Shown: positions 1 through 42,805 of the stretch, in pieces
Layout of the letters: the number at the start of each line of letters is the position of its first letter
How positions within the stretch are numbered: the stretch's first letter is position 1
Source of the DNA: Escherichia phage Shy
Reading direction: 5' to 3' (one strand)
Sequence record: OR996328
DNA: 42,805 bases
Position numbers and translations under genes: made by a program
The notes under the pieces: generated by a model
The model's input: the letters and a program-made list of their open reading frames with translations, nothing else
Databases searched by the model: none
Told to the model about the DNA's origin: nothing

Positions 1-471
1 ATGGAAGACACGAAATCGAAGGCCGCTTATGCGGCTTTTCTTTTACAGGAACGCGACCCGTTCAAGGCCGCTTGCCTGCTATGCCCGGACAACACGGGCC
101 AAGCCCTATGGTATGCAACCAATTGGGCGAACGACGAAGACGTTATCGCAGAAATGAACCGGCTTCGGTCGGACGCGAAGAACGTTCAAGCCATCGCGTC
201 GAAATTCGACCTTGCCCGCTTCTATTGGGATTTGGCGAATAACGAAAAAATCGACCCTAAAGACCGAATCGCCGCCGCTGAAAAGTACGGCGCGGTTGCC
301 GGTATCTACGACCCCAAAGCGAATACGACAACGAATATCAACGTTGACGCGGCCCCGCGTGTCATGGTCGTTAAAGACCACGGCACTAACGACGAATGGG
401 CGCAGAAGGTCGCAAAGCAACAGCGCGAATTGGTGAACGGTCGATATGTCGCTAATACTACCAAACACTAA
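1..471 (+). CDS. putative terminase small subunit (possibly 5'-partial at window edge)
   Basis: ORF directly upstream of and overlapping the terminase large subunit gene by 26 nt; call by position only, no motif recognised. Confidence 0.35.
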   Translation: MEDTKSKAAYAAFLLQERDPFKAACLLCPDNTGQALWYATNWANDEDVIAEMNRLRSDAKNVQAIASKFDLARFYWDLANNEKIDPKDRIAAAEKYGAVAGIYDPKANTTTNINVDAAPRVMVVKDHGTNDEWAQKVAKQQRELVNGRYVANTTKH

Positions 472-2065
472 CCCGGATTCGCCCGAACGCATCATTTGGA
501 CGCCGGAAAACGCCAACGTAATTTGGCAACCGATACCGGATACGTCGCAAGAACTGGCGTTAGATACGCGGGCGCATCATACCCTATACACTGGCGCACG
601 CGGCCCCGGAAAGACCGATACCCAGCTAATGCGATTTCGTCGTCGCGTTGGTTTGGGGTATGGCGTGTTCTGGCGTGGCGTCATATTCGACCGCGAATAT
701 AAGAACCTTGACGACTTAATCAACAAGTCGAAACGTTGGTTTTACGCATTCAAAGACGGCGCAAAGTTTCTTGAATCGGCTTCGTCGCTTAAATGGGTTT
801 GGCCGACCGGCGAAGAACTGTTGTTTCGCGTCGCAAAGAATCCCGACGATTATTGGAACTATCACGGCCAAGAATTCCCGTTTATCGGTTGGAACGAATT
901 AACGAAATATCCGACCGGCGAACTTTACGATATGATGATGTCAACGAACCGAAGTTCGTTTACACCTGAAAAAGATTCGCCGTGTATTGACGGCGACCAT
1001 TACGAAGCGACCGGCGAAATTATCTTCGTTGAACAAGGCCCGGTTTACGAAATCCCGCCGATTCCGTTGGAAGTGTTCAGCACTTGCAACCCATACGGCG
1101 CGGGTCATAATTGGGTTAAACGTCGGTTTATCGACCCGGCACCTTACGGAACTATGGTCGAAAACAGCGTCGAAGTATTCGACCCGAAGACCAAGAAAGA
1201 AATTACCGTTACGAAAACGCAAGTCGCTATCTTCGGTTCGTATGTCGAAAACATTTATCTTTCTCCCGAATACGTTGCCGAACTGAATAGCGAAAAAGAC
1301 GAAAACCGCCGTAAAGCGTGGTTGCTTGGCGATTGGGATATCGTCGCAGGCGGCGCACTCGACGACGTTTGGAATAAACAAACCGTTATCGTTCCCCGGT
1401 TCGTTGTTCCGAAAAGTTGGCGAATCGACCGGTCTTTCGACTGGGGTTCGTCGCATCCGTTTTCGGTTGGCTGGTGGGCCGAAGCTAACGGCGAAGAAGC
1501 GACTATCGTATTTCCCGACGGAACGACGAAGAAGTTTTGCCCGCCCGCTGGTTCGCTTGTTCGTATATTCGAATGGTACGGTACAAAGGAAATCGGAACG
1601 AACAAGGGTCTTAAAATGTCGTCGCGTAAGGTGGCGGAAGGTATCCGCGATATTGAAATCGCATTAATGGCTAATGGCTGGATTCAGTCGCAACCGTGGC
1701 CGGGGCCAGCGGATAACCAGATTCGAAACGTTACGGACGATGAAACGGAAACCATCGAAAAGAAAATGTCGTCGGTTGGTATCCGCTGGACTGAATCGGA
1801 TAAATCGCCGGGTAGTCGTAAAATCGGTCTTGAACTTGTACGCGAACGGTTAGAAGCAACTTCGACCGGCGAACACAAAGGGTTGTATATTATGGACTGT
1901 TGCCGGGCCGCTATTTCGATATTGCCCACATTGCCCCGCGACTCTAAAATACTCGACGACGTGGATACGGATTCCGAAGACCACGTTTACGACGAAGTAC
2001 GTTACCGCGTCCTTGCTGGCAACAACCGGGCCGCAACCGCAATTAAACTTGTTCGACCATCATAA
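446..2065 (+). CDS. terminase large subunit
   Basis: 539 aa; Walker A-like GARGPGKT near N-terminus; size and position upstream of portal gene. Confidence 0.85.
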   Translation: MSLILPNTNPDSPERIIWTPENANVIWQPIPDTSQELALDTRAHHTLYTGARGPGKTDTQLMRFRRRVGLGYGVFWRGVIFDREYKNLDDLINKSKRWFYAFKDGAKFLESASSLKWVWPTGEELLFRVAKNPDDYWNYHGQEFPFIGWNELTKYPTGELYDMMMSTNRSSFTPEKDSPCIDGDHYEATGEIIFVEQGPVYEIPPIPLEVFSTCNPYGAGHNWVKRRFIDPAPYGTMVENSVEVFDPKTKKEITVTKTQVAIFGSYVENIYLSPEYVAELNSEKDENRRKAWLLGDWDIVAGGALDDVWNKQTVIVPRFVVPKSWRIDRSFDWGSSHPFSVGWWAEANGEEATIVFPDGTTKKFCPPAGSLVRIFEWYGTKEIGTNKGLKMSSRKVAEGIRDIEIALMANGWIQSQPWPGPADNQIRNVTDDETETIEKKMSSVGIRWTESDKSPGSRKIGLELVRERLEATSTGEHKGLYIMDCCRAAISILPTLPRDSKILDDVDTDSEDHVYDEVRYRVLAGNNRAATAIKLVRPS

Positions 2066-2077
2066 AAGGGGCTTCAA

Positions 2078-3625
2078 ATGCCAAACGTATCGTTTATTCG
2101 CCCGGAACTTGCCGCAGTAATGCCGCTGTACAAAAAGATTCGGGATTGTTTGTCCGGTTCGGACAAAGTAAAGGCGGCCGGTGTCGTCTATTTGCCGATG
2201 CCGAACGAAGCCGATAAGTCGCCGGAAAACATCGCCCGTTACAAGGGCTATAAAGGCCGCGCCGTGTTCTACAACGTCGCACGCCGAACGCTGGCCGGTC
2301 TGTCGGGCCAAGTGTTCGCCCGCGACCCCGTGTCGGAAATTCCCGACGCACTGGATATAGTCGAAACCGACGCAACCGGAACCGGCGTATCGGCCGCACA
2401 ACAAGCTAAACGCCTGTTGAATTACGCACTTGGTTATGCGCGTGGCGGTATTTACGTCGATTATCCGAATACCGGCGAAGAAGGCGCAACCAAGAAAGAA
2501 CTAGACGCCGGGCACCTTCGCCCGACGATTACCGTTTGCGACCCGAATACCGTTGTCAACTGGCGTACAATTCAGGTTGGCGCTAAAACCCTGCTGTCGC
2601 TGGTCGTAATCGCCGAATCTTGGCCGTTCTACGACGACGGCTTCGAAATCAAACACGGTTGCCAATTCCGCGTTATGTCGCTGGAATACGAAGCCGACGA
2701 AAACGGTAACGTTGTCGGCGAAACGAAATACAAAGTCGAAATCTACCGGGAAAAGTCGCCGACGGTTTGGAACGGCGATAACATCCCGAAGAACAAATCG
2801 TTCGAACTGAAAGAAGGCCCGTTTTATCCAACCGGCCCGGACGGTTCGAACATCCAAGAAATCCCGTTTATGTTCGTCGGTTCGGAAAACAACGATACGT
2901 CGGTCGATAACCCGCCGTTCATTGACCTTTGCGAACTGAACTTAGCGCATTACCGCAATTCGGCCGATTACGAAGAAGCGTGTTACGTCATGGGCCAGCC
3001 GACTTACTGGTTCAGCGGTCTTACCGAAGAATGGATGAAAAACGTTCTTGGCGGCCAAATCAAGTTGGGTTCGTGGGGCGGCGTCGCACTTCCGCCGAAT
3101 GCGCAAGGCGGCTTGCTGCAAATGCAGCCGAATACCATGCCGTTCGAAGCAATGGGCCACAAAGAAAACCAAATGGTCGCATTGGGCGCAAAGCTGGTCG
3201 AACAAAAGTCGGTACAACGTACCGCAACCGAAGCGCAACAAGACGAAGCCGCCGAATCGTCGTTCTTGGCCGCAACTGCGAAGAACGTATCGGCCGCGTT
3301 CGAATGGGCCTTCGGCTGGTGCGCGTTCTATATGGGTTTGGACGAATCCAAAATCGTATATCAACTTAACACCGACTTCGACTTGATGAAACTTTCGGCC
3401 GCAGACCGCGCCGAAACTATCAAGGAATGGCAAGGCGGCGCACTTACCTTCGCCGAAATGCGGGCCGTACTTCGTAAAGGTGGCGTCGCCACCGAAGACG
3501 ATGCCGAAGCGAAAAAGAAAATCGACCAAGAACAAGCCGACCAAATCGCGGCCGCTGCAAAGGCTATGGGTGAAGACCCGGCCGCCAGCAATCCGCAGCC
3601 GTCTAATGTGGGCAACGGGGGTTAA
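2078..3625 (+). CDS. portal protein
   Basis: 515 aa ORF directly after terminase; AAAGGGG RBS; acidic/low-complexity C-terminus typical of portals. Confidence 0.7.
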   Translation: MPNVSFIRPELAAVMPLYKKIRDCLSGSDKVKAAGVVYLPMPNEADKSPENIARYKGYKGRAVFYNVARRTLAGLSGQVFARDPVSEIPDALDIVETDATGTGVSAAQQAKRLLNYALGYARGGIYVDYPNTGEEGATKKELDAGHLRPTITVCDPNTVVNWRTIQVGAKTLLSLVVIAESWPFYDDGFEIKHGCQFRVMSLEYEADENGNVVGETKYKVEIYREKSPTVWNGDNIPKNKSFELKEGPFYPTGPDGSNIQEIPFMFVGSENNDTSVDNPPFIDLCELNLAHYRNSADYEEACYVMGQPTYWFSGLTEEWMKNVLGGQIKLGSWGGVALPPNAQGGLLQMQPNTMPFEAMGHKENQMVALGAKLVEQKSVQRTATEAQQDEAAESSFLAATAKNVSAAFEWAFGWCAFYMGLDESKIVYQLNTDFDLMKLSAADRAETIKEWQGGALTFAEMRAVLRKGGVATEDDAEAKKKIDQEQADQIAAAAKAMGEDPAASNPQPSNVGNGG

Positions 3626-3627
3626 TC

Positions 3628-4728
3628 ATGGCACGCGTATTATTGAATCGGAACCCGCCAAACGCGAAACGTTTGTTCGACGTAATCACGCGCCAACAAA
3701 TCTACGTCGAAGGCGTAAAGCTGTCGGAAGCGAACACGTTTCGCAAAGTGGTTCAAGAACTGTCGGACGAATTCCGCCAACTGTTAAGCCGCTTGCAATA
3801 CAGTACGCTTGACGGAATGACCAAGGCGGAACTTAACCGGTTTATCGTGACGCTTCGTAAATCGCAATCGAAGATTTACAACAAGTACACGCAAGACCTG
3901 TTAGACCAACTTTACGCATTCATGCGAACCGATAAGCGCGTATCGCTTCGCGTTTACGGCGCGTTGGTTTCGGATAGCGACGACGTAACGGAAGACGAAG
4001 CCGACGACCTGTTGCAACAGTCGAAAGACGAATCGTTGTTCGTGCCGCTATTCGGTTGGGCGTCGCTTGCGCGGTCGGAAGACGGCGATTCGCGGTTGTG
4101 GTCTACCATCGCGAACAACCCGATTCCGGCTAACGGCCTGTTGCTTGGCGCGTTTATCGCCGGGTTCAGCAAGTCGGCGCAAGCCGCAGTCGAAAACCTG
4201 ATTCGTCAAGGTTGGGCGAATCAATGGACGGTTAACCAGACCATCGCCGCGATTACGGGCAACCGTGGCGCACTCGACCGCATTTACAGCCAGAACACCG
4301 CAGTAACAGCAACCGTTATTCAGCATATCGCCCAAAGCGTCGGGGCCGCCGTGTCGTCGGCCTTTGCGGGGCGGTATCGTTGGGATTCGATAATCGACAA
4401 TGCGACGACCGAAATTTGCCGGGGGCGTAACCAACGTGTTTACGTCTTCGGAAGGGGGCCACTTCCCCCGGCGCATATTCGGTGCCGTTCGCGCATTACG
4501 CCGATTTTCGGAAACGGCCCGACGGATGGTGACGGAAGCGACGAAACGTTTTATACTTGGTCGCGTCGCCAACCTGAAAGTTTCTTGCGCGACGCATTTA
4601 CGAAAGAAGCGGCCGACGCGCTAACCAGCGGTAAGGCACGCGCAAAAGACTTCACCGAATACCGGGCCGAAAAACCCGTATCGGTTGAACAGTACGCCGA
4701 CAAAGTGTCGGATATTTTGAAACGCTAA
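3628..4728 (+). CDS. head morphogenesis protein (Mu F / SPP1 gp7-like)
   Basis: 366 aa immediately after portal; C-terminal CRGRNQRVYVFGRGPLPPAHIRCRSR region resembles Mu-F-like minor head proteins. Confidence 0.55.
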   Translation: MARVLLNRNPPNAKRLFDVITRQQIYVEGVKLSEANTFRKVVQELSDEFRQLLSRLQYSTLDGMTKAELNRFIVTLRKSQSKIYNKYTQDLLDQLYAFMRTDKRVSLRVYGALVSDSDDVTEDEADDLLQQSKDESLFVPLFGWASLARSEDGDSRLWSTIANNPIPANGLLLGAFIAGFSKSAQAAVENLIRQGWANQWTVNQTIAAITGNRGALDRIYSQNTAVTATVIQHIAQSVGAAVSSAFAGRYRWDSIIDNATTEICRGRNQRVYVFGRGPLPPAHIRCRSRITPIFGNGPTDGDGSDETFYTWSRRQPESFLRDAFTKEAADALTSGKARAKDFTEYRAEKPVSVEQYADKVSDILKR

Positions 4729-4744
4729 CGAAAGGTAAACCGAA

Positions 4745-5446
4745 ATGGCGCTGAAACTCAAAATCACTAAAGAAGTTTTCGACAAGCTGTCGGATGCCGT
4801 CAAAGCCGAATACTTCGAAAAAGATGGCGAATACCATCTTGACGTTGACGGACTGGAAGATACCGGCGCACTTCGCCGCGCAAAAGACCACGAAGTCAAA
4901 CAGCGTAAAGAAGTCGAAGGCAAGTTGCGCGACGCCGAAGAACAAATCGCAACGCTTACCAGCGAAGTTCAAGGCAACGCCGCCAAGTTCGATAAAGAAC
5001 TGAAAAAGCAACTTGGCGAGAAAGACGGCCAGTTGACGAAGGCGAACGCGTTTATCCAATCGACTTTGGTTGATTCGGTCGCAACCAAAATCGCAACCGA
5101 AATCAGTACCGCCCCGGCGTTGCTGATTCCCCACATTAAGGCCCGTCTTACCGCTGACCTTAGCGGCGACGCCCCGGCTACCAAAGTCCTTGGGGCCGAT
5201 GGTAAACCGTCCGAAACGACCATCGAACAACTTACCGCCGAATTTGTTGCCAACAAGGATTTTTCTGCTATTATCCGGGGTAACAAAGCGTCCGGGGGCG
5301 GTGCCCCTAAGACTGGCGCTTCTGTCAACGGCGGTGCCGGTAAGTTCAACAACGATTCCGACAAACCCGCCGACCTGTCGAAACTGAGTCCCCGCGACCT
5401 TGCGGCCCGGATTCAGGCGCAGAAGGCGGAAGCAAACAACCAGTAA
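4745..5446 (+). CDS. capsid scaffolding protein
   Basis: 233 aa, charged, coiled-coil-like (KQRKEVEGKLRDAEEQIATLTSEV), directly upstream of major capsid gene. Confidence 0.55.
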   Translation: MALKLKITKEVFDKLSDAVKAEYFEKDGEYHLDVDGLEDTGALRRAKDHEVKQRKEVEGKLRDAEEQIATLTSEVQGNAAKFDKELKKQLGEKDGQLTKANAFIQSTLVDSVATKIATEISTAPALLIPHIKARLTADLSGDAPATKVLGADGKPSETTIEQLTAEFVANKDFSAIIRGNKASGGGAPKTGASVNGGAGKFNNDSDKPADLSKLSPRDLAARIQAQKAEANNQ

Positions 5447-5461
5447 TAAGGACGCTATATC

Positions 5462-6430
5462 ATGGCACTTTCCGACCTCGCGGTATATTCCGAATACGCC
5501 TATTCTTCGATGACCGAAGTTCTGGCGCAGCAAATCGAACTGTTCAACGGCGCTTCCGACGGCGTTATCGTTCTGGTTCCGGCCGCGCATCAAGGCGACT
5601 ACTCCGACGAAGCCTTCTTCGCGAAGATTTCCGGTCTGGTTCGCCGCCGTAACGCTTACGGTTCCGGCGCAATCGCACAAAAGACCCTGAAACATCTGGT
5701 CGATACGTCCGTTAAGGTCGCGGCCGGTACTTCCGAAATCCGCCTTGACCCCGGCCAGTTCCGTTGGATTCAACAGAACCCCGAAGTCGCTGGCGCGGCA
5801 CTCGGTCAACAACTGGCGGGCGACCTGCTGGCCGATATGCTGAACACCGCTATCGGTTGCGGTGTTTCGGCCCTGTCGGCGCAATCCGCCGTCGTCAAAG
5901 ACGATTCGACTTCCGACCCGTCTTTCGTCGGCCTGACCGAAGCCGCTGGCCTGTTCGGCGACCGTCAAAACGCCATTCGTGCATGGATTATGCATTCGAC
6001 GCCGGTTACTAAACTGTACGTCAATGCGCTGACCAACGCCGAAAACCTGTTCAAGTACGACACGGTTAACGTTATCCGTGACCCGTTCGGCCGTCTGTTC
6101 GTCGTGACCGACTCGCCGTCGCTGCAATGGTCGGTAACTACCCCGTCCCCGGCTTCCGGCTTTATGTCGCTGGGTCTGGTACAGGGCGGTATCTACGTCG
6201 GTCAAAACAACGACTTCGACGCCGCCGAAACCGTGGCAACCGGTGACGAAAACATCAAACGGACTTACCAAGCCGAATGGTCGTACAACGTCGGTATTCA
6301 GGGCTTCGCATGGGACAAGCCGAACGGCGGCAAATCGCCGACCGATGCGGCGCTGTTCACGGCGTCGAATTGGGATAAGTATTCCACTTCGCACAAAGAC
6401 CTTGCGGGCGTTCTGTACAAGACCAAGTAA
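5462..6430 (+). CDS. major capsid protein
   Basis: 322 aa after scaffold gene; preferred-codon usage; followed by a strong intrinsic terminator. Confidence 0.75.
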   Translation: MALSDLAVYSEYAYSSMTEVLAQQIELFNGASDGVIVLVPAAHQGDYSDEAFFAKISGLVRRRNAYGSGAIAQKTLKHLVDTSVKVAAGTSEIRLDPGQFRWIQQNPEVAGAALGQQLAGDLLADMLNTAIGCGVSALSAQSAVVKDDSTSDPSFVGLTEAAGLFGDRQNAIRAWIMHSTPVTKLYVNALTNAENLFKYDTVNVIRDPFGRLFVVTDSPSLQWSVTTPSPASGFMSLGLVQGGIYVGQNNDFDAAETVATGDENIKRTYQAEWSYNVGIQGFAWDKPNGGKSPTDAALFTASNWDKYSTSHKDLAGVLYKTK

Positions 6431-6444
6431 GGGCCGCGACGGGG

Positions 6445-6466
6445 CGGGGGCTTCGGCCCCCGTTTT
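6445..6466 (+). terminator. rho-independent terminator after major capsid gene
   Basis: CGGGGGC-TTCG-GCCCCCG 7-bp GC stem with TTCG tetraloop followed by TTTT. Confidence 0.7.
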
Positions 6467-6493
6467 CGCAACTAACCGACGGGAATTACGGCA

Positions 6494-6991
6494 ATGAATC
6501 TCAAACAACCGAAAATCATTTTCTTTATCGACGGGCCTGTTCCGTCGGAAGCCGAAAAGCTGGACGCTTTCGATTTGGGCGTCCCGGTTCAGTTCCGCAA
6601 CGCGCAACACGTTAGCCGCATCGAAGAAGAATGCGACGGCGTTACCGGTCACGTACCCGAAGCGTACAAAGACCATCCGACGGCCGAAGACGCTTTGAAG
6701 GCGTACAAAGCCGAAGTGAAGAAAGCGCGTGCGAAACTGCTGGAAGTCGGCGGCAAAGCCCCGAAACCGGGCGAATCGACCGAAACCGGTAACAAGACCG
6801 GCGACGGCGACAAAAAGGACGGCCAGCAAGGGGCCGCAGCGGGCCAAGGTGACGCGAACGACGGCAAGGGCGGGCCTACCCCTACCCCGACCGAAGAAGA
6901 CCCCGCCAAGGCCGCCGCAGCCGCCGCAGCGGGCGCACCTGCAACCCCGGCTAAAGGCACCCCGGCCGCTAATGGCTGGAAACAGAACTAA
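6494..6991 (+). CDS. hypothetical head-associated protein with low-complexity Ala/Gly/Pro-rich C-terminus; paralog of next gene
   Basis: 165 aa; N-terminal region (IIFFIDGPVPSEAEK...CDGVTGHVPEAY) aligns with the N-terminus of the 7053-7514 product. Confidence 0.5.
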   Translation: MNLKQPKIIFFIDGPVPSEAEKLDAFDLGVPVQFRNAQHVSRIEEECDGVTGHVPEAYKDHPTAEDALKAYKAEVKKARAKLLEVGGKAPKPGESTETGNKTGDGDKKDGQQGAAAGQGDANDGKGGPTPTPTEEDPAKAAAAAAAGAPATPAKGTPAANGWKQN

Positions 6992-6996
6992 GGCCG

Positions 6997-7032
6997 TGCC
7001 CGATGCCGACGGCTTATTGTGGGCATCGGGCA
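6997..7032 (+). other. stable hairpin between paralogous genes (11-bp perfect stem, 14-nt loop)
   Basis: TGCCCGATGCC ... GGCATCGGGCA inverted repeat; no U-tract; 3' arm contains a TGTGGGCA motif copy. Confidence 0.45.
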
Positions 7033-7052
7033 ATTGACAAGGAATCTATTCG

Positions 7053-7514
7053 ATGAAAGTTCTTTTCTTTACGTCCGGTGCGGTGCCGACTACCGACGAA
7101 CGAAACGCGATTGCGGCTATCGTCGCCGGTAACGTTGACATTCTGGTTCGCAACGGCGCGGCAAACGCTGAATACGGGGCCGACCGTCTGGAACCGTGCG
7201 ACTACGTTTTCGACAATGCGAACATTCCCGACGCATACGCCGATGTTCCGACGACCGACAACCCGCATATTCCGGCGAACGGCGCTATCGTCACCGACGG
7301 CCAAGCGTTGAACGTTTCGAACAGCGCGGGCGACGCCTTTGTCGCTTCGGCGATTCACGTTGCCGACGGCGTGGCCCAATGGGCGAACCTTCCGGCGACC
7401 CATGCCCTAGCCGTATCCGGTGAACTTACCGGCATCGCGGCAACTGGTACGGGCACCAAAGTAACGCTAACCGTTACCGACGGCAAGATTTCCGCCGTCG
7501 CGCTGTCGGCGTAA
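7053..7514 (+). CDS. putative capsid decoration/accessory protein with C-terminal Ig-like (Big_2-like) domain
   Basis: 153 aa; N-terminus paralogous to 6494-6991; C-terminal GIAATGTGTKVTLTVTDGKISAV resembles bacterial Ig-like domains. Confidence 0.45.
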   Translation: MKVLFFTSGAVPTTDERNAIAAIVAGNVDILVRNGAANAEYGADRLEPCDYVFDNANIPDAYADVPTTDNPHIPANGAIVTDGQALNVSNSAGDAFVASAIHVADGVAQWANLPATHALAVSGELTGIAATGTGTKVTLTVTDGKISAVALSA

Positions 7515-7525
7515 GGGGTTCGACT

Positions 7526-8056
7526 ATGGCAATCGAAATTGTCGTCGAAGACGGAACCGGTAAGGCAAACGCCAACAGTTACGTTTCGGTTGCCGACGCC
7601 CGCCAGTATGCCGCGAATCGTGGTGTAACGTTGGGCGACGACGAAGCAATCGCGGCGCAACTGATTAACGCAACCGACTACCTGTTGACGTTCGAATGTG
7701 AATACGTCGGCTATCGCACCAACGACGGGCAAGCCCTTTCGTGGCCGCGTACCGATGCGTATTACGGCGGCGGGTGTTCCGGCAAGTTGATTGCAGCGGC
7801 CGACGAAGTACCGGCACAAATCAAAGCGGCGCAGTGTCAAGCCGTAATCGCGCAGTTCAACGGCATAGAACTTATGCCGAACTATACGGCAAGCGACTTC
7901 GTAACCGAAGAAACTGTCGGCCCGATTACGACCAAGTACGCCGACCCGCTGGCGGTTGGAATGCGCCCGACGCTTTCGGCCGTTGATTCGATGTTAGCCC
8001 CGCTGTTCGGCAAATGCGCCACTAACGGCGGCATGTTGAAAACGGTTCGGGTGTAA
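7526..8056 (+). CDS. head-tail connector protein (gp6-like)
   Basis: 176 aa; N-terminal YVSVADARQYAANRGVTLGDDEAIAAQLINATDYL resembles the gp6-like connector signature; position after capsid genes. Confidence 0.5.
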   Translation: MAIEIVVEDGTGKANANSYVSVADARQYAANRGVTLGDDEAIAAQLINATDYLLTFECEYVGYRTNDGQALSWPRTDAYYGGGCSGKLIAAADEVPAQIKAAQCQAVIAQFNGIELMPNYTASDFVTEETVGPITTKYADPLAVGMRPTLSAVDSMLAPLFGKCATNGGMLKTVRV

Positions 8057-8058
8057 TT

Positions 8059-8448
8059 ATGGGCGTATACGACCGACAAATCGCCACGGCGAAACGGCTT
8101 ATTGCCAAATACGGCGAATCCGTAACTTGGCATTCGGCCCCGCCGTCGCAACCAGCCGACGACGATACGCCTTGGAACGGGACGGACGTTCCGCCAATTG
8201 ACCGGCCGGGGATTAAGGTTGCTTTCTTCCCGACGAATTCCAGCATCGGCCAGCTTATCCGCTTTATGCGGAATAGCGATGTTCCGACGGGTAACGAACT
8301 CGGTTACATGGCACAAGTCCCGTTCGAAGTTTCGTCGTTGGATACGTTGACGCGGGGCGACGGTTCGGTTTACCGAATCAAAAACATCGACCCAATCCGG
8401 CCGAATGGTGAAGGCGTTATCTTGTATACGTTGGAGTTTCAAGAATGA
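8059..8448 (+). CDS. putative head closure / head-tail joining protein
   Basis: 129 aa; call by size and position between connector and tail genes. Confidence 0.35.
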   Translation: MGVYDRQIATAKRLIAKYGESVTWHSAPPSQPADDDTPWNGTDVPPIDRPGIKVAFFPTNSSIGQLIRFMRNSDVPTGNELGYMAQVPFEVSSLDTLTRGDGSVYRIKNIDPIRPNGEGVILYTLEFQE

Positions 8449-8909
8449 CGACGAACTATTCGGATGCGAAAGATTCGATTTACGGCCGCGTGAAAGCGGC
8501 TATCGACGGGCCGGTCGCCGCGCTACTCGGTTACAAAGCCGAAACGCGTTGGCCGTATGTGGCGGAACCGAACAAGCCGAATACCGAAAAGATTTGGTTT
8601 CGCGTTTCGTCGCAGATTGTCGAAGAACAGCAAATCACGCTGTCAACTTGCGAAGGTGCGCCGGGCCAAAAGAAATACGAAACCGTCGGCGTACTTATCG
8701 TTGAAATGTACATGCCGAAGGCCGTTCGCGATTCGGGCGTGAAAGGGGGCAAAGCCGCCGCAATGATTCGGGATGCGTTCCGAAACGCGCCAAGCGGTGA
8801 AGCCGGTATCTTCTATTACCGTGCGCGTATTAATGACGGTATCGCGCCCGAAGAACTGTTTTATCGGTTGAACGTCGTAACCGAATTCGAATACGACGAA
8901 ATTAAATAA
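8445..8909 (+). CDS. putative neck / tail completion protein
   Basis: 154 aa; call by position only; start overlaps upstream stop. Confidence 0.3.
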   Translation: MTTNYSDAKDSIYGRVKAAIDGPVAALLGYKAETRWPYVAEPNKPNTEKIWFRVSSQIVEEQQITLSTCEGAPGQKKYETVGVLIVEMYMPKAVRDSGVKGGKAAAMIRDAFRNAPSGEAGIFYYRARINDGIAPEELFYRLNVVTEFEYDEIK

Positions 8910-8920
8910 GGACTCTCAAA

Positions 8921-10450
8921 ATGGTCTGCGACGTTAACAAAATCGACAGCAATATTTCGGGCCTTTCGTTCGCCGAAGAAGAATGCTTGAAACAGCTTCC
9001 GGCTTCGCCCGTTTGGTACGGGCTGGAACCGAACAGCTATTCGGACTTCGGCGGCGAAGTTACGACCGTGGCACGCGCCCCGATTGACCCTTCGCGCCAG
9101 CGGAAGAAAGGCACCGTTACCGACTTGGACGCTTCGGGCGGTTTCAATACCGACGTAACGGCCGACAACATTACCCGGCTTATGCAAGGCTTTTGCTTTG
9201 CCGATGCCCGCCAGCAACCGCAAACCGCGCCGTTGAATGCGGCTAAAGTTTCGATGACCGGCGTAGACGGCGACGAAATCAAGTACACCGCCGCTTCTGG
9301 CTTGGGTATCTTCGCGGCCGGTGACTTGGTTGTCGCAAGCGGTTTCGCGGTGCCCACAAACAACGGCATGAAAAAGGTTAGCGACGCAATCGCAACCGCC
9401 GTTACCGTATGGGGCGCGTTGTCCGACGAAGGCGCGGCACCGAACGGCGCACTTACCCGCGTTGGTCACGAATTCGCATCGGGCGACGTTGCGTTGACCT
9501 ATGCGGCCGGTCTGCTGACCCTGACCGCGACGGCCGGGTCGTTCGCCTTTGGCCTGATTCCGGGTCAATGGGTGTTCATCGGCGGCGATGGCGCTGGCAC
9601 TTCGTTTGCCAACAACGTCGGTTACGCCCGCGTTGCGGCCATTTCGACCGACAACAAAACCGTTACGCTCGACAACGCCACTTGGACGCCTGTAACCGAA
9701 GCCGGAACCGGTATCACGCTGCAAGTATACTTCGGCACCGTCATTCGTAACGAAAAGTCGGCCAACCTGATTAAGCGCCGTTCGTACCAACTGGAACGCA
9801 CGCTAGGCCAAGATGCCGACGGTATGCAATCCGAATACCTTGTCGGTGCCGTCGCAAACGAATTCACCTTGAACATTCCGCAGGCCGACAAGCTGAACGC
9901 CGACGTTACCTTTGTAGCGTGCGACAACGAACAGCGTACCGGTGCGGTTGGCCCCAAGGCTGGTACGCGTGTTTCGGCGCTTGGTCAATCGGCGTACAAC
10001 ACTTCTTCGGACGTTTACCGTATCCGTATGTCGGTCAACAATTCGGCGAACCCGAATCCGACCCCGCTGTTCGGTTACATTTCCGAAGGTTCTATCGAAG
10101 TGAACAACAACATTACGCCGAACAAAGCGGTCGGCGTGTTGGGTGCGTTCGACACTTCGGCGGGCGACTTCGAAGTCGGCGGGTCTGTTACCGCTTACTT
10201 TACCACTGTTGCGGCAACCCAAGCGGTACGCAATAACGCCGACGTTGGTATCTACGCGATTCTTGCGGCAAACAATCGCGGCATGATTTACGACATTCCG
10301 TTGCTTTCGCTTGGCGGCGGTCGTATCAACGTCGAAAAAGACAACCCGATTACTGTTCCGTTGGATACCAACGGCGCAGAATCGAAATTCGGCCATACGC
10401 TGTTGGTTGAATTCTTCGAATACTTGCCAAACAAGGCAATGCCGCAGTAA
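8921..10450 (+). CDS. putative major tail (tube) protein
   Basis: 509 aa; sits directly upstream of the G/GT chaperone pair; followed by a strong terminator. Confidence 0.5.
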   Translation: MVCDVNKIDSNISGLSFAEEECLKQLPASPVWYGLEPNSYSDFGGEVTTVARAPIDPSRQRKKGTVTDLDASGGFNTDVTADNITRLMQGFCFADARQQPQTAPLNAAKVSMTGVDGDEIKYTAASGLGIFAAGDLVVASGFAVPTNNGMKKVSDAIATAVTVWGALSDEGAAPNGALTRVGHEFASGDVALTYAAGLLTLTATAGSFAFGLIPGQWVFIGGDGAGTSFANNVGYARVAAISTDNKTVTLDNATWTPVTEAGTGITLQVYFGTVIRNEKSANLIKRRSYQLERTLGQDADGMQSEYLVGAVANEFTLNIPQADKLNADVTFVACDNEQRTGAVGPKAGTRVSALGQSAYNTSSDVYRIRMSVNNSANPNPTPLFGYISEGSIEVNNNITPNKAVGVLGAFDTSAGDFEVGGSVTAYFTTVAATQAVRNNADVGIYAILAANNRGMIYDIPLLSLGGGRINVEKDNPITVPLDTNGAESKFGHTLLVEFFEYLPNKAMPQ

Positions 10451-10457
10451 ACTAAAT

Positions 10458-10485
10458 GGGCCGGTGCGATATCCGGCCCGTTTTT
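10458..10485 (+). terminator. rho-independent terminator after major tail gene
   Basis: GGGCCGG-8 nt loop-CCGGCCC followed by GTTTTT. Confidence 0.65.
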
Positions 10486-10515
10486 CTCCAACTTCCGAAA
10501 TAAGGATTTGAAATT

Positions 10516-10956
10516 ATGTCGCTTTCCAAACAGTTCGCTACCGATACCGCCAAAGAAGTCGAAGGCGTAGTTATCCAATTCGGCCAGAACGACGACGGTT
10601 CCGTTCCCGGCTTCCATATTTCCCGTATGTCGAAAGCGAATACGCGTTACACGCGTGCGCTTGAAGCGGCAACCCGTCCGTACCGTCGTCAAATCGAAAT
10701 GGGTACGCTGGCGAACGACGTTGCCGAACGCGTATTCATGGGCGTATTCGTCGATACCGTGTTGAAAGGTTGGGAAAACGTCCAACTTTCCGACGTAACC
10801 GGCAACGAAGAAGATACCGGCTTCGCGCCGTTCAACCGTGCGAATGCGCTGTCGCTGTTCGGCCGTTTGCCGGAACTGTACGACGACTTGCAGAACCAAG
10901 CGAAGTCGGCCGCAATGTTCAAGGAAGAAGCGCAGGAAGCCGAAGCAAAAAACTAA
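10516..10956 (+). CDS. tail assembly chaperone (G-like)
   Basis: 146 aa acidic protein upstream of tape measure; ends with an in-frame slippery heptamer immediately before the stop. Confidence 0.6.
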   Translation: MSLSKQFATDTAKEVEGVVIQFGQNDDGSVPGFHISRMSKANTRYTRALEAATRPYRRQIEMGTLANDVAERVFMGVFVDTVLKGWENVQLSDVTGNEEDTGFAPFNRANALSLFGRLPELYDDLQNQAKSAAMFKEEAQEAEAKN

Positions 10957-11321
10957 CCGAAGTTCTGTTGTATCTGTTGGAGTTAGGGCCGCACGAAAAG
11001 ACCATAGCACAACAGGCGTTCCGGTCGGGTGAACCGATGCCCGACCGGATAGCAAATGCACCAGAACTAGAATTAGGGTTACAACTGTATTTGCAAGCGT
11101 TCTTCGATTTAGATTCCGAACGTTCGCATTCGTTAGGATTAACGCCGATTAGTTGGTCGTCAATCATCGGATACGCAAGGGCTTTCGAATTCGACGAAGA
11201 ACAAACCGAATCACTGTTGTTTCATATTCGACGGATGGATACCGAACACTTAAAACGTTTGGAGTCAAAGCAACCCAAACAGTCGAAACAACCCGTAAAG
11301 GTTCCTAAACATGGCCGGTAA
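10516..11321 (+). CDS. tail assembly chaperone frameshift product (GT-like; 10516-10953 joined in -1 frame to 10953-11321)
   Basis: The -1 frame ORF (track 10770-11321) reads KKLTEVLL from the slippery site; no SD before its first Met; G/GT arrangement is conserved in long-tailed phages. Confidence 0.5.
10947..10953 (+). promoter_or_regulatory. -1 programmed ribosomal frameshift slippery site A_AAA_AAC
   Basis: Canonical X_XXY_YYZ heptamer in frame with chaperone codons GCA-AAA-AAC-TAA; the -1 frame is open from here to 11321. Confidence 0.6.
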
Positions 11322-11748
11322 TCTTTTAGACTTAGCCAATCGGCTAGAAAAGAAAAAGGCCGAAATTGAGACGGCCGCCAGCGAAGCGGCCGTTTTTGTT
11401 GCTGTTACCGCCGTCGCTGAACTGGCATATACGACGCCCGTTGATACGTCGAAGGCGCTGTCGTCTTGGGAAGTCACCTTAGACGCTCCGTCTTCTAATG
11501 TGGGCAAGGCGCATTATCCCGGCGAAAAAGGTTCGACGCGCAACGCATCGGCCGCCGAAACAATCGCGCAAGCGAAAGCTGTATTAGCGAATAAGAAGCC
11601 CGGACAAAAGATTTATATAACAAACAATCAACCGTATATCAAGCGATTGAACGACGGTTATTCGGCGCAACAATCGGCCGGATTTGTAGAACGCTGTTTA
11701 GCCAAAGTTCGCAAGGCCGTACAGCGGTATAAACTGAAACTTAAATAA
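11311..11748 (+). CDS. hypothetical tail-module protein
   Basis: 145 aa ORF between chaperone and tape measure; contains a TCTAATGTGGGCA motif copy. Confidence 0.4.
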   Translation: MAGNLLDLANRLEKKKAEIETAASEAAVFVAVTAVAELAYTTPVDTSKALSSWEVTLDAPSSNVGKAHYPGEKGSTRNASAAETIAQAKAVLANKKPGQKIYITNNQPYIKRLNDGYSAQQSAGFVERCLAKVRKAVQRYKLKLK

Positions 11749-11759
11749 AAGGCGGAATC

Positions 11760-14700
11760 ATGGCCGACGAACAAATCGTTATTGAAATTACGGACGGCGT
11801 AGCGGCGTCTATCCCGGCGAAGATTGACCGAATCGCCGCGTCGGCCCGCAACGCGCATACCGCAGTCGAAACGCTGAAACAACAACTTGCCATGCTGGAC
11901 GGTAAGGGGTTGCAATCGCTTTCGGCCGCAATGAACCAAGCGGCGTCGGCTTCGACCAAACTTGCACAAGCGCAACAGGCAGCCAATACCACGGCCGCGC
12001 AAGCCGCTATCTTGCAAAACCGCGTCGAACAGTCGGCCGCAAACGCCGCGAACGCGCAAGCCCGTTTGGCTACCGCTTCGACCAATACGGCGACGGCGCA
12101 ACAACGCTTGGCTACCGCAACCGCTAACACCGCTACCGCCGAAGCGAAGTTAGCGACCGAAACGGCTAAGACTTCGACCGCACAATCGAACAGTGCCGCC
12201 GCCGCGTCGCGTGCGGAACTGGCTTCTATTCGTCTGCAACAGGCGCAAAAGAAGTTGGAAGAACAGAACCAGAAAACGACTAATTCGTTTATGGACTTCG
12301 CAAAGCGTGCGCTTTCGATTGCCGCGATTACCGCCGCAACCGGTGCCCTGTTGAAGTACGCCGACAGTTATACCGCTTTGCAAAACAAATTGCAAAACGT
12401 TTCGTCGTCGCAAGCGCAAGTTAACGAACTTACCGACCGCCTGTACGAACTTGCGAACAAGACGCGTGCCGGGGTTGACGAAACCGCGACCGCATTTACG
12501 CGCTTTGACCGGTCGTTGAAGTTAATGGGTAAATCGCAAGAAGATACTTTGCGAATGACCGAAACCATTAACAAAGCGTTGGTCGTATCCGGTGCCACTT
12601 CGTCGGAAGCATCGTCGGCCCTGTTGCAGCTTTCGCAGGCGTTCAACTCCGGTAAGTTGCAAGGCGACGAATTCCGTTCCGTATCGGAAAACATGCCCGT
12701 CGTATTGGACGCCGTAGCCAAGGCGCTTAACAAACCGGTTGACCAAGTTAAAAAACTCGGTACGGAAGGCAAGATTACGTCGGAAGTTCTGTTTAAAGCG
12801 TTCCAGCTTATTCAACAGCAAATCGACGATACCTTCGCGAAAACGACGCCCACAATCGGGCAAGCGATGACCGTACTTAACAACCAAGTCGGCCAATTCG
12901 TCGGTAAGCTGGATAAAGCGACCGGCGTATCGTCGGCACTGGCGAAGGCGATTCTTTGGCTTGGTAACAATCTCGACCTGTTGACCGTGGCGCTTGTGGC
13001 CGTAGGCGCGGCCCTGCTGGTCGCGTTCGGGCCAGCCCTGCTATCCGCCCTTGGCGCAGCGACGACCGCCGTAATTGGCTTCACGGCGGCCCTAGCGGCC
13101 AACCCGATTGGCCTTATCGCGATTGCCATTACAACCGCTATCGCAGCCCTTACCGTATTCGGCGACAAGATTTCGGTTACTTCCGACGGTCTGGTTAACC
13201 TGCAAGACGTTGCGAAGTCGGTTCTTTCGATTGTCGGCGACGGGTTTAGCGCCGTTGGTGCCGAAATCCAATCGCTTTGGGGTAAGGCGATTGATTGGAT
13301 TAACGAAAAAACTAACGGTTGGGGTGAAAACTTCCGTTCGCTTGGCGATACTATTCTGTCGCTAGTTAAGGCGACCGTTAACGGTTATATCGGCGCTTGG
13401 GTTTCCGCATACAACGTCGTTAAAACCGTTTGGGATAACTTCCCGGCCCTTATGAAAGGGCTGTTTGCGCTTGTCGTGAACGCTGGCGCAACGGCTGTTG
13501 AAACGCTGGTGAATAGCTGGCAAATTGGTATTCGCGGCATTGCGTCGCTTGCCGAAGGTGTTGCCCCGGAACTGGTCGCCAAGTTGAACGGCGCACTTGA
13601 CAAAGCGAAAATCGAATTGCCGCGTATGCAAATCGAACAGGAAGCGAAAGACGCCGGTTCGGCTGTCGCACAAGCCGCCGTGTCGGGCTTCCAAACCGAT
13701 TACGTTGGCGGTATGACCGACGCCATTATGCAAGGTGCCCGCAAGATTTCGGAAGCCCGCCGCGCAGCGGAAGCCGAAGCGGCTAAGTCGAACCTTCGCG
13801 GTGCCGGTACGAACCAGCTTTCGGGCGACGACGGCAAAACGAAGAAAGCCAAGTTGACGCAAGAACAGAAAGATTACAACAAGGCGCTTAAAGAAGTTAC
13901 CGCACCTTTGCGCGAATATAACGCCGCAATGGCTGTCGCCAAGGCGCTTTATGACACTGGCGCAATTAGCCTTGAAAAATATAACGCATTGGTCGCCAAG
14001 GCGAAAGACGCATACGCCAGCGCAACCGACCCGCTGTATTCGTTCAACAAGGCGGCACAAGAACAATTCGACGTACTGTCGAAAGTCGGCCCGGCGATGG
14101 AAGCGGAACGAAACGTTATTCAGGCGCGAAACGCCGCATTGCAAGCGGGCTTGCCGTTTAGCGAAGCTATGGCCGAAAGCATCCGTAAGACGACCGTTGC
14201 ACTTGACGAAGCGCAAAAGAAATCGGACGTTCTTAACAAGATTTACAGCGAAACCAAGGGCGCACAAGCTGACTTGACGGCGCAACAACAGGCGTATAAT
14301 CAGGCGTTGGCGAACGGCGCAATTTCGGCGGAACAGTACGGCATTAAAATGCAACAACTGAACGTCGATGCCGCAAATCTTAAAATGCAAATGGGTACGG
14401 CCGGATTTAACGACGCAATTGTCGCCGGTATGGGCCAACTTGTTTCGAACTATCAAGGCGTGTTGCAAGGTCTGTCGGGCGCTTGGGGCAACTTCTTTAC
14501 CGGGTTCGTTGACGGATTCGCCAACAGCATCGGCCGCGCTATCGTGTACGGCGAAAACCTGCAAGATACGTTGTCGCAAGTTTCGAAGCAAATTCTTTCG
14601 GAACTTATCGGCGCACTTATCAAGGTCGGTATTCAATACGTCGTCAACCAAGCGTTAGCGCAAACCGCTATCACTGCGACGACCGCACAATCGACCGCAG

Positions 14701-15209
14701 CGGCGGCCACGACTACGGCGGCTTGGGCACCAGCGGCGGCCGTGACTTCGGCGGCATCGTTCGGCGGTGCGGCCGTGGCCGGTATCGCGGCGCTTGCCGT
14801 GTTGTTCGGTATGGTAATGGGCTTCGCGGCCAAGGGCTTTAAAACTGGTGGCTATACCGGCGACGTTGGTACGTCCGAAGTTGCGGGCGTGGTTCACGGT
14901 CAAGAATTCGTCGTTAATGCGGCGGCTACGCGCAAACACCGCGCAACGCTTGAAGCGATGAACAACGGCGGTTCGGTTGCCGCAGTGAACCAAAATAGCG
15001 ATAATGCCGGTAATGGTGGCGGCGGTGTTGTTATGGTCGCATTCGATATCGACAACAATATTACCGTACAGGGCGGTTCCGGCGACAGTTCCGCCGATTC
15101 GCTGGAAAAAGCGGCGACCGCAATTTCGCAGAAGACGCAAGCCGACATTATGGATAGTATCCGCATGGGCGGTACTTGGTCGAAAGTCATTAAACAGGCG
15201 GCAAACTAA
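11760..15209 (+). CDS. tail tape measure protein
   Basis: 1149 aa; Ala/Gln-rich coiled-coil N-terminus; central hydrophobic segments (LLTVALVAVGAALLVAFGPALL...); canonical position. Confidence 0.85.
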   Translation: MADEQIVIEITDGVAASIPAKIDRIAASARNAHTAVETLKQQLAMLDGKGLQSLSAAMNQAASASTKLAQAQQAANTTAAQAAILQNRVEQSAANAANAQARLATASTNTATAQQRLATATANTATAEAKLATETAKTSTAQSNSAAAASRAELASIRLQQAQKKLEEQNQKTTNSFMDFAKRALSIAAITAATGALLKYADSYTALQNKLQNVSSSQAQVNELTDRLYELANKTRAGVDETATAFTRFDRSLKLMGKSQEDTLRMTETINKALVVSGATSSEASSALLQLSQAFNSGKLQGDEFRSVSENMPVVLDAVAKALNKPVDQVKKLGTEGKITSEVLFKAFQLIQQQIDDTFAKTTPTIGQAMTVLNNQVGQFVGKLDKATGVSSALAKAILWLGNNLDLLTVALVAVGAALLVAFGPALLSALGAATTAVIGFTAALAANPIGLIAIAITTAIAALTVFGDKISVTSDGLVNLQDVAKSVLSIVGDGFSAVGAEIQSLWGKAIDWINEKTNGWGENFRSLGDTILSLVKATVNGYIGAWVSAYNVVKTVWDNFPALMKGLFALVVNAGATAVETLVNSWQIGIRGIASLAEGVAPELVAKLNGALDKAKIELPRMQIEQEAKDAGSAVAQAAVSGFQTDYVGGMTDAIMQGARKISEARRAAEAEAAKSNLRGAGTNQLSGDDGKTKKAKLTQEQKDYNKALKEVTAPLREYNAAMAVAKALYDTGAISLEKYNALVAKAKDAYASATDPLYSFNKAAQEQFDVLSKVGPAMEAERNVIQARNAALQAGLPFSEAMAESIRKTTVALDEAQKKSDVLNKIYSETKGAQADLTAQQQAYNQALANGAISAEQYGIKMQQLNVDAANLKMQMGTAGFNDAIVAGMGQLVSNYQGVLQGLSGAWGNFFTGFVDGFANSIGRAIVYGENLQDTLSQVSKQILSELIGALIKVGIQYVVNQALAQTAITATTAQSTAAAATTTAAWAPAAAVTSAASFGGAAVAGIAALAVLFGMVMGFAAKGFKTGGYTGDVGTSEVAGVVHGQEFVVNAAATRKHRATLEAMNNGGSVAAVNQNSDNAGNGGGGVVMVAFDIDNNITVQGGSGDSSADSLEKAATAISQKTQADIMDSIRMGGTWSKVIKQAAN

Positions 15210-15824
15210 ATGATTGATTTACGGACTACGCTATTCGCGCCGGATACGGCAAAAGCCGACATTCTTAATAATGTGGGCATCGCGGCGTCGCCTTTCACTG
15301 GCGGTATTCAGGTTGTCGAACTTCCGGGCGCACGCTGGAAACTTACGTTCGGATACGACAGCCTATCCGCCAAGTATGGCCGACAACTGAAAGCAATTAA
15401 AGCGATGTTGCGCGGCGGGGCGGAAGTTGCCCACATTTACGACCTGTCGTATATCCCGCGTCGCAGTACCGAACCGGGCACGCCGACGGTTAACGGCGCA
15501 AACCAAGCGGGGGCCGTTCTGGCTTCCGCTGGTTGGACGCCAAGCATTTCGATTCTTGAAGTCGGCGACCAAATTTCTTACTTGTGTTCCGACGGCATGT
15601 ATCGAATGCATATTGTTACGGCGGCTGTTTCGTCGGATGCCAGCGGGAACGCGAACATTCCGATTCTTCCGCCATTGCGCAACCCGCCAGTAAACGGAAC
15701 CGCTATTTCGTCGATTGCGCCGGTTGTATCGTGTCAACTTACCGGGGGCGGCGAAGTGAGTATCGACGGAATGTTGCATTCCGCTTCGCTTGAATTCACC
15801 GAAGCATTGTACGGACAAAGCTAA
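15210..15824 (+). CDS. putative distal tail protein (gpM / GTA g12-like position)
   Basis: 204 aa; ATG overlaps tape measure stop (TAAATG); call by position. Confidence 0.4.
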   Translation: MIDLRTTLFAPDTAKADILNNVGIAASPFTGGIQVVELPGARWKLTFGYDSLSAKYGRQLKAIKAMLRGGAEVAHIYDLSYIPRRSTEPGTPTVNGANQAGAVLASAGWTPSISILEVGDQISYLCSDGMYRMHIVTAAVSSDASGNANIPILPPLRNPPVNGTAISSIAPVVSCQLTGGGEVSIDGMLHSASLEFTEALYGQS

Positions 15825-18572
15825 ATGGCATTCGATAGCGCATACTGCGAAACCCTACCGGCCGCCAATTCGACGCTTACGCGTTTCGATGGCCGGTATT
15901 TTCACCTTGACTTTCCGTTGTCGGCGATTGCAACCATTATCGCCGATACGCCCGACAAGCTGACCGTAAATTGTGAGTTTCGTTCTAACCGCGATTTGGT
16001 CGGCTTGCTTTGGACTTCGCACGACGATATGGGGCACCCCCTGTTGCAGTACGTCGAAGACCGCGATTATTCCGGCGTTAAAGTTGGGTTCGTTGCGAAC
16101 CCGCTTTATCCGTACAAATTTACGGTAACTGTTCTGTCGAACTCCGGTAATCAGGTTTACCGCATGTTTCCGTACAAGATACAAGGCGCGTCGCTGGTTC
16201 CGAATCCCGGTGCGATTGAAATTACCGGGCCGGGGCCGGGCCTGATTTACGCGATTTCGGATATCTTCCCCGAAGGTACGCCGACTGTTCCCGACGGTTA
16301 CGAAATCTATATTCTTGATTTCGACAACATGAAAACCGGGTTCAACTTCGACGGCGACGTTATCGACCCGCGTTATATAATTAACTTCTTCTTCGCCATT
16401 ACTCCGGGGTCGTATGGCCTTGGGCCGAATGCGCGTATCCGAAGCATTGGTGAAATTGGTTACTACGGTTCCCGATACGTCGGCGTAAAGGGTACGGGTA
16501 CGCTTGATTATTGGGAAGTAATGAACGTTAACCCGAACTTGCGGTTAAAGAAGGGTGACATTCTGCAATTTACGATTGTCCAACCGGACAAGTACGTTAA
16601 AACGGTCAATACCGGTAAGAAGAACGGCGGTAAAGGCGGCGGCGACCCTATCGCTATCTATACTCAAAACCTGCAAACGTTCTTGATTCAGGTTAATAAC
16701 TGGTACATGCGGGGAACTTCGCTATATGTGAAAGCCGAAAACGGGCCGCTTAAAGACGTTGCGATTATCGGCGGCCCGGCGAACGCCGTTACGCTTCAAC
16801 TCGACACGGCTATCGGCAACGAATCGCTTAACTTCGAAATGATGAACATTTCGGTAACTGGTGCGCGACGCATTATCGGTCGTCGTTTCTACCCGCAAGC
16901 CGTGCATAATATGCAAATGACTTCGGGTTTCGACGATACATACAATATTACGCCGTGGCGACAAGTCGATAACACGTACAACCTTGGATACCGGGGGCAT
17001 TTCAACCTGTATATGGGTATGTCGCACTATTTCAAGGCGTATTCGACCGGGGGAAGTACGACATTCGTTAATCAAGTGGTAAAGGATGCGGCCGAACCGC
17101 TGAACTATCCTACGGAAGTTTGGTGCCGTAACTTCTTCACCCAAATGCAAGCCTACGGCTATACGTTTATTTGGTCTACGTCTTACGAAATCCTTAACAC
17201 GTATTGCCCGGACGAATGGAAGCAACGCGACGCTTACGGAAGCCCGGCGCTTTCGGGCTGGTCGCCGCCTTCGTCGTTCTTGATTCCGACGTTTATTCCG
17301 GCGATGGATTACCTAGCCCGGACGATTAAACACGGTATGAAACTTCTTCAAGAATCCGGCATCGGTACGCTAATGTTCCAGATTGGCGAACCGTGGTGGT
17401 GGGACGGTTCTTATACGAACGGTGCGCCGTGTATTTACGACGAATATACGAAGGGGCTTTATACGACCGAAACCGGGCACGCTGTACCGACGCCGTATTA
17501 CACCAACTATAAACAGCCGATTACAGACGACCAACGCCCGTACTTGGAATGGTTGGGCGTGAAGTTGGGCCAATCGACCAACTATATTCGGGATGCGGTA
17601 AAGGCCGCTTATCCTGATTCGTTGGGTACGCTGCTGTTCTTTACGCCGCAGATTATGAACCCGGCTTCGGAAATGTTGCCGATTATCAATTTCCCCGAAT
17701 CGGAATGGATTTATCCGAATTACGATTTCGTACAGATTGAAGATTACGATTGGATTATTAACGGCGACCTTGACTTGTTGCCGTTGACCCTTGAAGCGGC
17801 GACGGTGCGTTTGCAATATCCGTTGGCCGTCGTGCATTACTTCGTCGGCTTCGTGAACACGGCCCGCGAAACTTGGGTTTGGCCGAACGTGAATATCGCG
17901 ACGCGTGAAGCCATTTTGAACGAAATCCCTAATATCTATGTGTGGGCATACCCGCAAGTTATCCGCGACGGTATCACATACGACGACACGTTGTACGGAA
18001 CCGACCCGGCAATTCAACCATACGTGCCGCCCCGCCGACAACTTGGCGTGGAAATTGAAGACCGTATTATTCGGCCGGTGTTCTTTGTTCAAGTTGGCGA
18101 CGATTCATTTATGAACAGTTCCGACAAGAATATCGACTATGACGGTAAAACGTGGTTCGCGACCGGCCAGTTCGGCAAGATTGAAGCGGTAACGGAAGGC
18201 TTGGCCGCTTCCGACGCTGGTTGGTCAATGGGCCTTGCGGGCATTCCGCTTAATATGGTCGATTACGTTACCGAACATATCCGGGCGAAGGGCGTTAAAA
18301 TGTTCTTGGGTTTGGTTGACCCTTCGAATATCCTAATCAGCAATCCGCGACTTATCGGGTCGGGCGCTATTCTCGACAATAACGTTCAATTTACCGGTAA
18401 CACCGCGACGATTAAGTTAAACGTTCGGTCTTCGCTTTCGGATTGGCACAAGGCTTCAACCGCCCGCTATACCGACGAATACCAACAACTATTGCACCCC
18501 GGCGACCGTGGCTTTAAGTTCATCGCCGATTTGCAATCGACCAAACTAAAATGGGGCGACCAAAATGCGTAA
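15825..18572 (+). CDS. large tail-tip protein; C-terminal ~180 aa paralogous to downstream gene
   Basis: 915 aa; C-terminal IIRPVFFVQVGDD...RYTDEYQQ...GFKFIADLQSTKLKWGD aligns with the 18565-19101 product; N-terminal ~700 aa of unknown, possibly enzymatic, function. Confidence 0.5.
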   Translation: MAFDSAYCETLPAANSTLTRFDGRYFHLDFPLSAIATIIADTPDKLTVNCEFRSNRDLVGLLWTSHDDMGHPLLQYVEDRDYSGVKVGFVANPLYPYKFTVTVLSNSGNQVYRMFPYKIQGASLVPNPGAIEITGPGPGLIYAISDIFPEGTPTVPDGYEIYILDFDNMKTGFNFDGDVIDPRYIINFFFAITPGSYGLGPNARIRSIGEIGYYGSRYVGVKGTGTLDYWEVMNVNPNLRLKKGDILQFTIVQPDKYVKTVNTGKKNGGKGGGDPIAIYTQNLQTFLIQVNNWYMRGTSLYVKAENGPLKDVAIIGGPANAVTLQLDTAIGNESLNFEMMNISVTGARRIIGRRFYPQAVHNMQMTSGFDDTYNITPWRQVDNTYNLGYRGHFNLYMGMSHYFKAYSTGGSTTFVNQVVKDAAEPLNYPTEVWCRNFFTQMQAYGYTFIWSTSYEILNTYCPDEWKQRDAYGSPALSGWSPPSSFLIPTFIPAMDYLARTIKHGMKLLQESGIGTLMFQIGEPWWWDGSYTNGAPCIYDEYTKGLYTTETGHAVPTPYYTNYKQPITDDQRPYLEWLGVKLGQSTNYIRDAVKAAYPDSLGTLLFFTPQIMNPASEMLPIINFPESEWIYPNYDFVQIEDYDWIINGDLDLLPLTLEAATVRLQYPLAVVHYFVGFVNTARETWVWPNVNIATREAILNEIPNIYVWAYPQVIRDGITYDDTLYGTDPAIQPYVPPRRQLGVEIEDRIIRPVFFVQVGDDSFMNSSDKNIDYDGKTWFATGQFGKIEAVTEGLAASDAGWSMGLAGIPLNMVDYVTEHIRAKGVKMFLGLVDPSNILISNPRLIGSGAILDNNVQFTGNTATIKLNVRSSLSDWHKASTARYTDEYQQLLHPGDRGFKFIADLQSTKLKWGDQNA

Positions 18573-19101
18573 CTTCCCGCAGTTCGACGAAAAGGTCGTT
18601 CGTCCGGTTTACTTTGTAGAAATCAGTTTCGAAAGTGGCCCGTTCTTGGCGAACACTTCCGACCGGAATATTACTGTCGGCGGAAAACTTTATTACGGCG
18701 TTGGTTCGCTTGGGCGAATCGGCGATTACACCACAACCAACGGTGTAACCGCTACGGCGTTAAAGTTGACCCTAACTAATATTCCGTCAACTATGACCGG
18801 TGACGTTGTTAACGAAAACACGCGCAATAAACCGATTAAGGTTTCGATTGCGCTTGTCGATAAAAACAACCAGCTTGTAACCGGTTTGATTACGTGGTTC
18901 AACGGAACAATTGATTCGTTAACCGTTGACTTAGGCCAAGTTGTTTCGGTTGCGGCTTCCGCATCGTCACGCTTGATTAATTGGGCACGTTCGGTTAATT
19001 CCCGGTATACTAACGAAGACCAGCAAGCGAAATACCCGAACGATAAAGGGTTTAAGTTCATCGCTTCGATGCCCACATTAAAAGTACGTTGGGGTTCATA
19101 A
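18565..19101 (+). CDS. tail-tip protein (gpL / GTA g13-like position)
   Basis: 178 aa; VVRPVYFVEISFESG...RYTNEDQQAKYPNDKGFKFIASMPTLKVRWG; homologous to the C-terminus of the upstream 915-aa protein. Confidence 0.45.
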   Translation: MRNFPQFDEKVVRPVYFVEISFESGPFLANTSDRNITVGGKLYYGVGSLGRIGDYTTTNGVTATALKLTLTNIPSTMTGDVVNENTRNKPIKVSIALVDKNNQLVTGLITWFNGTIDSLTVDLGQVVSVAASASSRLINWARSVNSRYTNEDQQAKYPNDKGFKFIASMPTLKVRWGS

Positions 19102-19538
19102 TGAAAGACATTCACGAATACATGGCGGAATGCGCCGAACAGCGTTTCGAATGGGGCAAGTTCGATTGTTGCACCTTTGCCGCTGGCGCTATCGAAATCG
19201 CAACCGGTGTTGACGTTATGCGCGATATTCGGACTTATAAGGACGAATCAACTTGCGCAATGATGCTTAACGATACCTTCGGAACGGTCGTCGTTCGGGA
19301 AGTATTCGAAACGTTGGTTAAGCCTGTCGGCGGTCGAATCATTGACCTATCCGAAGCCAAAGACGGCGACGTTGTTTGCATTCAATGGCCCCGCGCATCC
19401 GTCGGCAAAGGTCGCGTAGACCAACGTTGCGGCTTGGGCGTGTTCTACCGCAATAAGGCGTTCGCCTGTTTGCATCCGGTCGGAATTGTGCAAGTTCCGG
19501 TAACGCATCGCATTATCGACGTTTGGGGGTTCCGCTAA
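19101..19538 (+). CDS. putative tail protein with NlpC/P60-like cysteine peptidase motif (gpK / GTA g14-like position)
   Basis: ATG at 19101 overlaps upstream stop (TAATG); the track start at 19089 is TTG; EWGKFDCCTFAAGAIE could hold a catalytic Cys. Confidence 0.35.
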   Translation: MKDIHEYMAECAEQRFEWGKFDCCTFAAGAIEIATGVDVMRDIRTYKDESTCAMMLNDTFGTVVVREVFETLVKPVGGRIIDLSEAKDGDVVCIQWPRASVGKGRVDQRCGLGVFYRNKAFACLHPVGIVQVPVTHRIIDVWGFR

Positions 19539-22003
19539 TGCCCGCCGTACTTCCCGTAATTGCAATCGCCGTTGCGGCCGTGGTCGGTACGACGACCGCG
19601 CTTGTTATCGGTACGATTGTCGCCGTCGGCTTAACGCTGGCAATGTCGCGCAATATGTCCGGGGTTCAATCGTCACCGAACCCGGTTGGTACGACGTACC
19701 AGACGAACCCGTTATCGCTTACCTTTCAGGCCGACGCCCCGCGCCGTATGGTCTATGGGAAAGCGCGGATTTCTGGCGTCGTTAGTTACGCCAACGTATC
19801 CGGCGACGGTTACGAATATCTTTGGATGGTCGTTGTAATTGCAGCGCACCGAATCCAAGAAGTTACGCAAATCTATTTCGACGGCGAAGCCGGGCCGGAT
19901 GTTGCGGCGGGCTGGTATGAATGGTGGTATTACGACGGTTCGCAAACCGCCGTTGACCCGCAGTTGCACGCGACTTTCAGCGAATACACCGCCGATTGCA
20001 TCTTGACCGGTTGCGCGTATGCGGTCGTTAAGCTGAAATACGATAAAACCGCTTGGAAGAACGGCCGCCCTAACGTGCAATTCGACGTTAAAGGCAAACC
20101 GGTATACGACCCCCGCGACGGCTTGACCAAGTGGACGAACAACGGTGCGCTTTGCACCGCTGACTTTATGACTTCGGCCGACGGCTTGGGCGCAACTTCC
20201 GCCGAAATGGATTGGGAAACCGTTAAAGCCGCCGCCGACATTTCCGACCAAATCCCGGCAAGCATGGCCGCCAGTCTTTGCGACGGCCGATATACAATCG
20301 ACGGTGTTGTCGAACTTTCGACCAAGAACGGCGACACAATTTCGCAAATGCTTTCGGCTTGTGCCGGTACTGTCGTATGGACGGAAGGCGTATACCGCCT
20401 GTTTGTCGGTGCGGCCCGTACCGCTGTTTCGCGCCAGATTACGGCCGAAGACTTGCGGGATAATCCGTCGCTTCAACCGCGCACGCCGACCGACCAATCG
20501 TTTAACAGCGTCAAGGGTACTTTCCTTGATTCTACGAACGGTTGGGTATTTAACGACTTCCCGCCAGTATCCGGCGCTGAATATATCGCACAAGACGGCG
20601 GTATTCAGCAATTTAAAGATATCGTGTTGAACTTCACGACTTCGCCGATTACAGCGCAACGACTGGCAACCATCTTCTTACGCCGCGCACGGCTTGAAAA
20701 GACGATTACCCTTCCGTGCAAATGGACGGTATTTAATTACGAAGTTTGGGACGTTGTACCGCTGAACTTGCCCCAACTCGGTTGGATTTCGAAGCTGTTT
20801 CAAATTACCGATTGGAAAATGACGCCGCCGACCAATACCGACCCCGGCGGCATCGAACTAACGCTAGTTGAATACAGCGACGACATTTATTCCGACGATA
20901 TGGACTTAAAGCCGATTGACGGCGGCGGTCAAATCATCGTACCGGATGTTACCCAACCGAAGCCGTTGTCGGTTCTGTACGCGACTTCGGGCGTTACCGC
21001 TGTTGAACCGGGCACCAACAAACCCCGCGTTCGCTTTGACTGGCCGCAATCCGCCGATATTTACGTCGTTGGTTACGAACTGGCTTACGGCAAGTATCCG
21101 TTTACGCCTGTCGATTCCGACTATATCTTTATGTCGGGTCGCACGACGATAACGTATACAACGCCGCCGCTTGGCGCTGGCGACACGTATATCGGCTATA
21201 TCCGAACCGTGAACAGTTACGAAAAGCGTTCTACGACTACGCCTTCGAATACGGTTGTCGTTGTCGGCCTTGGGTCTGAATACCCGGAAGCCGTCCAATC
21301 GCTGACCTTTAACGTTGTCGATAGCCTGTACGGCGACCTTGCTTGGTCGGCCCCGCTTCCGGGTTCGCTGGCGGCTTCGACGGTCATTGTGTGGGCAAAG
21401 TCGATTGAAGATTACGAACAAGGTGTTATCGTTGCGACGATTCCGCTTCCGCAAACGACGTTGCGCGTTCAACGCGAAATTCAAGACGGCGTTTACTTCG
21501 CGGCGTTCGTATCCGACGCGGGTATGGTCGGCGTTCCGGCAAGTGTTGCGGCAACCGGTCGCCCGCCCGCTACTATCGTCAAGCAAACCGGTTTTAGCAA
21601 GTACGAAGGCGATTTGATTAACGGTGTTTGGGTTACGCCGTACAAAGCGGTTGTCGATTCGCAACAACTGGCGGCGTCGCTTGGTTGGGAAGTGTTCGAT
21701 ATGATGGTTCCGGCACCTTTCGGCCAGTGCGAATACTGGTCTAAAGATGCGACGTATCAGGCACCGCCCGCAACCCTTCGTGTATCCGGTTCGGTCGGCT
21801 GGCTTCGTTCGCCAAACATTCCGGGCGTATTGCCGACTTTGAATGCGTCGGCGCAAGTGGCGCATTTCGATAGTACCGAATACCAACAAGGGCAATTCGT
21901 ATTAACCGGCGATGCCAATATTAAACTTGGTTTCCGGGCTACCGTTACCGACCCCCAAGGCGTACAATTCTTGGGCCTTAATTCGACGTTGGAGAAACTA
22001 TAA
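19523..22003 (+). CDS. putative host specificity / central tail fibre protein (J-like)
   Basis: 826 aa; hydrophobic N-terminal segment; last large gene of the tail-tip cluster. Confidence 0.45.
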   Translation: MGVPLMPAVLPVIAIAVAAVVGTTTALVIGTIVAVGLTLAMSRNMSGVQSSPNPVGTTYQTNPLSLTFQADAPRRMVYGKARISGVVSYANVSGDGYEYLWMVVVIAAHRIQEVTQIYFDGEAGPDVAAGWYEWWYYDGSQTAVDPQLHATFSEYTADCILTGCAYAVVKLKYDKTAWKNGRPNVQFDVKGKPVYDPRDGLTKWTNNGALCTADFMTSADGLGATSAEMDWETVKAAADISDQIPASMAASLCDGRYTIDGVVELSTKNGDTISQMLSACAGTVVWTEGVYRLFVGAARTAVSRQITAEDLRDNPSLQPRTPTDQSFNSVKGTFLDSTNGWVFNDFPPVSGAEYIAQDGGIQQFKDIVLNFTTSPITAQRLATIFLRRARLEKTITLPCKWTVFNYEVWDVVPLNLPQLGWISKLFQITDWKMTPPTNTDPGGIELTLVEYSDDIYSDDMDLKPIDGGGQIIVPDVTQPKPLSVLYATSGVTAVEPGTNKPRVRFDWPQSADIYVVGYELAYGKYPFTPVDSDYIFMSGRTTITYTTPPLGAGDTYIGYIRTVNSYEKRSTTTPSNTVVVVGLGSEYPEAVQSLTFNVVDSLYGDLAWSAPLPGSLAASTVIVWAKSIEDYEQGVIVATIPLPQTTLRVQREIQDGVYFAAFVSDAGMVGVPASVAATGRPPATIVKQTGFSKYEGDLINGVWVTPYKAVVDSQQLAASLGWEVFDMMVPAPFGQCEYWSKDATYQAPPATLRVSGSVGWLRSPNIPGVLPTLNASAQVAHFDSTEYQQGQFVLTGDANIKLGFRATVTDPQGVQFLGLNSTLEKL

Positions 22004-22653
22004 TGTCTGTATCTGAATTCGTACAACCGGACTTTACGACCCAAACGGCCGCTAATTACAAATCGGCTATCGACAACAGTATCGCGGTATTGGCGGAAAC
22101 CGGCCGCCAGTTCGCCCCGCGTGAAATGGCGACCGTCGGTATGGGTATTGCGATTGAAGCCGGTTTGCTTATGGACGGTTCCGTTATCATGGGAACCAAC
22201 GTAACCGGCATCGGTGCGCCTTCTGCGAATCCGCGAATCGACCGGGTTTATCTCGACCTGAACGACCGCACGTATCATCGCGTTGTCGGTACGGAAGCGG
22301 CAACCCCTACGCCCCCGGCAATTCCGTTCGGCGTGTTTCCGATTTGCCAAATTTCGTTGGAACCCGACGATACGGCAATTCTTAACGCCATGATTACCGA
22401 CGAACGCACTTTCGTTATGGCCCCTGTCGCGCTTCTTCAAGGCGGTTATACGACCGTCGTTGACCCGACAGGTCTTATCCGTCTGTTGATTGGTGCGCCG
22501 GGTATCGACCATCGGATTATTCTTCGAACTCATACGTCCGACGCTGGTTCGTCAGTATTGATTCAAGATTCGTCGGGTAATGCGATATTCAAAGTTGACG
22601 GGGCCGGAAACGTGGTCGCCAAGGGCACCATTACCCCAAGCGGGACGCCGTAA
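22003..22653 (+). CDS. putative tail fibre / receptor-binding accessory protein
   Basis: 216 aa; last gene of rightward structural block; Gly/Thr-rich. Confidence 0.3.
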   Translation: MSVSEFVQPDFTTQTAANYKSAIDNSIAVLAETGRQFAPREMATVGMGIAIEAGLLMDGSVIMGTNVTGIGAPSANPRIDRVYLDLNDRTYHRVVGTEAATPTPPAIPFGVFPICQISLEPDDTAILNAMITDERTFVMAPVALLQGGYTTVVDPTGLIRLLIGAPGIDHRIILRTHTSDAGSSVLIQDSSGNAIFKVDGAGNVVAKGTITPSGTP

Positions 22654-22712
22654 GCGCGTCGCAGCGCCTTAGCCGGTACTACCCTACGCACTAGGGGCAC
22701 GAACGCCCCGCC

Positions 22713-22748
22713 TAGCCCCGCCAGCGCAAGCCAGCGGGGCTAATTTTT
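22713..22748 (+). terminator. intrinsic terminator at convergence of structural and replication blocks
   Basis: TAGCCCCGC-12 nt loop-GCGGGGCTA 9-bp stem followed by ATTTTTA; T-tract overlaps the DNA polymerase stop codon on the other strand. Confidence 0.55.
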
Positions 22749-24882
22749 ACCATCCTTCGCCCGACCCTTCCAAGTCTTCGAACAGGTCTGGACGCTTCGC
22801 CTTCTTCGGCCCGTAATAGCCCATATCCGACAACATATCTTCGGCCATGTTCGTATACTGTTCGAAATCCATATCGGCCGGGAACGCGTCGGGTAAATCC
22901 ATAATCGGGCAAGCGCCTTCGCTATTGCCGACCGTGTTACCGTTCATAATGTAGTTAATCGTTCCGGTAACGCCTTTCGCGTAGTACCAGCGAATCGCCT
23001 TGCCCAAGAATAAGCCGTCTTTTTCGGCACCGCCCTTCACGTTCTTAACCGTTACGAAATCCTTGATATCGCGGCAACTGTTGACCGTTTCGGCAATGGC
23101 CTTACCTTCGATAAGGAAATGCGCAATCGCCTTCGCGCAAATTTCGTTGGTCGGTTGTTTCTTCAACGTGGTTTCGCCGAACACGCCTTTACCCTTGTAC
23201 AGCTTGTCGAACTTCGTACCTTCGGGGAACGTATCGACCCAAGATTTCGACGCCTTGTCGTAATGCTTTTTCAACGCGATATAGTTGTTAACGTCGCGGC
23301 TGAATACGCCTTTGTATTGGGTTTCTTCGGTTTCAAAACCGGTTAGCTTTTCCCATGCGGCGATAATTTCGTTAAGCTGTTCGTACTGGCTTTCGTGCGG
23401 CTTAATAACAATACCGTCGGTGTTCGCCGAAATAACCTTGATGCCCACAAGTTCCAGCATTTCAATTAGCATCAACAACGAAAGTTGGCCGGTCAACGTG
23501 GTTTGAATCAGAAGGTCGGGCGAATACAACGCCGAATACTTCGACCCCAACTTACCGAACGAACCGTTAATCGTAATCTTCAAGCTATCGGCGATAATCT
23601 GGTTAAGTTCTGCGACCGACAGGTCGGAAGACTTCGACAGCCCCTTCGCTTCAAGACGACGCGCAACGATGGTCTTATATACGGTAAGGAACGCCGGGCC
23701 AAGGTGTTTCGGGAAATATCCGTTATTGATAATGATATTCGGGTAATACGATGCAACGTCGCGGTCAATCAACAAGTAACCGTCGCGGGCGTAATGCGCC
23801 GCGCAATTCTCGGTCGAATGCAGACCGCCGACGCCCATTGTATAGACCGAATCGCCGATACGGATTTTCAGACCTTTAAGGAACGACGATTTCGGCCGCC
23901 CTTTTTCGCTGATTACGAACGGTGAATCGACCAACCGTTGCAATATCTGTTGCAACATCGGCGTTTGAAAGTGAACGAAAGCCGGGGGAACGTAATAGTA
24001 TTCGGTGCCCGGCGCAATCTTCGGTTTGCGGGCATAGTATCCGTTCAACTTTTCGCATTCCGCCGACAATACGTGTTCGGCGATTTGCGCATCGGAAAGC
24101 GAACGAAGGTCTTGCCCGTATTCGGTCGAAAGCTGTTCGCGCAACTTGATTTGCGGTTCTAAGTCCTTGAACAGTAGCGCCGTGTTATCCAAGTCGTTTA
24201 CGCAATAGAACCTAACGTTAACCGCCTGTTCGCGGGTCAATATGGTTTCCGGTTCGTATGGCAAGTCTTGCATACGTGGCGCGTGCAAACGCCCCGCATA
24301 CGTCTTCAACGACGCTTGAAGCGGGGCGACTTCGATTAGGTCAACGTGGTTAAACTCCGGTATCCGAATGTTGAATTCTTTTTCTATGTCTTCTTTGCGA
24401 TACGACTTGCGGTCTTTGGTTTCTAGTCCGTAATCCGCGTCGCCTTTAACCGGCCGCTTGTTGTCGTTAATAAGCCGGTTCGTAACGTATTTAAGTACGT
24501 TCATTGGCGCACCGGCCAGCGCAAGGAACAGTAAGAACCGGTCGAACTTGATACCGTTAAAACTGATATGCCGGAACGAATGAACGACCCAATTAAGTTT
24601 GTTCAAATCCGCTTGGCTGAATTGTGGGCAATCTGGCGACAGTTCGAACGTAACAACCTTGTTCGTTGCGATATCCTTAAATGCGATTAGAAAATAGTTC
24701 CAATAACATTCGATATCGAAAACCATAGTACCGCCCCGCGCTTCCCATAGTTCGCGGTCGGTAAATTCAACGTAAGGCCGGTTAATGATTGATGGGAAGG
24801 TTAAGACTTTCGGCACAAACGGGCCTTTCGTCTTCACCTTCGACCGCTTATTCGGCGCTAAATCCAAATCATCGAAGAACAT
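22747..24882 (-). CDS. DNA polymerase with 3'-5' exonuclease domain (family B-like motifs)
   Basis: 711 aa; Exo I-like FDIECY; palm-like DVASYYPNIIIN, KITINGSFGKLG and SANTDGIV. Confidence 0.65.
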   Translation of the reverse strand: MFFDDLDLAPNKRSKVKTKGPFVPKVLTFPSIINRPYVEFTDRELWEARGGTMVFDIECYWNYFLIAFKDIATNKVVTFELSPDCPQFSQADLNKLNWVVHSFRHISFNGIKFDRFLLFLALAGAPMNVLKYVTNRLINDNKRPVKGDADYGLETKDRKSYRKEDIEKEFNIRIPEFNHVDLIEVAPLQASLKTYAGRLHAPRMQDLPYEPETILTREQAVNVRFYCVNDLDNTALLFKDLEPQIKLREQLSTEYGQDLRSLSDAQIAEHVLSAECEKLNGYYARKPKIAPGTEYYYVPPAFVHFQTPMLQQILQRLVDSPFVISEKGRPKSSFLKGLKIRIGDSVYTMGVGGLHSTENCAAHYARDGYLLIDRDVASYYPNIIINNGYFPKHLGPAFLTVYKTIVARRLEAKGLSKSSDLSVAELNQIIADSLKITINGSFGKLGSKYSALYSPDLLIQTTLTGQLSLLMLIEMLELVGIKVISANTDGIVIKPHESQYEQLNEIIAAWEKLTGFETEETQYKGVFSRDVNNYIALKKHYDKASKSWVDTFPEGTKFDKLYKGKGVFGETTLKKQPTNEICAKAIAHFLIEGKAIAETVNSCRDIKDFVTVKNVKGGAEKDGLFLGKAIRWYYAKGVTGTINYIMNGNTVGNSEGACPIMDLPDAFPADMDFEQYTNMAEDMLSDMGYYGPKKAKRPDLFEDLEGSGEGW

Positions 24883-25901
24883 TAGTTTCGAATCCCCGCT
24901 ATTGCGCCCCGGATGCCGTCACCGAAGAAGAACGCTTGACCATTATACGACGTAAAGTCGGCCGACAACATATACGGTTCAATCATCAACAGCAATTTGC
25001 CGTTATACGCTTGGCCCGCTGGCAACCCTTCGACTTCGTATTGCGCCCCGTCCAAGCCGTCGGGATGCGACCGCATTTCGCCTTTTGCGAAGTATACGTT
25101 ACCCGTTGCGGTAAACGAAGCAACGGCCTTAACCGCGTCGAAGAATCCGTCGGGAAGCGGCCACGGGTTAACGTTCTTGTTCAAAATGGCGTCAACATTC
25201 GGCCAGCATTCCGAAAAAAGTTGCGTTTTGATAAACGATTCGTCGTCGAACCAGAACGTCGCGGAAGACGCCGAAAAGCCGAAACCGACTAAATCGCGTT
25301 CCGACTTTGCGATAACTTGCGCGGCGGCTTTCGGGATAACCAAGCCGGGCGGCAAGTCGATTCCGTGCCAGAACTCCAACACGACGATTTTGTTAGTCGC
25401 GTATACGGAATTCGCTTGCAGCAACAAAGACGCTTCAAGAACCGACGCCGCGCCTTCGGTAGCCAGTGCCATAACGGCCGCGAAGCCTTCTTTAATGCGG
25501 TTGTCGATTACGGCGATATTCGGGTCGGGATACGTGGTCGGCATCGACGTTAAATCGACGCACGGTACGACGGCCTTAAACTTGCCCGACTGAATCGTTA
25601 TCCGGCTGTTGTCGCCTTGGGTAATGCTGAACTGTTCCCCACATTTACCAAGGGCCGCCGCCAGCAAGTCGGATTGCGGGCACGCGGTCAAGTCTTCTTC
25701 GATGCGTCGGCCGATGGTCAATTGACCGTCGAACGCGCTAATCGTCTGGTTCTGTATGACTACGTGTTGTTGGTAGATATGACCGCCCTTCTTTTGGGCG
25801 GCCGATACGAATTTCAGGGCTTCAAGGAAACCAGCGGCGGCCGACGTTTCCTTAGCCTTGCGGGCGCGACTGCGACCCTTAGCGGCTGTTGCTTTCGCCA
25901 T
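24882..25901 (-). CDS. putative sliding-clamp-like protein (DnaN-like)
   Basis: 339 aa; RITIQSGKFKAVVPCVDLTSMP region resembles beta-clamp pattern; stop overlaps polymerase start (TAATG). Confidence 0.35.
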   Translation of the reverse strand: MAKATAAKGRSRARKAKETSAAAGFLEALKFVSAAQKKGGHIYQQHVVIQNQTISAFDGQLTIGRRIEEDLTACPQSDLLAAALGKCGEQFSITQGDNSRITIQSGKFKAVVPCVDLTSMPTTYPDPNIAVIDNRIKEGFAAVMALATEGAASVLEASLLLQANSVYATNKIVVLEFWHGIDLPPGLVIPKAAAQVIAKSERDLVGFGFSASSATFWFDDESFIKTQLFSECWPNVDAILNKNVNPWPLPDGFFDAVKAVASFTATGNVYFAKGEMRSHPDGLDGAQYEVEGLPAGQAYNGKLLLMIEPYMLSADFTSYNGQAFFFGDGIRGAIAGIRN

Positions 25902-26115
25902 GTTCGGTACTCCGGTCGATTTCGGTAATCGCGGCTTGAAGGTAGTTCGCCATATCTAGGGCTTCTTCCAACGCGTGTTGCAACCATTCGCGAAGGGTCA
26001 ACGGGTTATTATCGGTCGTTACGCCGTATTTGGCAAGTCCGACGATAGACCGTTGCAACAGCATTTCGCGGTTCTTTTCGACGTTGCTGTCGGGCGATAC
26101 GGTAGGGTTTTGCAT
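25879..26115 (-). CDS. hypothetical small protein
   Basis: 78 aa ORF in replication operon. Confidence 0.3.
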   Translation of the reverse strand: MQNPTVSPDSNVEKNREMLLQRSIVGLAKYGVTTDNNPLTLREWLQHALEEALDMANYLQAAITEIDRSTEHGESNSR

Positions 26116-26124
26116 AACTTATCC

Positions 26125-26355
26125 TTAGAATGGAATGTCGAAGTCATGTTGCGCACAACCGTTAACCAATACTTCGGGCGGCGGTAATGCGTCGTAATAG
26201 TTGCATTTCGGCGGCGTATCCTTGTTCTTAGGGCAACCGTTTTGCGACCAGTGTTCGCAGTTCAAGCAAGTTTGAAGAATCATTGCGCCTTGCATTTCAA
26301 CTTGCAATGCGATTCGCAATTCGGCCTTACGGCGTAGTTGTTCGTTAATATTCAT
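26125..26355 (-). CDS. small Cys-rich protein with SSB-like C-terminal tip (DFDIPF)
   Basis: 76 aa; CLNCEH...GCPKNKDTPPKC...GCAQH; terminal HDFDIPF resembles the bacterial SSB acidic tip (DDDIPF). Confidence 0.4.
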   Translation of the reverse strand: MNINEQLRRKAELRIALQVEMQGAMILQTCLNCEHWSQNGCPKNKDTPPKCNYYDALPPPEVLVNGCAQHDFDIPF

Positions 26356-27988
26356 AGCTCATAATCTCCGGGTACTTTTTGTTAACCCAAACCTTGACCT
26401 TTGACGGAATCCGAAGATTCGGCGACCAGTCTACGGCCTGTTGTGCGGTCGGGAATTCGTCGCCGTCGTAACCTGTACGCGCCCGCCACCAATCCCGCGC
26501 CCGCTTTCCGGCGAATCCGCTATGTTCCAAACAAATAAATTCCTTGAACATCCGAATACCGCAGAAATACGAAACTTTCATCATATCCGGCGCACCTTCT
26601 TTTTGATGCAACGAATACAAGACCTTTTGAACGTCGAAGTATTCGACTTGCGGGAAGTCCGACCGCAATAACGCTTCTTCCGATGCACCGGCAAACAACT
26701 TCGGTTCGAACTTGAATTCGTGACCACAACCCGACGGGGTAGGGAACGGCGAACCGCCGCACCAACGGGCCGACGCGTGGTTGTAGCAACCGCAATTGTC
26801 GCAGATACGAACCGGCGCATCGCCGCCACCTTTACCGGGGCGCTTCGGAATAACCGGGTCGTTGATTGGGCCAAGCCGACGGGTATTACCGGCGAAGTCC
26901 AATACCAGACAATTCGACTTGACGTAATCGAAGCCGGGAATATATGCGGCGAAGTCCGGGTTATATGGACGCGTTCCACGACCCAGCATTTGCACCCAAA
27001 GGCCCGGCGAAAGCGTCGGCCGCATCATGCCGATAAGGTCTATCGGGGGATGGTCAAAGCCGGTCGTAAGTACGCCGTTGTTCACGATGCAACGCACGTT
27101 GCCCTTTTTGAACTGCGCGATACGGTCGTCGCGTTCTTTTGTGGGCATCTTGGAATGAACCGCGACCGCATCAATACCGAATGCGACCATCGTTTCGGCA
27201 ACGTGTTCGGCGTGCTGAATACCCGACGCGAACGTTAGCCAGCAATTCCGGTCGTAACCCTTTTCGACCATTTCGGAAACGCATTTATACGTTATTTCGT
27301 TTTGGTCAACGGCGCGTTCTAACGCCCCTTGCGCGTATTCGCCGCCGTGCAAGCCGACCGACGACAAATCGAATTCGGTTGCGGTAGGCTTTGCGATAGG
27401 CGGGCACAAGAACCCTTCGGCCAACAGGCGGTTAAACCCGTCGATATCCGTAAGGTCGTAACAAATATCGGTGAAGATTCCGTTATCGGTTATATACCCC
27501 ATTTTCATACGATACGGGGTTGCGGTCAAACCGATAACTTTTAGGTACGGATTGATTAAACGCAAGTGTTCGATAATCTTGTTATACATTGACGATTCCT
27601 TGTCGCTTAACAAATGGCATTCGTCAATCAAGATTAAATCGCGGTGCCCGAAAGCGGCGACGTTATTAACAACCGAACCGACGCCACCAAAGATAATTGG
27701 TTGCGCAACGTCTTTCGCTTTCAGGCCAGCGGAATAAATACCGATAGGCGCACCGGGCCAGATTTGAACCAGCTTCGCGGCGTTCTGTTCGATAAGTTCT
27801 TTTACGTGCGTCAACATCAACACGCGTTGCCACGGCCAAGCCATGAAAACGCGGCGTATGAATTCGGCGATTACGATAGACTTACCTGTTCCGGTTGGTA
27901 ATGCGACAACGGGGTTCCCGTCGTTACCGGCTTCGAAATAGTCTTTGATGCTGTTAATCGCTTCGTCTTGATACCAACGCAATAACAT
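26345..27988 (-). CDS. SF2 DNA helicase (DEAD/DEAH-box-like) with C-terminal zinc-ribbon-like Cys cluster
   Basis: 547 aa; Walker A ALPTGTGKS, Walker B/DExH LILIDECHLL, C-terminal CDNCGCYNHASARWCGG. Confidence 0.8.
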   Translation of the reverse strand: MLLRWYQDEAINSIKDYFEAGNDGNPVVALPTGTGKSIVIAEFIRRVFMAWPWQRVLMLTHVKELIEQNAAKLVQIWPGAPIGIYSAGLKAKDVAQPIIFGGVGSVVNNVAAFGHRDLILIDECHLLSDKESSMYNKIIEHLRLINPYLKVIGLTATPYRMKMGYITDNGIFTDICYDLTDIDGFNRLLAEGFLCPPIAKPTATEFDLSSVGLHGGEYAQGALERAVDQNEITYKCVSEMVEKGYDRNCWLTFASGIQHAEHVAETMVAFGIDAVAVHSKMPTKERDDRIAQFKKGNVRCIVNNGVLTTGFDHPPIDLIGMMRPTLSPGLWVQMLGRGTRPYNPDFAAYIPGFDYVKSNCLVLDFAGNTRRLGPINDPVIPKRPGKGGGDAPVRICDNCGCYNHASARWCGGSPFPTPSGCGHEFKFEPKLFAGASEEALLRSDFPQVEYFDVQKVLYSLHQKEGAPDMMKVSYFCGIRMFKEFICLEHSGFAGKRARDWWRARTGYDGDEFPTAQQAVDWSPNLRIPSKVKVWVNKKYPEIMSYEY

Positions 27989-28960
27989 TTAGTCTTTCCC
28001 GTTGATAATTGGTTTCCATTGGTCGCAAGCCTGTTTAATTTCGGCTTCGCCGGGAATAATTGCGTTCCATTGTTCGCAAAACCATCGCGCATTATCAACC
28101 GGCCGGGCCTTCACGCACGAACGGCAATTCTTTTCCGGTAATTCGCCTTTGTGGCAAATGCCTTTATAGTTGCAAAACGAACAAGGAACTTGCGCCGGGC
28201 TGGCCGAAATCTTCGGCATTGGGGTTTGACTTGCGATAACCTTTTCGGCCTTCTGAAACTGTTGTTCGCCAAGGCGCATATTTAGCGGTACGATTTCGAT
28301 ATGCAAGTCGTCGTCGTTCTTGTTCACGTTCAAGTAAACAACGAACCGGAAGTTATACGCATAGCCATACGTCGAAGTTTGCGCGAAGTGTTGCGGCTTC
28401 GAAAGCATCATGCCTTGTTCGCCCAACTTGTTAAAACCGGCCCCGGTTCCGTTGGTCTTGAACTCGCACAACATCGCTTCTTCGATACCGTAATGCGGCG
28501 GCAACTTGATAATACCGTCAAGCGAACCGCCAAAGTGCCCCATTGCGCCGGAAATACGGAATTGCTTTTTCCCCTTGTCTTCTTCGCTGGCGTTCTGGTC
28601 GTCGAATTCCCACACTTGGCACCCGATGCCGCGCAAGTATTCGATAAAGGTTGCTTCTTCACGGTGCCCGCGCTGGAACAGGCGCAACATGCGGCCCGTA
28701 AACTTTTCATGTTTCGCCCAACGGAAATGCAACCAAAGTTTTTGCAAGCAATCGTCGCCGATAAGCGATGCGCCCAAATGCGAACGCGGGCCAGTGTCGT
28801 AAGTTGCGACCGCCCATTTTTCGATATCGTCTTTCAGTCGGTTAGCTACCAACTTAGCGACGCCGGGTTGCATTAAGTCAACGCTTACGCTTGCGGTCTT
28901 TTCCGCTGTTTCGTTCGTATTCGCGTTGTTCCCGAAGATTTCGTTTTGCTGTTCGCTCAT
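27989..28960 (-). CDS. PD-(D/E)xK exonuclease, Cas4/RecB-like with Fe-S Cys cluster
   Basis: 323 aa; N-terminal Cys (GDDCLQK), D...E-x-K (GSLDGII...CEFK), QTSTY, C-terminal CSFCNYKGIC; start may be the internal Met at 28873. Confidence 0.6.
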   Translation of the reverse strand: MSEQQNEIFGNNANTNETAEKTASVSVDLMQPGVAKLVANRLKDDIEKWAVATYDTGPRSHLGASLIGDDCLQKLWLHFRWAKHEKFTGRMLRLFQRGHREEATFIEYLRGIGCQVWEFDDQNASEEDKGKKQFRISGAMGHFGGSLDGIIKLPPHYGIEEAMLCEFKTNGTGAGFNKLGEQGMMLSKPQHFAQTSTYGYAYNFRFVVYLNVNKNDDDLHIEIVPLNMRLGEQQFQKAEKVIASQTPMPKISASPAQVPCSFCNYKGICHKGELPEKNCRSCVKARPVDNARWFCEQWNAIIPGEAEIKQACDQWKPIINGKD

Positions 28961-29393
28961 TTTTACGCGCCTTACGTCGTTCGATGATTTTTTCGTTTGC
29001 GGTGAAATGCTGGTTACAGATTTCGACCGCCCGTTGTAATTGGTCTTTCGACAACCAAGAAATATGGCAATCGTCCGACGCGATACCCAATTCGCCCGCC
29101 AACCAGTCGTAAGCGTGCGAACGCGACATTAACTTCGACTTCCAAATCGGGTCGAATGCGTCATGTACCTTTTGCCGTAATTGGCGCGTTGCCCGGTCGG
29201 CCATGCGACCAAGCGGGATAATCGTTCCGGGGTGACAGCCGACGGCCGCTTTGCAGTCGTGGCAATAATAGATTTCGGGCCAATCCCCGAATAGCCGACC
29301 GTAAATTCGGTCGTTTTGCGTTTGTTCGATGTTGACCGAACCGCAGTTATCGCAATGCGCCGGTATGGGCAATGCGTCTTCGACTTGTGACAT
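28878..29393 (-). CDS. zinc-finger domain protein, function unknown
   Basis: 171 aa; HCDNCG...CHDCKAAVGCH Cys/His clusters; basic C-terminus. Confidence 0.45.
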   Translation of the reverse strand: MSQVEDALPIPAHCDNCGSVNIEQTQNDRIYGRLFGDWPEIYYCHDCKAAVGCHPGTIIPLGRMADRATRQLRQKVHDAFDPIWKSKLMSRSHAYDWLAGELGIASDDCHISWLSKDQLQRAVEICNQHFTANEKIIERRKARKNERTAKRNLREQREYERNSGKDRKRKR

Positions 29394-29408
29394 ACGGCAT
29401 TATTCCCC

Positions 29409-29439
29409 TGTAAAGACGATAAGGGGCCGAAGCCCCTTA
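29409..29439 (-). terminator. intra-operon intrinsic terminator after SSB-like gene
   Basis: Read on the minus strand: TAAGGGGC-TTCG-GCCCCTTA followed by TCGTCTTTA. Confidence 0.5.
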
Positions 29440-29453
29440 CCGTTGATTGCGAC

Positions 29454-30263
29454 TTAGCGCGGTTGGCCCCAAGCCGGTTGGCCGCCGCCGTTGCCTTGGT
29501 TCTGGTTCCAGCCGCCGCCGTTGCCTTGCTGCTGGCCTTGGTTGCCCTGCTGGTTGCCTTGCCAGCCGCCGCCCTGCTGGTTGCCCTGCTGGCCGTTGTT
29601 GCCGTTGTTCTGGCCCCAACCCGGATTACCGCCGCCGTTGTTCTGGCCTTGGTTCTGGTTGTTGCCGCCGTTGTTATCCGGCATCGGAACGTTGTTCGCG
29701 ACCTGCGATTGACCGCCCCAACCGGCGTTGTTACCGCCGTTGTTTTGCTGCTGGTTCTGGCCGCCGTTCTGTTGCTGGTTGCCCCACGAACCGCCGTTGT
29801 TACCGGCTTGGCCGCCGTTGTTCTGCGCGGCTTGACCGTTGCCGTTGGCGTGGCCGGGTTCGTTACCGTTGATATCGAACACGCGTTTTACGTCGGTGTA
29901 CTTGTTCGGGTTCGGTTCTTTCTGCAACCCGACTTCGACCATAAACGGGATGTTGTGCAACTGTTGCGAATCTTGCACTTGGAACACGCCGGTAACGTGG
30001 CACAAAGCCGACAACTGTTTGTGCGCGATTTCGACGGTTTGCGGGTTGGTATGGTACAGGTTCAGGCGGTAAGCGCCGACCGCGCCTTTGTTCGGGCCGT
30101 CGATAACCTGCAAGTCGAATTGCAGATAACCGGAATCGTTATCCTTGGTCGGCTTTACTTCCGACTTGATAGCGATAACCGGATGCTTGCCGATAGGCAA
30201 ACCGCCGACGCCTTGGGTCGGGTCTACGTTACGCGCGTCGAACGCTTGCATCAATTGAGCCAT
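29454..30263 (-). CDS. putative ssDNA-binding protein with long Gly/Asn/Gln-rich disordered C-terminal tail
   Basis: Start at MAQLMQAF (AAAGGTAG RBS); C-terminal ~140 aa of GNNGG/QQ/W repeats resembles an SSB linker but lacks an acidic tip; lies next to an AAA ATPase. Confidence 0.45.
   Translation of the reverse strand: MAQLMQAFDARNVDPTQGVGGLPIGKHPVIAIKSEVKPTKDNDSGYLQFDLQVIDGPNKGAVGAYRLNLYHTNPQTVEIAHKQLSALCHVTGVFQVQDSQQLHNIPFMVEVGLQKEPNPNKYTDVKRVFDINGNEPGHANGNGQAAQNNGGQAGNNGGSWGNQQQNGGQNQQQNNGGNNAGWGGQSQVANNVPMPDNNGGNNQNQGQNNGGGNPGWGQNNGNNGQQGNQQGGGWQGNQQGNQGQQQGNGGGWNQNQGNGGGQPAWGQPR
29460..29870. repeat. low-complexity coding repeats (CCGCCGTTG / CTGGTT units) encoding the G/N/Q-rich tail
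   Basis: Visible short tandem-like nucleotide repeats; they create spurious long ORFs on the plus strand. Confidence 0.7.
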
Positions 30264-30319
30264 TTTGTTTCTACCTTTTCGAAAAGTTCCGACAATCAAA
30301 CCGTGTCGAATTCGGTTAT

Positions 30320-31000
30320 TTACGACATTGCCTTTTTGAACAGTGCCGTTAAATCTGGTTGTTCCAGTTCGTTAAGCCGACCGCTTCGGTCGCGTGGTGC
30401 GTTGATTCCGAAGGTTGGTGCGGTGCGAATCGCCAACACTTGCGATTGTACACCGGGAACCGTCGTCTTTGCAACATGCCCGATTAGGTCGTACAAGTGC
30501 GGAACCTGAATCCCCAATTCTTGACCGGGGAAATACGGTTTCTTAACTTGCGTGCCTTCTTCTTCGGCCATCGCCTGTTTCGCAATCAAATACGTGTGTT
30601 TCTGTTGCATGTAGTACAAGCCGGTAAGGTGGTCTAGTACCTTTCGGGCCATTTCGCCGTAAGCCTTGCGGCCGTCGCGGTTGCGTTTCAATTCGGCTTT
30701 CACGACGATTTCGGCCAGTTGCGACACTGAATCGACGCCGACGGTATCGAAACCTTTGGATTCATTCGACCGAAACAGCCAATCGAAGAATTCGTCGATT
30801 CGTTCAACCGTTGGCGCTTCCCATGCGGGAACCGTCGAACCGCGCATCGACAACATACCCGGTTCGGTAATCAGCAATACCGGGCGCGGTGCGGTGTTGA
30901 TAAGCGGCGTCTTACCCGAACCGGGCGGCCCATAGGCCAACATCTTGACGCCGTATTGCCGGGCGAAATCCCCGGCCGGTCGTAAGTCGCGTGTTTGCAT
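30320..31000 (-). CDS. AAA-family ATPase (Sak4 / AAA_24-like recombination ATPase)
   Basis: Walker A YGPPGSGKT; start at MQTRDLRP (31000) with AGGTGA RBS; the track's longer N-terminal extension is probably untranslated. Confidence 0.6.
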   Translation of the reverse strand: MQTRDLRPAGDFARQYGVKMLAYGPPGSGKTPLINTAPRPVLLITEPGMLSMRGSTVPAWEAPTVERIDEFFDWLFRSNESKGFDTVGVDSVSQLAEIVVKAELKRNRDGRKAYGEMARKVLDHLTGLYYMQQKHTYLIAKQAMAEEEGTQVKKPYFPGQELGIQVPHLYDLIGHVAKTTVPGVQSQVLAIRTAPTFGINAPRDRSGRLNELEQPDLTALFKKAMS

Positions 31001-31052
31001 AGTTTCACCTGAAAAGCCCGGCGGCCTAATGTGGGCAACCGGGCGTCGTTGA

Positions 31053-31520
31053 TTAACGTTTTTCTTTCGGTGCGACGATTTCAACCGACGGCGTACCGTC
31101 CGAAATCTTCAACACTTCGTCAATAATTTTCTTGAACTTCGGTTCAAGTTCGTTGTATTCGGAAACCGAAAGTTCTGGCTTCCATTTGACCAGACGGTTC
31201 GCGACGAACTGACCTTCGGGGCCAACCTTTTCGATTTTCGACAGCGCCTTATCGACGGCATCGTCTTTGTTGTTCAGGCTGTAATTCAGCTTGAACACGG
31301 CTTTCAGCTTGTAGCCGTTCGCCAAATCGACGTTTTTGGTGCCGGAAAGACCGGCGTTGTTCGGAAACATGCGGTCTACCATCGCCTTACGGGCCGCCGC
31401 TTCAATCGCTTTGAAGTGCGCCAGTTGTTTCGCCGCCGCTTCCCATTCGCCGATAAGCTGGTCGTTGGTTTTGGTGGCTTCGGTCGGCTGGCCCCATGCT
31501 TGCGCGTTGTTGTCGGTCAT
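31053..31520 (-). CDS. hypothetical protein
   Basis: 155 aa ORF with AAAGGG RBS between MazG and ATPase genes. Confidence 0.45.
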   Translation of the reverse strand: MTDNNAQAWGQPTEATKTNDQLIGEWEAAAKQLAHFKAIEAAARKAMVDRMFPNNAGLSGTKNVDLANGYKLKAVFKLNYSLNNKDDAVDKALSKIEKVGPEGQFVANRLVKWKPELSVSEYNELEPKFKKIIDEVLKISDGTPSVEIVAPKEKR

Positions 31521-31597
31521 TTCGATTACCCTTTCGTTAAACCGGGCCGACCAATTCGGCCCGTTGAATAGAAATATACGTCAATCGAACCGGCGCG

Positions 31598-32221
31598 TCA
31601 AGCGTCTTTTTCGCTTTCGATGCGATGTTTCAATTCGGCATCCGGCGAAGTGATACCCGGCAAGTTCGGTTGCATCAATTCCAGAATGTCGCGTTCGCCG
31701 CCAAGGTCGCGGTTATTCGCGTCGTATGCGGTAAACTTGTTCGGGTAGCGTTTGCGAAGTTTGGCGATGTTCGCCCGCATCATGCCGTCGATGCTGATTT
31801 CGGTTCCTTGGGCCAGTGCGGCCAGATACCAAAGAACGTCGCCGCCTTCTTCGCCAAGGTTCACAAGGTCGAAGCCGGTAGGCTGGCCGCCGAACTTGTT
31901 AATCAGTGCGGCGATAAGACCGTCGGCCAGTTCGCCCGCTTCGGTGCCGACGCCGATGATTGCGTGCGCGATGGTTTCTTCGGCCGAAGTCCAAGGCATT
32001 TCGCTGGATTCGATGGATTCTTCGGGAACGAACATCGGCATCGCTTCGACGTTGCGGCCGTAGAACAGGCGTTTCTTGATTTCGTCAAGCCGGGCGGCGG
32101 CGATGCTGAACGCTTGCAGTGCGCCAAGCAATTCGGCACGGCTTACGAATTCGCCAAAGAACGAAGCCGACAGGGTTTGCACGGCTTCCGCTTGATAGTT
32201 GAAGGGTTTGGGTTGGGTCAT
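31598..32221 (-). CDS. MazG-like nucleoside triphosphate pyrophosphohydrolase
   Basis: 207 aa; GTEAGELADGL and LGEEGGDVLWYL (EExxE/D) MazG signatures; first gene of leftward operon. Confidence 0.7.
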   Translation of the reverse strand: MTQPKPFNYQAEAVQTLSASFFGEFVSRAELLGALQAFSIAAARLDEIKKRLFYGRNVEAMPMFVPEESIESSEMPWTSAEETIAHAIIGVGTEAGELADGLIAALINKFGGQPTGFDLVNLGEEGGDVLWYLAALAQGTEISIDGMMRANIAKLRKRYPNKFTAYDANNRDLGGERDILELMQPNLPGITSPDAELKHRIESEKDA

Positions 32222-32271
32222 TGGGACGACTCCGGTTAGGGTTGCGGCCGGGGGTTCCCAACCGTGCCCAT

Positions 32272-32300
32272 ATAGTAGCGCCGGGGCTTGCGTGCGTCAA
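32272..32300 (-). promoter_or_regulatory. sigma70-like promoter for leftward replication operon
   Basis: Minus strand: TTGACG-17 nt-TACTAT about 45 nt upstream of the MazG start. Confidence 0.5.
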
Positions 32301-32312
32301 CAGAATTTTAGC

Positions 32313-32341
32313 TTTACGTTACACCATTTTCGCCGTATCAT
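32313..32341 (+). promoter_or_regulatory. sigma70-like promoter for rightward early operon
   Basis: TTTACG-17 nt-TATCAT; back-to-back with the leftward promoter (12 bp between -35 elements). Confidence 0.4.
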
Positions 32342-32381
32342 TTCGGCCAATGACCACGCGCAACCGTAAGGAATGCCCACA

Positions 32382-32585
32382 ATGACCCAGCTTGTCACCG
32401 GTTGGCGGGATGAAACCCGGCAACTTCTGTTGAACCGCCCCCGCAACCTTGAATATCAGACCATCGCCAACGAAACCGGTTTGTCTGTTTCGTGGATTCG
32501 TGCGTTCGCGGTAGGCCAGTCGGATAACCCCGGCGTCGTCTTCGTCGAAACCCTTTATGTATATCTGAAAGCAAAGGCCAAGTAA
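32382..32585 (+). CDS. small HTH DNA-binding protein (Cro-like regulator candidate)
   Basis: 67 aa from ATG 32382 (AAGGA RBS); the track's ATG at 32373 abuts the RBS; helix-turn-helix-like YQTIANETGLSVSWIRAF. Confidence 0.4.
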   Translation: MTQLVTGWRDETRQLLLNRPRNLEYQTIANETGLSVSWIRAFAVGQSDNPGVVFVETLYVYLKAKAK

Positions 32586-34891
32586 TGTACCAGAACATAC
32601 CCGAAGAATTGCGGAATACGCCGCATTGGGTAGTTTGGCGTTACGAAGACACGCAAGCCGATAAGCCGACCAAAGTACCGTATTCGCCGCATAATTTCCA
32701 AACGCGGGCGAATGTCAACGAACCGTCAACTTTCGGAACGTTTGAGCAAGCCGCGCAAGCGTGCCAAGACGGATGGTTTAACGGCTTGGGCTTCGTGTTA
32801 ACGCAAAACGACCCGTATTGCTTTATCGACCTTGACGATACGGACGGCGACCCGAAATTGTACGCCGACCAAATCACGATTTACCAACGGCTAGGGTCGT
32901 ATACCGAACTTTCGCCAAGCGGTAAGGGCGTGCATATCATCGTAAAAGGTGCGTTGCCAGCCGGTCGCAAGCGTAACCGTATTGAACTGTATTCGTCCGG
33001 TCGCTTTATGACCATGACGGGTAATTTCCTTAACGGTTCGAACCCGGCTATCGAAGACCGTAACGATATGGTCAACGAACTTTATACCCTGTTGGGCGGT
33101 AAAGAAGAAAAGACATATTACGACGGCAACGAACCACAAACCAAGTCGGACGACGAAGTTATCGAAATCGCACGCAATGCGGAAAACGGCGCGAAGTTTA
33201 TGTCGTTGCATAACGGCGATTGGGTCGGCCTGTATCCGTCGCAATCCGAAGCCGACTTAGCGTATATCAACATTTTGGCGTTTTATACCCAAAACCGCGA
33301 ACAGCTTACCCGGATGTTCAAAGCGTCGCCGTTGGGCGCACGCGACAAACAAACGTCGATTCGTGGCGTCGGTTATATCGACTACATGATTAACAAGTCT
33401 TTCGACCGCATGTTGCCGCCAGTCGATACCGCCGCACTTATGAACCGGCTTAACGAAGCATTGCAACAAAGCCGCGTCGCAGTGCAACAGGAAGCCGCCA
33501 GCGTGCCGACCGCCGAATATATCCCCGAACCCCAAGGCGATACGCCGTACACCGTGCCGCCCGGCCTTATGGGCGAAATCGCGCAATTCATTTACCAGCA
33601 AGCGCCCCGGCCCGTACCGGAAATCGCGCTTACGGCCGCTATTGGCTTGATGGCTGGTATATGTGGGCGTGCGTACAACGTGTCGAATACCGGATTGAAC
33701 CAATACGTTATGTTGTTGGCCCCAACCGGCACCGGTAAAGAAGCAATCGCAAAGGGCATTGAAAAGCTAATGGGACAAGTGCAACGCACCGTGCCAGCGG
33801 CTAACGAATTCATCGGCCCGGCTGAAATCGCATCGGCGCAAGCGTTGGTTAAATATATGTCGAAAGGCCCGACCAGCTTTGTAAGCATCGTCGGCGAAAT
33901 CGGTATCGCATTGCAGCAAATGACCGACCCCCGCGCACCGACGCACCTTGTCGGCTTGCGCCGCCTGTTGCTTGACCTGTTCAACAAGTCCGGCGAAGGT
34001 TCGGTTTTGCGTCCGACCATCTATTCGGATAAAGAAAAGAATACGGCTTCGGTTCTGGCACCGTCTTACACGATGCTAGGCGAATCGACGCCCGAACGCT
34101 TTTACGAATTCCTTGATGAAATGATGATTAGCGAAGGTTTGTTGCCGCGCTTTACCATCATCGAATACCGGGGAAAGCGGCCGTCTATGAACGAAGGCCA
34201 CGCGTTCGTAATGCCGTCGAATGAACTGGTCGAACGTATGGCGCAATTGTGCGCGCAAGCGTTGATGCTGAACAACTCGCATAAAGCGGTGCATATCCGC
34301 GTATCGCCGGAAGCGAAAGAACTGTTCGACGCTTTCAACGAAGAATGCGACAAGCGAATTAACAACGCATCCCGCGAAGTCACGCGCCACCTTTGGAACC
34401 GTGCCCACATTAAGGCCATGAAACTAGCCGGGCTGGTTGCCGTCGGTTGTGACCCGTATAACCCGACCATTGATGCCAGCGCCGCCGCTTGGGCCTTGCG
34501 TATCGTTGAAGCGGATTCGAACAACCTGTTAGGTCGGTTCAATAGCGGCGAAGTCGGCCAGAACAGCAACGAAACCAAACAGCTTAACGAAATGGTACGC
34601 GTGATTCGCGAATACGTCGTTCGGCCTTGGTCGGAAGTGGCGTCGTATGGCGGGTCGGCAATGATGCACGGCGAACGCATTATTCCGTATCCGTACCTTC
34701 AACGTAAATTGGCTAACCTATCCGCTTTCAAAGGCGAACGAATCACGGCATCCGACGTTATCCGACGCACCTTGAAGACGCTTTGCGACCGTGGCGACAT
34801 TGCGGAATTGGGTAAAGGTCAATTGATTGATAAGTTCGGATTCCGTGGCGTTGCGTACATGATTTCGGCACCACGGGCGTTCGGCTTCTAG
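32585..34891 (+). CDS. DNA primase-polymerase (AEP-type N-terminal domain) with C-terminal NTPase-like domain
   Basis: 768 aa; HWVVWRY...KVPY...FIDLDDTDG...GKGVHIIVKG resembles prim-pol domain; degenerate P-loop LLAPTGTGKE downstream. Confidence 0.6.
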   Translation: MYQNIPEELRNTPHWVVWRYEDTQADKPTKVPYSPHNFQTRANVNEPSTFGTFEQAAQACQDGWFNGLGFVLTQNDPYCFIDLDDTDGDPKLYADQITIYQRLGSYTELSPSGKGVHIIVKGALPAGRKRNRIELYSSGRFMTMTGNFLNGSNPAIEDRNDMVNELYTLLGGKEEKTYYDGNEPQTKSDDEVIEIARNAENGAKFMSLHNGDWVGLYPSQSEADLAYINILAFYTQNREQLTRMFKASPLGARDKQTSIRGVGYIDYMINKSFDRMLPPVDTAALMNRLNEALQQSRVAVQQEAASVPTAEYIPEPQGDTPYTVPPGLMGEIAQFIYQQAPRPVPEIALTAAIGLMAGICGRAYNVSNTGLNQYVMLLAPTGTGKEAIAKGIEKLMGQVQRTVPAANEFIGPAEIASAQALVKYMSKGPTSFVSIVGEIGIALQQMTDPRAPTHLVGLRRLLLDLFNKSGEGSVLRPTIYSDKEKNTASVLAPSYTMLGESTPERFYEFLDEMMISEGLLPRFTIIEYRGKRPSMNEGHAFVMPSNELVERMAQLCAQALMLNNSHKAVHIRVSPEAKELFDAFNEECDKRINNASREVTRHLWNRAHIKAMKLAGLVAVGCDPYNPTIDASAAAWALRIVEADSNNLLGRFNSGEVGQNSNETKQLNEMVRVIREYVVRPWSEVASYGGSAMMHGERIIPYPYLQRKLANLSAFKGERITASDVIRRTLKTLCDRGDIAELGKGQLIDKFGFRGVAYMISAPRAFGF

Positions 34892-35160
34892 CTAACCTAT
34901 CCGACGAATCAGTATAAGGGGGCTAAGGCCGCGTATAAGCCCTAACCCCCTGATTTCATTGATGTTATAAGGGTATAAGGGTTATAAGGCGATAAACCTT
35001 CACTTCCCCTTCTATCCCCCAAACCGTCGGATTGGTTATCGGATTCCATACATTCACTAAAATAGGTACTATCCTTATACTCTTTATACTTTTTATATCT
35101 TCAATAAATACAAGGACTTAGGGCTAATCGGAACCCTTAAATTCGTATAAGGCTGGGGCC
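34892..35160. other. putative replication origin: iteron array plus AT-rich tract
   Basis: Six direct copies of GT(T)ATAAGG (34912, 34933, 34964, 34973, 34981, 35145) and one inverted (35072-35080); AT-rich TTATAC-repeat tract at 35051-35110; flanking CTATCCGAYGAA direct repeats. Confidence 0.5.
34964..34989 (+). repeat. tandem triple iteron GTTATAAGG-GTATAAGG-GTTATAAGG
   Basis: Read directly from sequence. Confidence 0.8.
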
Positions 35161-35205
35161 AAGGGGCAAACGACGAACCGATTTGCTATCCGATGAAAAA
35201 TCCGG

Positions 35206-35234
35206 TTGACAGTCCGACGGAATGCGGCGATACT
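35206..35234 (+). promoter_or_regulatory. sigma70-like promoter upstream of small early genes
   Basis: TTGACA-17 nt-GATACT; downstream AGGAG RBS and ATG at 35274. Confidence 0.5.
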
Positions 35235-35273
35235 GTCGCAACAGTCGCCGGATACAGCGAAGGAGTTATCGAA

Positions 35274-35474
35274 ATGGCGAAGAAAGCGAAACAGTATTTC
35301 AGCTTGTTGACCAAGACCGACGGCGTTTGGTCGGTTCAGTTTGGCGACTACGACCGCGAATGCGTCGAACAGGAACGCGACGATTCGTATTCCGACGAAA
35401 AGTGCCGCATCATCAAGACCGACGACACGCAAGCCGCTATCGACGCCGCTGTCGCCAAACTTAACGCGGTCTAA
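35274..35474 (+). CDS. hypothetical small early protein
   Basis: 66 aa from ATG 35274 with AGGAG RBS 8 nt upstream; the track's longer ORF from 35193 has no RBS and would contain the promoter. Confidence 0.5.
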   Translation: MAKKAKQYFSLLTKTDGVWSVQFGDYDRECVEQERDDSYSDEKCRIIKTDDTQAAIDAAVAKLNAV

Positions 35475-35495
35475 TGTGGGCATAAGGGGGCCGCT

Positions 35496-35738
35496 ATGGC
35501 TTTCAGTAATCAAAGCATCGTCGCACCAGTGAAAGGCAAACCGCATATCGTATTGCGTGCCGGATTCTGGCGCGTTTCGCCAATGCCGAAGCCGTATCAT
35601 CGGTATAATATGTTGTGGAACTTGGCGCATCTTCGCGCCCGGTTGCTTAACGTAAAACGCCCGTTCGCGGGCAATAACTGGAACTTGGTAGCGGTTGACG
35701 AAATGACCGAATACCAAGCCAAAACCAAAGGAGAATAG
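35496..35738 (+). CDS. hypothetical small early protein
   Basis: 80 aa; preceded by TCTAATGTGGGCA motif and AAGGGGG RBS. Confidence 0.45.
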   Translation: MAFSNQSIVAPVKGKPHIVLRAGFWRVSPMPKPYHRYNMLWNLAHLRARLLNVKRPFAGNNWNLVAVDEMTEYQAKTKGE

Positions 35739-35741
35739 ATA

Positions 35742-35993
35742 ATGTCACGTTCGCGCAACAGGCTTGCAGTCGGCAAGCTGGAACACTTCGCCGCATGGTG
35801 CGAAAAACAGGGTTGGAAGCGTCACCAGTGCAAGGGCGCTTACGAAGTCCTTAGAATGCGTCACGAAGTCGAAAACGATACGCTTATCGTCTATCGCCGC
35901 GACAGCACGAACGCGGGCGGCGAATTGGTACACCTTACGTTGTTCGGTATCGCCGAACGCACCTTCAACCGCTATATAAAGGCGACCCGCTAA
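35742..35993 (+). CDS. hypothetical small early protein
   Basis: 83 aa ORF, tightly packed with neighbours. Confidence 0.45.
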   Translation: MSRSRNRLAVGKLEHFAAWCEKQGWKRHQCKGAYEVLRMRHEVENDTLIVYRRDSTNAGGELVHLTLFGIAERTFNRYIKATR

Positions 35994-36172
35994 TGCCAAT
36001 CATCCCGCCCCACTTCGACGCCGCAACGCTGGCGCTTGCAATGTCGCTTGTTCGCGTTGTCGGCTTCGTCGTCGGCATGGTGTTCGTAACCAAGGCGATT
36101 AAGGCCCGCAAGGCTGGTCGCAACGCCGACGCAATTTGGTACATGCTTTGCGCAATTATTTTCGTCGCATAG
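35993..36172 (+). CDS. putative small membrane protein (59 aa; below ORF-track cutoff)
   Basis: ATG overlaps upstream stop (TAATG); hydrophobic LALAMSLVRVVGFVVGMVFV segment. Confidence 0.3.
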   Translation: MPIIPPHFDAATLALAMSLVRVVGFVVGMVFVTKAIKARKAGRNADAIWYMLCAIIFVA

Positions 36173-36173
36173 C

Positions 36174-36231
36174 TTGCGTTATCGGTTTAGTTGTCGCATA
36201 ATCTAATCGTGGTCGGGGATGTTCCCCGACC
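36174..36231 (+). promoter_or_regulatory. candidate promoter (TTGCGT-17 nt-CATAAT) followed by 9-bp stem hairpin
   Basis: Hairpin GGTCGGGGA-TGT-TCCCCGACC at 36211-36231 without U-tract, just upstream of RBS AAGGAG. Confidence 0.3.
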
Positions 36232-36252
36232 CGAACCCAAGGAGTTTTAACT

Positions 36253-36735
36253 ATGTGTATCGTTTGCGAAATCCGTAACAAACTGGCTATCGAAGTGCGC
36301 GACCCCGAAGCTATCGGCTTCGTTATGCAGCGCGTCGAATTGATGGCCCGCATTCTTCACAACGTAACCGAACTTGGCAAGCAATACGCCGAAACCGGCC
36401 CCGGCATCGACAAGCGCGTTTTCCTTGATACCGCTGTCATTGCTTCGGCTTGCCTGTCGGATAGCGTAGAAGCGACCGAACATCGTAACGCCGAAATGGC
36501 CGCGCATTCGGGCAAGGACGAAGCCGAAGCCCTGTTCGACCTTATCGGGGCGCTTATCGGCTTGAAGCGTCGCAACGACGCCGAACCCGAAGGCAACCCC
36601 GGATTGCCGCCCGAAGTATGGGCCGCTATGCCCGCCGAATTGCGCGAAATGATGAAAGGCGCAAAGGTCGTGCATATCGACAGCGAATCCGACTTGTTCG
36701 AAGCGTTGACGGGCCGTAAGCCGACGAAACACTAA
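36253..36735 (+). CDS. hypothetical acidic protein
   Basis: 160 aa; AAGGAG RBS; net negative charge; followed by terminator. Confidence 0.5.
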   Translation: MCIVCEIRNKLAIEVRDPEAIGFVMQRVELMARILHNVTELGKQYAETGPGIDKRVFLDTAVIASACLSDSVEATEHRNAEMAAHSGKDEAEALFDLIGALIGLKRRNDAEPEGNPGLPPEVWAAMPAELREMMKGAKVVHIDSESDLFEALTGRKPTKH

Positions 36736-36746
36736 CCGCAACACGA

Positions 36747-36775
36747 AGGCCGGGACAAGTTCCCGGCTTTCTGCT
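36747..36775 (+). terminator. rho-independent terminator
   Basis: AGGCCGGGA-CAAGT-TCCCGGCTT stem-loop followed by T-rich TTTCTGCTATTCT. Confidence 0.55.
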
Positions 36776-36805
36776 ATTCTGTATTGGCTAACCAATGGGG
36801 GTAAC

Positions 36806-36997
36806 ATGGCCGACGAAGTGGATATGACCGACGCAAGAACCGAAATCGAAACGGCCGACGCAATCGCAGCGATTAGCGCGAAGGCGAAGGCAATACCGGC
36901 CGGGGTTCCCGGCGAATGCGACTTGTGCGGCGAATGGTCGGGCCGCCTTGTCAACGGCGCTTGCGCACCTTGCCGCGACCGCCACAATCTACCGTAA
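36806..36997 (+). CDS. small zinc-ribbon protein
   Basis: 63 aa; CDLCGEW...CAPC (CxxC...CxxC). Confidence 0.4.
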   Translation: MADEVDMTDARTEIETADAIAAISAKAKAIPAGVPGECDLCGEWSGRLVNGACAPCRDRHNLP

Positions 36998-37007
36998 GGG
37001 GCACCGC

Positions 37008-37607
37008 ATGAAACGCACGCATCTTCTGTACGACCCTTCGGTCGGCGTATATCTGGCCGCAACAGTGGCCGAATTGAAAGCCGATGCCGATTGGCAAGAC
37101 GTAACCAACGACGAACGCCACACGCGGGCCGCCGTCTTCCAAGGCGAATGGATTGGTTCGAACCCGCTTCCCCGTGACTTGTGCATACAGAAGTCGGAAC
37201 ATGGCGAACAAGCCGCGTTGTTCTGTTGGGCCGCCGCAATGGCGAATATCGGCCTTGCGCCCGACCTGTCGAAAATGTACGCAATCCCGAACGGCGGTAA
37301 GCGTGACGCACGAACGGCCGCTATGCTGAAAGGCGAAGGCGTGCGCGTTGGCGTTCCCGACGTATGCTTGCCGAAACCTGTTGTCGCAATGGGTTACATG
37401 CAACGCCTTTTCGGCGATAGCGAACCGAAACACGAAATGTTGTGCGGTCTGTATATCGAAATGAAAAAGGTTAAGGGCGGTTCGCTGTCGGAAGAACAGG
37501 CGAAACGCATTGCCGAACTTCGGGCCGATGGTTACGCCGCTGTTCGCTGCAACGGCTGGCTTGAAGCGCGGGCCGCAATCGTAACCTATTTGGGGTTGGA
37601 ACAATGA
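37008..37607 (+). CDS. VRR-NUC domain nuclease
   Basis: Start at MKRTHLLYD with TAAGGGG RBS; EHGEQAALFCWAA...AIPNGGKRD...GVPDV...GLYIEMKKVKGGSLSEEQ matches the VRR-NUC pattern. Confidence 0.55.
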   Translation: MKRTHLLYDPSVGVYLAATVAELKADADWQDVTNDERHTRAAVFQGEWIGSNPLPRDLCIQKSEHGEQAALFCWAAAMANIGLAPDLSKMYAIPNGGKRDARTAAMLKGEGVRVGVPDVCLPKPVVAMGYMQRLFGDSEPKHEMLCGLYIEMKKVKGGSLSEEQAKRIAELRADGYAAVRCNGWLEARAAIVTYLGLEQ

Positions 37608-37810
37608 CGGTACAACGGCATAACGACCGCATCGCGAAAAACGGGTCGCATCTTGAATCGGCTAAAACGCTGAAACAAGCCCTTGACAACCTGAAAGCGG
37701 CCGGTTTAAAATCGGAACAGTTGGACGAACGCACCCATTCCATTTACGGTTGGACGTTCGGCAACGACGATAAGGGTTATTACTTTTATCGGAACTACAA
37801 CCAAGCATAG
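37604..37810 (+). CDS. hypothetical small protein
   Basis: 68 aa ORF overlapping upstream stop. Confidence 0.4.
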   Translation: MTVQRHNDRIAKNGSHLESAKTLKQALDNLKAAGLKSEQLDERTHSIYGWTFGNDDKGYYFYRNYNQA

Positions 37811-37819
37811 GGGTTCAAA

Positions 37820-42805: not shown

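Follow-up and report, generated by a model that had tools for sequence, protein, structure and literature searches.

Paralogous genes with a putative head-docking domain and a conserved hairpin holding a dispersed octamer, downstream of the capsid gene of Escherichia phage Shy

Introduction

In Escherichia phage Shy (record OR996328), two open reading frames follow the major capsid protein gene and an inverted repeat lies between them. An earlier note, drawn from the letters of the sequence, had read the two products as paralogues serving as alternative capsid-decoration proteins, with the hairpin possibly setting their stoichiometry. Are these two proteins, called A and B here, really related, do both of them end up on the phage head, and what could the hairpin between their genes be doing? 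These questions were addressed on the whole 42,805-nucleotide stretch of DNA under analysis, referred to as the window, which is 99.9% identical to Escherichia phage Halfdan (PP954860), and on related loci.

Results

Organisation of the head-operon segment

All the features of this segment are on the + strand. The major capsid protein gene (5462-6430; Gp13-like, HK97-type) was taken as upstream anchor. It matches Pfam PF20036 with E = 1.5e-123 and phrog_247, and among solved structures the nearest relative of its product comes from Acinetobacter phage SH-Ab 15497 (capsid protein, PDB 8xb6/9k4g, E = 3e-94). Directly 3' of this gene, fold prediction gave a terminator-like hairpin (hairpin 1, 6442-6469) composed of CGGGGGC-TTCG-GCCCCCG followed by TTTTCGC. 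A GC-rich GGGGCTTCGGCCCC-type hairpin and then a T-run occupy this position in most related loci, and the PaMx42 homologue is annotated terminator_1. Gene A (6494-6991) encodes a type-A protein of 165 residues made of an N-terminal domain (N-domain, residues 3-74, nt 6500-6715), a predicted helix (residues 64-85) and a disordered Ala/Gly/Pro/Lys-rich tail (residues 87-165) that closes on GWKQN (nt 6974-6988). Gene B (7053-7514) lies beyond a second, conserved stem-loop (6997-7032) and encodes a type-B protein of 153 residues, the first 79 of which (nt 7053-7289) form the N-domain, whereas residues 80-153 form a beta-rich C-terminal domain. The module is bounded downstream by the gene of the head-tail adaptor Ad1 (7526-8056; phrog_477, E = 5e-53; PF20557).

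The start of gene B was inspected for signals of its own. Reading of the sequence gave a Shine-Dalgarno-like AAGGAA (7039-7044) located 8 nt 5' of the ATG and outside the hairpin. The interval 6430-7053 yielded no promoter-like site. A perfect TTGACA at 7034-7039 was rejected as a promoter: it has no usable -10, because this element would fall within the gene B start codon, and the hexamer is kept neither in locus L083 nor in Pavpe01, with which only the GACAAGG part near the ribosome-binding site is common. Recoding from A into B by read-through or frameshifting was rejected as well, since the two genes occupy frames 2 and 0, respectively, and a slippery site is absent. A frame-0 open reading frame (6729-7037) ends at the TGA at 7035-7037, ahead of gene B.

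A and B share an N-terminal domain

The formal alignment that the earlier note had proposed as a check returned significant similarity between A and B (BLASTP, 33% identity over 69 residues, E = 6e-07), restricted to the N-termini. Profiles agreed with it: phrog_9062 matches both proteins (E = 3.7e-22 for A and 2.5e-07 for B), and an HMM derived from this domain in the related loci recovers A at E = 9e-25 and B at E = 6e-23. B also matches phrog_10405, labelled 'virion structural protein' (E = 6.3e-16), and phrog_9732. The common domain is an alpha/beta unit of about 75 residues, confidently predicted in both proteins (pLDDT about 85-90), and its conserved positions (F11, R35, N36, E45, D48, V50, G52, P55 and Y58 in A numbering) correspond to the residue pattern that had first drawn attention to the pair. 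The shared N-terminus and the different C-termini described in the note are thus confirmed. Judged from their sequences, A and B are true, ancient paralogues with a common N-domain. The members of PHROG families 9062 and 10405 include ORF011/ORF012 of Pseudomonas phage 73, PaMx42_12/_13, gp12/gp13 of KL1 and gp12/gp13 of RcTitan, and no statement on the paralogy of the two families was found in annotations or accessible literature.

The age of the duplication was estimated from the relatives. Proteins of the same type are 39-42% identical and those of different types 27%, and copies from the same locus share a mean of 28% (maximum 36%). The nearest neighbour is of the same type in 81 cases out of 87, and the tails differ by type. 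By these measures the duplication is old and separates two orthologous groups; it is not a recent duplication into alternatives. Type A is universal and type B optional among relatives, about half of which carry type A only. Gene order and intervening hairpin are the same in PaMx42, KL1, Pavpe01 and RcTitan. The lineage with this conserved piece of head operon is a broad siphophage group that comprises Halfdan/Loki, Septimatrevirus, Kilunavirus, Titanvirus and many uncultivated relatives.

Linkage to the capsid gene is strict. In each of the 71 related loci with both the Gp13-like capsid gene and Ad1, the former is directly followed by an N-domain open reading frame. When clustered at 50% identity the family counts 1,479 representatives or more, almost all of them 80-270 residues long with the domain starting at residue 1, and Pfam has no model for it. 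Behind this domain the C-terminal modules are diverse and include disordered tails, beta domains, HeH/Rho_N modules and extensions of 466-854 residues; domain scans of the long members gave sub-threshold hits only.

The C-terminal parts of A and B

The tail of A fits its earlier description as Ala/Gly/Pro-rich and of low complexity: residues 75-165 are 73% A/G/P/K/E/Q, and the pLDDT of the AlphaFold model is below 50 for residues 94-165. Tails of type A usually end in W-x-P-N, and of 61 distinct first-copy proteins, 40 carry a W motif at the C-terminus. The C-terminus of B is predicted to be beta-rich with a pLDDT of 50-72. Its earlier assignment to an Ig-like (Big_2-like) domain did not survive: a Pfam search with residues 70-153 of B gave no family even at E up to 10, and Foldseek against the PDB gave no match for B with E below 0.28. 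In BFVD, the proteins matching the fold of B are small virion or structural ones. A and B were not matched specifically to known decoration or cement folds by two structure predictions and three fold searches, and the fold searches found no similarity of either protein to known connector or stopper folds.

Evidence from virions

Type-B relatives bear the database label of virion (structural) protein in Kakheti25, PaMx42, Ab26, Suba and other phages, while this label was never seen for type A among the annotations examined. The proteins of phiAxp-1 virions have been identified by LC-MS/MS (PMC4764938, Table 3). The capsid protein (emPAI 757), the portal, the adaptor and even trace replication proteins were detected, and the type-A orthologue, orf45, was absent. 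The sequence of orf45 offers four usable tryptic peptides. The phiAxp-1 set is a single negative proteome, in which a small protein or one lost upon purification could have been missed. The PDB models of SH-Ab 15497 (8xb6/9k4g/8xb5/8xan) contain the capsid protein, the portal and the tail tube; the post-capsid protein and the adaptor are missing from them. We consider these models uninformative, bearing neither way on the location of the N-domain. A literature search on these four entries found no paper.

With these data, the possibility that A and B both decorate the capsid surface, anchored by the N-domain, displaying their differing C-termini and held in a ratio set by the hairpin, appears unlikely. 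It would account well for a constant N-domain followed by highly variable modules, which is typical of anchored display proteins, for the strict linkage to the capsid gene and for the virion labels of B-type proteins. However, it is difficult to reconcile with virions in which trace contaminants were seen and orf45 was not, with the complete lack of virion annotations for type A and with the absence of any Big_2 signal or of fold or sequence similarity to known decoration proteins; the post-capsid protein left out of the SH-Ab 15497 models could be held against it too. Because orf45 is absent from phiAxp-1 virions, the idea of two alternative decoration proteins is only partly supported: the virion annotation of B relatives sustains it for B, whereas the proteome, the lack of a decoration fold and the old orthologous groups go against it. 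For A, the role of a head-assembly factor absent from the virion looks more likely.

A conserved hairpin between the two genes

The inverted repeat had been described as perfect over 11 bp at 6997-7032 and it proved to be so, with arms TGCCCGATGCC (6997-7007) and GGCATCGGGCA (7022-7032) enclosing a 14-nt loop. The bases after the stem are AATTGACAAGG, and therefore the U-tract is missing 3' of the hairpin, again as noted before. Folded in a context of 76 nt, it reached -29.4 kcal/mol (z = -3.75), a value equalled in one of 200 shuffles. One other perfect close inverted repeat of at least 11 bp is listed for the window; conservation of the hairpin in relatives is a stronger argument against chance than the rarity of such repeats. 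A homologous hairpin was found 3' of the type-A gene in 18 distinct sequences. Position 9 shows all four types of Watson-Crick pair, pairs are swapped at positions 10-12, and 17 of the 18 hairpins contain G·U pairs on the sense strand, which are A·C mismatches on the opposite one. These compensatory changes and sense-strand G·U pairs indicate that the hairpin is probably an RNA element of the sense transcript.

Its resemblance to intrinsic terminators is incomplete. The window copy is a stable GC-rich stem-loop in the sense orientation and has no U-rich tract. About five of the 18 hairpins keep a U-tract (those of PaMx42 and of loci L007, L011, L018 and L023), and the PaMx42 homologue is annotated terminator_2. 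A scan for terminator-like structures did not call the A/B hairpin and gave 35 structures in the window versus 35.6 in shuffled sequences, hence no excess. An Rfam covariance search of positions 6300-7700 returned chance-level matches only (E of at least 0.8; 14-18 bits compared to gathering thresholds of 35-60). In relatives with a U-tract the hairpin would be a canonical intrinsic terminator, and the window copy would have lost its U-tract. Since it lacks this tract and has a long loop, real termination at this site may be weak. We propose that, within the sense transcript, the hairpin attenuates read-through and/or stabilises the 3' end, and that expression would decrease stepwise from the capsid protein to A and then to B and the connector genes. 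The attenuator role, one of those suggested in the earlier note, is in line with a conserved element sited where expression could step down and with the terminator annotation in PaMx42.

The hairpin carries a dispersed octamer

The octamer TGTGGGCA (7018-7025) extends from the loop of the hairpin into its 3' arm, within the longer motif CTTAT-TGTGGGCA (7013-7025). This octamer is the most over-represented one in Halfdan, Pavpe01, PaMx42, KL1 and RcTitan, and the hosts of the phages that bear it are alpha-, beta- and gammaproteobacteria. It is the top-ranked 8-mer of the window, with 20 copies versus 0.2-0.75 expected, which corresponds to an enrichment of about 25- to 100-fold; the 13-mer pattern has 8 hits for 0.11 expected. 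The extended consensus is SSSSS-N-T-A-W-TGTGGGCA, with 15-20 copies per genome of about 43 kb, and among 84 loci measuring 3.5-8.5 kb, 52 contained the octamer at least twice. Twelve copies of the window are on the + strand and eight on the - strand, with similar ratios in four relatives, and the spacing of the + strand copies is very regular (CV 0.17, P<1e-4). Counted on the genes of the PP954860 record itself, eight copies are sense, eight antisense and four intergenic, showing no bias towards the transcribed strand. The copy at the A/B junction is retained at the same intergenic position in all five genomes. A second conserved hairpin (31016-31044) also holds the octamer in its loop, and homologous sites exist in Pavpe01, KL1 and PaMx42. 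Most copies are found without a hairpin.

A genome-wide role as promoter or at the RNA level was rejected, because the transcription-strand bias is absent. A host Chi site is an unlikely explanation, because one and the same word serves phages of Pseudomonas, Burkholderia and Rhodobacter. A literature search for the string yielded only an incidental listing, in a table of KL1 ribosome-binding sites. We propose that the hairpin is built around one copy of the dispersed octamer of this lineage, which would act at the DNA level. As the octamer is preserved within the hairpin, DNA-level selection could be what maintains the sequence.

Could the hairpin then work mainly as DNA, its stem-loop presenting the octamer to a phage enzyme and any effect on transcription being secondary? 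The octamer might serve as a priming or single-strand initiation signal for a primase-helicase, or as a nick site like those of T5, phiKMV and tf. The rank of the same 8-mer in five phages across three host classes, its recurrence in most loci, its regular spacing and indifference to transcription, the second hairpin and the constant copy at the A/B junction would all be accommodated, and for tf and phiKMV-like phages localised nick consensus sites have been described (PMC3517423). Nevertheless we hold this explanation to be distinctly unlikely. The G·U pairs, seen in all stems but one of the 18, speak for a folded sense RNA rather than a DNA cruciform, several relatives have a bona fide U-tract 3' of the stem, the majority of octamers do without a hairpin, and known nick sites are one-stranded, whereas the octamer is split 12:8. 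A bolder combination, in which the A/B hairpin is more than an attenuator and one of two conserved stem-loops displaying a lineage-wide, regularly spaced DNA signal for a phage-encoded enzyme such as a sequence-specific primase or nickase, and in which, separately, the N-domain is a new head-binding module and one paralogue a packaging helper similar to gpFI of phage lambda, is possible but doubtful.

Discussion

We propose that the N-domain is a module docking onto the head, either onto the capsid protein or onto another head component, and that their differing C-termini would give A and B different roles. B, with its folded beta-rich C-terminal domain, may be a low-copy virion accessory protein. 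A, composed of the N-domain, a helix, a disordered linker of about 80 residues and a terminal W-x-P-N peptide, would more likely be a non-virion helper of head assembly or DNA packaging. Together with an attenuating or stabilising sense-RNA hairpin and an octamer acting on DNA, this makes up our favoured model, for which we estimate a probability of about 0.45.

The location of the genes, behind the capsid gene and ahead of the connector genes Ad1/Hc1, could also suggest that the N-domain proteins are head-completion factors close to the portal or neck, without any partnership with the capsid shell, and a low copy number would account for their weak or absent detection in proteomes. We find this improbable: the genes track the capsid protein family, from which only a terminator separates them, and the fold searches linked their products to no known connector or stopper fold. 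Finally, a GC-rich chance palindrome combined with a low-complexity resemblance of the proteins, conceivable in a window of 54% G+C where terminator-like structures are no more frequent than in shuffled sequence, is already effectively refuted by the N-domain profiles, which place the similarity in ordered domains and not in the low-complexity tail, by hairpin covariation across 18 sequences and by the clustering of the types. Many small stems are present in the window.

The analysis corrects public annotation on two points: type A is misnamed 'DNA polymerase III subunits gamma and tau' in many records, and the Juelich record has an antisense open reading frame in place of the scaffold, capsid and A genes. 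The A/B gene pair in itself is ordinary late-operon architecture. However, it defines a large family absent from Pfam, which numbers 1,479 or more clusters at 50% identity and is always associated with one capsid type. Two forms are cleanly separated within it, one universal and probably non-virion, the other optional and belonging to the virion. This family offers an entry to head assembly in phages used against Pseudomonas, Acinetobacter, Burkholderia, Stenotrophomonas and Xanthomonas. The octamer came as the greater surprise and points to an unrecognised DNA-level signal; if this is true, it would represent an undescribed system of genome punctuation in a large group of siphophages.

Each element of the model has counterparts in known systems. 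Like intrinsic terminators and attenuators, the hairpin is a GC-rich sense-RNA stem placed right after a highly expressed late gene, with U-tracts kept in PaMx42 and others; unlike them, it has a 14-nt loop and no U-tract in the window, and the sequence of its loop and 3' arm is conserved. The octamer is similar to the nick sites of T5, phiKMV-like phages and tf in being a short, lineage-specific consensus with conserved positions and about 5-20 copies per genome (PMC3517423), but those sites are confined to one strand, whereas the octamer, known here from sequence alone, lies on both (12:8). Decoration and cement proteins such as lambda gpD, T4 Hoc and Soc, Ig-like Big_2 proteins and Dec of P22/L share with the pair a gene adjoining the capsid gene, a conserved anchor and variable exposed parts, and B-type relatives are, like them, reported as virion proteins.

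A different parallel is provided by gpFI of phage lambda. The small gpFI gene lies between the capsid and head-tail joining genes, and its product, a two-part protein which has a long flexible linker and binds the head through its C-terminal domain, is not known as a component of the finished virion; contact with the capsid protein would be the common way of working. It is said to have been described as a DNA-packaging chaperone by Popovic et al. in 2012, in J Biol Chem. Neither a sequence hit nor a fold hit indicates homology of A to gpFI, and the arrangement differs in that the conserved fold of A is N-terminal and its C-terminus merely a short W-x-P-N peptide. Without homology, A nevertheless recalls gpFI in the place of its gene and in its predicted build of folded N-domain, helix and disordered tail, and may do so in a non-virion status, which only the phiAxp-1 data support.

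Two paralogous genes downstream of the capsid gene

Genes A (type A; 6494-6991, + strand, 165 aa) and B (type B; 7053-7514, + strand, 153 aa), together with the hairpin between them, form a conserved architecture that has already been sequenced but is uncharacterised. The earlier note had described tandem paralogues with a common N-terminal domain and different C-termini, separated by an inverted repeat, and we found both ORFs and the repeat (arms 6997-7007 and 7022-7032) at exactly the positions it gave. The alignment of A with B is confined to their N-termini (33% identity over 69 aa, E 6e-07), and the residue pattern that had been singled out corresponds to the conserved columns F11, R35, N36, E45, D48, V50, G52, P55 and Y58. 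Both proteins match phrog_9062, B also matches phrog_10405 ('virion structural protein'), and an HMM from related loci matched A at E 9e-25 and B at E 6e-23.

In AlphaFold2 models obtained with family alignments, this N-domain (about 75 aa) is confidently predicted to adopt a strand-helix-strand-strand arrangement in both proteins, with a pLDDT of about 85-90. The C-termini do differ: the N-domain is followed in A by a helix (64-85) and a low-complexity, disordered tail (94-165, pLDDT below 50), and in B by a beta-rich tail modelled with modest confidence as a five-strand region. The Big_2/Ig-like label proposed for B was not supported, as we obtained neither a Pfam match at E up to 10 nor a significant fold match in the PDB. 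The N-domain profile had no match among PDB sequences. Searched against predicted viral structures, B retrieved its own family and also small podophage proteins, including a phi2 hypothetical protein (E 2.7e-05); matches carrying a virion or structural name, in PM16 (E 0.15) and LKA1 (E 0.6), were not significant.

Conservation and divergence of the N-domain family

We sampled 80 related loci from IMG/VR, using the capsid protein as query, together with annotated phages. An N-domain ORF lay directly 3' of the capsid gene in all 71 loci holding both this gene and the adaptor gene Ad1. Copy number varies: two copies are present in some loci, including the window, PaMx42, KL1, Pavpe01 and RcTitan; Loki-like loci hold a single one, encoding an N-domain protein of 81-174 aa, and other loci a single copy plus an unrelated ORF of about 200 aa. 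When 1.84 billion representative proteins were scanned in full with HMMER, at least 1,479 family members were found (815 at E <=1e-10), and the best 150 of these 1,479 are almost all 80-270 aa long with the domain starting at residue 1. Identity is 39% among first-position copies, 42% among second-position copies and 27% between the two; copies from the same locus share 28% on average and 36% at most, and the nearest neighbour is of the same type in 81/87. Judged from these sequence comparisons, the A/B duplication is old.

The type-A tail is of low complexity, typically with 55-90% A/G/P/K/E/Q, and 40 of the 61 distinct type-A proteins end in (A/G)-W-(K/N/T/Q)-P-N, A of the window ending in GWKQN. 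The type-B tail is beta-rich, often with V-(V/I)-T-G-(I/F)-V-L-S at its end, and the W motif was seen in only one of 28 type-B proteins. In some family members the tail is replaced by an acidic linker and a HeH/Rho_N-type module (PF12949, PF07498), and others carry extensions of 466-854 aa; these tail variants comprise proteins P0066, P0070, P0071, P0075, P0078, P0080, P0091 and P0093 and the ORFs 4044-5477 of locus L051 and 1306-2706 of locus L073. One tail variant gave a sub-threshold polysaccharide-lyase-like match.

Genomic context and annotation of public records

The gene pair and its hairpin lie within the late head module, which opens with the portal gene (2078-3625), followed by genes for an SPP1-gp7-like head morphogenesis protein, the scaffold (4745-5446) and a Gp13-like major capsid protein (5462-6430; PF20036, E 1.5e-123), then by A, B, adaptor Ad1, head-closure Hc1, tail terminator and tail tube. 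Directly 3' of the capsid gene is a first, terminator-like hairpin (6442-6469; GGGGGCTTCGGCCCCC then TTTT), which a simple terminator scan did not pick up; most related loci have a GGGGCTTCGGCCCC-type stem and T-run in the post-capsid position. Over 4700-8100, the window shares 99.9% identity with Escherichia phage Halfdan_Juelich_variant (PP954860), a Lokivirus whose isolation host is Pseudomonas taiwanensis, 99.2% with phage Halfdan and about 70-76% with Pavpe01 and with the phage 73/PaMx42 group.

In the PP954860 record, a 674-aa antisense 'hypothetical protein' CDS (2588-4612, equal to window 4652-6676, - strand) stands where the scaffold and major capsid genes should be and extends over the 5' third of A, and an out-of-frame 102-aa ORF (4665-4973, equal to window 6729-7037, + strand) covers the 3' half of A and the hairpin. 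Because homology support for the sense-strand genes is overwhelming, both CDS are almost certainly mis-calls. The window likewise contains a mechanical 793-aa ORF (4652-7033, - strand) running antisense through scaffold, capsid gene and A, with its start inside the hairpin. It is this ORF that leads gene callers astray; we would guess that codon composition keeps its frame free of stops. Portal and large terminase appear in PP954860 (2-1561; 41239-42855) only as misc_features 'similar to ...', unlike the portal ORF of the window, which is intact (515 aa). The window is 52 nt shorter than that record, with indels beyond about 11.7 kb. The tail tube protein (8921-10450) has 509 aa, and its match to the 266 positions of the Phage_tube_2 profile is stretched over residues 12-482, which points to a large inserted domain.

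Are A and B virion proteins?

Annotations of Kakheti25, PaMx42, Ab26, Suba and other phages give the type-B relative as a virion (structural) protein. Type-A relatives are named 'hypothetical' or, repeatedly (e.g. Suba, vB_Pae_W3, UF_RH9, Ps23.PMD), misnamed 'DNA polymerase III subunits gamma and tau', a name probably prompted by the low-complexity tail, which is rich in Ala, Pro and Lys. The virion proteome of phiAxp-1 (PMC4764938, Table 3) lists 18 proteins, among them the capsid protein (emPAI 757), portal, adaptor and tail tube, and traces of helicase, recombinase, terminase and clamp, but not the product of orf45, its single type-A gene, which lies directly 3' of the capsid gene. This protein has the N-domain, the C-terminus PAGWVSGN and four tryptic peptides of 7-30 aa, and a stoichiometric decoration protein should have shown up in the list. 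The interpretation of the earlier note, two alternative capsid-decoration proteins, is thus weakened for A and supported in part, while its observation is confirmed. In the Loki paper, which used SDS-PAGE alone, the equivalent gp07 was left unassigned. For the closest solved relative, Acinetobacter phage SH-Ab 15497 (capsid 9k4g/8xb6, portal 8xb5, tail tube 8xan), the missing structure of a post-capsid protein is uninformative since the adaptor is also undeposited. We consider B a probable low-copy accessory protein of the virion, and A more likely to be a morphogenesis factor that is not part of it. In gene position and build (folded module, flexible linker, terminal peptide), A can be likened to lambda gpFI, by analogy and not by homology.

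A conserved hairpin at the 3' end of type-A genes

The inverted repeat between A and B has a predicted folding energy of -29.4 kcal/mol within a 76-nt context (z -3.75). A homologous stem-loop is found 3' of the type-A gene in 18 distinct sequences and, because it also occurs in loci with one N-domain gene, we assign it to the type-A 3' end. Outside an invariant octamer, TGTGGGCA, the stem covaries, position 9 being A-T, C-G, T-A or G-C and positions 10-12 showing G-C/C-G swaps. G·U pairs are present in 17 of the 18 stems, where the opposite strand would have A·C mismatches; together with the covariation, they argue for selection on the sense RNA. As the earlier note had remarked, the window hairpin lacks a U-tract, as do those of Pavpe01, KL1, RcTitan and others; one follows the stem in PaMx42 and in related loci L007, L011, L018 and L023. 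In PaMx42, both hairpins are annotated as terminators, the one that follows the capsid gene as terminator_1 and the one that separates the paralogues as terminator_2. The A/B stem-loop is conserved as an element of the sense RNA, and in some relatives it is a canonical terminator. No promoter-like site was found between A and B in the window, and the AAGGAA of B lies outside the stem. Most economically, the hairpin would be a partial terminator and/or a 3'-end stabiliser, lowering expression stepwise from capsid protein to A and then to B and the connector genes, with an efficiency that is uncertain in the window's phage.

A dispersed octamer

The A/B hairpin carries one copy of a dispersed octamer common to this phage lineage. 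Its loop and 3' arm read CTTAT-TGTGGGCA, the same words as in all homologous hairpins, and the window contains 8 matches to this 13-mer pattern, where 0.11 would be expected. TGTGGGCA is the most over-represented 8-mer of the window (Markov order 2-4, P 1e-22 to 1e-33), with 20 copies versus 0.2-0.75 expected: 12 on the + strand (3607, 7018, 11499, 15272, 17941, 21390, 24623, 27140, 31030, 35475, 39292, 42338) and 8 on the - strand (1923, 9351, 15428, 19070, 23442, 32374, 34402, 39964). The extended consensus is SSSSS (five G/C-rich positions), N, T, A, W (A/T), then TGTGGGCA. The octamer is also the top 8-mer in PaMx42 (15 copies), Pavpe01 (18), KL1 (18) and RcTitan (17), with one copy at the A/B junction in 5/5 genomes, window included. 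Among 84 loci of 3.5-8.5 kb, 52 hold at least two copies. SH-Ab 15497, a phage with the same capsid type whose annotated replication genes differ (DNA polymerase I, PcrA-type helicase), lacks the octamer. Spacing along the + strand is very even in the window (CV 0.17) and Pavpe01 (CV 0.20), with P about 1e-4 or less versus random placement, and less even in PaMx42, KL1 and RcTitan. In PP954860, 4 of 20 copies are intergenic versus 3.2% of the genome being non-coding, and the 16 coding copies split into 8 sense and 8 antisense, indicating that the signal acts on DNA and not on RNA.

A second conserved hairpin (31016-31044) holds TGTGGGCA in its loop and is flanked by the Sak4-like recombinase gene and the gene that comes next in the leftward replication operon. 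Homologous sites lie near 40261 in Pavpe01, 32448 in KL1 and 32181 in PaMx42, where the octamer is inside the span of terminator_7, annotated on the opposite strand. The reverse complement, TGCCCACA, sits exactly between the Shine-Dalgarno and the ATG of several early genes, as in AAGGAG-TGCCCACA-ATG (- strand copies 39964 and 32374 in the window; 42191 in PaMx42, 41816 in KL1, 35616 in RcTitan). We found no description of the motif in the searchable literature. Nick consensus sites of T5, phiKMV-like and tf phages are known analogues of TGTGGGCA, but they are confined to one strand whereas TGTGGGCA is found on both. Alternatively, the octamer could be a signal at which the phage primase-helicase primes in a sequence-specific manner.

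Follow-up and report, generated by a model that had tools for sequence, protein, structure and literature searches.

A probable programmed -1 ribosomal frameshift at A_AAA_AAC in the tail assembly chaperone gene of Escherichia phage Shy

RESULTS AND DISCUSSION

Genes surrounding the chaperone locus

The window analyzed here is a stretch of 42,805 nucleotides of Escherichia phage Shy (OR996328), and all of the features described below lie on its plus strand. The locus is bounded upstream by the gene for the major tail (tube) protein (8921..10450; 509 aa), which matches Pfam PF18906 Phage_tube_2 (E = 3.6e-25) and phrog_290 (E = 1e-77) and whose homologues are labelled major tail or tail tube protein in the phages Loki, Halfdan, and TehO. 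It is bounded downstream by a gene for a tape measure protein of 1149 aa (11760..15209), which matches PF20155 TMP_3 (E = 3e-63) and phrog_3336 (E = 1e-234). A preliminary description of this DNA, made without database searches, had already called these two genes major tail protein and tape measure, and the Phage_tube_2 and TMP_3 matches bear out both names. The 266-position Phage_tube_2 profile is matched over residues 12-482 of the 509-aa tube protein, which must therefore contain large insertions; these are possibly decoration domains.

The interval between the tube protein gene and the next ORF holds a terminator-like hairpin (GGGCCGG/CCGGCCC) followed by a T-run (10458..10486; -19.7 kcal/mol), the stem of which was found by scanning. 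Terminators are annotated at the matching place in Loki and TehO. Such an element would cut the expression of the chaperone and tape measure genes relative to that of the tube protein.

Two overlapping ORFs follow, as in lambda-type systems. The zero-frame tail assembly chaperone ORF, here called G (10516..10956; 146 aa, 16.2 kDa), begins downstream of the Shine-Dalgarno (SD) sequence AAGGA (predicted pairing, -6.0 kcal/mol) and matches phrog_313 (E = 1.7e-29) and phrog_8233 (E = 3.7e-26), both of which are annotated "tail assembly chaperone." The extension in the -1 frame, here called T (10953..11321; 122 codons plus the stop), matches PF23812 Phage_TAC_18 (E = 1.4e-26; 92.9 bits against a cut-off of 27), phrog_3817 (E = 2.5e-36), and phrog_8233. 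Sequence families of tail chaperones thus cover both products. Within the phrog_8233 profile, G corresponds to positions 6-140 and the T extension to positions 141-256, and this colinearity means that one family profile runs straight through the proposed junction. The fusion, GT, consists of 10516..10953 joined to 10953..11321, with C10953 read twice, and comprises 268 aa (30.3 kDa). A Pfam search with G gave zero matches, and the fused alignment, used as a profile against the PDB, had no meaningful match (best E = 0.22).

Between T and the tape measure gene lies a further gene (11311..11748; 145 aa) for a tail completion or Neck1 (HK97 gp10-like) protein (phrog_169, E = 1.1e-33). The same gene occupies this place in the annotated relatives that we inspected, and the Loki paper likewise puts gp14 between T and the tape measure gene (PMC5313236). 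The gene order is therefore MTP-G-T-(tail completion)-TMP rather than the plain lambda order, the tail-completion insertion being the one deviation from a lambda-type arrangement in which the two overlapping ORFs lie between the major tail protein and tape measure genes. The tail-completion gene shares its first 11 nt with the end of T and has a weak SD (-3.4 kcal/mol); translational coupling of this gene to the few ribosomes that traverse T might therefore occur. A second terminator-like hairpin, of 11 pairs followed by TTTTTGTT, is present on the coding strand about 60 nt into this gene (11368-11406).

The slippery site at the end of G

Direct reading in the frame of ATG 10516 gives GCA AAA AAC TAA at 10945-10956. 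The heptamer A_AAA_AAC (10947-10953) has the X_XXY_YYZ phase, is the only in-phase heptamer of this pattern found in a scan of G, and lies within the overlap of the two ORFs. It is adjoined by the zero-frame stop TAA (10954-10956), possibly a "shifty stop." No stop interrupts the -1 frame between 10665 and a TAA at 11319-11321, so that 122 sense codons, or 123 codons including the stop, follow the shift. Both the canonical slippery site at the end of the ORF and the 123 open codons to 11321 had been pointed out in the preliminary description, and both are as it gave them.

Heptamers of this sequence are strongly depleted in this DNA. AAAAAAC occurs 3 times on the two strands of the 42.8-kb window, where dinucleotide shuffles give 27 +/- 5, and the remaining two copies (12750 and 13306), to judge from their coordinates, are inside the tape measure gene and outside the slippery phase. 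When the other ORFs were scanned (a set of 47 without G, which was scanned separately), 22 in-phase heptamers were found, and in no case (0/22) does the -1 frame stay open beyond 35 codons past the heptamer. An open -1 frame past the stop was discarded as evidence in itself: it is seen in 15 of the 47 ORFs and is commonplace because the next gene is often in that frame. The conjunction of the heptamer with the open -1 frame is confirmed and is no chance coincidence.

Conservation of the junction among related phages

The fused protein found 311 phage records by tblastn, with a query coverage of at least 80% in 292, and all of the records that cover both halves do so as separate frame pieces, down to 25% identity. 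We fetched loci in two sets (25 annotated or metagenomic, then 80 viral contigs) and compared 106 related loci, which represent 78-80 distinct junctions and in which the identity of G ranges from 100% down to ~26%. T is in the -1 frame in 78 of 78 distinct junction contexts, and an in-phase heptamer stands at the homologous position in every one of these, A_AAA_AAC in 61 and G_GGA_AAC in 17. The heptamer always ends in AAAC, and its first three bases alternate jointly between AAA and GGG, a switch that replaces Lys with Gly and retains the slippery pattern. The A-site codon is AAC in 80/80 contexts and never AAU or AAG, whereas AAU makes up 33% of Asn codons elsewhere.

Some of these junctions confine the position of the shift tightly. 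In 13 contexts, the -1 frame opens just 10 nt upstream of the G stop, and a shift is therefore possible solely on the heptamer. In the YuA-type phages, the heptamer lies 39 nt upstream of the stop, and the junction predicted there, ...GN/LWEVL... (the slash marks the frame change), is still homologous to all the others. In the alignment of the fusions, L147 is invariant and N146, V150, L151, and G158 are nearly so, and N146, L147, V150, and L151 are among the best-conserved residues of the fused alignment as a whole. Past the junction, third codon positions as read in the -1 frame are the most variable (0.62 versus 0.46 and 0.38). The 28 residues that precede the first Met of the -1 frame, among them L147, V150, L151, and G158, are conserved from the junction onward without any start codon.

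Taken together, these conservation results indicate that a -1 shift at precisely this heptamer has been under selection. Of the conserved G/GT arrangement that the preliminary description had proposed, the essential part holds, with chaperone families in both halves and T in the -1 frame in 78/78 junctions; the tail-completion gene at 11311-11748 had been overlooked.

Proposed course of the shift and competing explanations

The reading that best accommodates these observations is a lambda G/GT-type programmed -1 ribosomal frameshift at A_AAA_AAC that joins the two parts of a G/T chaperone. We consider this reading very probably correct, the slippage itself being deduced from sequence. Ribosomes would initiate at ATG 10516 and translate G, and the majority would stop at TAA 10954-10956 and release the 146-aa product. 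A few would slip back by one base while Lys-tRNA and Asn-tRNA occupy AAA and AAC; the tRNAs would re-pair with AAA and AAA, and these ribosomes would re-read C10953 as the first base of CUA (Leu) and go on in the -1 frame to 11321. The product would be the 268-aa G-T fusion with the junction ...EAEAKN/LTEVLLYLLELGP..., for which a tandem slip or a slip of the Asn-tRNA predicts the tryptic junction peptide NLTEVLLYLLELGPHEK. KK before LTEVLLYLLELGPHEK at the junction would instead point to a Lys-only slip or to transcriptional slippage. If lambda is a guide, the tape measure protein would be coated by G and by the G portion of GT and the T domain would recruit the tail tube protein, and neither G nor GT would be expected in the virion.

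T could instead be made separately by internal initiation in the -1 frame, from ATG 11037 (giving 94 aa) or from TTG 10968, and the frameshift would then be unneeded. A stand-alone T ORF is annotated in both Halfdan records, and ATG 11037 is preceded by GGGUGA (11027-11032), which has a predicted anti-SD pairing of -5.1 kcal/mol, where real genes here have -3.2 to -7.8; the statement in the preliminary description that the -1 ORF lacks a ribosome-binding site before its first Met is therefore incorrect. However, the annotated start of the stand-alone ORF varies among records, and the residue homologous to the Met at 11037 is M, L, I, or V in relatives. A -27 kcal/mol hairpin takes up GGGUGA, at least in part, in its stem and ATG 11037 in its loop and closing pair, and TTG 10968 has no SD (-0.5 kcal/mol). 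Initiation at ATG 11037 would moreover forgo the 28 conserved residues upstream of it, and internal initiation leaves the invariant in-phase heptamer unexplained. Given the nonconserved Met, the SD buried in a hairpin, and the loss of 28 conserved residues, internal initiation is very unlikely to be the main route to T; some independent synthesis of T from ATG 11037 is conceivable. We regard as more improbable still a transcriptional slippage in which RNA polymerase inserts an extra A at the A6 run (10947-10952) and so joins G and T, with the junction ...EAKK/LTEV.... Some IS elements and phages do use transcriptional slippage (PMC5009743), and the run is there to be slipped on. The 17 of 78 related junctions with G_GGA_AAC nevertheless have runs of only three and keep the X_XXY_YYZ phase, and this phase, which is invariant, matters for the re-pairing of tRNAs and not for slippage of the polymerase. 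Productive polymerase slippage usually wants runs of ~8-9 or more. What would mark such a site, a long run conserved in its length rather than in its phase, is not what is seen here, where the run is A6 in this phage and G3A3 in 17 contexts; it is this retention of phase in the relatives with no long run that makes transcriptional slippage so unlikely.

A variant of the main explanation is that a single P-site tRNA slips, either the Asn-tRNA with the stop in the A site or the Lys-tRNA before Asn-tRNA has arrived. Its appeal lies in the stop, which abuts the heptamer in 74/80 contexts and is kept there through an otherwise rare CUA codon (74% versus 7%), and "shifty stop" stimulation is an established concept, credited to Weiss et al. 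1987 where the review PMC5009743 takes it up. The first three bases of the heptamer are constrained too, however, with AAA or GGG matching the next two, as expected for two-tRNA slippage, and the YuA-type heptamer 39 nt before the stop indicates that the stop is not essential. We judge the variant unlikely, though with some real chance of being right.

For ribosomal frameshifting at A_AAA_AAC, the shift frequency is expected to be low, ~1% or a few percent, because AAC in the A site promotes little shifting in E. coli and no strong structure adjoins the heptamer. In IS1, A_AAA_AAC has been proven to work as a bacterial -1 site, for which a stimulator is not established (PMC4066793). In E. coli, it is far less shifty than A_AAA_AAG, and the re-pairing of AAC-decoding tRNA with AAA is disfavoured (PMC4066793, PMC5009743). 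A low ratio of GT to G would fit lambda, which needs roughly 30:1 G:GT (PMC5009743).

The abutting stop and structure near the site

The first -1 codon, which overlaps the stop, is CUA in 59 of 80 contexts, whereas CUA makes up 7% of Leu codons elsewhere in G and T. CUG takes this place in 15 cases and is followed by A in all 15, which yields UGA. These two patterns argue that the abutting stop itself is selected. A "shifty stop" effect would be the likeliest reason, and the abutting stop would be accounted for equally well if G had to end at that very codon. The stop is probably part of the signal, since slow termination would allow time for slipping.

Across the family, the RNA just past the shift tends to be structured. 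In 48-nt windows starting 0-9 nt past the shift, the mean z score against synonymous-codon permutations is -1.4 to -1.6, and 32-43% of the values are below -1.64. Structures of -8 kcal/mol or lower start 3-10 nt after the heptamer, where stimulators are canonically placed, in 56 of 91 relatives, where they share neither a common register nor covariation. In this phage, the corresponding windows have z = +0.8 and +0.1, that is, no excess structure, and its best near-site structure is one of -4.1 kcal/mol, against -18 in Loki, -19.5 in NP1, and -13.2 in Pavpe01. The near-site hairpin is carried by Loki, NP1, AMA1, and Pavpe01, among others, and has been lost in this phage through synonymous and near-synonymous changes.

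RNAalifold gave no consensus structure for 22 sequences over the 84 nt from the heptamer. A fixed-register hairpin derived from Pavpe01 was tried as a conserved stimulator and rejected, since it showed no covariation and was 60% paired versus 59% in shuffles. With neither covariation nor a common register, we make no claim of a conserved near-site stimulator.

An upstream SD-like stimulator was also rejected, as it is weak in the window (-4.3 kcal/mol, z = -0.8) and its enrichment in the family is weak (mean z = -0.57). The dnaX-type arrangement, with an SD-like element ~10 nt upstream and a stable stem-loop 5-8 nt downstream, is absent at this site, and an Rfam scan of 10400-11800 returned a chance tmRNA fragment alone (E = 0.9). 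Given the weak near-site structure and the unconvincing SD-like element, the frameshift signal in this phage appears to consist of the heptamer and the stop.

A distal hairpin within T

A stable hairpin with an 11-bp stem (11020-11030 paired with 11039-11049) lies within T at 11020..11049, 66 nt past the heptamer. Its predicted energy is -27.4 kcal/mol (z = -3.0 against synonymous-codon permutations), and the z profile of the family has a second peak at offsets 54-63, which matches its position. A hairpin is found at the homologous place in most relatives, with differing arm sequences; Loki has no strong hairpin there. In this distal region, the natural sequence folds better than its synonymous-codon permutations in 55% of 91 relatives.

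Explicit pair counting over 62 sequences found 64% of cells paired versus 56% in shuffles, a level that 0/500 shuffles reach, and slid registers gave 26-39% pairing. The covariation score over the same 62 sequences was 0.213 versus 0.117 in shuffles (again 0/500 reach it), and there are covarying pairs between third codon positions, such as CGG/GAC, CGA/GAU, and CGU/GAA. RNAalifold returned nothing for these 62 sequences, so that the signal is one seen through pair counting. Since kinship alone can beat shuffles without any structure, we take the covariation as suggestive of a hairpin that is conserved with compensatory changes.

At 66 nt from the heptamer, the hairpin is too distant to touch a ribosome standing on the slippery site. 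It might tune recoding, or it might serve the T region and the tail genes that follow as a protective or regulatory element; candidate roles of this kind might be the blocking of internal initiation, of Rho loading, or of RNase attack. That the family has a common design, in which an invariant X_XXA_AAC fused to a stop is combined with a covarying hairpin ~66 nt downstream in the rarely translated T, is an idea that we put forward as rather doubtful. The literature that we examined on tail-chaperone frameshift regions describes no comparable distal conserved structure.

Relatives and their annotation

A 2.9-kb query around the site is 98.3-98.4% identical to Escherichia phage Halfdan and its "Juelich variant" (genus Lokivirus) and 80.6% identical to Pseudomonas phage Pavpe01, and it has 60-80% identity to 227 further records, including the Septimatrevirus group and Acinetobacter phages. 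The fused G-T protein is 100% identical to its Halfdan counterpart. The two records MH362766 and PP954860, each ~98% identical to the window and with the same G-T proteins, have two widely differing bacteria, E. coli K-12 MG1655 and Pseudomonas taiwanensis, as their recorded hosts, and the Halfdan authors doubted that E. coli is the natural host.

The Halfdan records give T as a separate ORF, from TTG 10968 or ATG 11037, and have no joined CDS. MH362766 gives G the wrong name, "putative tail fiber protein," and lists T as a hypothetical protein, and in the other record G and T are given as two separate chaperones; a frameshift goes unmentioned in the Halfdan paper. The records of Loki, Erwinia phage AH03, and RcSimone-Hastad each include a joined CDS. 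A frameshift at AAAAAAC next to the stop was predicted for phage Loki by Turner et al. 2017 (PMC5313236), and the G/GT frameshift signal is thus already known for the genus, as a prediction in its type phage. The present finding is accordingly an ordinary one. Our literature search found no experimental support for GT in this phage or in members of the family.

The practical value lies in annotation. A joined CDS (10516..10953, 10953..11321) should replace the split calls of the Halfdan records, and the finding, which matches what is expected of a siphovirus tail module, settles the names of the neighbouring genes. Recoding specialists may find some small interest in a phage group, with Pseudomonas, Acinetobacter, Vibrio, Rhodobacter, and other hosts, that uses solely an AAC-ending heptamer, a poor shifter in E. 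coli, together with a near-constant abutting stop and a retained distal hairpin.

Comparison with known frameshift systems

The closest counterpart is gp12/gp13 of Acinetobacter phage Loki, the type species of Lokivirus, which is orthologous, with 65% identity over the fused protein. As in this phage, AAAAAAC stands directly before TAA and a tail-completion gene lies ahead of the tape measure gene. The frameshift is represented in Loki by a joined CDS and is described, as a prediction, in the accompanying paper (PMC5313236), whereas the Halfdan records are without it. Loki differs in having a stable hairpin (-18 kcal/mol) 8 nt past the heptamer, where this phage has -4.1 kcal/mol, and in that its -1 frame opens 10 nt before the stop rather than 289 nt before it.

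The heptamer of lambda is G_GGA_AAG. Lambda gpG/gpGT and the conserved chaperone frameshift of other phages with long tails (Levin et al. 1993; Xu, Hendrix and Duda 2004) resemble the arrangement described here: the major tail protein gene is followed by a pair of overlapping ORFs, and the first of these carries a -1 heptamer close to its end. The low-level fusion with a C-terminal T domain that lambda makes (PMC5009743) is predicted alike for this phage. In contrast to lambda, the family of this phage uses solely X_XXA_AAC with the stop abutting, a tail-completion gene separates T from the tape measure gene, and neither the lambda G nor the lambda T Pfam family is matched (G matches none, and T matches PF23812).

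Outside tail genes, IS1 insA/insB' has the identical heptamer A_AAA_AAC as a low-frequency -1 site (PMC4066793); the product there is a transposase rather than a chaperone, and there is no homology. E. coli dnaX (gamma/tau) resembles this phage in an A-rich heptamer preceded by GCA and in a -1 slip of the P-site Lys-tRNA. In dnaX, however, the heptamer A_AAA_AAG is flanked by an SD-like element on its upstream side and a stem-loop on its downstream side, whereas this phage has AAC in the A site, an SD-like element that is not convincing, and a downstream structure that is not strong. The outcomes are opposite as well, as the shift shortens the product in dnaX and would lengthen it here.

Follow-up and report, generated by a model that had tools for sequence, protein, structure and literature searches.

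The window analysed here, a 42,805-nucleotide stretch of phage DNA, is 99.9% identical to the Escherichia phage Halfdan record PP954860, and we refer to the phage by that name. Two adjacent genes on the minus strand encode a 711-aa DNA polymerase of family B, crAss-like group, with a 3'-5' proofreading exonuclease (22747..24882), and a 339-aa beta-type (DnaN-like) sliding clamp (24882..25901) identified by PHROG 947, fold and profile. The two genes are translationally coupled through a TAATG overlap, as had been proposed from the sequence alone: the junction reads AAC TAA TG TTC, with a single A that both closes the stop codon of the clamp gene and opens the start codon of the polymerase gene. 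This coupling makes it likely that both products are made together. The same leftward replication operon contains a gene for an SF2 (RadD-like) DNA helicase (26345..27988, minus strand), which matched Pfam ResIII and Helicase_C and, at an E-value of 5e-81 that lies under the curated cutoff, NCBIfam RadD. A Cas4/RecB-type PD-(D/E)XK exonuclease is encoded at 27989..28960 on the minus strand (PHROG 1990, E = 9e-99), and a primase-helicase at 32585..34891 on the plus strand. The latter combines an NrS-1-like PrimPol helix-bundle domain with DUF3987 (Pfam PF22763 and PF13148), and its counterpart in MH362766 is named DNA primase/helicase.

The sequence-only reading had considered a divergent PolB with a dedicated clamp to be an unusual phage replisome. 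This expectation was not borne out. In a phage collection of 50,697 records the clamp homologue occurred in 302 records and the polymerase in 963, and the pair is present in about 300 sequenced phages. The public Halfdan record already names both genes correctly, the label "replicative clamp / processivity factor" has been used for the clamp in phage annotations since about 2012-2015, and the same gene pair has been described in phages Kakheti25, DLP1 and DLP2 (PMC4559383). Moreover, the SANTDG sequence in motif C of the polymerase is the signature of a published group (PMC7544198). Linkage of the two genes was equally regular; the clamp gene was directly upstream in 67 of the 78 loci of a polymerase-centred survey, and in a clamp-centred survey of 78 loci the gene immediately downstream encoded a polymerase of the same family at 69 and a family-A polymerase (PolA) at five more. 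A pair that hundreds of phage genomes carry and that annotation names as a matter of routine is genuine but nothing out of the ordinary. We conclude that these are core replication genes that were already known, and that both identifications are right.

The predicted structure of the polymerase contains a PolB fold with exonuclease, palm, fingers and thumb, and it matches Pol alpha and archaeal PolB. The polymerase is a family-B enzyme with a compact N-terminus. A phmmer search aligned residues 403-503 to human Pol alpha (E = 1e-6), pairing KITINGSFGKLG with KLTANSMYGCLG and VISANTDGIVI with VIYGDTDSIMI. By sequence comparison, the motifs are genuine and the similarity is more than coincidence. 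The profile HMM check of the polymerase family gave a divided outcome: PHROGs, a profile-versus-PDB search and the predicted folds identified a PolB, and Pfam PF00136 gave 14.4 bits against a cutoff of 23, which a few close homologues do pass. As Pfam was below threshold on the polymerase and both Pfam and NCBIfam were silent on the clamp, assignment of the two proteins rests on the PHROGs, the profile-versus-PDB search and the predicted folds.

All four motifs quoted in the sequence-only reading (FDIECY, DRDVASYYPNIIIN, KITINGSFGK and SANTDGIV) are present in the 711-aa open reading frame, and conservation was scored in 52 polymerase homologues; the coordinates that follow are all on the minus strand. 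The three exonuclease motifs conform to their expected patterns. Exo I (DxE) is FDIECY at residues 55-60 (24703..24720), containing D56 and E58; Exo II (Nx2-3[FY]D) is FNGIKFD (24541..24561), containing N109 and D114; and Exo III (Yx3D) is YCVND (24193..24207), containing Y226 and D230. D56, E58, D114, Y226 and D230 were invariant in the 52 homologues, and N109 was at least 90% conserved. Motif A (residues 373-386; 23725..23766) includes the catalytic D375 and agrees with DxxSLYPS as D375-V-A-S-Y-Y-P. Residues D373, D375, S378, Y380 and P381 were invariant, and the pattern DV[x]S[YF]YP was found in 80 metagenomic relatives. Motif B (KITINGSFGK, residues 435-444; 23551..23580) aligns to KLTANSMYG of Pol alpha and agrees with Kx3NSxYG with Gly for Ser and Phe for Tyr; K435, N439, F442 and G443 were invariant.

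Motif C (SANTDGIV, residues 485-492; 23407..23430, minus strand) aligns to YGDTDS of Pol alpha, with N487 in place of the first Asp and the catalytic D489 retained. Compared with YxDTDS, the second, metal-binding Asp was invariant and the first was Asn in every member of the family; S485, T488 and G490 were also invariant in the 52 homologues, S[AG]NTDG was found in 80 of 80 metagenomic relatives, and motif C is identical in crAssphage PolB. The Lys of the KxY motif that is expected after motif C is absent. The corresponding segment, RDVNNY (23281..23298, minus strand), is equivalent by position only and reads V-N-N-Y, with Asn for Lys; N532 was invariant and N533 and Y534 were at least 90% conserved. 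Profound divergence of crAss-like PolBs in both motif C and KxY was described in 2020 (PMC7544198). As Asn replaces the first Asp of DTD in every family member, the substitution marks the lineage and is no sign of a defect. The proposal of a divergent family-B polymerase with an atypical motif C was thus confirmed by fold and motifs.

The Halfdan polymerase resembles the crAss-like PolB group (EpsilonN-like clade; Kazlauskas et al. 2020, PMC7544198) in having (L/I)SANTDGIVIK as motif C, TxxGQLxLLMLxE before it and RD(V/I)NNY after it. SANTDGIVIK is the same in crAssphage, and the polymerase was 33% identical to a crAssphage PolB fragment (E = 1e-35). A tblastn search with the polymerase had crAss-like phages cr1_1, cr56_1 and cr131_1 among its matches, and the BcepGomr homologue belongs to the PolBmain set of PMC7544198. 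Judged by these sequences the polymerase is a member of the crAss-like PolB group, a placement that, as no phylogeny was built, rests on signature motifs and pairwise similarity. It differs from the Crassvirales enzymes in two respects: it belongs to a siphovirus branch (Lokivirus, Septimatrevirus, Nonagvirus, Seuratvirus and similar) at about 26-33% identity, and its gene is coupled to that of a beta-type clamp.

The clamp matched PHROG 947, 'DNA polymerase processivity factor', with an E-value of 9e-60. An AF2 model of the monomer (pLDDT 91.5, pTM 0.85) contained three repeats of helix-three strands-helix-three strands, and the best 50 Foldseek matches in the PDB were all bacterial DnaN beta clamps that aligned along the entire chain (E about 1e-18, TM 0.68-0.77, about 360 columns aligned). 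Identity to host and bacterial DnaN was only 11-12%. Structure prediction, suggested earlier as a check on the clamp, thus returned a full three-domain DnaN-type fold. The sequence-only reading had noted a beta-clamp-like central region, and this was substantiated by a family profile in which positions 78-297 (220 positions) were collinear with residues 75-316 of Helicobacter pylori DnaN (E = 5e-4). Neither Pfam nor NCBIfam matched the clamp. The sole result of a direct phmmer search against the PDB was a thioredoxin, which we rejected as spurious; a profile search was needed instead. From the predicted structure, we conclude that the 339-aa protein is a three-domain beta-type clamp.

The domain limits of the clamp are approximate, and all are on the minus strand. 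Domain I (about residues 23-125; 25527..25835) contains a helix and then three strands, twice, in the model. Domain II (about residues 126-245; 25167..25526) was delimited by the model and the profile alignment, and domain III (about residues 246-339; 24885..25166) by the model. Within domain II, ATNK(I)VVL faces ATDGHRL of E. coli DnaN and TQLF..WPN faces SKLVDGRFPDY. In bacterial beta clamps, partners bind through QL[SD]LF-type peptides in a hydrophobic cleft formed by domains II and III. Alignment of the clamp profile to the single E. coli DnaN sequence by hhalign was weak (E = 0.086), too weak for residue-by-residue mapping of the pocket; in this weak alignment the pocket segment opposite ATDGHRL has a conserved Thr equivalent to T172 (ATNG), and the equivalents of H175 and R176 are not conserved. 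The N-terminal tail of the clamp (MAKATAAKGRSRARKAKETSAA; 25836..25901, minus strand) includes a RARK motif and is predicted to be disordered (pLDDT <50, residues 1-17). This tail has a pI of 11.7 compared to 4.9 for the core, and a basic tail recurs in the family. An acidic core is typical of clamps; a basic disordered N-terminal tail is not known from bacterial beta.

Both ends of the polymerase carry short hydrophobic peptides in segments that are predicted to be disordered. The N-terminal peptide MFFDDLDL (24859..24882, minus strand) is a candidate motif for docking to the clamp or replisome. The polymerase family consensus starts with MFFxD, and the background frequency of FF[DE][DE] is about 3e-5 per residue. 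The C-terminal tail RPDLFEDLEGSGEGW (22750..22794, minus strand; pLDDT <50, residues 695-711) contains DLF, which may be a clamp-binding peptide, and then an acidic stretch with a final Trp. DLF is 10 residues from the C-terminus in Halfdan and the motif is at the extreme end in most relatives, many of which end with a QxxLF-like sequence (KQASLF, KQIGLF, QLKFF or QLQFF). The C-terminus of E. coli Pol II is GQLGLF.

These peptides co-varied with the clamp. Of the polymerases paired with the close, Halfdan-type clamp subfamily, 36 of 41 and 57 of 61 had a C-terminal LF or FF, compared with none of 25 paired with a distant clamp subfamily and 1 of 11 that lacked a clamp. An N-terminal GFFWDD was present in 23 of the 25 polymerases paired with the distant subfamily. 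Polymerases without a clamp lacked the N-terminal extension (12 of 12) and the C-terminal motif (10 of 11). The counts are uncorrected for relatedness, and as the co-variation is phylogenetically clustered it represents few independent events. By analogy, the FF and LF peptides are probably contacts for clamp binding.

At five metagenomic loci a family-A polymerase replaces PolB behind the same clamp family. These PolAs begin with MFFDDE, comparable to MFFDD of Halfdan. MAFFT aligned a longer N-terminal module (FFDD, a basic linker and PPxPExxW..P..LPxL) of the PolAs with that of PolBs paired with the distant clamp subfamily, but when 2,532 ORFs were searched with an HMM of 18 PolB N-terminal peptides, the PolA N-termini were missed and every match had an E-value >3, and the longer module was rejected. 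On the sequences compared, the sharing that we propose is confined to the short FFDD start. Shared docking peptides on one clamp would explain why in-situ swaps between PolA and PolB are tolerated. We tentatively suggest, as a possibility rather than an expectation, that the replisome is built around the clamp as its fixed element and that the polymerases, unrelated in their catalytic cores (either crAss-like PolB or proofreading PolA), are interchangeable parts that dock on it through a portable N-terminal (M)FF(W)DD, a C-terminal QxxLF, or both. Such a replisome would have no phage loader, and would either borrow the host DnaX complex or load itself with the aid of the basic tail.

The explanation that we favour for the locus as a whole, with a probability of about 75%, is that the two genes encode a core replicase in which a primer-dependent, proofreading PolB is tethered by a phage-encoded beta-type ring clamp. 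The 711-aa polymerase would rely on the catalytic Asp residues of motif A (D375) and motif C (D489), with Exo I-III intact. The clamp would most likely form a head-to-tail dimeric ring around DNA and hold the polymerase for processive synthesis. The tether would probably consist of the FF and LF peptides in the two disordered termini, MFFDD at the start of the polymerase and DLF near its end, making a peptide-pocket contact analogous to that of the C-terminal QLGLF of E. coli Pol II on host beta. No phage clamp loader was found among all sizeable unannotated ORFs of the genome or in its annotation, so either the host DnaX complex presumably loads the ring or the ring loads itself.

A loader-free system could also function without a closed ring. 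The clamp-fold protein would then be a UL42-like factor that, aided by its basic tail, binds DNA directly as a monomer or open dimer and holds the polymerase. No clamp-loader-like AAA+ protein was found in the phage genome, the very basic disordered tail (pI 11.7, RARK) is conserved, and fewer than half of viral processivity factors are accompanied by loaders, some of them forming no rings (PMC4889955). In the herpesvirus UL30/UL42 pair, too, a viral PolB is joined by an accessory protein of clamp fold, and there is no clamp loader (PMC4889955). However, the Halfdan clamp differs from UL42 in matching complete DnaN subunits, and its model superposes on the full three-domain subunit, which is known as a closed dimer. 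Its core is acidic (pI 4.9), in contrast to the basic DNA-binding face of UL42, and the infected cell offers host clamp loaders. We consider a ringless factor unlikely.

A role of the clamp chiefly in host takeover is harder to reconcile with the genomic data. Here the phage protein would compete or heterodimerise with host DnaN, or titrate the loader and clamp-binding proteins, thereby stopping host replication or recruiting host enzymes, and processivity would be secondary. The clamp shares the fold of the host protein, some viral genomes that carry a PolIII-beta homologue have no polymerase gene (PMC4889955), and phages do exploit the host clamp, as in late transcription of Mu (PMC12867686). 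Nevertheless, the clamp gene is almost always in an operon with, and coupled to, a polymerase gene (69 + 5 of 78 loci), the terminal peptides of the polymerase track both the presence and the subfamily of the clamp, and heterodimers are unlikely given the 11-12% identity to host clamps. Takeover as the main function is thus quite improbable.

Finally, we give very little credence to a polymerase that is catalytically impaired or specialised for repair or lesion bypass by having Asn for Asp in motif C and Asn for Lys at the KxY position, with host Pol III copying the phage genome on the phage clamp. In favour of this view, classical PolBs show high conservation of the first Asp in YGDTDS, and an archaeal enzyme without it, PolB2/Dpo2, functions in damage tolerance and was for a long time expected to be inactive (PMC7390963). 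Against it, N487 is invariant in thousands of homologues (>7,000 matches; 80 of 80 loci) and hence under selection, invariance extends to metal-binding D375 and D489 and to all exonuclease residues, the enzyme is the sole polymerase in many lytic phages, including crAss-like phages, and its in-situ replacement by a proofreading PolA indicates a replicative role. On the same grounds of invariance, retained catalytic residues and genomic role, we rejected the reading of the substitution as one that inactivates the polymerase. Substitution of the first Asp of DTD with retention of the second is common to Halfdan, Dpo2 (PMC7390963) and PolB_SITDG (PMC7544198). Dpo2 has lost its exonuclease domain and has a damage tolerance role, whereas Halfdan has full proofreading motifs; PolB_SITDG, from cyanobacteria and algae, has a hydrophobic residue in place of the Asn.

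The finding itself is of little weight: the public record needs no correction in the naming of these genes, the literature already covers this polymerase group with its unusual motif C, and catalogues of beta-clamp homologues in phages exist. The polymerase family has thousands of metagenomic homologues, including those of crAss-like gut phages. The literature searched contained no experimental or biochemical work on this polymerase and clamp family, and apparently no demonstration of processive replicase activity for an NTDG-type PolB. Halfdan grows on E. coli K-12, which makes it a convenient model for questions about NTDG PolB, the loader-free clamp and the FF and LF peptides, and it could be used to test whether a shared clamp-docking peptide permits swapping of polymerase families in phages.

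Two well-known systems resemble the proposed replicase. E. coli Pol II with host beta (DnaN) also joins a family-B polymerase to a three-domain beta-type clamp, and the LF-type C-terminus of Pol II recurs in many Halfdan-family polymerases. Pol II, however, is a cellular repair and restart enzyme with a canonical DTDS that works with the clamp and DnaX loader of the host, whereas Halfdan has an N-terminal FFDD, a phage-encoded clamp (11-12% identical to DnaN) with a basic tail and no cognate loader gene. The T4/RB69 system (gp43, gp45 and gp44/62) is similar in that a phage PolB functions on a phage-encoded sliding clamp. Its polymerase, gp43, is tethered to gp45 by a C-terminal hydrophobic peptide. 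Unlike the Halfdan clamp, which is of the three-domain bacterial type, gp45 has two domains, forms a PCNA-like trimer and comes with a loader of its own (PMC4889955).

The 3.2-kb stretch holding the polymerase and clamp genes was 99.9% identical to PP954860 (Escherichia phage Halfdan_Juelich_variant) and 98.5% identical to MH362766/NC_072811 (Escherichia phage Halfdan, genus Lokivirus), and the phage is called Halfdan here. The polymerase ORF (22747-24882, minus strand, 711 aa) and the clamp ORF (24882-25901, minus strand, 339 aa) were already named in these records, as "DNA polymerase" and "DNA polymerase processivity factor" in PP954860 and as "DNA polymerase subunit" and "DNA polymerase III subunit" in MH362766. 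At the clamp/polymerase junction, ...AAC TAA TG TTC..., one base is common to the stop and start codons, confirming the TAATG coupling proposed in the sequence-only reading. We consider it about 75% probable that these coupled genes specify a proofreading PolB replicase and a phage beta-type ring to which it is tethered by terminal FF/LF peptides. The ring would be loaded by the host DnaX complex or load itself. PP954860 is labelled with Pseudomonas taiwanensis as host (soil, Germany), whereas E. coli MG1655 was the isolation host of the original Halfdan. The mismatch reflects either a cross-order host range or an inconsistency in naming or host label.

The clamp had no match in Pfam, NCBIfam or a single-sequence PDB search, and PHROGs assigned it to phrog_947, "DNA polymerase processivity factor" (E 9e-60). 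With a profile of 51 homologues, positions 78-297 were collinear with H. pylori DnaN 75-316 (E 5e-4), a match that includes the (L/F)xxxxYP(D/N)(Y/V) segment. The AlphaFold model (pLDDT 91.5, pTM 0.85) consisted of a disordered tail of 17-22 residues followed by three clamp domains. In a Foldseek search of the PDB the best 50 matches were all bacterial beta clamps, with about 360 columns aligned (E ~1e-18, TM 0.68-0.77, identity 11-15%). The suspected resemblance to a beta clamp thus extends to the fold, and the outcome that would have refuted it, an unrelated fold, did not occur. A UL42-like non-ring factor is an unlikely alternative. The clamp core has an acidic pI of 4.9. The N-terminal tail (aa 1-22, window 25836-25901) is very basic (pI 11.7) and disordered, with a RARK motif that recurs across the phage clamp family; a tail of this kind is not known from bacterial DnaN. 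DNA or a loader is a possible binding partner.

Gene linkage was determined in two samples. In the first, of 80 IMG/VR loci retrieved through the polymerase, the clamp gene was directly upstream in 67/78. The second comprised 78 loci retrieved through the clamp, 3 of which end too early to judge; a same-family polymerase came immediately after the clamp in 69, and in 1 more it lay 2.5 kb downstream. A role for the clamp in host takeover is improbable. In 5 of these 78 loci the clamp was followed by a family-A polymerase (Pfam DNA_pol_A E 1e-57 to 1e-68) that includes a 3'-5' exonuclease, in place of the crAss-like PolB; these genes lie in metagenomic viral contigs L085 (3694-5742), L086 (7002-9044), L107 (6344-8419), L148 (7196-9196) and L152 (3893-5893). 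The clamps of these contigs belong to the same family (E 1e-117 to 1e-150), and the five loci represent in-situ PolB/PolA replacement with the clamp retained. A 2024 paper on polymerase swapping (PMC11348598) nowhere mentions clamps.

The motif strings quoted in the sequence-only reading were all located in the 711-aa ORF: Exo I FDIECY (aa 55-60), the motif-A string DVASYYPNIIIN (aa 375-386), motif B KITINGSFGK (aa 435-444) and motif C SANTDGIV (aa 485-492). The protein looks odd by eye because Pfam DNA_pol_B scored below threshold (14.4 bits vs a cutoff of 23) and NCBIfam gave weak, partial PolB matches. PHROGs placed it in phrog_1252, "DNA polymerase" (E 9e-200). When phmmer was run against PDB sequences, human Pol alpha paired with aa 403-503 (E 1e-6; 9e-9 with the family profile), with KLTANSMYG opposite motif B and YGDTDS opposite SANTDG. 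More than 7,000 database proteins matched the polymerase. In an alignment of 52 of these, which share 47-92% identity with Halfdan, the invariant positions comprised the Exo I, II and III residues, D373, D375, S378, Y380 and P381 of motif A, K435, N439, F442 and G443 of motif B, and S485, N487, T488, D489 and G490 of motif C; S[AG]NTDG was present in 80/80 metagenomic viral relatives. From the PHROGs assignment, the Pol alpha alignment and the motif conservation we conclude that the protein is, by sequence, a proofreading family-B polymerase whose DTD has Asn in place of the first Asp. An impaired or specialised polymerase is very improbable.

The SANTDG variant was described previously, in crAss-like PolBs, a group divergent in motif C and KxY (Kazlauskas et al., PMC7544198). 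Their Table S2 includes a crAssphage PolB fragment with the sequence ...TINGQLMMLMLVEELELHNIHVLSANTDGIVIK...SRDINNY, which was 33% identical to the Halfdan polymerase over 255 residues (E 1e-35); crAss-like phages were among the tblastn matches of the polymerase, and the PolBmain set of those authors includes the BcepGomr homologue. As in Halfdan, the first motif C Asp is naturally substituted in archaeal PolB2/Dpo2 (PMC7390963) and the PolB_SITDG group (PMC7544198). The RDVNNY segment about 45 residues past motif C, with Asn for Lys, is a KxY equivalent by position only.

Clamp homologues were found by tblastn in 302 phage records, including phages of Pseudomonas, Escherichia, Stenotrophomonas, Vibrio, Xanthomonas, Rhizobium and Acinetobacter (among them phage 73, Kakheti25, Ab26, DLP1/2, Loki, 9g, CAjan, PaMx25 and BcepGomr), usually named "replicative clamp", "DNA polymerase III beta subunit" or "processivity factor". 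At 50% identity, the clamp family had 1,763 representatives (E <= 1e-3), and polymerase homologues occurred in 963 records. For DLP1 and DLP2, a published account gives the order polymerase, replicative clamp, DEAD-box helicase, RecB-type exonuclease (PMC4559383). Viral processivity factors have been sorted into three groups, and PolIII-beta homologues form one of them (PMC4889955). The description of this replisome as unusual is therefore unsupported, and the polymerase-clamp finding as such was already known from annotation and comparative genomics. The literature searched yielded no biochemical study of the pair. The clamp-retaining PolA/PolB swap and the co-variation of terminal peptides with clamp type are modestly new observations, given here as raw counts over related loci.

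Among polymerases accompanied by the Halfdan-type clamp subfamily, 36/41 and 57/61 ended in ...QxxLF, ...LFF or ...LFD, and none of 25 accompanied by a more distant clamp subfamily did so, these groups being clades with few independent events. In 23 of those 25, an N-terminal ...GFFWDD was followed by a basic proline-rich linker. The region before Exo I was short in all but one of the clamp-less polymerases, which had an N-terminal FF/LF motif in 0/12 and a C-terminal LF in 1/11. The Halfdan polymerase carries both MFFDDLDL at its N-terminus and RPDLFEDLEGSGEGW at its C-terminus, low-confidence and presumably disordered ends of its model. E. coli Pol II, a PolB known to use a beta clamp, ends in GQLGLF. 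We infer that the terminal FF/LF peptides are clamp-docking elements. The five PolAs begin with MFFDDE or MSLFFDD, resembling the Halfdan PolB; chance origin of this common FFDD is unlikely, even as a single event, since the background rate of FF[DE][DE] in ORFs is ~3e-5 per residue. A longer N-terminal module common to the PolAs and PolBs was looked for and lacked statistical support. In Halfdan-subgroup polymerases an acidic tail with a conserved final Trp (…EGW, …ESW, …GTW, …LEW, …DNW) follows DLF (in Halfdan aa 697-711, window 22750-22794). It resembles the acidic, aromatic-ended tails with which other replisome proteins bind partners.

The leftward operon containing both genes also encodes two small proteins, a RadD-like SF2 helicase, a Cas4/RecB-type nuclease, a zinc-finger protein, a DUF669 SSB-type protein, a Sak4-like AAA_24 ATPase, DUF7173 and MazG. 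The divergent 768-aa primase-helicase (32585-34891, plus strand), annotated as 'DNA primase', has an NrS-1-polymerase-type helix-bundle domain and DUF3987, which makes it a fusion of PrimPol and helicase rather than a primase of the DnaG type. No clamp-loader-like AAA+ protein was found among the remaining ORFs of the phage; fewer than half of viral clamps are accompanied by loaders (PMC4889955). Two small conserved ORFs between the clamp and helicase genes, 25879-26115 (minus strand, 78-100 aa, phrog_11184) and 26125-26355 (minus strand, 76 aa, phrog_23504, cysteine-rich CLNC…C…C…C), had no Pfam match; the 76-aa product has a zinc-ribbon-like look. Within the head module, the 674-aa 'hypothetical protein' of PP954860 (window 4652-7033, minus strand) is probably a spurious antisense gene call. 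Plus-strand ORFs 4745-5446 (233 aa) and 5462-6430 (322 aa) lie opposite it, are absent from that annotation and run in the same direction as the neighbouring head genes.

Follow-up and report, generated by a model that had tools for sequence, protein, structure and literature searches.

The docking of partner proteins to the C-terminal peptide of SSB (SSB-Ct) is an organizing principle of bacterial genome maintenance as well as a drug target, and it is treated as a property of SSB itself. The genome of Escherichia phage Shy (accession no. OR996328; all 42,805 nucleotides are referred to here as the window) raises the question of whether this peptide can reside elsewhere, since its SSB-like protein ends in a Trp-containing, nonacidic sequence while a separate 76-amino-acid protein ends in DFDIPF. 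For comparison, the SSB-Ct of E. coli reads MDFDDDIPF (PMC10238739). The features of the module that encodes both proteins are compiled in Table 1.

Table 1. Features of the replication module in the window and the basis of their assignment
Feature	Coordinates	Strand	Basis
Sliding-clamp-like processivity factor, tip-free in the window	24882..25901	(-)	PHROG 947, 9e-60
Small-protein gene (76 aa)	26125..26355	(-)	ORF and sequence; PHROG 23504
Codons of the terminal hexapeptide D-F-D-I-P-F, SSB-Ct-type tip	26128..26145	(-)	Conservation of the family C terminus
Four-Cys domain of the small protein	26155..26268	(-)	Alignment of 52 family members; homology to exonuclease C-terminal domain
RadD-like SF2 helicase (547 aa)	26345..27988	(-)	Homology to RadD (6jde); Pfam ResIII, Helicase_C
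Cas4-like exonuclease gene	27989..28960	(-)	One of the three genes between the small-protein gene and ssb
Four-Cys domain at the exonuclease C terminus	28004..28129	(-)	Motif; hhalign to the small protein
Terminator-like hairpin AAGGGGC-TTCG-GCCCCTT with T-rich run	29412..29438	(-)	Read from the sequence, just after the SSB stop
DUF669-family phage SSB gene (269 aa)	29454..30263	(-)	Pfam DUF669; PHROG 6015
PAWGQPR end of the SSB linker	29457..29477	(-)	Translation
Gly/Asn/Gln-rich linker of 134 aa, with six Trp motifs at regular spacing	29457..29858	(-)	Composition, motif positions
Sak4-like (AAA_24) ATPase	30320..31000	(-)	Pfam AAA_24, 3.6e-17; PHROG 124, 5.9e-40

The phage SSB has a conserved end of its own

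The 269-aa protein matches Pfam family DUF669 over residues 8 to 127 (49.6 bits at a cutoff of 21; E value of 5.7e-13). This was its sole Pfam family at E values up to 0.1, and the canonical SSB family PF00436 was unmatched. It also matches PHROG 6015, “single strand DNA binding protein” (2.8e-76), and the gene directly upstream belongs to PHROG 124, “Sak4-like ssDNA annealing protein,” so that the SSB-like identity originally predicted from the letters of the sequence is borne out. A Sak4-like gene precedes ssb in nearly all related loci with upstream coverage, and such an ATPase would be the recombination partner expected beside a DUF669 SSB. The AF2 model of the protein is poor, with an OB-like order of secondary structure elements; no canonical or second SSB is annotated in the genome.

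Residues 136 to 269 comprise 42 Gly, 34 Asn, and 31 Gln (80% of 134 residues) together with six Trp, one acidic, and one basic residue, and the chain terminates in …GGGQPAWGQPR. Composition and translation therefore agree with the original prediction, which had described a Trp-containing Gly/Asn/Gln linker, a WGQPR end, and no acidic tip. An acidic C-terminal tail has been described as typical of DUF669-type phage SSBs (PMC4889955), from which this 134-residue tail departs. The GC-rich hairpin and T-run that follow the SSB stop leave no acidic tip concealed by frameshifting or by an unrecognized exon. The same kind of end recurs among the 81 distinct related SSBs: 78 have Trp within the last eight residues (…PWGQR-like), none ends in PF, and none has at least two acidic residues in the last eight. 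Moreover, 22 homologues keep W216, W252, W265, and G266 almost without exception, and the …P-W-G-Q-R motif is also repeated inside the linker. This conservation indicates that the SSB is not tip-less and has its own nonacidic …P-W-G-Q-R end.

The DFDIPF tip defines a family of small phage proteins

The 76-aa protein (…GCAQHDFDIPF) is laid out as an N-terminal helix, a four-Cys domain, and the C-terminal DFDIPF tip. It matches PHROG 23504, a family of unknown function without annotation, through the last position of the profile (E value of 3.4e-12), whereas a Pfam search gave no match. Since profile searches retrieved 300 cluster representatives, the sequence evidence places the protein in a large uncharacterized phage family.

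To what extent is the tip a shared property of this family? Among the 150 best short matches, 146 end in PF at the true C terminus (124 IPF and 18 VPF), although elsewhere these matches are only about 30 to 40% identical to the window protein. Asp or Glu occupies position -4 in 85 of the 146 tips (58%), and the stretch from -8 to -4 averages 1.7 acidic and 0.15 basic residues. The window’s …HDFDIPF has the hallmarks of an SSB-Ct-type sequence, namely, a [D/E]-rich stretch followed by I/V/L-P-F with a free carboxylate. Such ends are rare in the background. Among the window’s 588 stop-to-stop ORFs of 40 aa or more, only that of the small protein has a P[F/Y/W] or acidic-aromatic end. In 90 related loci, [I/V]PF closes 55 of the 7398 ORFs: 49 code for a small protein, clamp, or helicase, 5 are unrecognized relatives of the small protein, and the one unrelated case (1/7398) looks spurious. 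Taken together, these frequencies argue that DFDIPF is a conserved terminal motif and not a coincidence, and the resemblance of HDFDIPF to the SSB tip, noted from the outset for this Cys-rich product, is matched by both the translation and the family conservation.

In an alignment of 52 family members, C30, C33, C51, and C67 are invariant; PP at positions 58 and 59 and G66 also mark the domain, which probably binds metal. It aligns with the neighboring Cas4-like exonuclease’s C-terminal domain by hhalign (Prob of 92.1%, E value of 6.2e-7, score of 31.4, compared to a maximum of 18.2 over 30 column shuffles and 10.7 for the helicase Zn ribbon). On the exonuclease side, the motif NCRSC…W.C…IP…I..[G/A]C..W is present in 57 of the 71 distinct C termini collected. 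These comparisons identify the small-protein domain as a paralogue of the exonuclease C-terminal domain. The AF2 model gives the four-Cys domain a pLDDT of about 69 to 84, and the last ~16 residues, its least confident part, a pLDDT of about 58 to 63 with no secondary structure. As the tip lies only 9 residues past the last Cys, it is not borne on a long flexible linker like that of SSB-Ct; it could instead pack against the four-Cys domain, the AF2 confidence being too low to tell.

As the original prediction had it, the two genes are three genes apart, with a DUF3268 protein, the Cas4-like exonuclease, and the helicase intervening. The small-protein ORF overlaps the helicase stop by 11 nt and has a GGAG 9 nt upstream of the ATG. 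The distance between helicase stop and small-gene start is no more than 60 nt in 27 of 33 loci. This arrangement indicates translational coupling to the helicase gene, not to ssb.

Sister phages carry the tip on the clamp or the helicase

Small proteins are not the only carriers. Two cultured phages serve as examples: in PaMx42 the small protein is absent and the clamp ends in …SDDIPF (…[E/D/S]DDIPF in PaMx42-type clamps generally), and in PAJD-1 it is likewise absent and the helicase gp70 ends in …ADLDDDIPF, following a roughly 40-residue Ser/Glu/Asp/Pro-rich extension past the conserved helicase end. The helicase carries the tip in Nipunavirus-type phages. Judged by sequence only, the C-terminal extensions of clamp and helicase carriers span roughly 30 to 50 residues. 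Over the 51 loci having both helicase and clamp, the tip is found on the small protein only in 27, on the clamp only in 14, on both in 2, and on neither in 8; these last include one missed homologue (DDFIPF), one helicase ending in EDDEIPF, and one clamp ending in EDDIPY. Small-protein and clamp tips are thus anticorrelated (Fisher P = 2.8e-5, uncorrected for phylogeny). Five low-GC loci keep the whole module with no tip anywhere, so such a module can do without it. All tip-bearing phages found have proteobacterial hosts, so a comparison tracking the hosts had no contrast.

With small protein, clamp, and helicase as its carriers, the tip appears to be a conserved docking peptide of non-SSB replisome parts, and the relocation of an SSB-type tip off SSB is strongly supported by these sequences. 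Neither the tip, nor the link to the exonuclease domain, nor the alternative carriers are recorded in profile libraries or were found in the literature searched.

It had originally been suggested that SSB function was split or rearranged here. A rearrangement is strongly supported, in the form of a tip that occurs on three other proteins and on none of the 81 SSBs. A literal split of the ssb gene is not supported, given that the small-protein domain is an exonuclease paralogue and its gene is coupled to the helicase.

Candidate partners of the tip

What might the tip bind? Our preferred reading, to which we give somewhat less than an even chance, is that the 76-aa protein provides the phage replication/recombination machinery, in trans, with a docking peptide of the SSB-Ct type. 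The four-Cys domain would anchor the protein to the helicase-nuclease machinery or to DNA, and the exposed …DIPF-COOH would enter an SSB-Ct-binding-type pocket (a hydrophobic pocket with a basic lip) on a partner. The likeliest partners would be host SSB-interacting proteins such as the clamp-loader chi subunit, RNase HI, or primase, candidates that this 43-kb phage does not encode, and which would be drawn to the replisome, not to each SSB-coated stretch of phage ssDNA. Meanwhile, the PWGQR tip and Trp repeats of the SSB may serve phage-specific contacts or self-association. Two arguments only favor host over phage partners: the tip is identical to the proteobacterial SSB-Ct, and both the helicase and the clamp can carry it. 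The precedents of T7 and HK620 point the other way, to phage-encoded partners.

Alternatively, the partner might be the phage’s own RadD-like helicase, which DIPF docking would activate or regulate, a task that in sister phages would fall to the clamp tail or the helicase’s own tail. The helicase is a clear homologue of E. coli RadD (6jde; E value of 5.7e-60 over residues 3 to 403, both RecA-like domains and the Zn ribbon included), and the small gene is predicted to be cotranslated with it, given the gene overlap and the many small genes that abut the helicase stop. RadD of E. coli binds SSB-Ct and is stimulated by it, the ATPase being switched on by the peptide in a pocket on RecA-like domain 1 (PMC10238739). 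Across 69 phage helicases, the hydrophobic residues of this pocket are kept in character, the R145 equivalent is K or R in 57, and the equivalent of R51, near the pocket, is R or K in 64. However, two of the three arginines essential in RadD are not conserved, since A/E/Q/D stand in place of R21 and, following an insertion of 5 residues, N/G/D in place of R49, and the Nipunavirus-type helicase, which bears the tip itself, looks like a carrier rather than a receptor. We therefore regard the helicase as an unlikely partner. Binding in cis or between helicase molecules is possible despite the carrier role.

To a similar degree, we doubt that the partner is another phage protein (the Sak4-like annealase, the DNA polymerase, or the primase-helicase), in which case the tip would link the clamp-helicase assembly to recombination or priming. 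Essentially all loci covered upstream have a Sak4-like gene, and in T7 the tails of gp4 and gp2.5 are functionally interchangeable. A DTDF peptide mimicking the gp4 tail occupies a site on T7 polymerase that was also used to model binding of the gp2.5 tail (PMC12339929), and the HK620 SSB, whose tip loads Sak4, needs its last six residues (NDYPPF) to bind and stimulate it (PMC5928155). Yet the phage-specific tips of T7, T4, and HK620 have drifted from the host motif, whereas DDIPF/DDDIPF is identical to the proteobacterial SSB-Ct across very divergent phages. In addition, the polymerase already has a C-terminal end of its own that resembles a clamp-binding motif, and no pocket is known on Sak4.

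Much less probable is a decoy function, in which the small protein would mimic SSB-Ct and sequester or inhibit host enzymes (ExoI, RecJ, RecQ, PriA, and others). Mimicry of host interaction surfaces is common among small phage proteins, and the tip matches the host motif, but sequestration makes little sense for tips that sister phages build into the clamp or helicase, and the gene is embedded in the replication operon and translationally coupled. We consider it slightly less probable still that the terminal IPF is a structural part of the four-Cys fold, as the short distance from the last Cys would allow, or a clamp-binding motif like the C-terminal hydrophobic peptides that bind sliding clamps (T4/RB69), because the identical tip ends clamp and helicase extensions devoid of a four-Cys domain and is thus portable and fold independent, and because clamps are themselves among its carriers, while a distinct Q-x-x-L-F-F-like end is found on the polymerases.

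Returning to a docking peptide provided in trans, it is tempting to speculate further that the two functions of SSB have come apart throughout a supergroup of siphophages of Proteobacteria (Lokivirus, Septimatrevirus, Nipunavirus, other Queuovirinae, and relatives). Their DUF669 SSB, with its private PWGQR tip and Trp/Gly/Gln repeats, would be “silent” to the host SSB interactome, and a host-type DDIPF on the replisome, borne by helicase, clamp, or a dedicated four-Cys adaptor, would capture host SSB-binding factors (the clamp loader via chi, RNase HI) only at the phage fork. As a joint claim, this is possible but doubtful.

Significance

One terminal peptide is kept on three non-SSB carriers in phages whose cognate SSB has a different conserved tip, and these carriers occur in many cultured phages of Pseudomonas, Xanthomonas, Stenotrophomonas, Vibrio, and Achromobacter. 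If host partners are what it captures, the tip shows how small phages that have their own polymerase and clamp, without clamp loader, RNase H, or ligase (none of the three is annotated in this genome), plug into the host machinery; if the partner is phage encoded, a new replisome-coupling contact is defined. Either way, PHROG 23504, a large “hypothetical protein” family, gains a function-directed handle, and in phages amenable to genetics the tip offers a defined, mutable target of 3 to 6 residues. The PWGQR tip, together with the Trp repeats of a prion-like Gly/Asn/Gln linker, is a second motif without an explanation and bears on SSB condensates.

Comparison with known systems

Like the bacterial SSB-Ct (…DDDIPF), the phage tip is terminal, with a free Phe carboxylate, Ile/Val-Pro-Phe, and acidic residues upstream (PMC10238739), and the clamp and helicase carriers display it after a C-terminal extension, as SSB does. 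In contrast, the window’s tip is not on an SSB or OB fold and follows a folded four-Cys domain. The helicase next to it is homologous to E. coli RadD (YejH), which is regulated by SSB-Ct (PMC10238739), and has its Zn ribbon in the same position. It differs in that two of the three pocket arginines are not conserved, in a C-terminal region that is not aligned beyond residue 403, and in its location within a nuclease-helicase-clamp-polymerase operon.

In HK620, too, a Sak4-like ATPase gene adjoins a DUF669-type ssb, and there a …PF tip matters (PMC5928155). In the window, by contrast, PAWGQPR closes the SSB and a separate protein bears the PF tip. The two SSBs share no similarity detectable by BLASTP or hhalign, and that of HK620 has no match to the current Pfam DUF669 model.

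In T7, the gp4 helicase-primase and the gp2.5 SSB have acidic tails ending in Phe (…DTDF and …DGDF, respectively). T7 thus resembles the present phages in that a helicase bears an SSB-like acidic tail with an aromatic end and one peptide is common to several replisome parts (PMC12339929). However, the T7 tails depart from the host motif and have the phage polymerase as their target, whereas here a host-type DDIPF is combined with an SSB free of that tip and a small protein dedicated to carrying it.

The replication operon and its small four-Cys protein

The window shares 98.5 to 98.9% identity with MH362766 and PP954860 and represents a nearly complete genome of Escherichia phage Halfdan (Lokivirus); the propagation host of the PP954860 phage is Pseudomonas taiwanensis. 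A single replication and recombination operon occupies the minus strand, opening with a Sak4-like gene and closing with the DNA polymerase. The genome annotation lists no clamp loader, RNase H, ligase, or canonical SSB. The start of the exonuclease gene shares 83 nt (28878-28960) with the gene of the DUF3268 zinc-finger protein. At the position of the 78-aa protein, an ORF comparable in size is annotated in Langgrundblatt1 and nyashin_LB6, and it is missing in Pavpe01.

Features of the Halfdan replication and recombination operon
Feature	Position	Strand	Operon order	Remarks
Sak4-like AAA_24 ATPase	30320-31000	-	1	
DUF669 SSB	29454-30263	-	2	
DUF3268 zinc-finger protein	28878-29393	-	3	
Cas4-like exonuclease	27989-28960	-	4	
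Exonuclease C-terminal four-Cys domain	28004-28129	-		within gene 27989-28960; motif NCRSC...W.C...IP...I..GC..W
RadD-like SF2 helicase	26345-27988	-	5	
Small protein, 76 aa	26125-26355	-	6	PHROG 23504
78-aa protein	25879-26115	-	7	between small protein and clamp; PHROG 11184
Clamp-like processivity factor	24882-25901	-	8	
DNA polymerase	22747-24882	-	9	

The small protein does end in DFDIPF, as originally noticed: its ORF closes with GCAQHDFDIPF, and no other ORF of the window has a terminus of the P-aromatic or acidic-aromatic kind. The gene has a GGAG 9 nt 5' of its ATG and an 11-nt overlap with the helicase stop; among related viral loci, it begins at most 60 nt from the helicase stop in 27 of 33. 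Database records that show only “DNA helicase” under the tblastn match could be taken for a fusion of the two proteins, a reading rejected on Baskent_P4_1, where a separate unannotated ORF overlaps the helicase end. No Pfam family matches the protein, and PHROG 23504, to which it belongs, is without an assigned function. By tblastn it is present in 55 cultured phages, whose hosts are Pseudomonas, Vibrio, Xanthomonas, Achromobacter, Stenotrophomonas, Rhizobium, Burkholderia, and Variovorax, and every alignment reaches the last residue. An exhaustive profile search enlarged the family to 300 cluster representatives, nearly all of 56 to 130 aa. Among the best 150 short matches, 146 have a PF end (IPF in 124, VPF in 18); in the best short matches, 58% have Asp or Glu at position -4, with a mean of 1.7 acidic residues over positions -8 to -4. 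The invariant positions are C30, C33, C51, C67, and a PP pair; elsewhere, identity to the window protein is about 30 to 40%. The AF2 model (pLDDT 74.9) consists of an N-terminal helix and a compact Cys-holding region without regular secondary structure, followed by a tail of lowest confidence that has no secondary structure; no structural neighbors of the protein were found.

Longer forms also occur. Three related viral loci (L056, 5144-5851; L057, 4608-5312; L060, 13276-14043) encode versions of 234 to 255 aa, in which an added N-terminal domain and a Pro/Ala-rich linker precede the four-Cys domain and the tip is LEEPPF or LELPF, not IPF. In four high-GC (65 to 70%) viral contigs (L075, 13000-13797; L077, 2794-4764; L080, 5258-5635; L082, 13426-13803), larger ORFs end in EVIVTGYCD, about 15 further residues, and QVPF or RIPF. 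These look like a divergent four-Cys domain and tip in which the spacer is longer and the flank nonacidic; the SSBs of the same contigs end in APWKRxA.

The four-Cys domain of the small protein resembles the extreme C-terminal domain of the Halfdan exonuclease, an extra domain that comes after the Cas4-type CxxCx5C motif of that enzyme (hhalign probability 92%, E = 6.2e-7). The score of 31.4 compares with at most 18.2 for 30 column-shuffled controls and 10.7 for the helicase Zn ribbon, and on this profile comparison the two domains are homologous. The motif NCRSC...W.C...IP...GC..W was present in 57 of the 71 distinct exonuclease C termini collected.

A Trp-based end on the SSB

The observation of an SSB with a Gly/Asn/Gln linker and without an acidic tip was likewise borne out. 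Its ORF ends in GGGQPAWGQPR, and Gly/Asn/Gln make up 80% of the final 134 residues, which also include six Trp at even spacing and only one acidic and one basic residue. Directly 3' of the stop lies a GC hairpin and then a T-run; this terminator hairpin and the same ends in homologues rule out an acidic tip concealed by frameshift or readthrough. Seventy-one of the 120 closest database homologues end in GGAPWGQR, most others being PWGQ[R/K] variants, and in a set of 81 distinct SSBs taken from related viral loci, 78 place a Trp among their last eight residues; a PF end or acidic last eight residues occurred in none of these 81. Two of the three SSBs without a terminal Trp look like frameshifted database records. 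The PWGQR end is gone in Pavpe01 (locus L005, 4552-5130), whose SSB tail reads RRQPATAG before an unannotated gap, and in PaMx42 (locus L022, 9998-10741), with LGAHAKTN, probably owing to a frameshift or sequencing error within the low-complexity linker. Searching proteins with an SSB profile yielded close relatives only and no new tail types. The (P/A)-W-G-Q motif is also repeated within the linkers. Together with the PWGQR-type ends across homologues, this indicates that the SSB clade has its own distinct, conserved Trp-based tip, which is probably multivalent; the nonacidic end is not a loss.

The linker (29457-29858) is like a prion-like low-complexity domain, with Gly/Asn/Gln spacers and Trp “stickers” every 18 to 34 residues. 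It also echoes the stretch GGWGQPQQPQ contained in the linker of E. coli SSB. Self-association or condensate formation by the linker is possible. A direct tie to the HK620 SSB, whose role is proven by experiment, was rejected, as neither BLASTP nor hhalign nor scanning the HK620 SSB against Pfam gave a match; the link between the two proteins is Pfam DUF669 and the literature alone.

The tip on alternative carriers

Loci were fetched via the SSB, independently of the small protein, and carriers were compared in the 51 that hold both a helicase and a clamp. In 27 of them the tip is on the small protein and the clamp has none. In 14 others there is no tip-bearing small protein, and a C-terminal extension of the clamp ends in EDDIPF, DDDIPF, or SDDIPF; the small gene is missing in 13 of these, and in the other (L067) seven residues come after its DDIPF. 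Both proteins bear the tip in two loci and neither does in eight by our first criteria. Tips on the small protein and tips on the clamp are negatively associated (Fisher p = 2.8e-5, with no correction for phylogeny). The eight loci include a missed homologue ending in DDFIPF, a clamp ending in EDDIPY, and a helicase ending in EDDEIPF; one further helicase ends in ESDDIPF. No protein bears an IPF tip in the other five of the eight, all low-GC (35 to 43%) loci (L030, L032, L034, L037, and L044), which keep every gene of the Sak4-SSB-exonuclease-helicase-clamp-polymerase module and an SSB end of the PW type, suggesting that the tip is dispensable or replaced in that lineage.

The PaMx42 clamp ends in SDDIPF, and DNA matches to its gene occur in 79 phage records, a count that refers to the gene and not to clamp ends. 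In Pseudomonas aeruginosa phage PAJD-1, helicase gp70 ends in SYADLDDDIPF, the exact hexapeptide of E. coli SSB, after a Ser/Glu/Asp/Pro-rich extension of about 40 residues past the conserved helicase end. The background is negligible: [I/V]PF ends occur in 55 of 7,398 ORFs, all but one in tip-carrier families or unrecognized relatives. Near the RadD-like helicases of Morrissey, Thyatira, Vegas, and Javan506, which are phages of actinobacteria and Firmicutes, there were no SSB-Ct-like tips, a result that cannot discriminate host tracking. In Paenibacillus phage Vegas (locus L098, 6384-7460), the AAA ATPase VEGAS_68, beside a DEAD-box/RadD-like helicase, has a nonacidic PF end, EIRDKVPF.

Across the loci compared, the tip is kept on a varying replisome component and never on the SSB. 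The original interpretation is partly supported: the tip is relocated off the SSB, and the SSB is not tip-less, having the conserved PWGQR end.

Possible function and partner of the tip

The SSB-Ct binds partners through its Phe side chain and carboxylate, which enter a hydrophobic pocket bordered by a basic lip (PMC10238739). Judged from sequence, the IPF end, which is portable, strictly terminal, and flanked by acidic residues, is best interpreted as a predicted docking peptide of this type. The simplest role of the four-Cys domain would be to tether the tip noncovalently to the helicase/clamp machinery, since helicase and clamp bear it covalently on plain extensions without such a domain. 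Through its paralogous domain, the exonuclease might be anchored at the same site.

Three points favor host SSB-interacting proteins as the receptor: highly divergent phages share a tip identical to the proteobacterial SSB-Ct, Halfdan has no annotated clamp loader, RNase H, or ligase, and helicase and clamp both serve as carriers, not receptors. A phage protein is a serious rival, be it the RadD-like helicase, Sak4, or the polymerase. The helicase is a homologue of RadD, whose ATPase is activated by the SSB-Ct (PMC10238739), although only one of three essential RadD pocket arginines is conserved; HK620 Sak4 requires the SSB tip (PMC5928155), and a peptide mimicking the T7 helicase tail binds the T7 polymerase (PMC12339929). 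That the small protein is a decoy is unlikely, because core enzymes of sister phages have the tip built in. The same observation makes a purely structural or clamp-binding role unlikely, as do the polymerases' own L-F-F ends: across the phage supergroup (loci L007 to L086), polymerases end in Q/K-x-x-L-F-F-like peptides (TGTLFF, AQLFF, QITFF, ETLFDF), which are probably clamp-binding motifs, and the Halfdan polymerase ends in RPDLFEDLEGSGEGW. The tip as a clamp-binding motif proper was rejected on these ends and on the clamps themselves bearing it.

Comparison with known systems

The nearest known systems are the bacterial SSB-Ct hub, the SSB-Sak4 pair of HK620, E. coli RadD, and the helicase and SSB of T7 with their common acidic, Phe-ended tails. 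No description of the small-protein family, of its relation to the exonuclease domain, of clamps or helicases bearing the tip, or of the PWGQR tip turned up in the libraries and literature searched, and the literature searched offered nothing relevant on phage SSB-Ct mimics or on DDIPF/DDDIPF on phage proteins. With no prior description found there, we class the arrangement as a transfer of an SSB-Ct-type interaction motif to other carriers and not as a categorically new mechanism. The comparative pattern is clean, widespread among cultured phages, and directly testable. Within the DUF669 family, the Halfdan SSB is a member but lacks the acidic tail of the family, having a different conserved tip instead. 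Compared by sequence with the bacterial SSB-Ct, the Halfdan tip has the same terminal features, but it is carried off the SSB.

Follow-up and report, generated by a model that had tools for sequence, protein, structure and literature searches.

A conserved, probable divergent early-promoter hub beside a primase-coupled, XRE-like protein gene in Escherichia phage Shy

RESULTS

The stretch of DNA analyzed here, hereafter the window, comprises 42,805 nucleotides of Escherichia phage Shy (sequence record OR996328). This genome is 98-99% identical to that of Escherichia phage Halfdan (MH362766, Lokivirus) and to the Juelich variant of Halfdan, which was isolated on Pseudomonas taiwanensis. Because the 42,857-bp genome of the Juelich variant aligns in full to the window, with circular permutation, the window represents a complete genome. 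Packaging, head, and tail genes are read rightward from position 1 to about 22.65 kb, replication and recombination genes are read leftward from about 32.2 to 22.75 kb, and the primase, small genes, lysis, and terminase genes are read rightward from 32.38 kb to the end. It follows from this layout that the 160-bp gap at 32222-32381 is the sole divergent strand switch of the genome, as determined from the map of open reading frames, the annotation of the Juelich variant (98% identical), and the list of intergenic stretches.

To the left of the gap, the first gene of the leftward operon encodes a MazG-like pyrophosphatase (31598-32221, minus strand; Pfam MazG; phrog_229, E = 4e-42), from which the replication/recombination operon extends to the DNA polymerase gene and ends at about 22747. 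To the right, the first gene of the rightward operon (32382-32585, plus strand) encodes a 67-amino-acid protein with a probable XRE/Cro-C1-type helix-turn-helix (HTH) fold. Its start was assigned to the ATG at 32382 and not to that at 32373, the former being conserved in phage Pavpe01 and used in the Halfdan record. The stop codon of this small open reading frame (ORF) overlaps, as TAATG, the ATG at 32585 of a primase-helicase gene (32585-34891, plus strand; phrog_3022, E = 5e-258), whose product is an archaeo-eukaryotic-type (AEP) prim-pol with an NrS-1-like helix-bundle domain (Pfam NrS1-1_pol-like_HBD, E = 4e-7) and a DUF3987 domain (E = 1e-13).

A sequence-only reading of this DNA had placed back-to-back divergent promoters in the gap, one facing the MazG/replication operon and the other facing the HTH gene and primase, and both hexamer pairs were recovered at the same coordinates from the sequence itself and by a promoter scan. 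On the minus strand, the leftward promoter (P_L) consists of a -35 element TTGACG (32300-32295) and a -10 element TACTAT (32277-32272), separated by a 17-nt spacer; on the plus strand, the rightward promoter (P_R) consists of a weak -35 element TTTACG (32313-32318), which reads TTG.. in most relatives, and, after a 17-nt spacer, a -10 element TATCAT (32336-32341). The distance of 12 bp between the two -35 hexamers likewise holds and corresponds to an A/T-rich segment, CAGAATTTTAGC (32301-32312), that may act as a shared UP-like element. P_L and P_R each score 9/12 under a sigma-70 criterion of hexamer matches combined with a spacer of 17 ± 1 bp, and each lies upstream of and faces a gene, with a leader that contains a ribosome-binding site. 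The -10 element of P_L lies 50 nt from the MazG ATG, with a Shine-Dalgarno sequence GGAG at 32233-32230 (minus strand), and that of P_R lies 40 nt from the small-ORF ATG, with a Shine-Dalgarno sequence AAGGA at 32368-32372. By RNA folding, the P_L leader is predicted to open with a hairpin (32245-32264, minus strand; -20 kcal/mol), its z score of -2.1 being modest, while the P_R leader showed no significant fold (z = +0.9). Rfam gave no match in the window at the gathering threshold, nor at E <= 1 across 32000-32700, and we found no transcription start site, RNA-seq, or promoter data for this phage group in the literature. The annotation of the Juelich variant contains a spurious ORF that runs across P_R.

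Each promoter match by itself is weak evidence, as 9/12 sites are common by chance: a 5-kb scan returned 7 such sites versus 3.4 ± 2.1 in shuffled sequences, and the whole genome contains 39. Intergenic DNA, counted as stretches of at least 25 bp, makes up 3.1% of the genome and holds 6 of these 39 promoter-like sites, compared to about 1.2 expected; all 6 are oriented toward the downstream gene.

We therefore turned to conservation and collected the equivalent gap from Halfdan, its Juelich variant, Pavpe01, Kakheti25, Kmi2C (Klebsiella; 39% GC), Samson/PaMx42, KP1, RcTitan (Rhodobacter), Birtae (Sphingomonas), Loki (Acinetobacter), and one metagenomic relative; a search for related loci returned only two metagenomic relatives. 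A leftward promoter of the form TTGAC(A/G)-17-TAnnnT (16 nt in Birtae) was present in all named phages, which infect gamma- and alphaproteobacterial hosts, and at nine loci its -10 element lies 42-50 nt from the leftward ATG. The rightward promoter, TTKNNN-17-TATNNT, is found 39-43 nt from the small-ORF ATG in six lineages (Halfdan, Pavpe01, Samson/PaMx42, KP1, Kmi2C, and the IMG/VR relative L005); in Kakheti25 the rightward element lies 26 nt from the ATG. When the sequences were aligned on the leftward -35 element, its GTCAA core was invariant in 9/9 lineages and positions T1, A2, and T6 of the leftward -10 element were kept in 8/9, with most spacer and flanking columns drifting. Similarly, between Halfdan and Pavpe01, which are 76% identical overall, the block from one -10 element to the other is much better conserved than both leaders. 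Four lineages share the 12-bp distance between the -35 elements, the others having 6-15 bp, and this interval nearly always carries an AATTTT-type tract, as seen in Halfdan, Pavpe01, Samson, KP1, Kmi2C, RcTitan, Birtae, and Loki. Only some lineages keep the GC-rich GCGCCGGGG block of the P_L spacer. The nine independent lineages in which the promoter pair recurs differ in their hosts and range from 39 to 55% in GC content; the architecture is not conserved in the more distant primase-bearing phages Me-ZS1, NP1, and JenP2. Intergenic position and conservation across lineages together thus argue for functional promoters of the sigma-70 type, and by these comparisons P_L and P_R are very probably real.

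The assignment of an HTH gene as the first rightward gene, made in the earlier reading, is borne out by a family profile, an AlphaFold2 (AF2) model, and Foldseek, all of which point to the XRE/Cro-C1 fold. Direct Pfam and PDB searches with the 67-amino-acid protein were weak. No match to HTH_3/HTH_31-type Pfam models exceeded the curated threshold; the top Pfam match was CYNS_N, itself a Cro/C1-type HTH, at 21 bits against a cutoff of 27.1; and the protein matches phrog_6223, labeled 'transcriptional repressor,' with E = 1e-5. An exhaustive HMMER search retrieved 274 relatives, compared to only two by a word-indexed protein search, and an alignment of 69 sequences gave the consensus ...LTxxxIAxxTGLxxxWLxxFAxGxxxNPGVxxVExLxxYL, with HTH_31 reached at E <= 0.01 by only 9 of the 69 family members. 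Compared with the PDB, the family profile matched XRE regulators (DdrO, an immunity repressor, and SinR) over the whole HTH at a marginal E of about 1e-3. The AF2 model (pLDDT 80) contains helices at residues 6-17, 25-32, 36-44, and 52-66, and its closest Foldseek matches were the N-terminal domain of MuB (MuB-NTD), the HTH of AcrIIA15, SinR, restriction-modification (R-M) controller proteins (C.AhdI), and DdrO, with TM scores of 0.56-0.67 and probabilities of 0.9-1.0, these structural matches also being marginal by E value (E > 0.07); further folds were HipB and, more distantly, 434 Cro and P22 c2 (TM 0.43-0.47). On the strength of the profile and the model, the protein in all likelihood adopts an XRE/Cro-C1 HTH fold, though it falls outside the called Pfam HTH families.

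The HTH gene is linked to the primase gene no less closely than to the promoter, a connection that the sequence-only reading had missed. By tblastn, the HTH family was found directly upstream of a primase gene in 47 phage records from ten host genera. The same HTH family includes Loki ORF33 and, in the cyanophage Me-ZS1, the 'DNA-binding protein' (hhalign, 98.5% and 98.8%, respectively), and the HTH gene overlaps the primase start in each lineage examined, these two included. Loki carries the HTH-primase pair in inverted orientation, as part of the leftward operon, and the HTH gene is still the first gene beside the conserved TTGACA...AATTTT promoter. The gene slot beside the gap is always occupied by a small HTH gene; in Kakheti25 this holds by RefSeq annotation, the slot being filled by an unrelated small protein that is annotated as an HTH DNA-binding protein and matches no Pfam family. 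In phage YuA, an HTH_31 gene lies directly upstream of an unrelated primase gene. The RcTitan homologue is an HTH domain fused to a GIY-YIG nuclease, which accounts for the mislabeling of the Pavpe01 67-amino-acid protein as an 'endonuclease.'

We searched 32150-32650 for direct and inverted repeats and found no operator-like set over the promoters, only short chance-level pairs and one 10-bp repeat; no inverted-repeat operator for the HTH protein was detected in this interval. The 10-bp inverted repeat, TGGGTCATTG/CAATGACCCA, was rejected as an operator: it merely spans both start codons, and both proteins begin with MTQ. Downstream of the primase gene, a 300-bp noncoding stretch (about 34905-35155) contains about eight GTATAAGG-type iterons in both orientations together with an AT-rich tract. 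The same stretch also holds two promoter-like sites.

No integrase, excisionase, CI, or partition genes are present in the annotations of the Halfdan Juelich variant, Kakheti25, Kmi2C, RcTitan, Loki, and Pavpe01, and no phage RNA polymerase is annotated in the Juelich variant. For Loki, a strictly lytic lifestyle and a circularly permuted genome of the headful type have been described (PMC5313236), and phages of the RcTitan cluster form clear plaques and have been called virulent (PMC8601537). The sequence-only reading had considered the lifestyle undecidable, as it was made unaware that the window is the whole genome, and had proposed a search of the remaining genome for an integrase or repressor. 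Over the whole genome, neither is annotated, nor is either annotated in six related complete genomes; with a complete genome of this kind and lytic relatives (Loki and the RcTitan cluster), the earlier verdict no longer stands, and the phage is a lytic siphovirus, a Halfdan-like Lokivirus.

Between the Shine-Dalgarno sequence AAGGA and the small-ORF ATG lies the heptamer GCCCACA (32375-32381, plus strand), a copy that is conserved in Pavpe01. It belongs to a motif that is over-represented throughout the genome, with 22 copies in the window compared to 4.0 ± 2.0 in shuffled sequences (maximum, 10) and about 2-4 expected; its extended consensus is W-T-GCCCACA-W-T. The copy in the gap went unremarked in the sequence-only reading. 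In Samson, KP1, Kmi2C, and Kakheti25, GCCCACA occurs 0-16 nt downstream of the rightward -10 element. Observed versus expected counts were 30 versus 1.5 in Kakheti25, 28 versus 1.6 in Kmi2C, 26 versus 1.3 in RcTitan, and 20 versus 2.7 in Pavpe01, and the counterpart word in Loki, CCCACATT, was observed 20 times with 0.7 expected; Shine-Dalgarno sequences aside, the motif is the top or a near-top over-represented word in these five phages. It is not over-represented in YuA (8 observed, 7.2 expected). Other phages that share the replication module, including Queuovirinae and a cyanophage, are marked by TG-N-CCACA variants: the sister motif TGACCACA was observed 34 times in NP1 and 33 times in JenP2 (1.9 expected in each), and the sister motif GTCCACA(G) 27 times in the cyanophage Me-ZS1 (7.2 expected). 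Sasha and PSA have primase homologues and no such motif.

The copies of GCCCACA are mostly intragenic and use both strands and every reading frame; of five intergenic copies tested, three sit in the loops of stable hairpins. Their spacing is more even than random (coefficient of variation, 0.50-0.68 versus 0.95; P = 0.0003-0.02), and strand alternation exceeds expectation in three of four genomes (P <= 0.002). Among 19 window sites that could be aligned with Pavpe01, 12 are intact there, compared to 22.7% of background 7-mers (P = 2e-4). This excess conservation indicates that GCCCACA sites are under purifying selection. Apart from an incidental match in a table of ribosome-binding sites of phage KL1, no description of the motif was found in the searchable literature.

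DISCUSSION

We regard the gap at 32222-32381 as a hub of divergent early promoters, conserved yet of a conventional kind, next to which a protein of probable XRE fold is encoded in a promoter-proximal and primase-coupled position. The fuller reading, which we favor as fairly probable, is that it serves this lytic siphovirus as an early transcription hub in which dual promoters are read by the host and the HTH protein provides feedback. On phage entry, the host sigma-70 RNA polymerase holoenzyme would bind both P_L and P_R. From a start predicted by its -10 element near 32265 (minus strand), P_L would launch the roughly 9.5-kb replication/recombination operon, which encodes MazG, DUF7173, Sak4, a single-stranded DNA-binding protein (SSB), a Cas4-type exonuclease, a helicase, a clamp-like factor, and DNA polymerase. 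From a predicted start near 32348 (plus strand), about 83 bp from that of P_L, P_R would drive the HTH protein and the translationally coupled primase-helicase, and its transcripts probably continue into the rightward arm. Lying between the -35 elements, the A/T tract occupies the position of a proximal UP element for both promoters and is probably UP-like for both. Divergent transcription would also feed negative supercoiling back to the partner promoter. The HTH protein, as the first product of P_R, would most likely bind in or near the gap and, once accumulated, damp P_R and possibly P_L; it would then be a negative autoregulator of the Aca or R-M controller-protein type and not one half of a CI/Cro bistable switch.

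That the HTH protein regulates these promoters, a proposal built largely on analogy, is a close call that we put slightly short of even. The strongest competing account, possible though clearly less likely than not only the hub but also such regulation, is that the promoters are real but unregulated and that the HTH protein works mainly with the primase-helicase, serving as an origin- or DNA-recognition subunit or as a loading subunit. It draws on the overlap of the HTH gene with the primase start in each lineage examined, even in the inverted pair of Loki and in Me-ZS1, and on the recurrence of the arrangement with unrelated components, Kakheti25 holding an unrelated HTH-annotated protein in the same place and YuA an HTH_31 gene directly before an unrelated primase. 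In addition, the AAA+ ATPase MuB supplies the top structural match, with its DNA-binding N-terminal domain; the HTH-GIY-YIG fusion of RcTitan is as expected of a DNA-targeting module; and the primase gene is closely followed, on its downstream side, by an iteron-rich, origin-like region. However, the HTH gene is also promoter-proximal in every case; being both promoter-proximal and primase-coupled, its linkage does not discriminate between a regulator and a partner. Against the partner role, the remaining structural neighbors (SinR, C-proteins, DdrO, the Aca-like AcrIIA15, HipB, and immunity repressors) are all transcriptional regulators.

It is improbable that the gap is itself a replication origin or a primase entry site, with the promoter-like elements serving transcriptional activation of replication. 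The gap does lie beside the primase gene, an A/T tract and one copy of GCCCACA are found in it, the equivalent gap of Loki is 719 bp long with ATAGTA-type iterons, and the cumulative GC skew reaches its minimum at about 33-34 kb. The turn in GC skew, however, coincides with the gene-strand switch and is therefore confounded, and the repeat search found the 160-bp gap to be without iterons. The region at 34.9-35.2 kb, with its iterons, is the better candidate, and the gap was rejected as the origin in its favor.

More improbable still is that the hexamers are chance matches, with both arms starting elsewhere or by a mechanism independent of sigma-70. The frequency of 9/12 sites given above, both in the 5-kb scan and genome-wide, would allow for it, but the same elements, spacers, and distances to the ATG recur across lineages with differing hosts and GC contents, the conserved bases are mainly sigma-70 contact positions, and no phage RNA polymerase is annotated.

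The least credible account, a lambda-like lysis/lysogeny switch in which the HTH protein acts as Cro against a CI-type repressor encoded elsewhere, can appeal to the back-to-back promoters, the small Cro/C1-fold HTH gene in first rightward position, and the phrog_6223 label, but it has against it that the window is a complete genome, that the divergent gene is MazG and not a repressor, that no integrase, CI, or excisionase is annotated here or in six related genomes, that Loki and the RcTitan cluster are reported to be lytic with clear plaques, and that tripartite operators are absent. For the same reasons, the terms 'Cro-like,' in its functional sense, and 'regulatory switch,' both used in the sequence-only reading, are not supported: no gene for a partner repressor accompanies the HTH gene, and the repeat search found no set of dyad-symmetric operators in the gap.

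Among known systems, the early-promoter hub resembles the lambdoid PR/PRM region (434 and P22) in its back-to-back sigma-70 promoters and in the small, all-helical Cro/C1-fold HTH protein encoded first on the rightward side. It differs in that the leftward gene is MazG, that CI, integrase, and tripartite operators are lacking, and that the phage is lytic; it is thus not a bistable switch. A closer likeness in logic is to Aca and R-M C-protein circuits, where a very small XRE-type HTH protein lies in the operon of its proposed target promoter, and folds of this kind are near that of the 67-amino-acid protein (the AcrIIA15 HTH, C.AhdI, and C.Esp1396I; TM 0.60-0.66). Unlike those circuits, however, no inverted-repeat operator was found here, and the downstream gene encodes a primase and not an anti-CRISPR or a restriction enzyme. 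YuA, a virulent siphovirus whose early promoters are read by the host RNA polymerase, likewise places promoters with -35/-10 consensus elements in the few gaps of a compact genome and an HTH_31 gene directly before the primase gene; its primase is unrelated, its genes run essentially in one direction, and reporter assays were used to test its promoters, whereas those of the Halfdan group are predicted from sequence.

The GCCCACA motif is a more novel lead than the promoter hub and may matter more. The helix-bundle domains of the prim-pols of pRN1 (ORF904) and NrS-1 read template GTG and GTGG/GTGA, respectively (PMC8718748). The reverse complement of the motif, TGTGGGCA (TGTGGGC; in general form TGTGG-N-CA), contains GTGG, and the primase encoded at 32585-34891 carries an NrS1-1_pol-like_HBD domain, so that the motif has both the GTGG core and the type of enzyme expected of a prim-pol site; a recognition or priming site of the primase is therefore the leading hypothesis. 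We propose it tentatively, and chiefly by analogy: the AEP prim-pol/helicase of the phage itself may use the TG-N-CCACA set as extended sites for template recognition or priming. Evenly spaced, strand-alternating sites, one roughly every 2 kb, would then lie within coding sequence, the base N would differ between phage lineages with diverged primases, and the first priming events would be connected with early transcription through the copy next to the HTH-primase promoter. The motif shares with the pRN1/NrS-1 system the GTGG within TGTGGGCA and an NrS-1-like, template-reading helix-bundle domain in the phage primase; it differs in that the pRN1 and NrS-1 motifs are 3-4 nt long (NrS-1 also has one 8-nt site) and have not been reported as over-represented or evenly spaced, and in that recognition here is predicted.

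Alternatively, the motif may act as a Chi-like signal that is read by the helicase and Cas4-type nuclease of the phage itself, or may be bound by another conserved protein. Three other candidate functions were set aside. As an operator for the HTH protein, the motif is at odds with Kakheti25, which has a nonhomologous protein and keeps 30 copies, and with the mostly intragenic copies on both strands; because Kakheti25 lacks the HTH family yet keeps the motif, the Halfdan-type HTH protein is unlikely to be its reader. The DnaA box has the consensus TTATCCACA, in which the T at position 4 is highly conserved, and GCCCACA departs from it by two mismatches, including that T, and by the 3' extension CACAWT. 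A host Chi site is unlikely, given the same motif in phages of E. coli/Pseudomonas, Klebsiella, Acinetobacter, and Rhodobacter.

The promoter hub defines how transcription is laid out in a widespread group of lytic siphoviruses (Lokivirus, Septimatrevirus, Titanvirus, and their relatives), some of which are used in therapy against Pseudomonas, Stenotrophomonas, and Acinetobacter. Both genome arms would start from a single conserved hub, with a small HTH protein wired both to it and to the primase, and the hub offers defined promoters for engineering. The analysis also corrects two annotation errors, the Pavpe01 'endonuclease' and the spurious Juelich ORF across P_R, and settles the lifestyle as lytic. 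Beyond the hub, the motif is over-represented 10- to 20-fold and is kept by selection across phages of alpha- and gammaproteobacteria; if it is a priming signal, it would provide a testable case of sequence-programmed lagging-strand or re-initiation priming in phages.

Mirrored leaders and further promoter-like sites

The leaders of the divergent promoters P_L and P_R mirror one another. The element CAATGACC(CA) lies over the leftward start codon at 32214-32223 (-) and over the rightward one at 32380-32389 (+), both encoded proteins beginning with MTQ, while a third CAATGACC copy is located at the predicted P_R start (32347-32355, +). The sequence CGCAACC(C/G)TAA is also common to both leaders (32236-32246 versus 32359-32369). 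Genome-wide, CAATGACC was found 5 times against 1.1 expected, with the two further copies adjoining GCCCACA sites (21382-21396 and 39965-39977).

Two other sigma-70-like sites are intergenic and correctly oriented. TTGACG-17-TATATT (31601..31573, -; 10/12 matches), between the MazG and DUF7173 genes, is a predicted internal promoter of the leftward operon, and TAGACT-17-TATGAT (42742-42770, +) precedes the small terminase gene.

A conserved GCCCACA motif marks the window and related genomes

The window contains 22 copies of GCCCACA, compared to about 2-4 expected, a 10- to 20-fold over-representation; examples are found at 1924+, 3607-, 7018-, 9352+, 31030-, 32375+, 35475-, 39965+, and 42338-. 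The copies are evenly spaced and alternate in strand, and the motif has a longer form, W-T-GCCCACA-W-T. In a comparison with Pavpe01, 12/19 sites were kept against a background of 23%, and by this measure the sites are under purifying selection. GCCCACA also marks Kakheti25, Kmi2C, RcTitan, Loki, and Pavpe01, and beyond the window the observation extends to loci L014, L015, L016, L018 (Loki), L019, L020, L021, and L023. Sister motifs were identified in NP1 and JenP2 (TGACCACA) and in Me-ZS1 (GTCCACA(G)); the YuA, Sasha, and PSA genomes are not marked by a motif of this type. The reverse complement of GCCCACA contains a GTGG core, and helix-bundle domains of AEP prim-pols recognize a GTGG core (PMC8718748). 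No account of the motif was found in the literature searched.

Three intergenic copies are situated in the loops of GC-rich hairpins, at 31012-31058 (-) in the window, 31890-31932 (-) in L014, and 20155-20200 (+) in L015, with folding z-scores of -2.1 to -3.2; two other intergenic copies gave no significant hairpin. The window hairpin is followed by TTTT; PaMx42 and Samson have an annotated terminator corresponding to it, located between their DUF7173 and Sak4 genes.

A candidate origin downstream of the primase gene

The largest non-coding stretch of the window, 34892-35192 (core 34905-35155), directly follows the primase gene. It harbors approximately 8 iterons of the GTATAAGG type, arranged as both direct and inverted copies, together with the AT-rich tract TTTATACTTTTTATATCTTCAATAAATAC, and is likely a replication origin. 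Promoter-like sites in the region after the primase gene were detected at 35053-35081 (+) and 35206-35234 (+). Analogous iterons, of the ATAGTA type, are present in a 719-bp divergent gap of Loki (L018, 33590-34307).

Divergence, annotation, and mobility of the HTH gene

Although the window and the Juelich variant of Halfdan (L001) are ~99% identical overall, 12 mismatches fall within ~58 bp of the HTH gene (32435-32492), one of the top three divergent clusters along with those at 36.3 kb and 41.8-42.1 kb. The changes are mostly synonymous and span the region encoding helix 2-turn-helix 3; the pattern resembles a patch acquired by recombination with a third lineage.

Three annotation problems concern this locus. 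The 67-aa HTH protein of Pavpe01 (Pavpe01_00053; L004, 3921-4124) is labeled "endonuclease" because RcTitan gp36 (L010, 1180-1686) fuses a GIY-YIG nuclease to the same HTH domain. In the Juelich variant, CDS0031 (L001, 4976-5089; 37 aa, "hypothetical protein") runs over the P_R promoter and is probably spurious, and in Samson and PaMx42 a 123-aa open reading frame is annotated over the whole gap in place of the short conserved one.

Unlike in Halfdan and Septimatrevirus, the HTH-primase pair of Loki (ORF32-33; L018, 31090-33589) is inverted relative to the window (32382-34891) and heads the leftward operon. This arrangement shows that the HTH and primase genes move as one unit.
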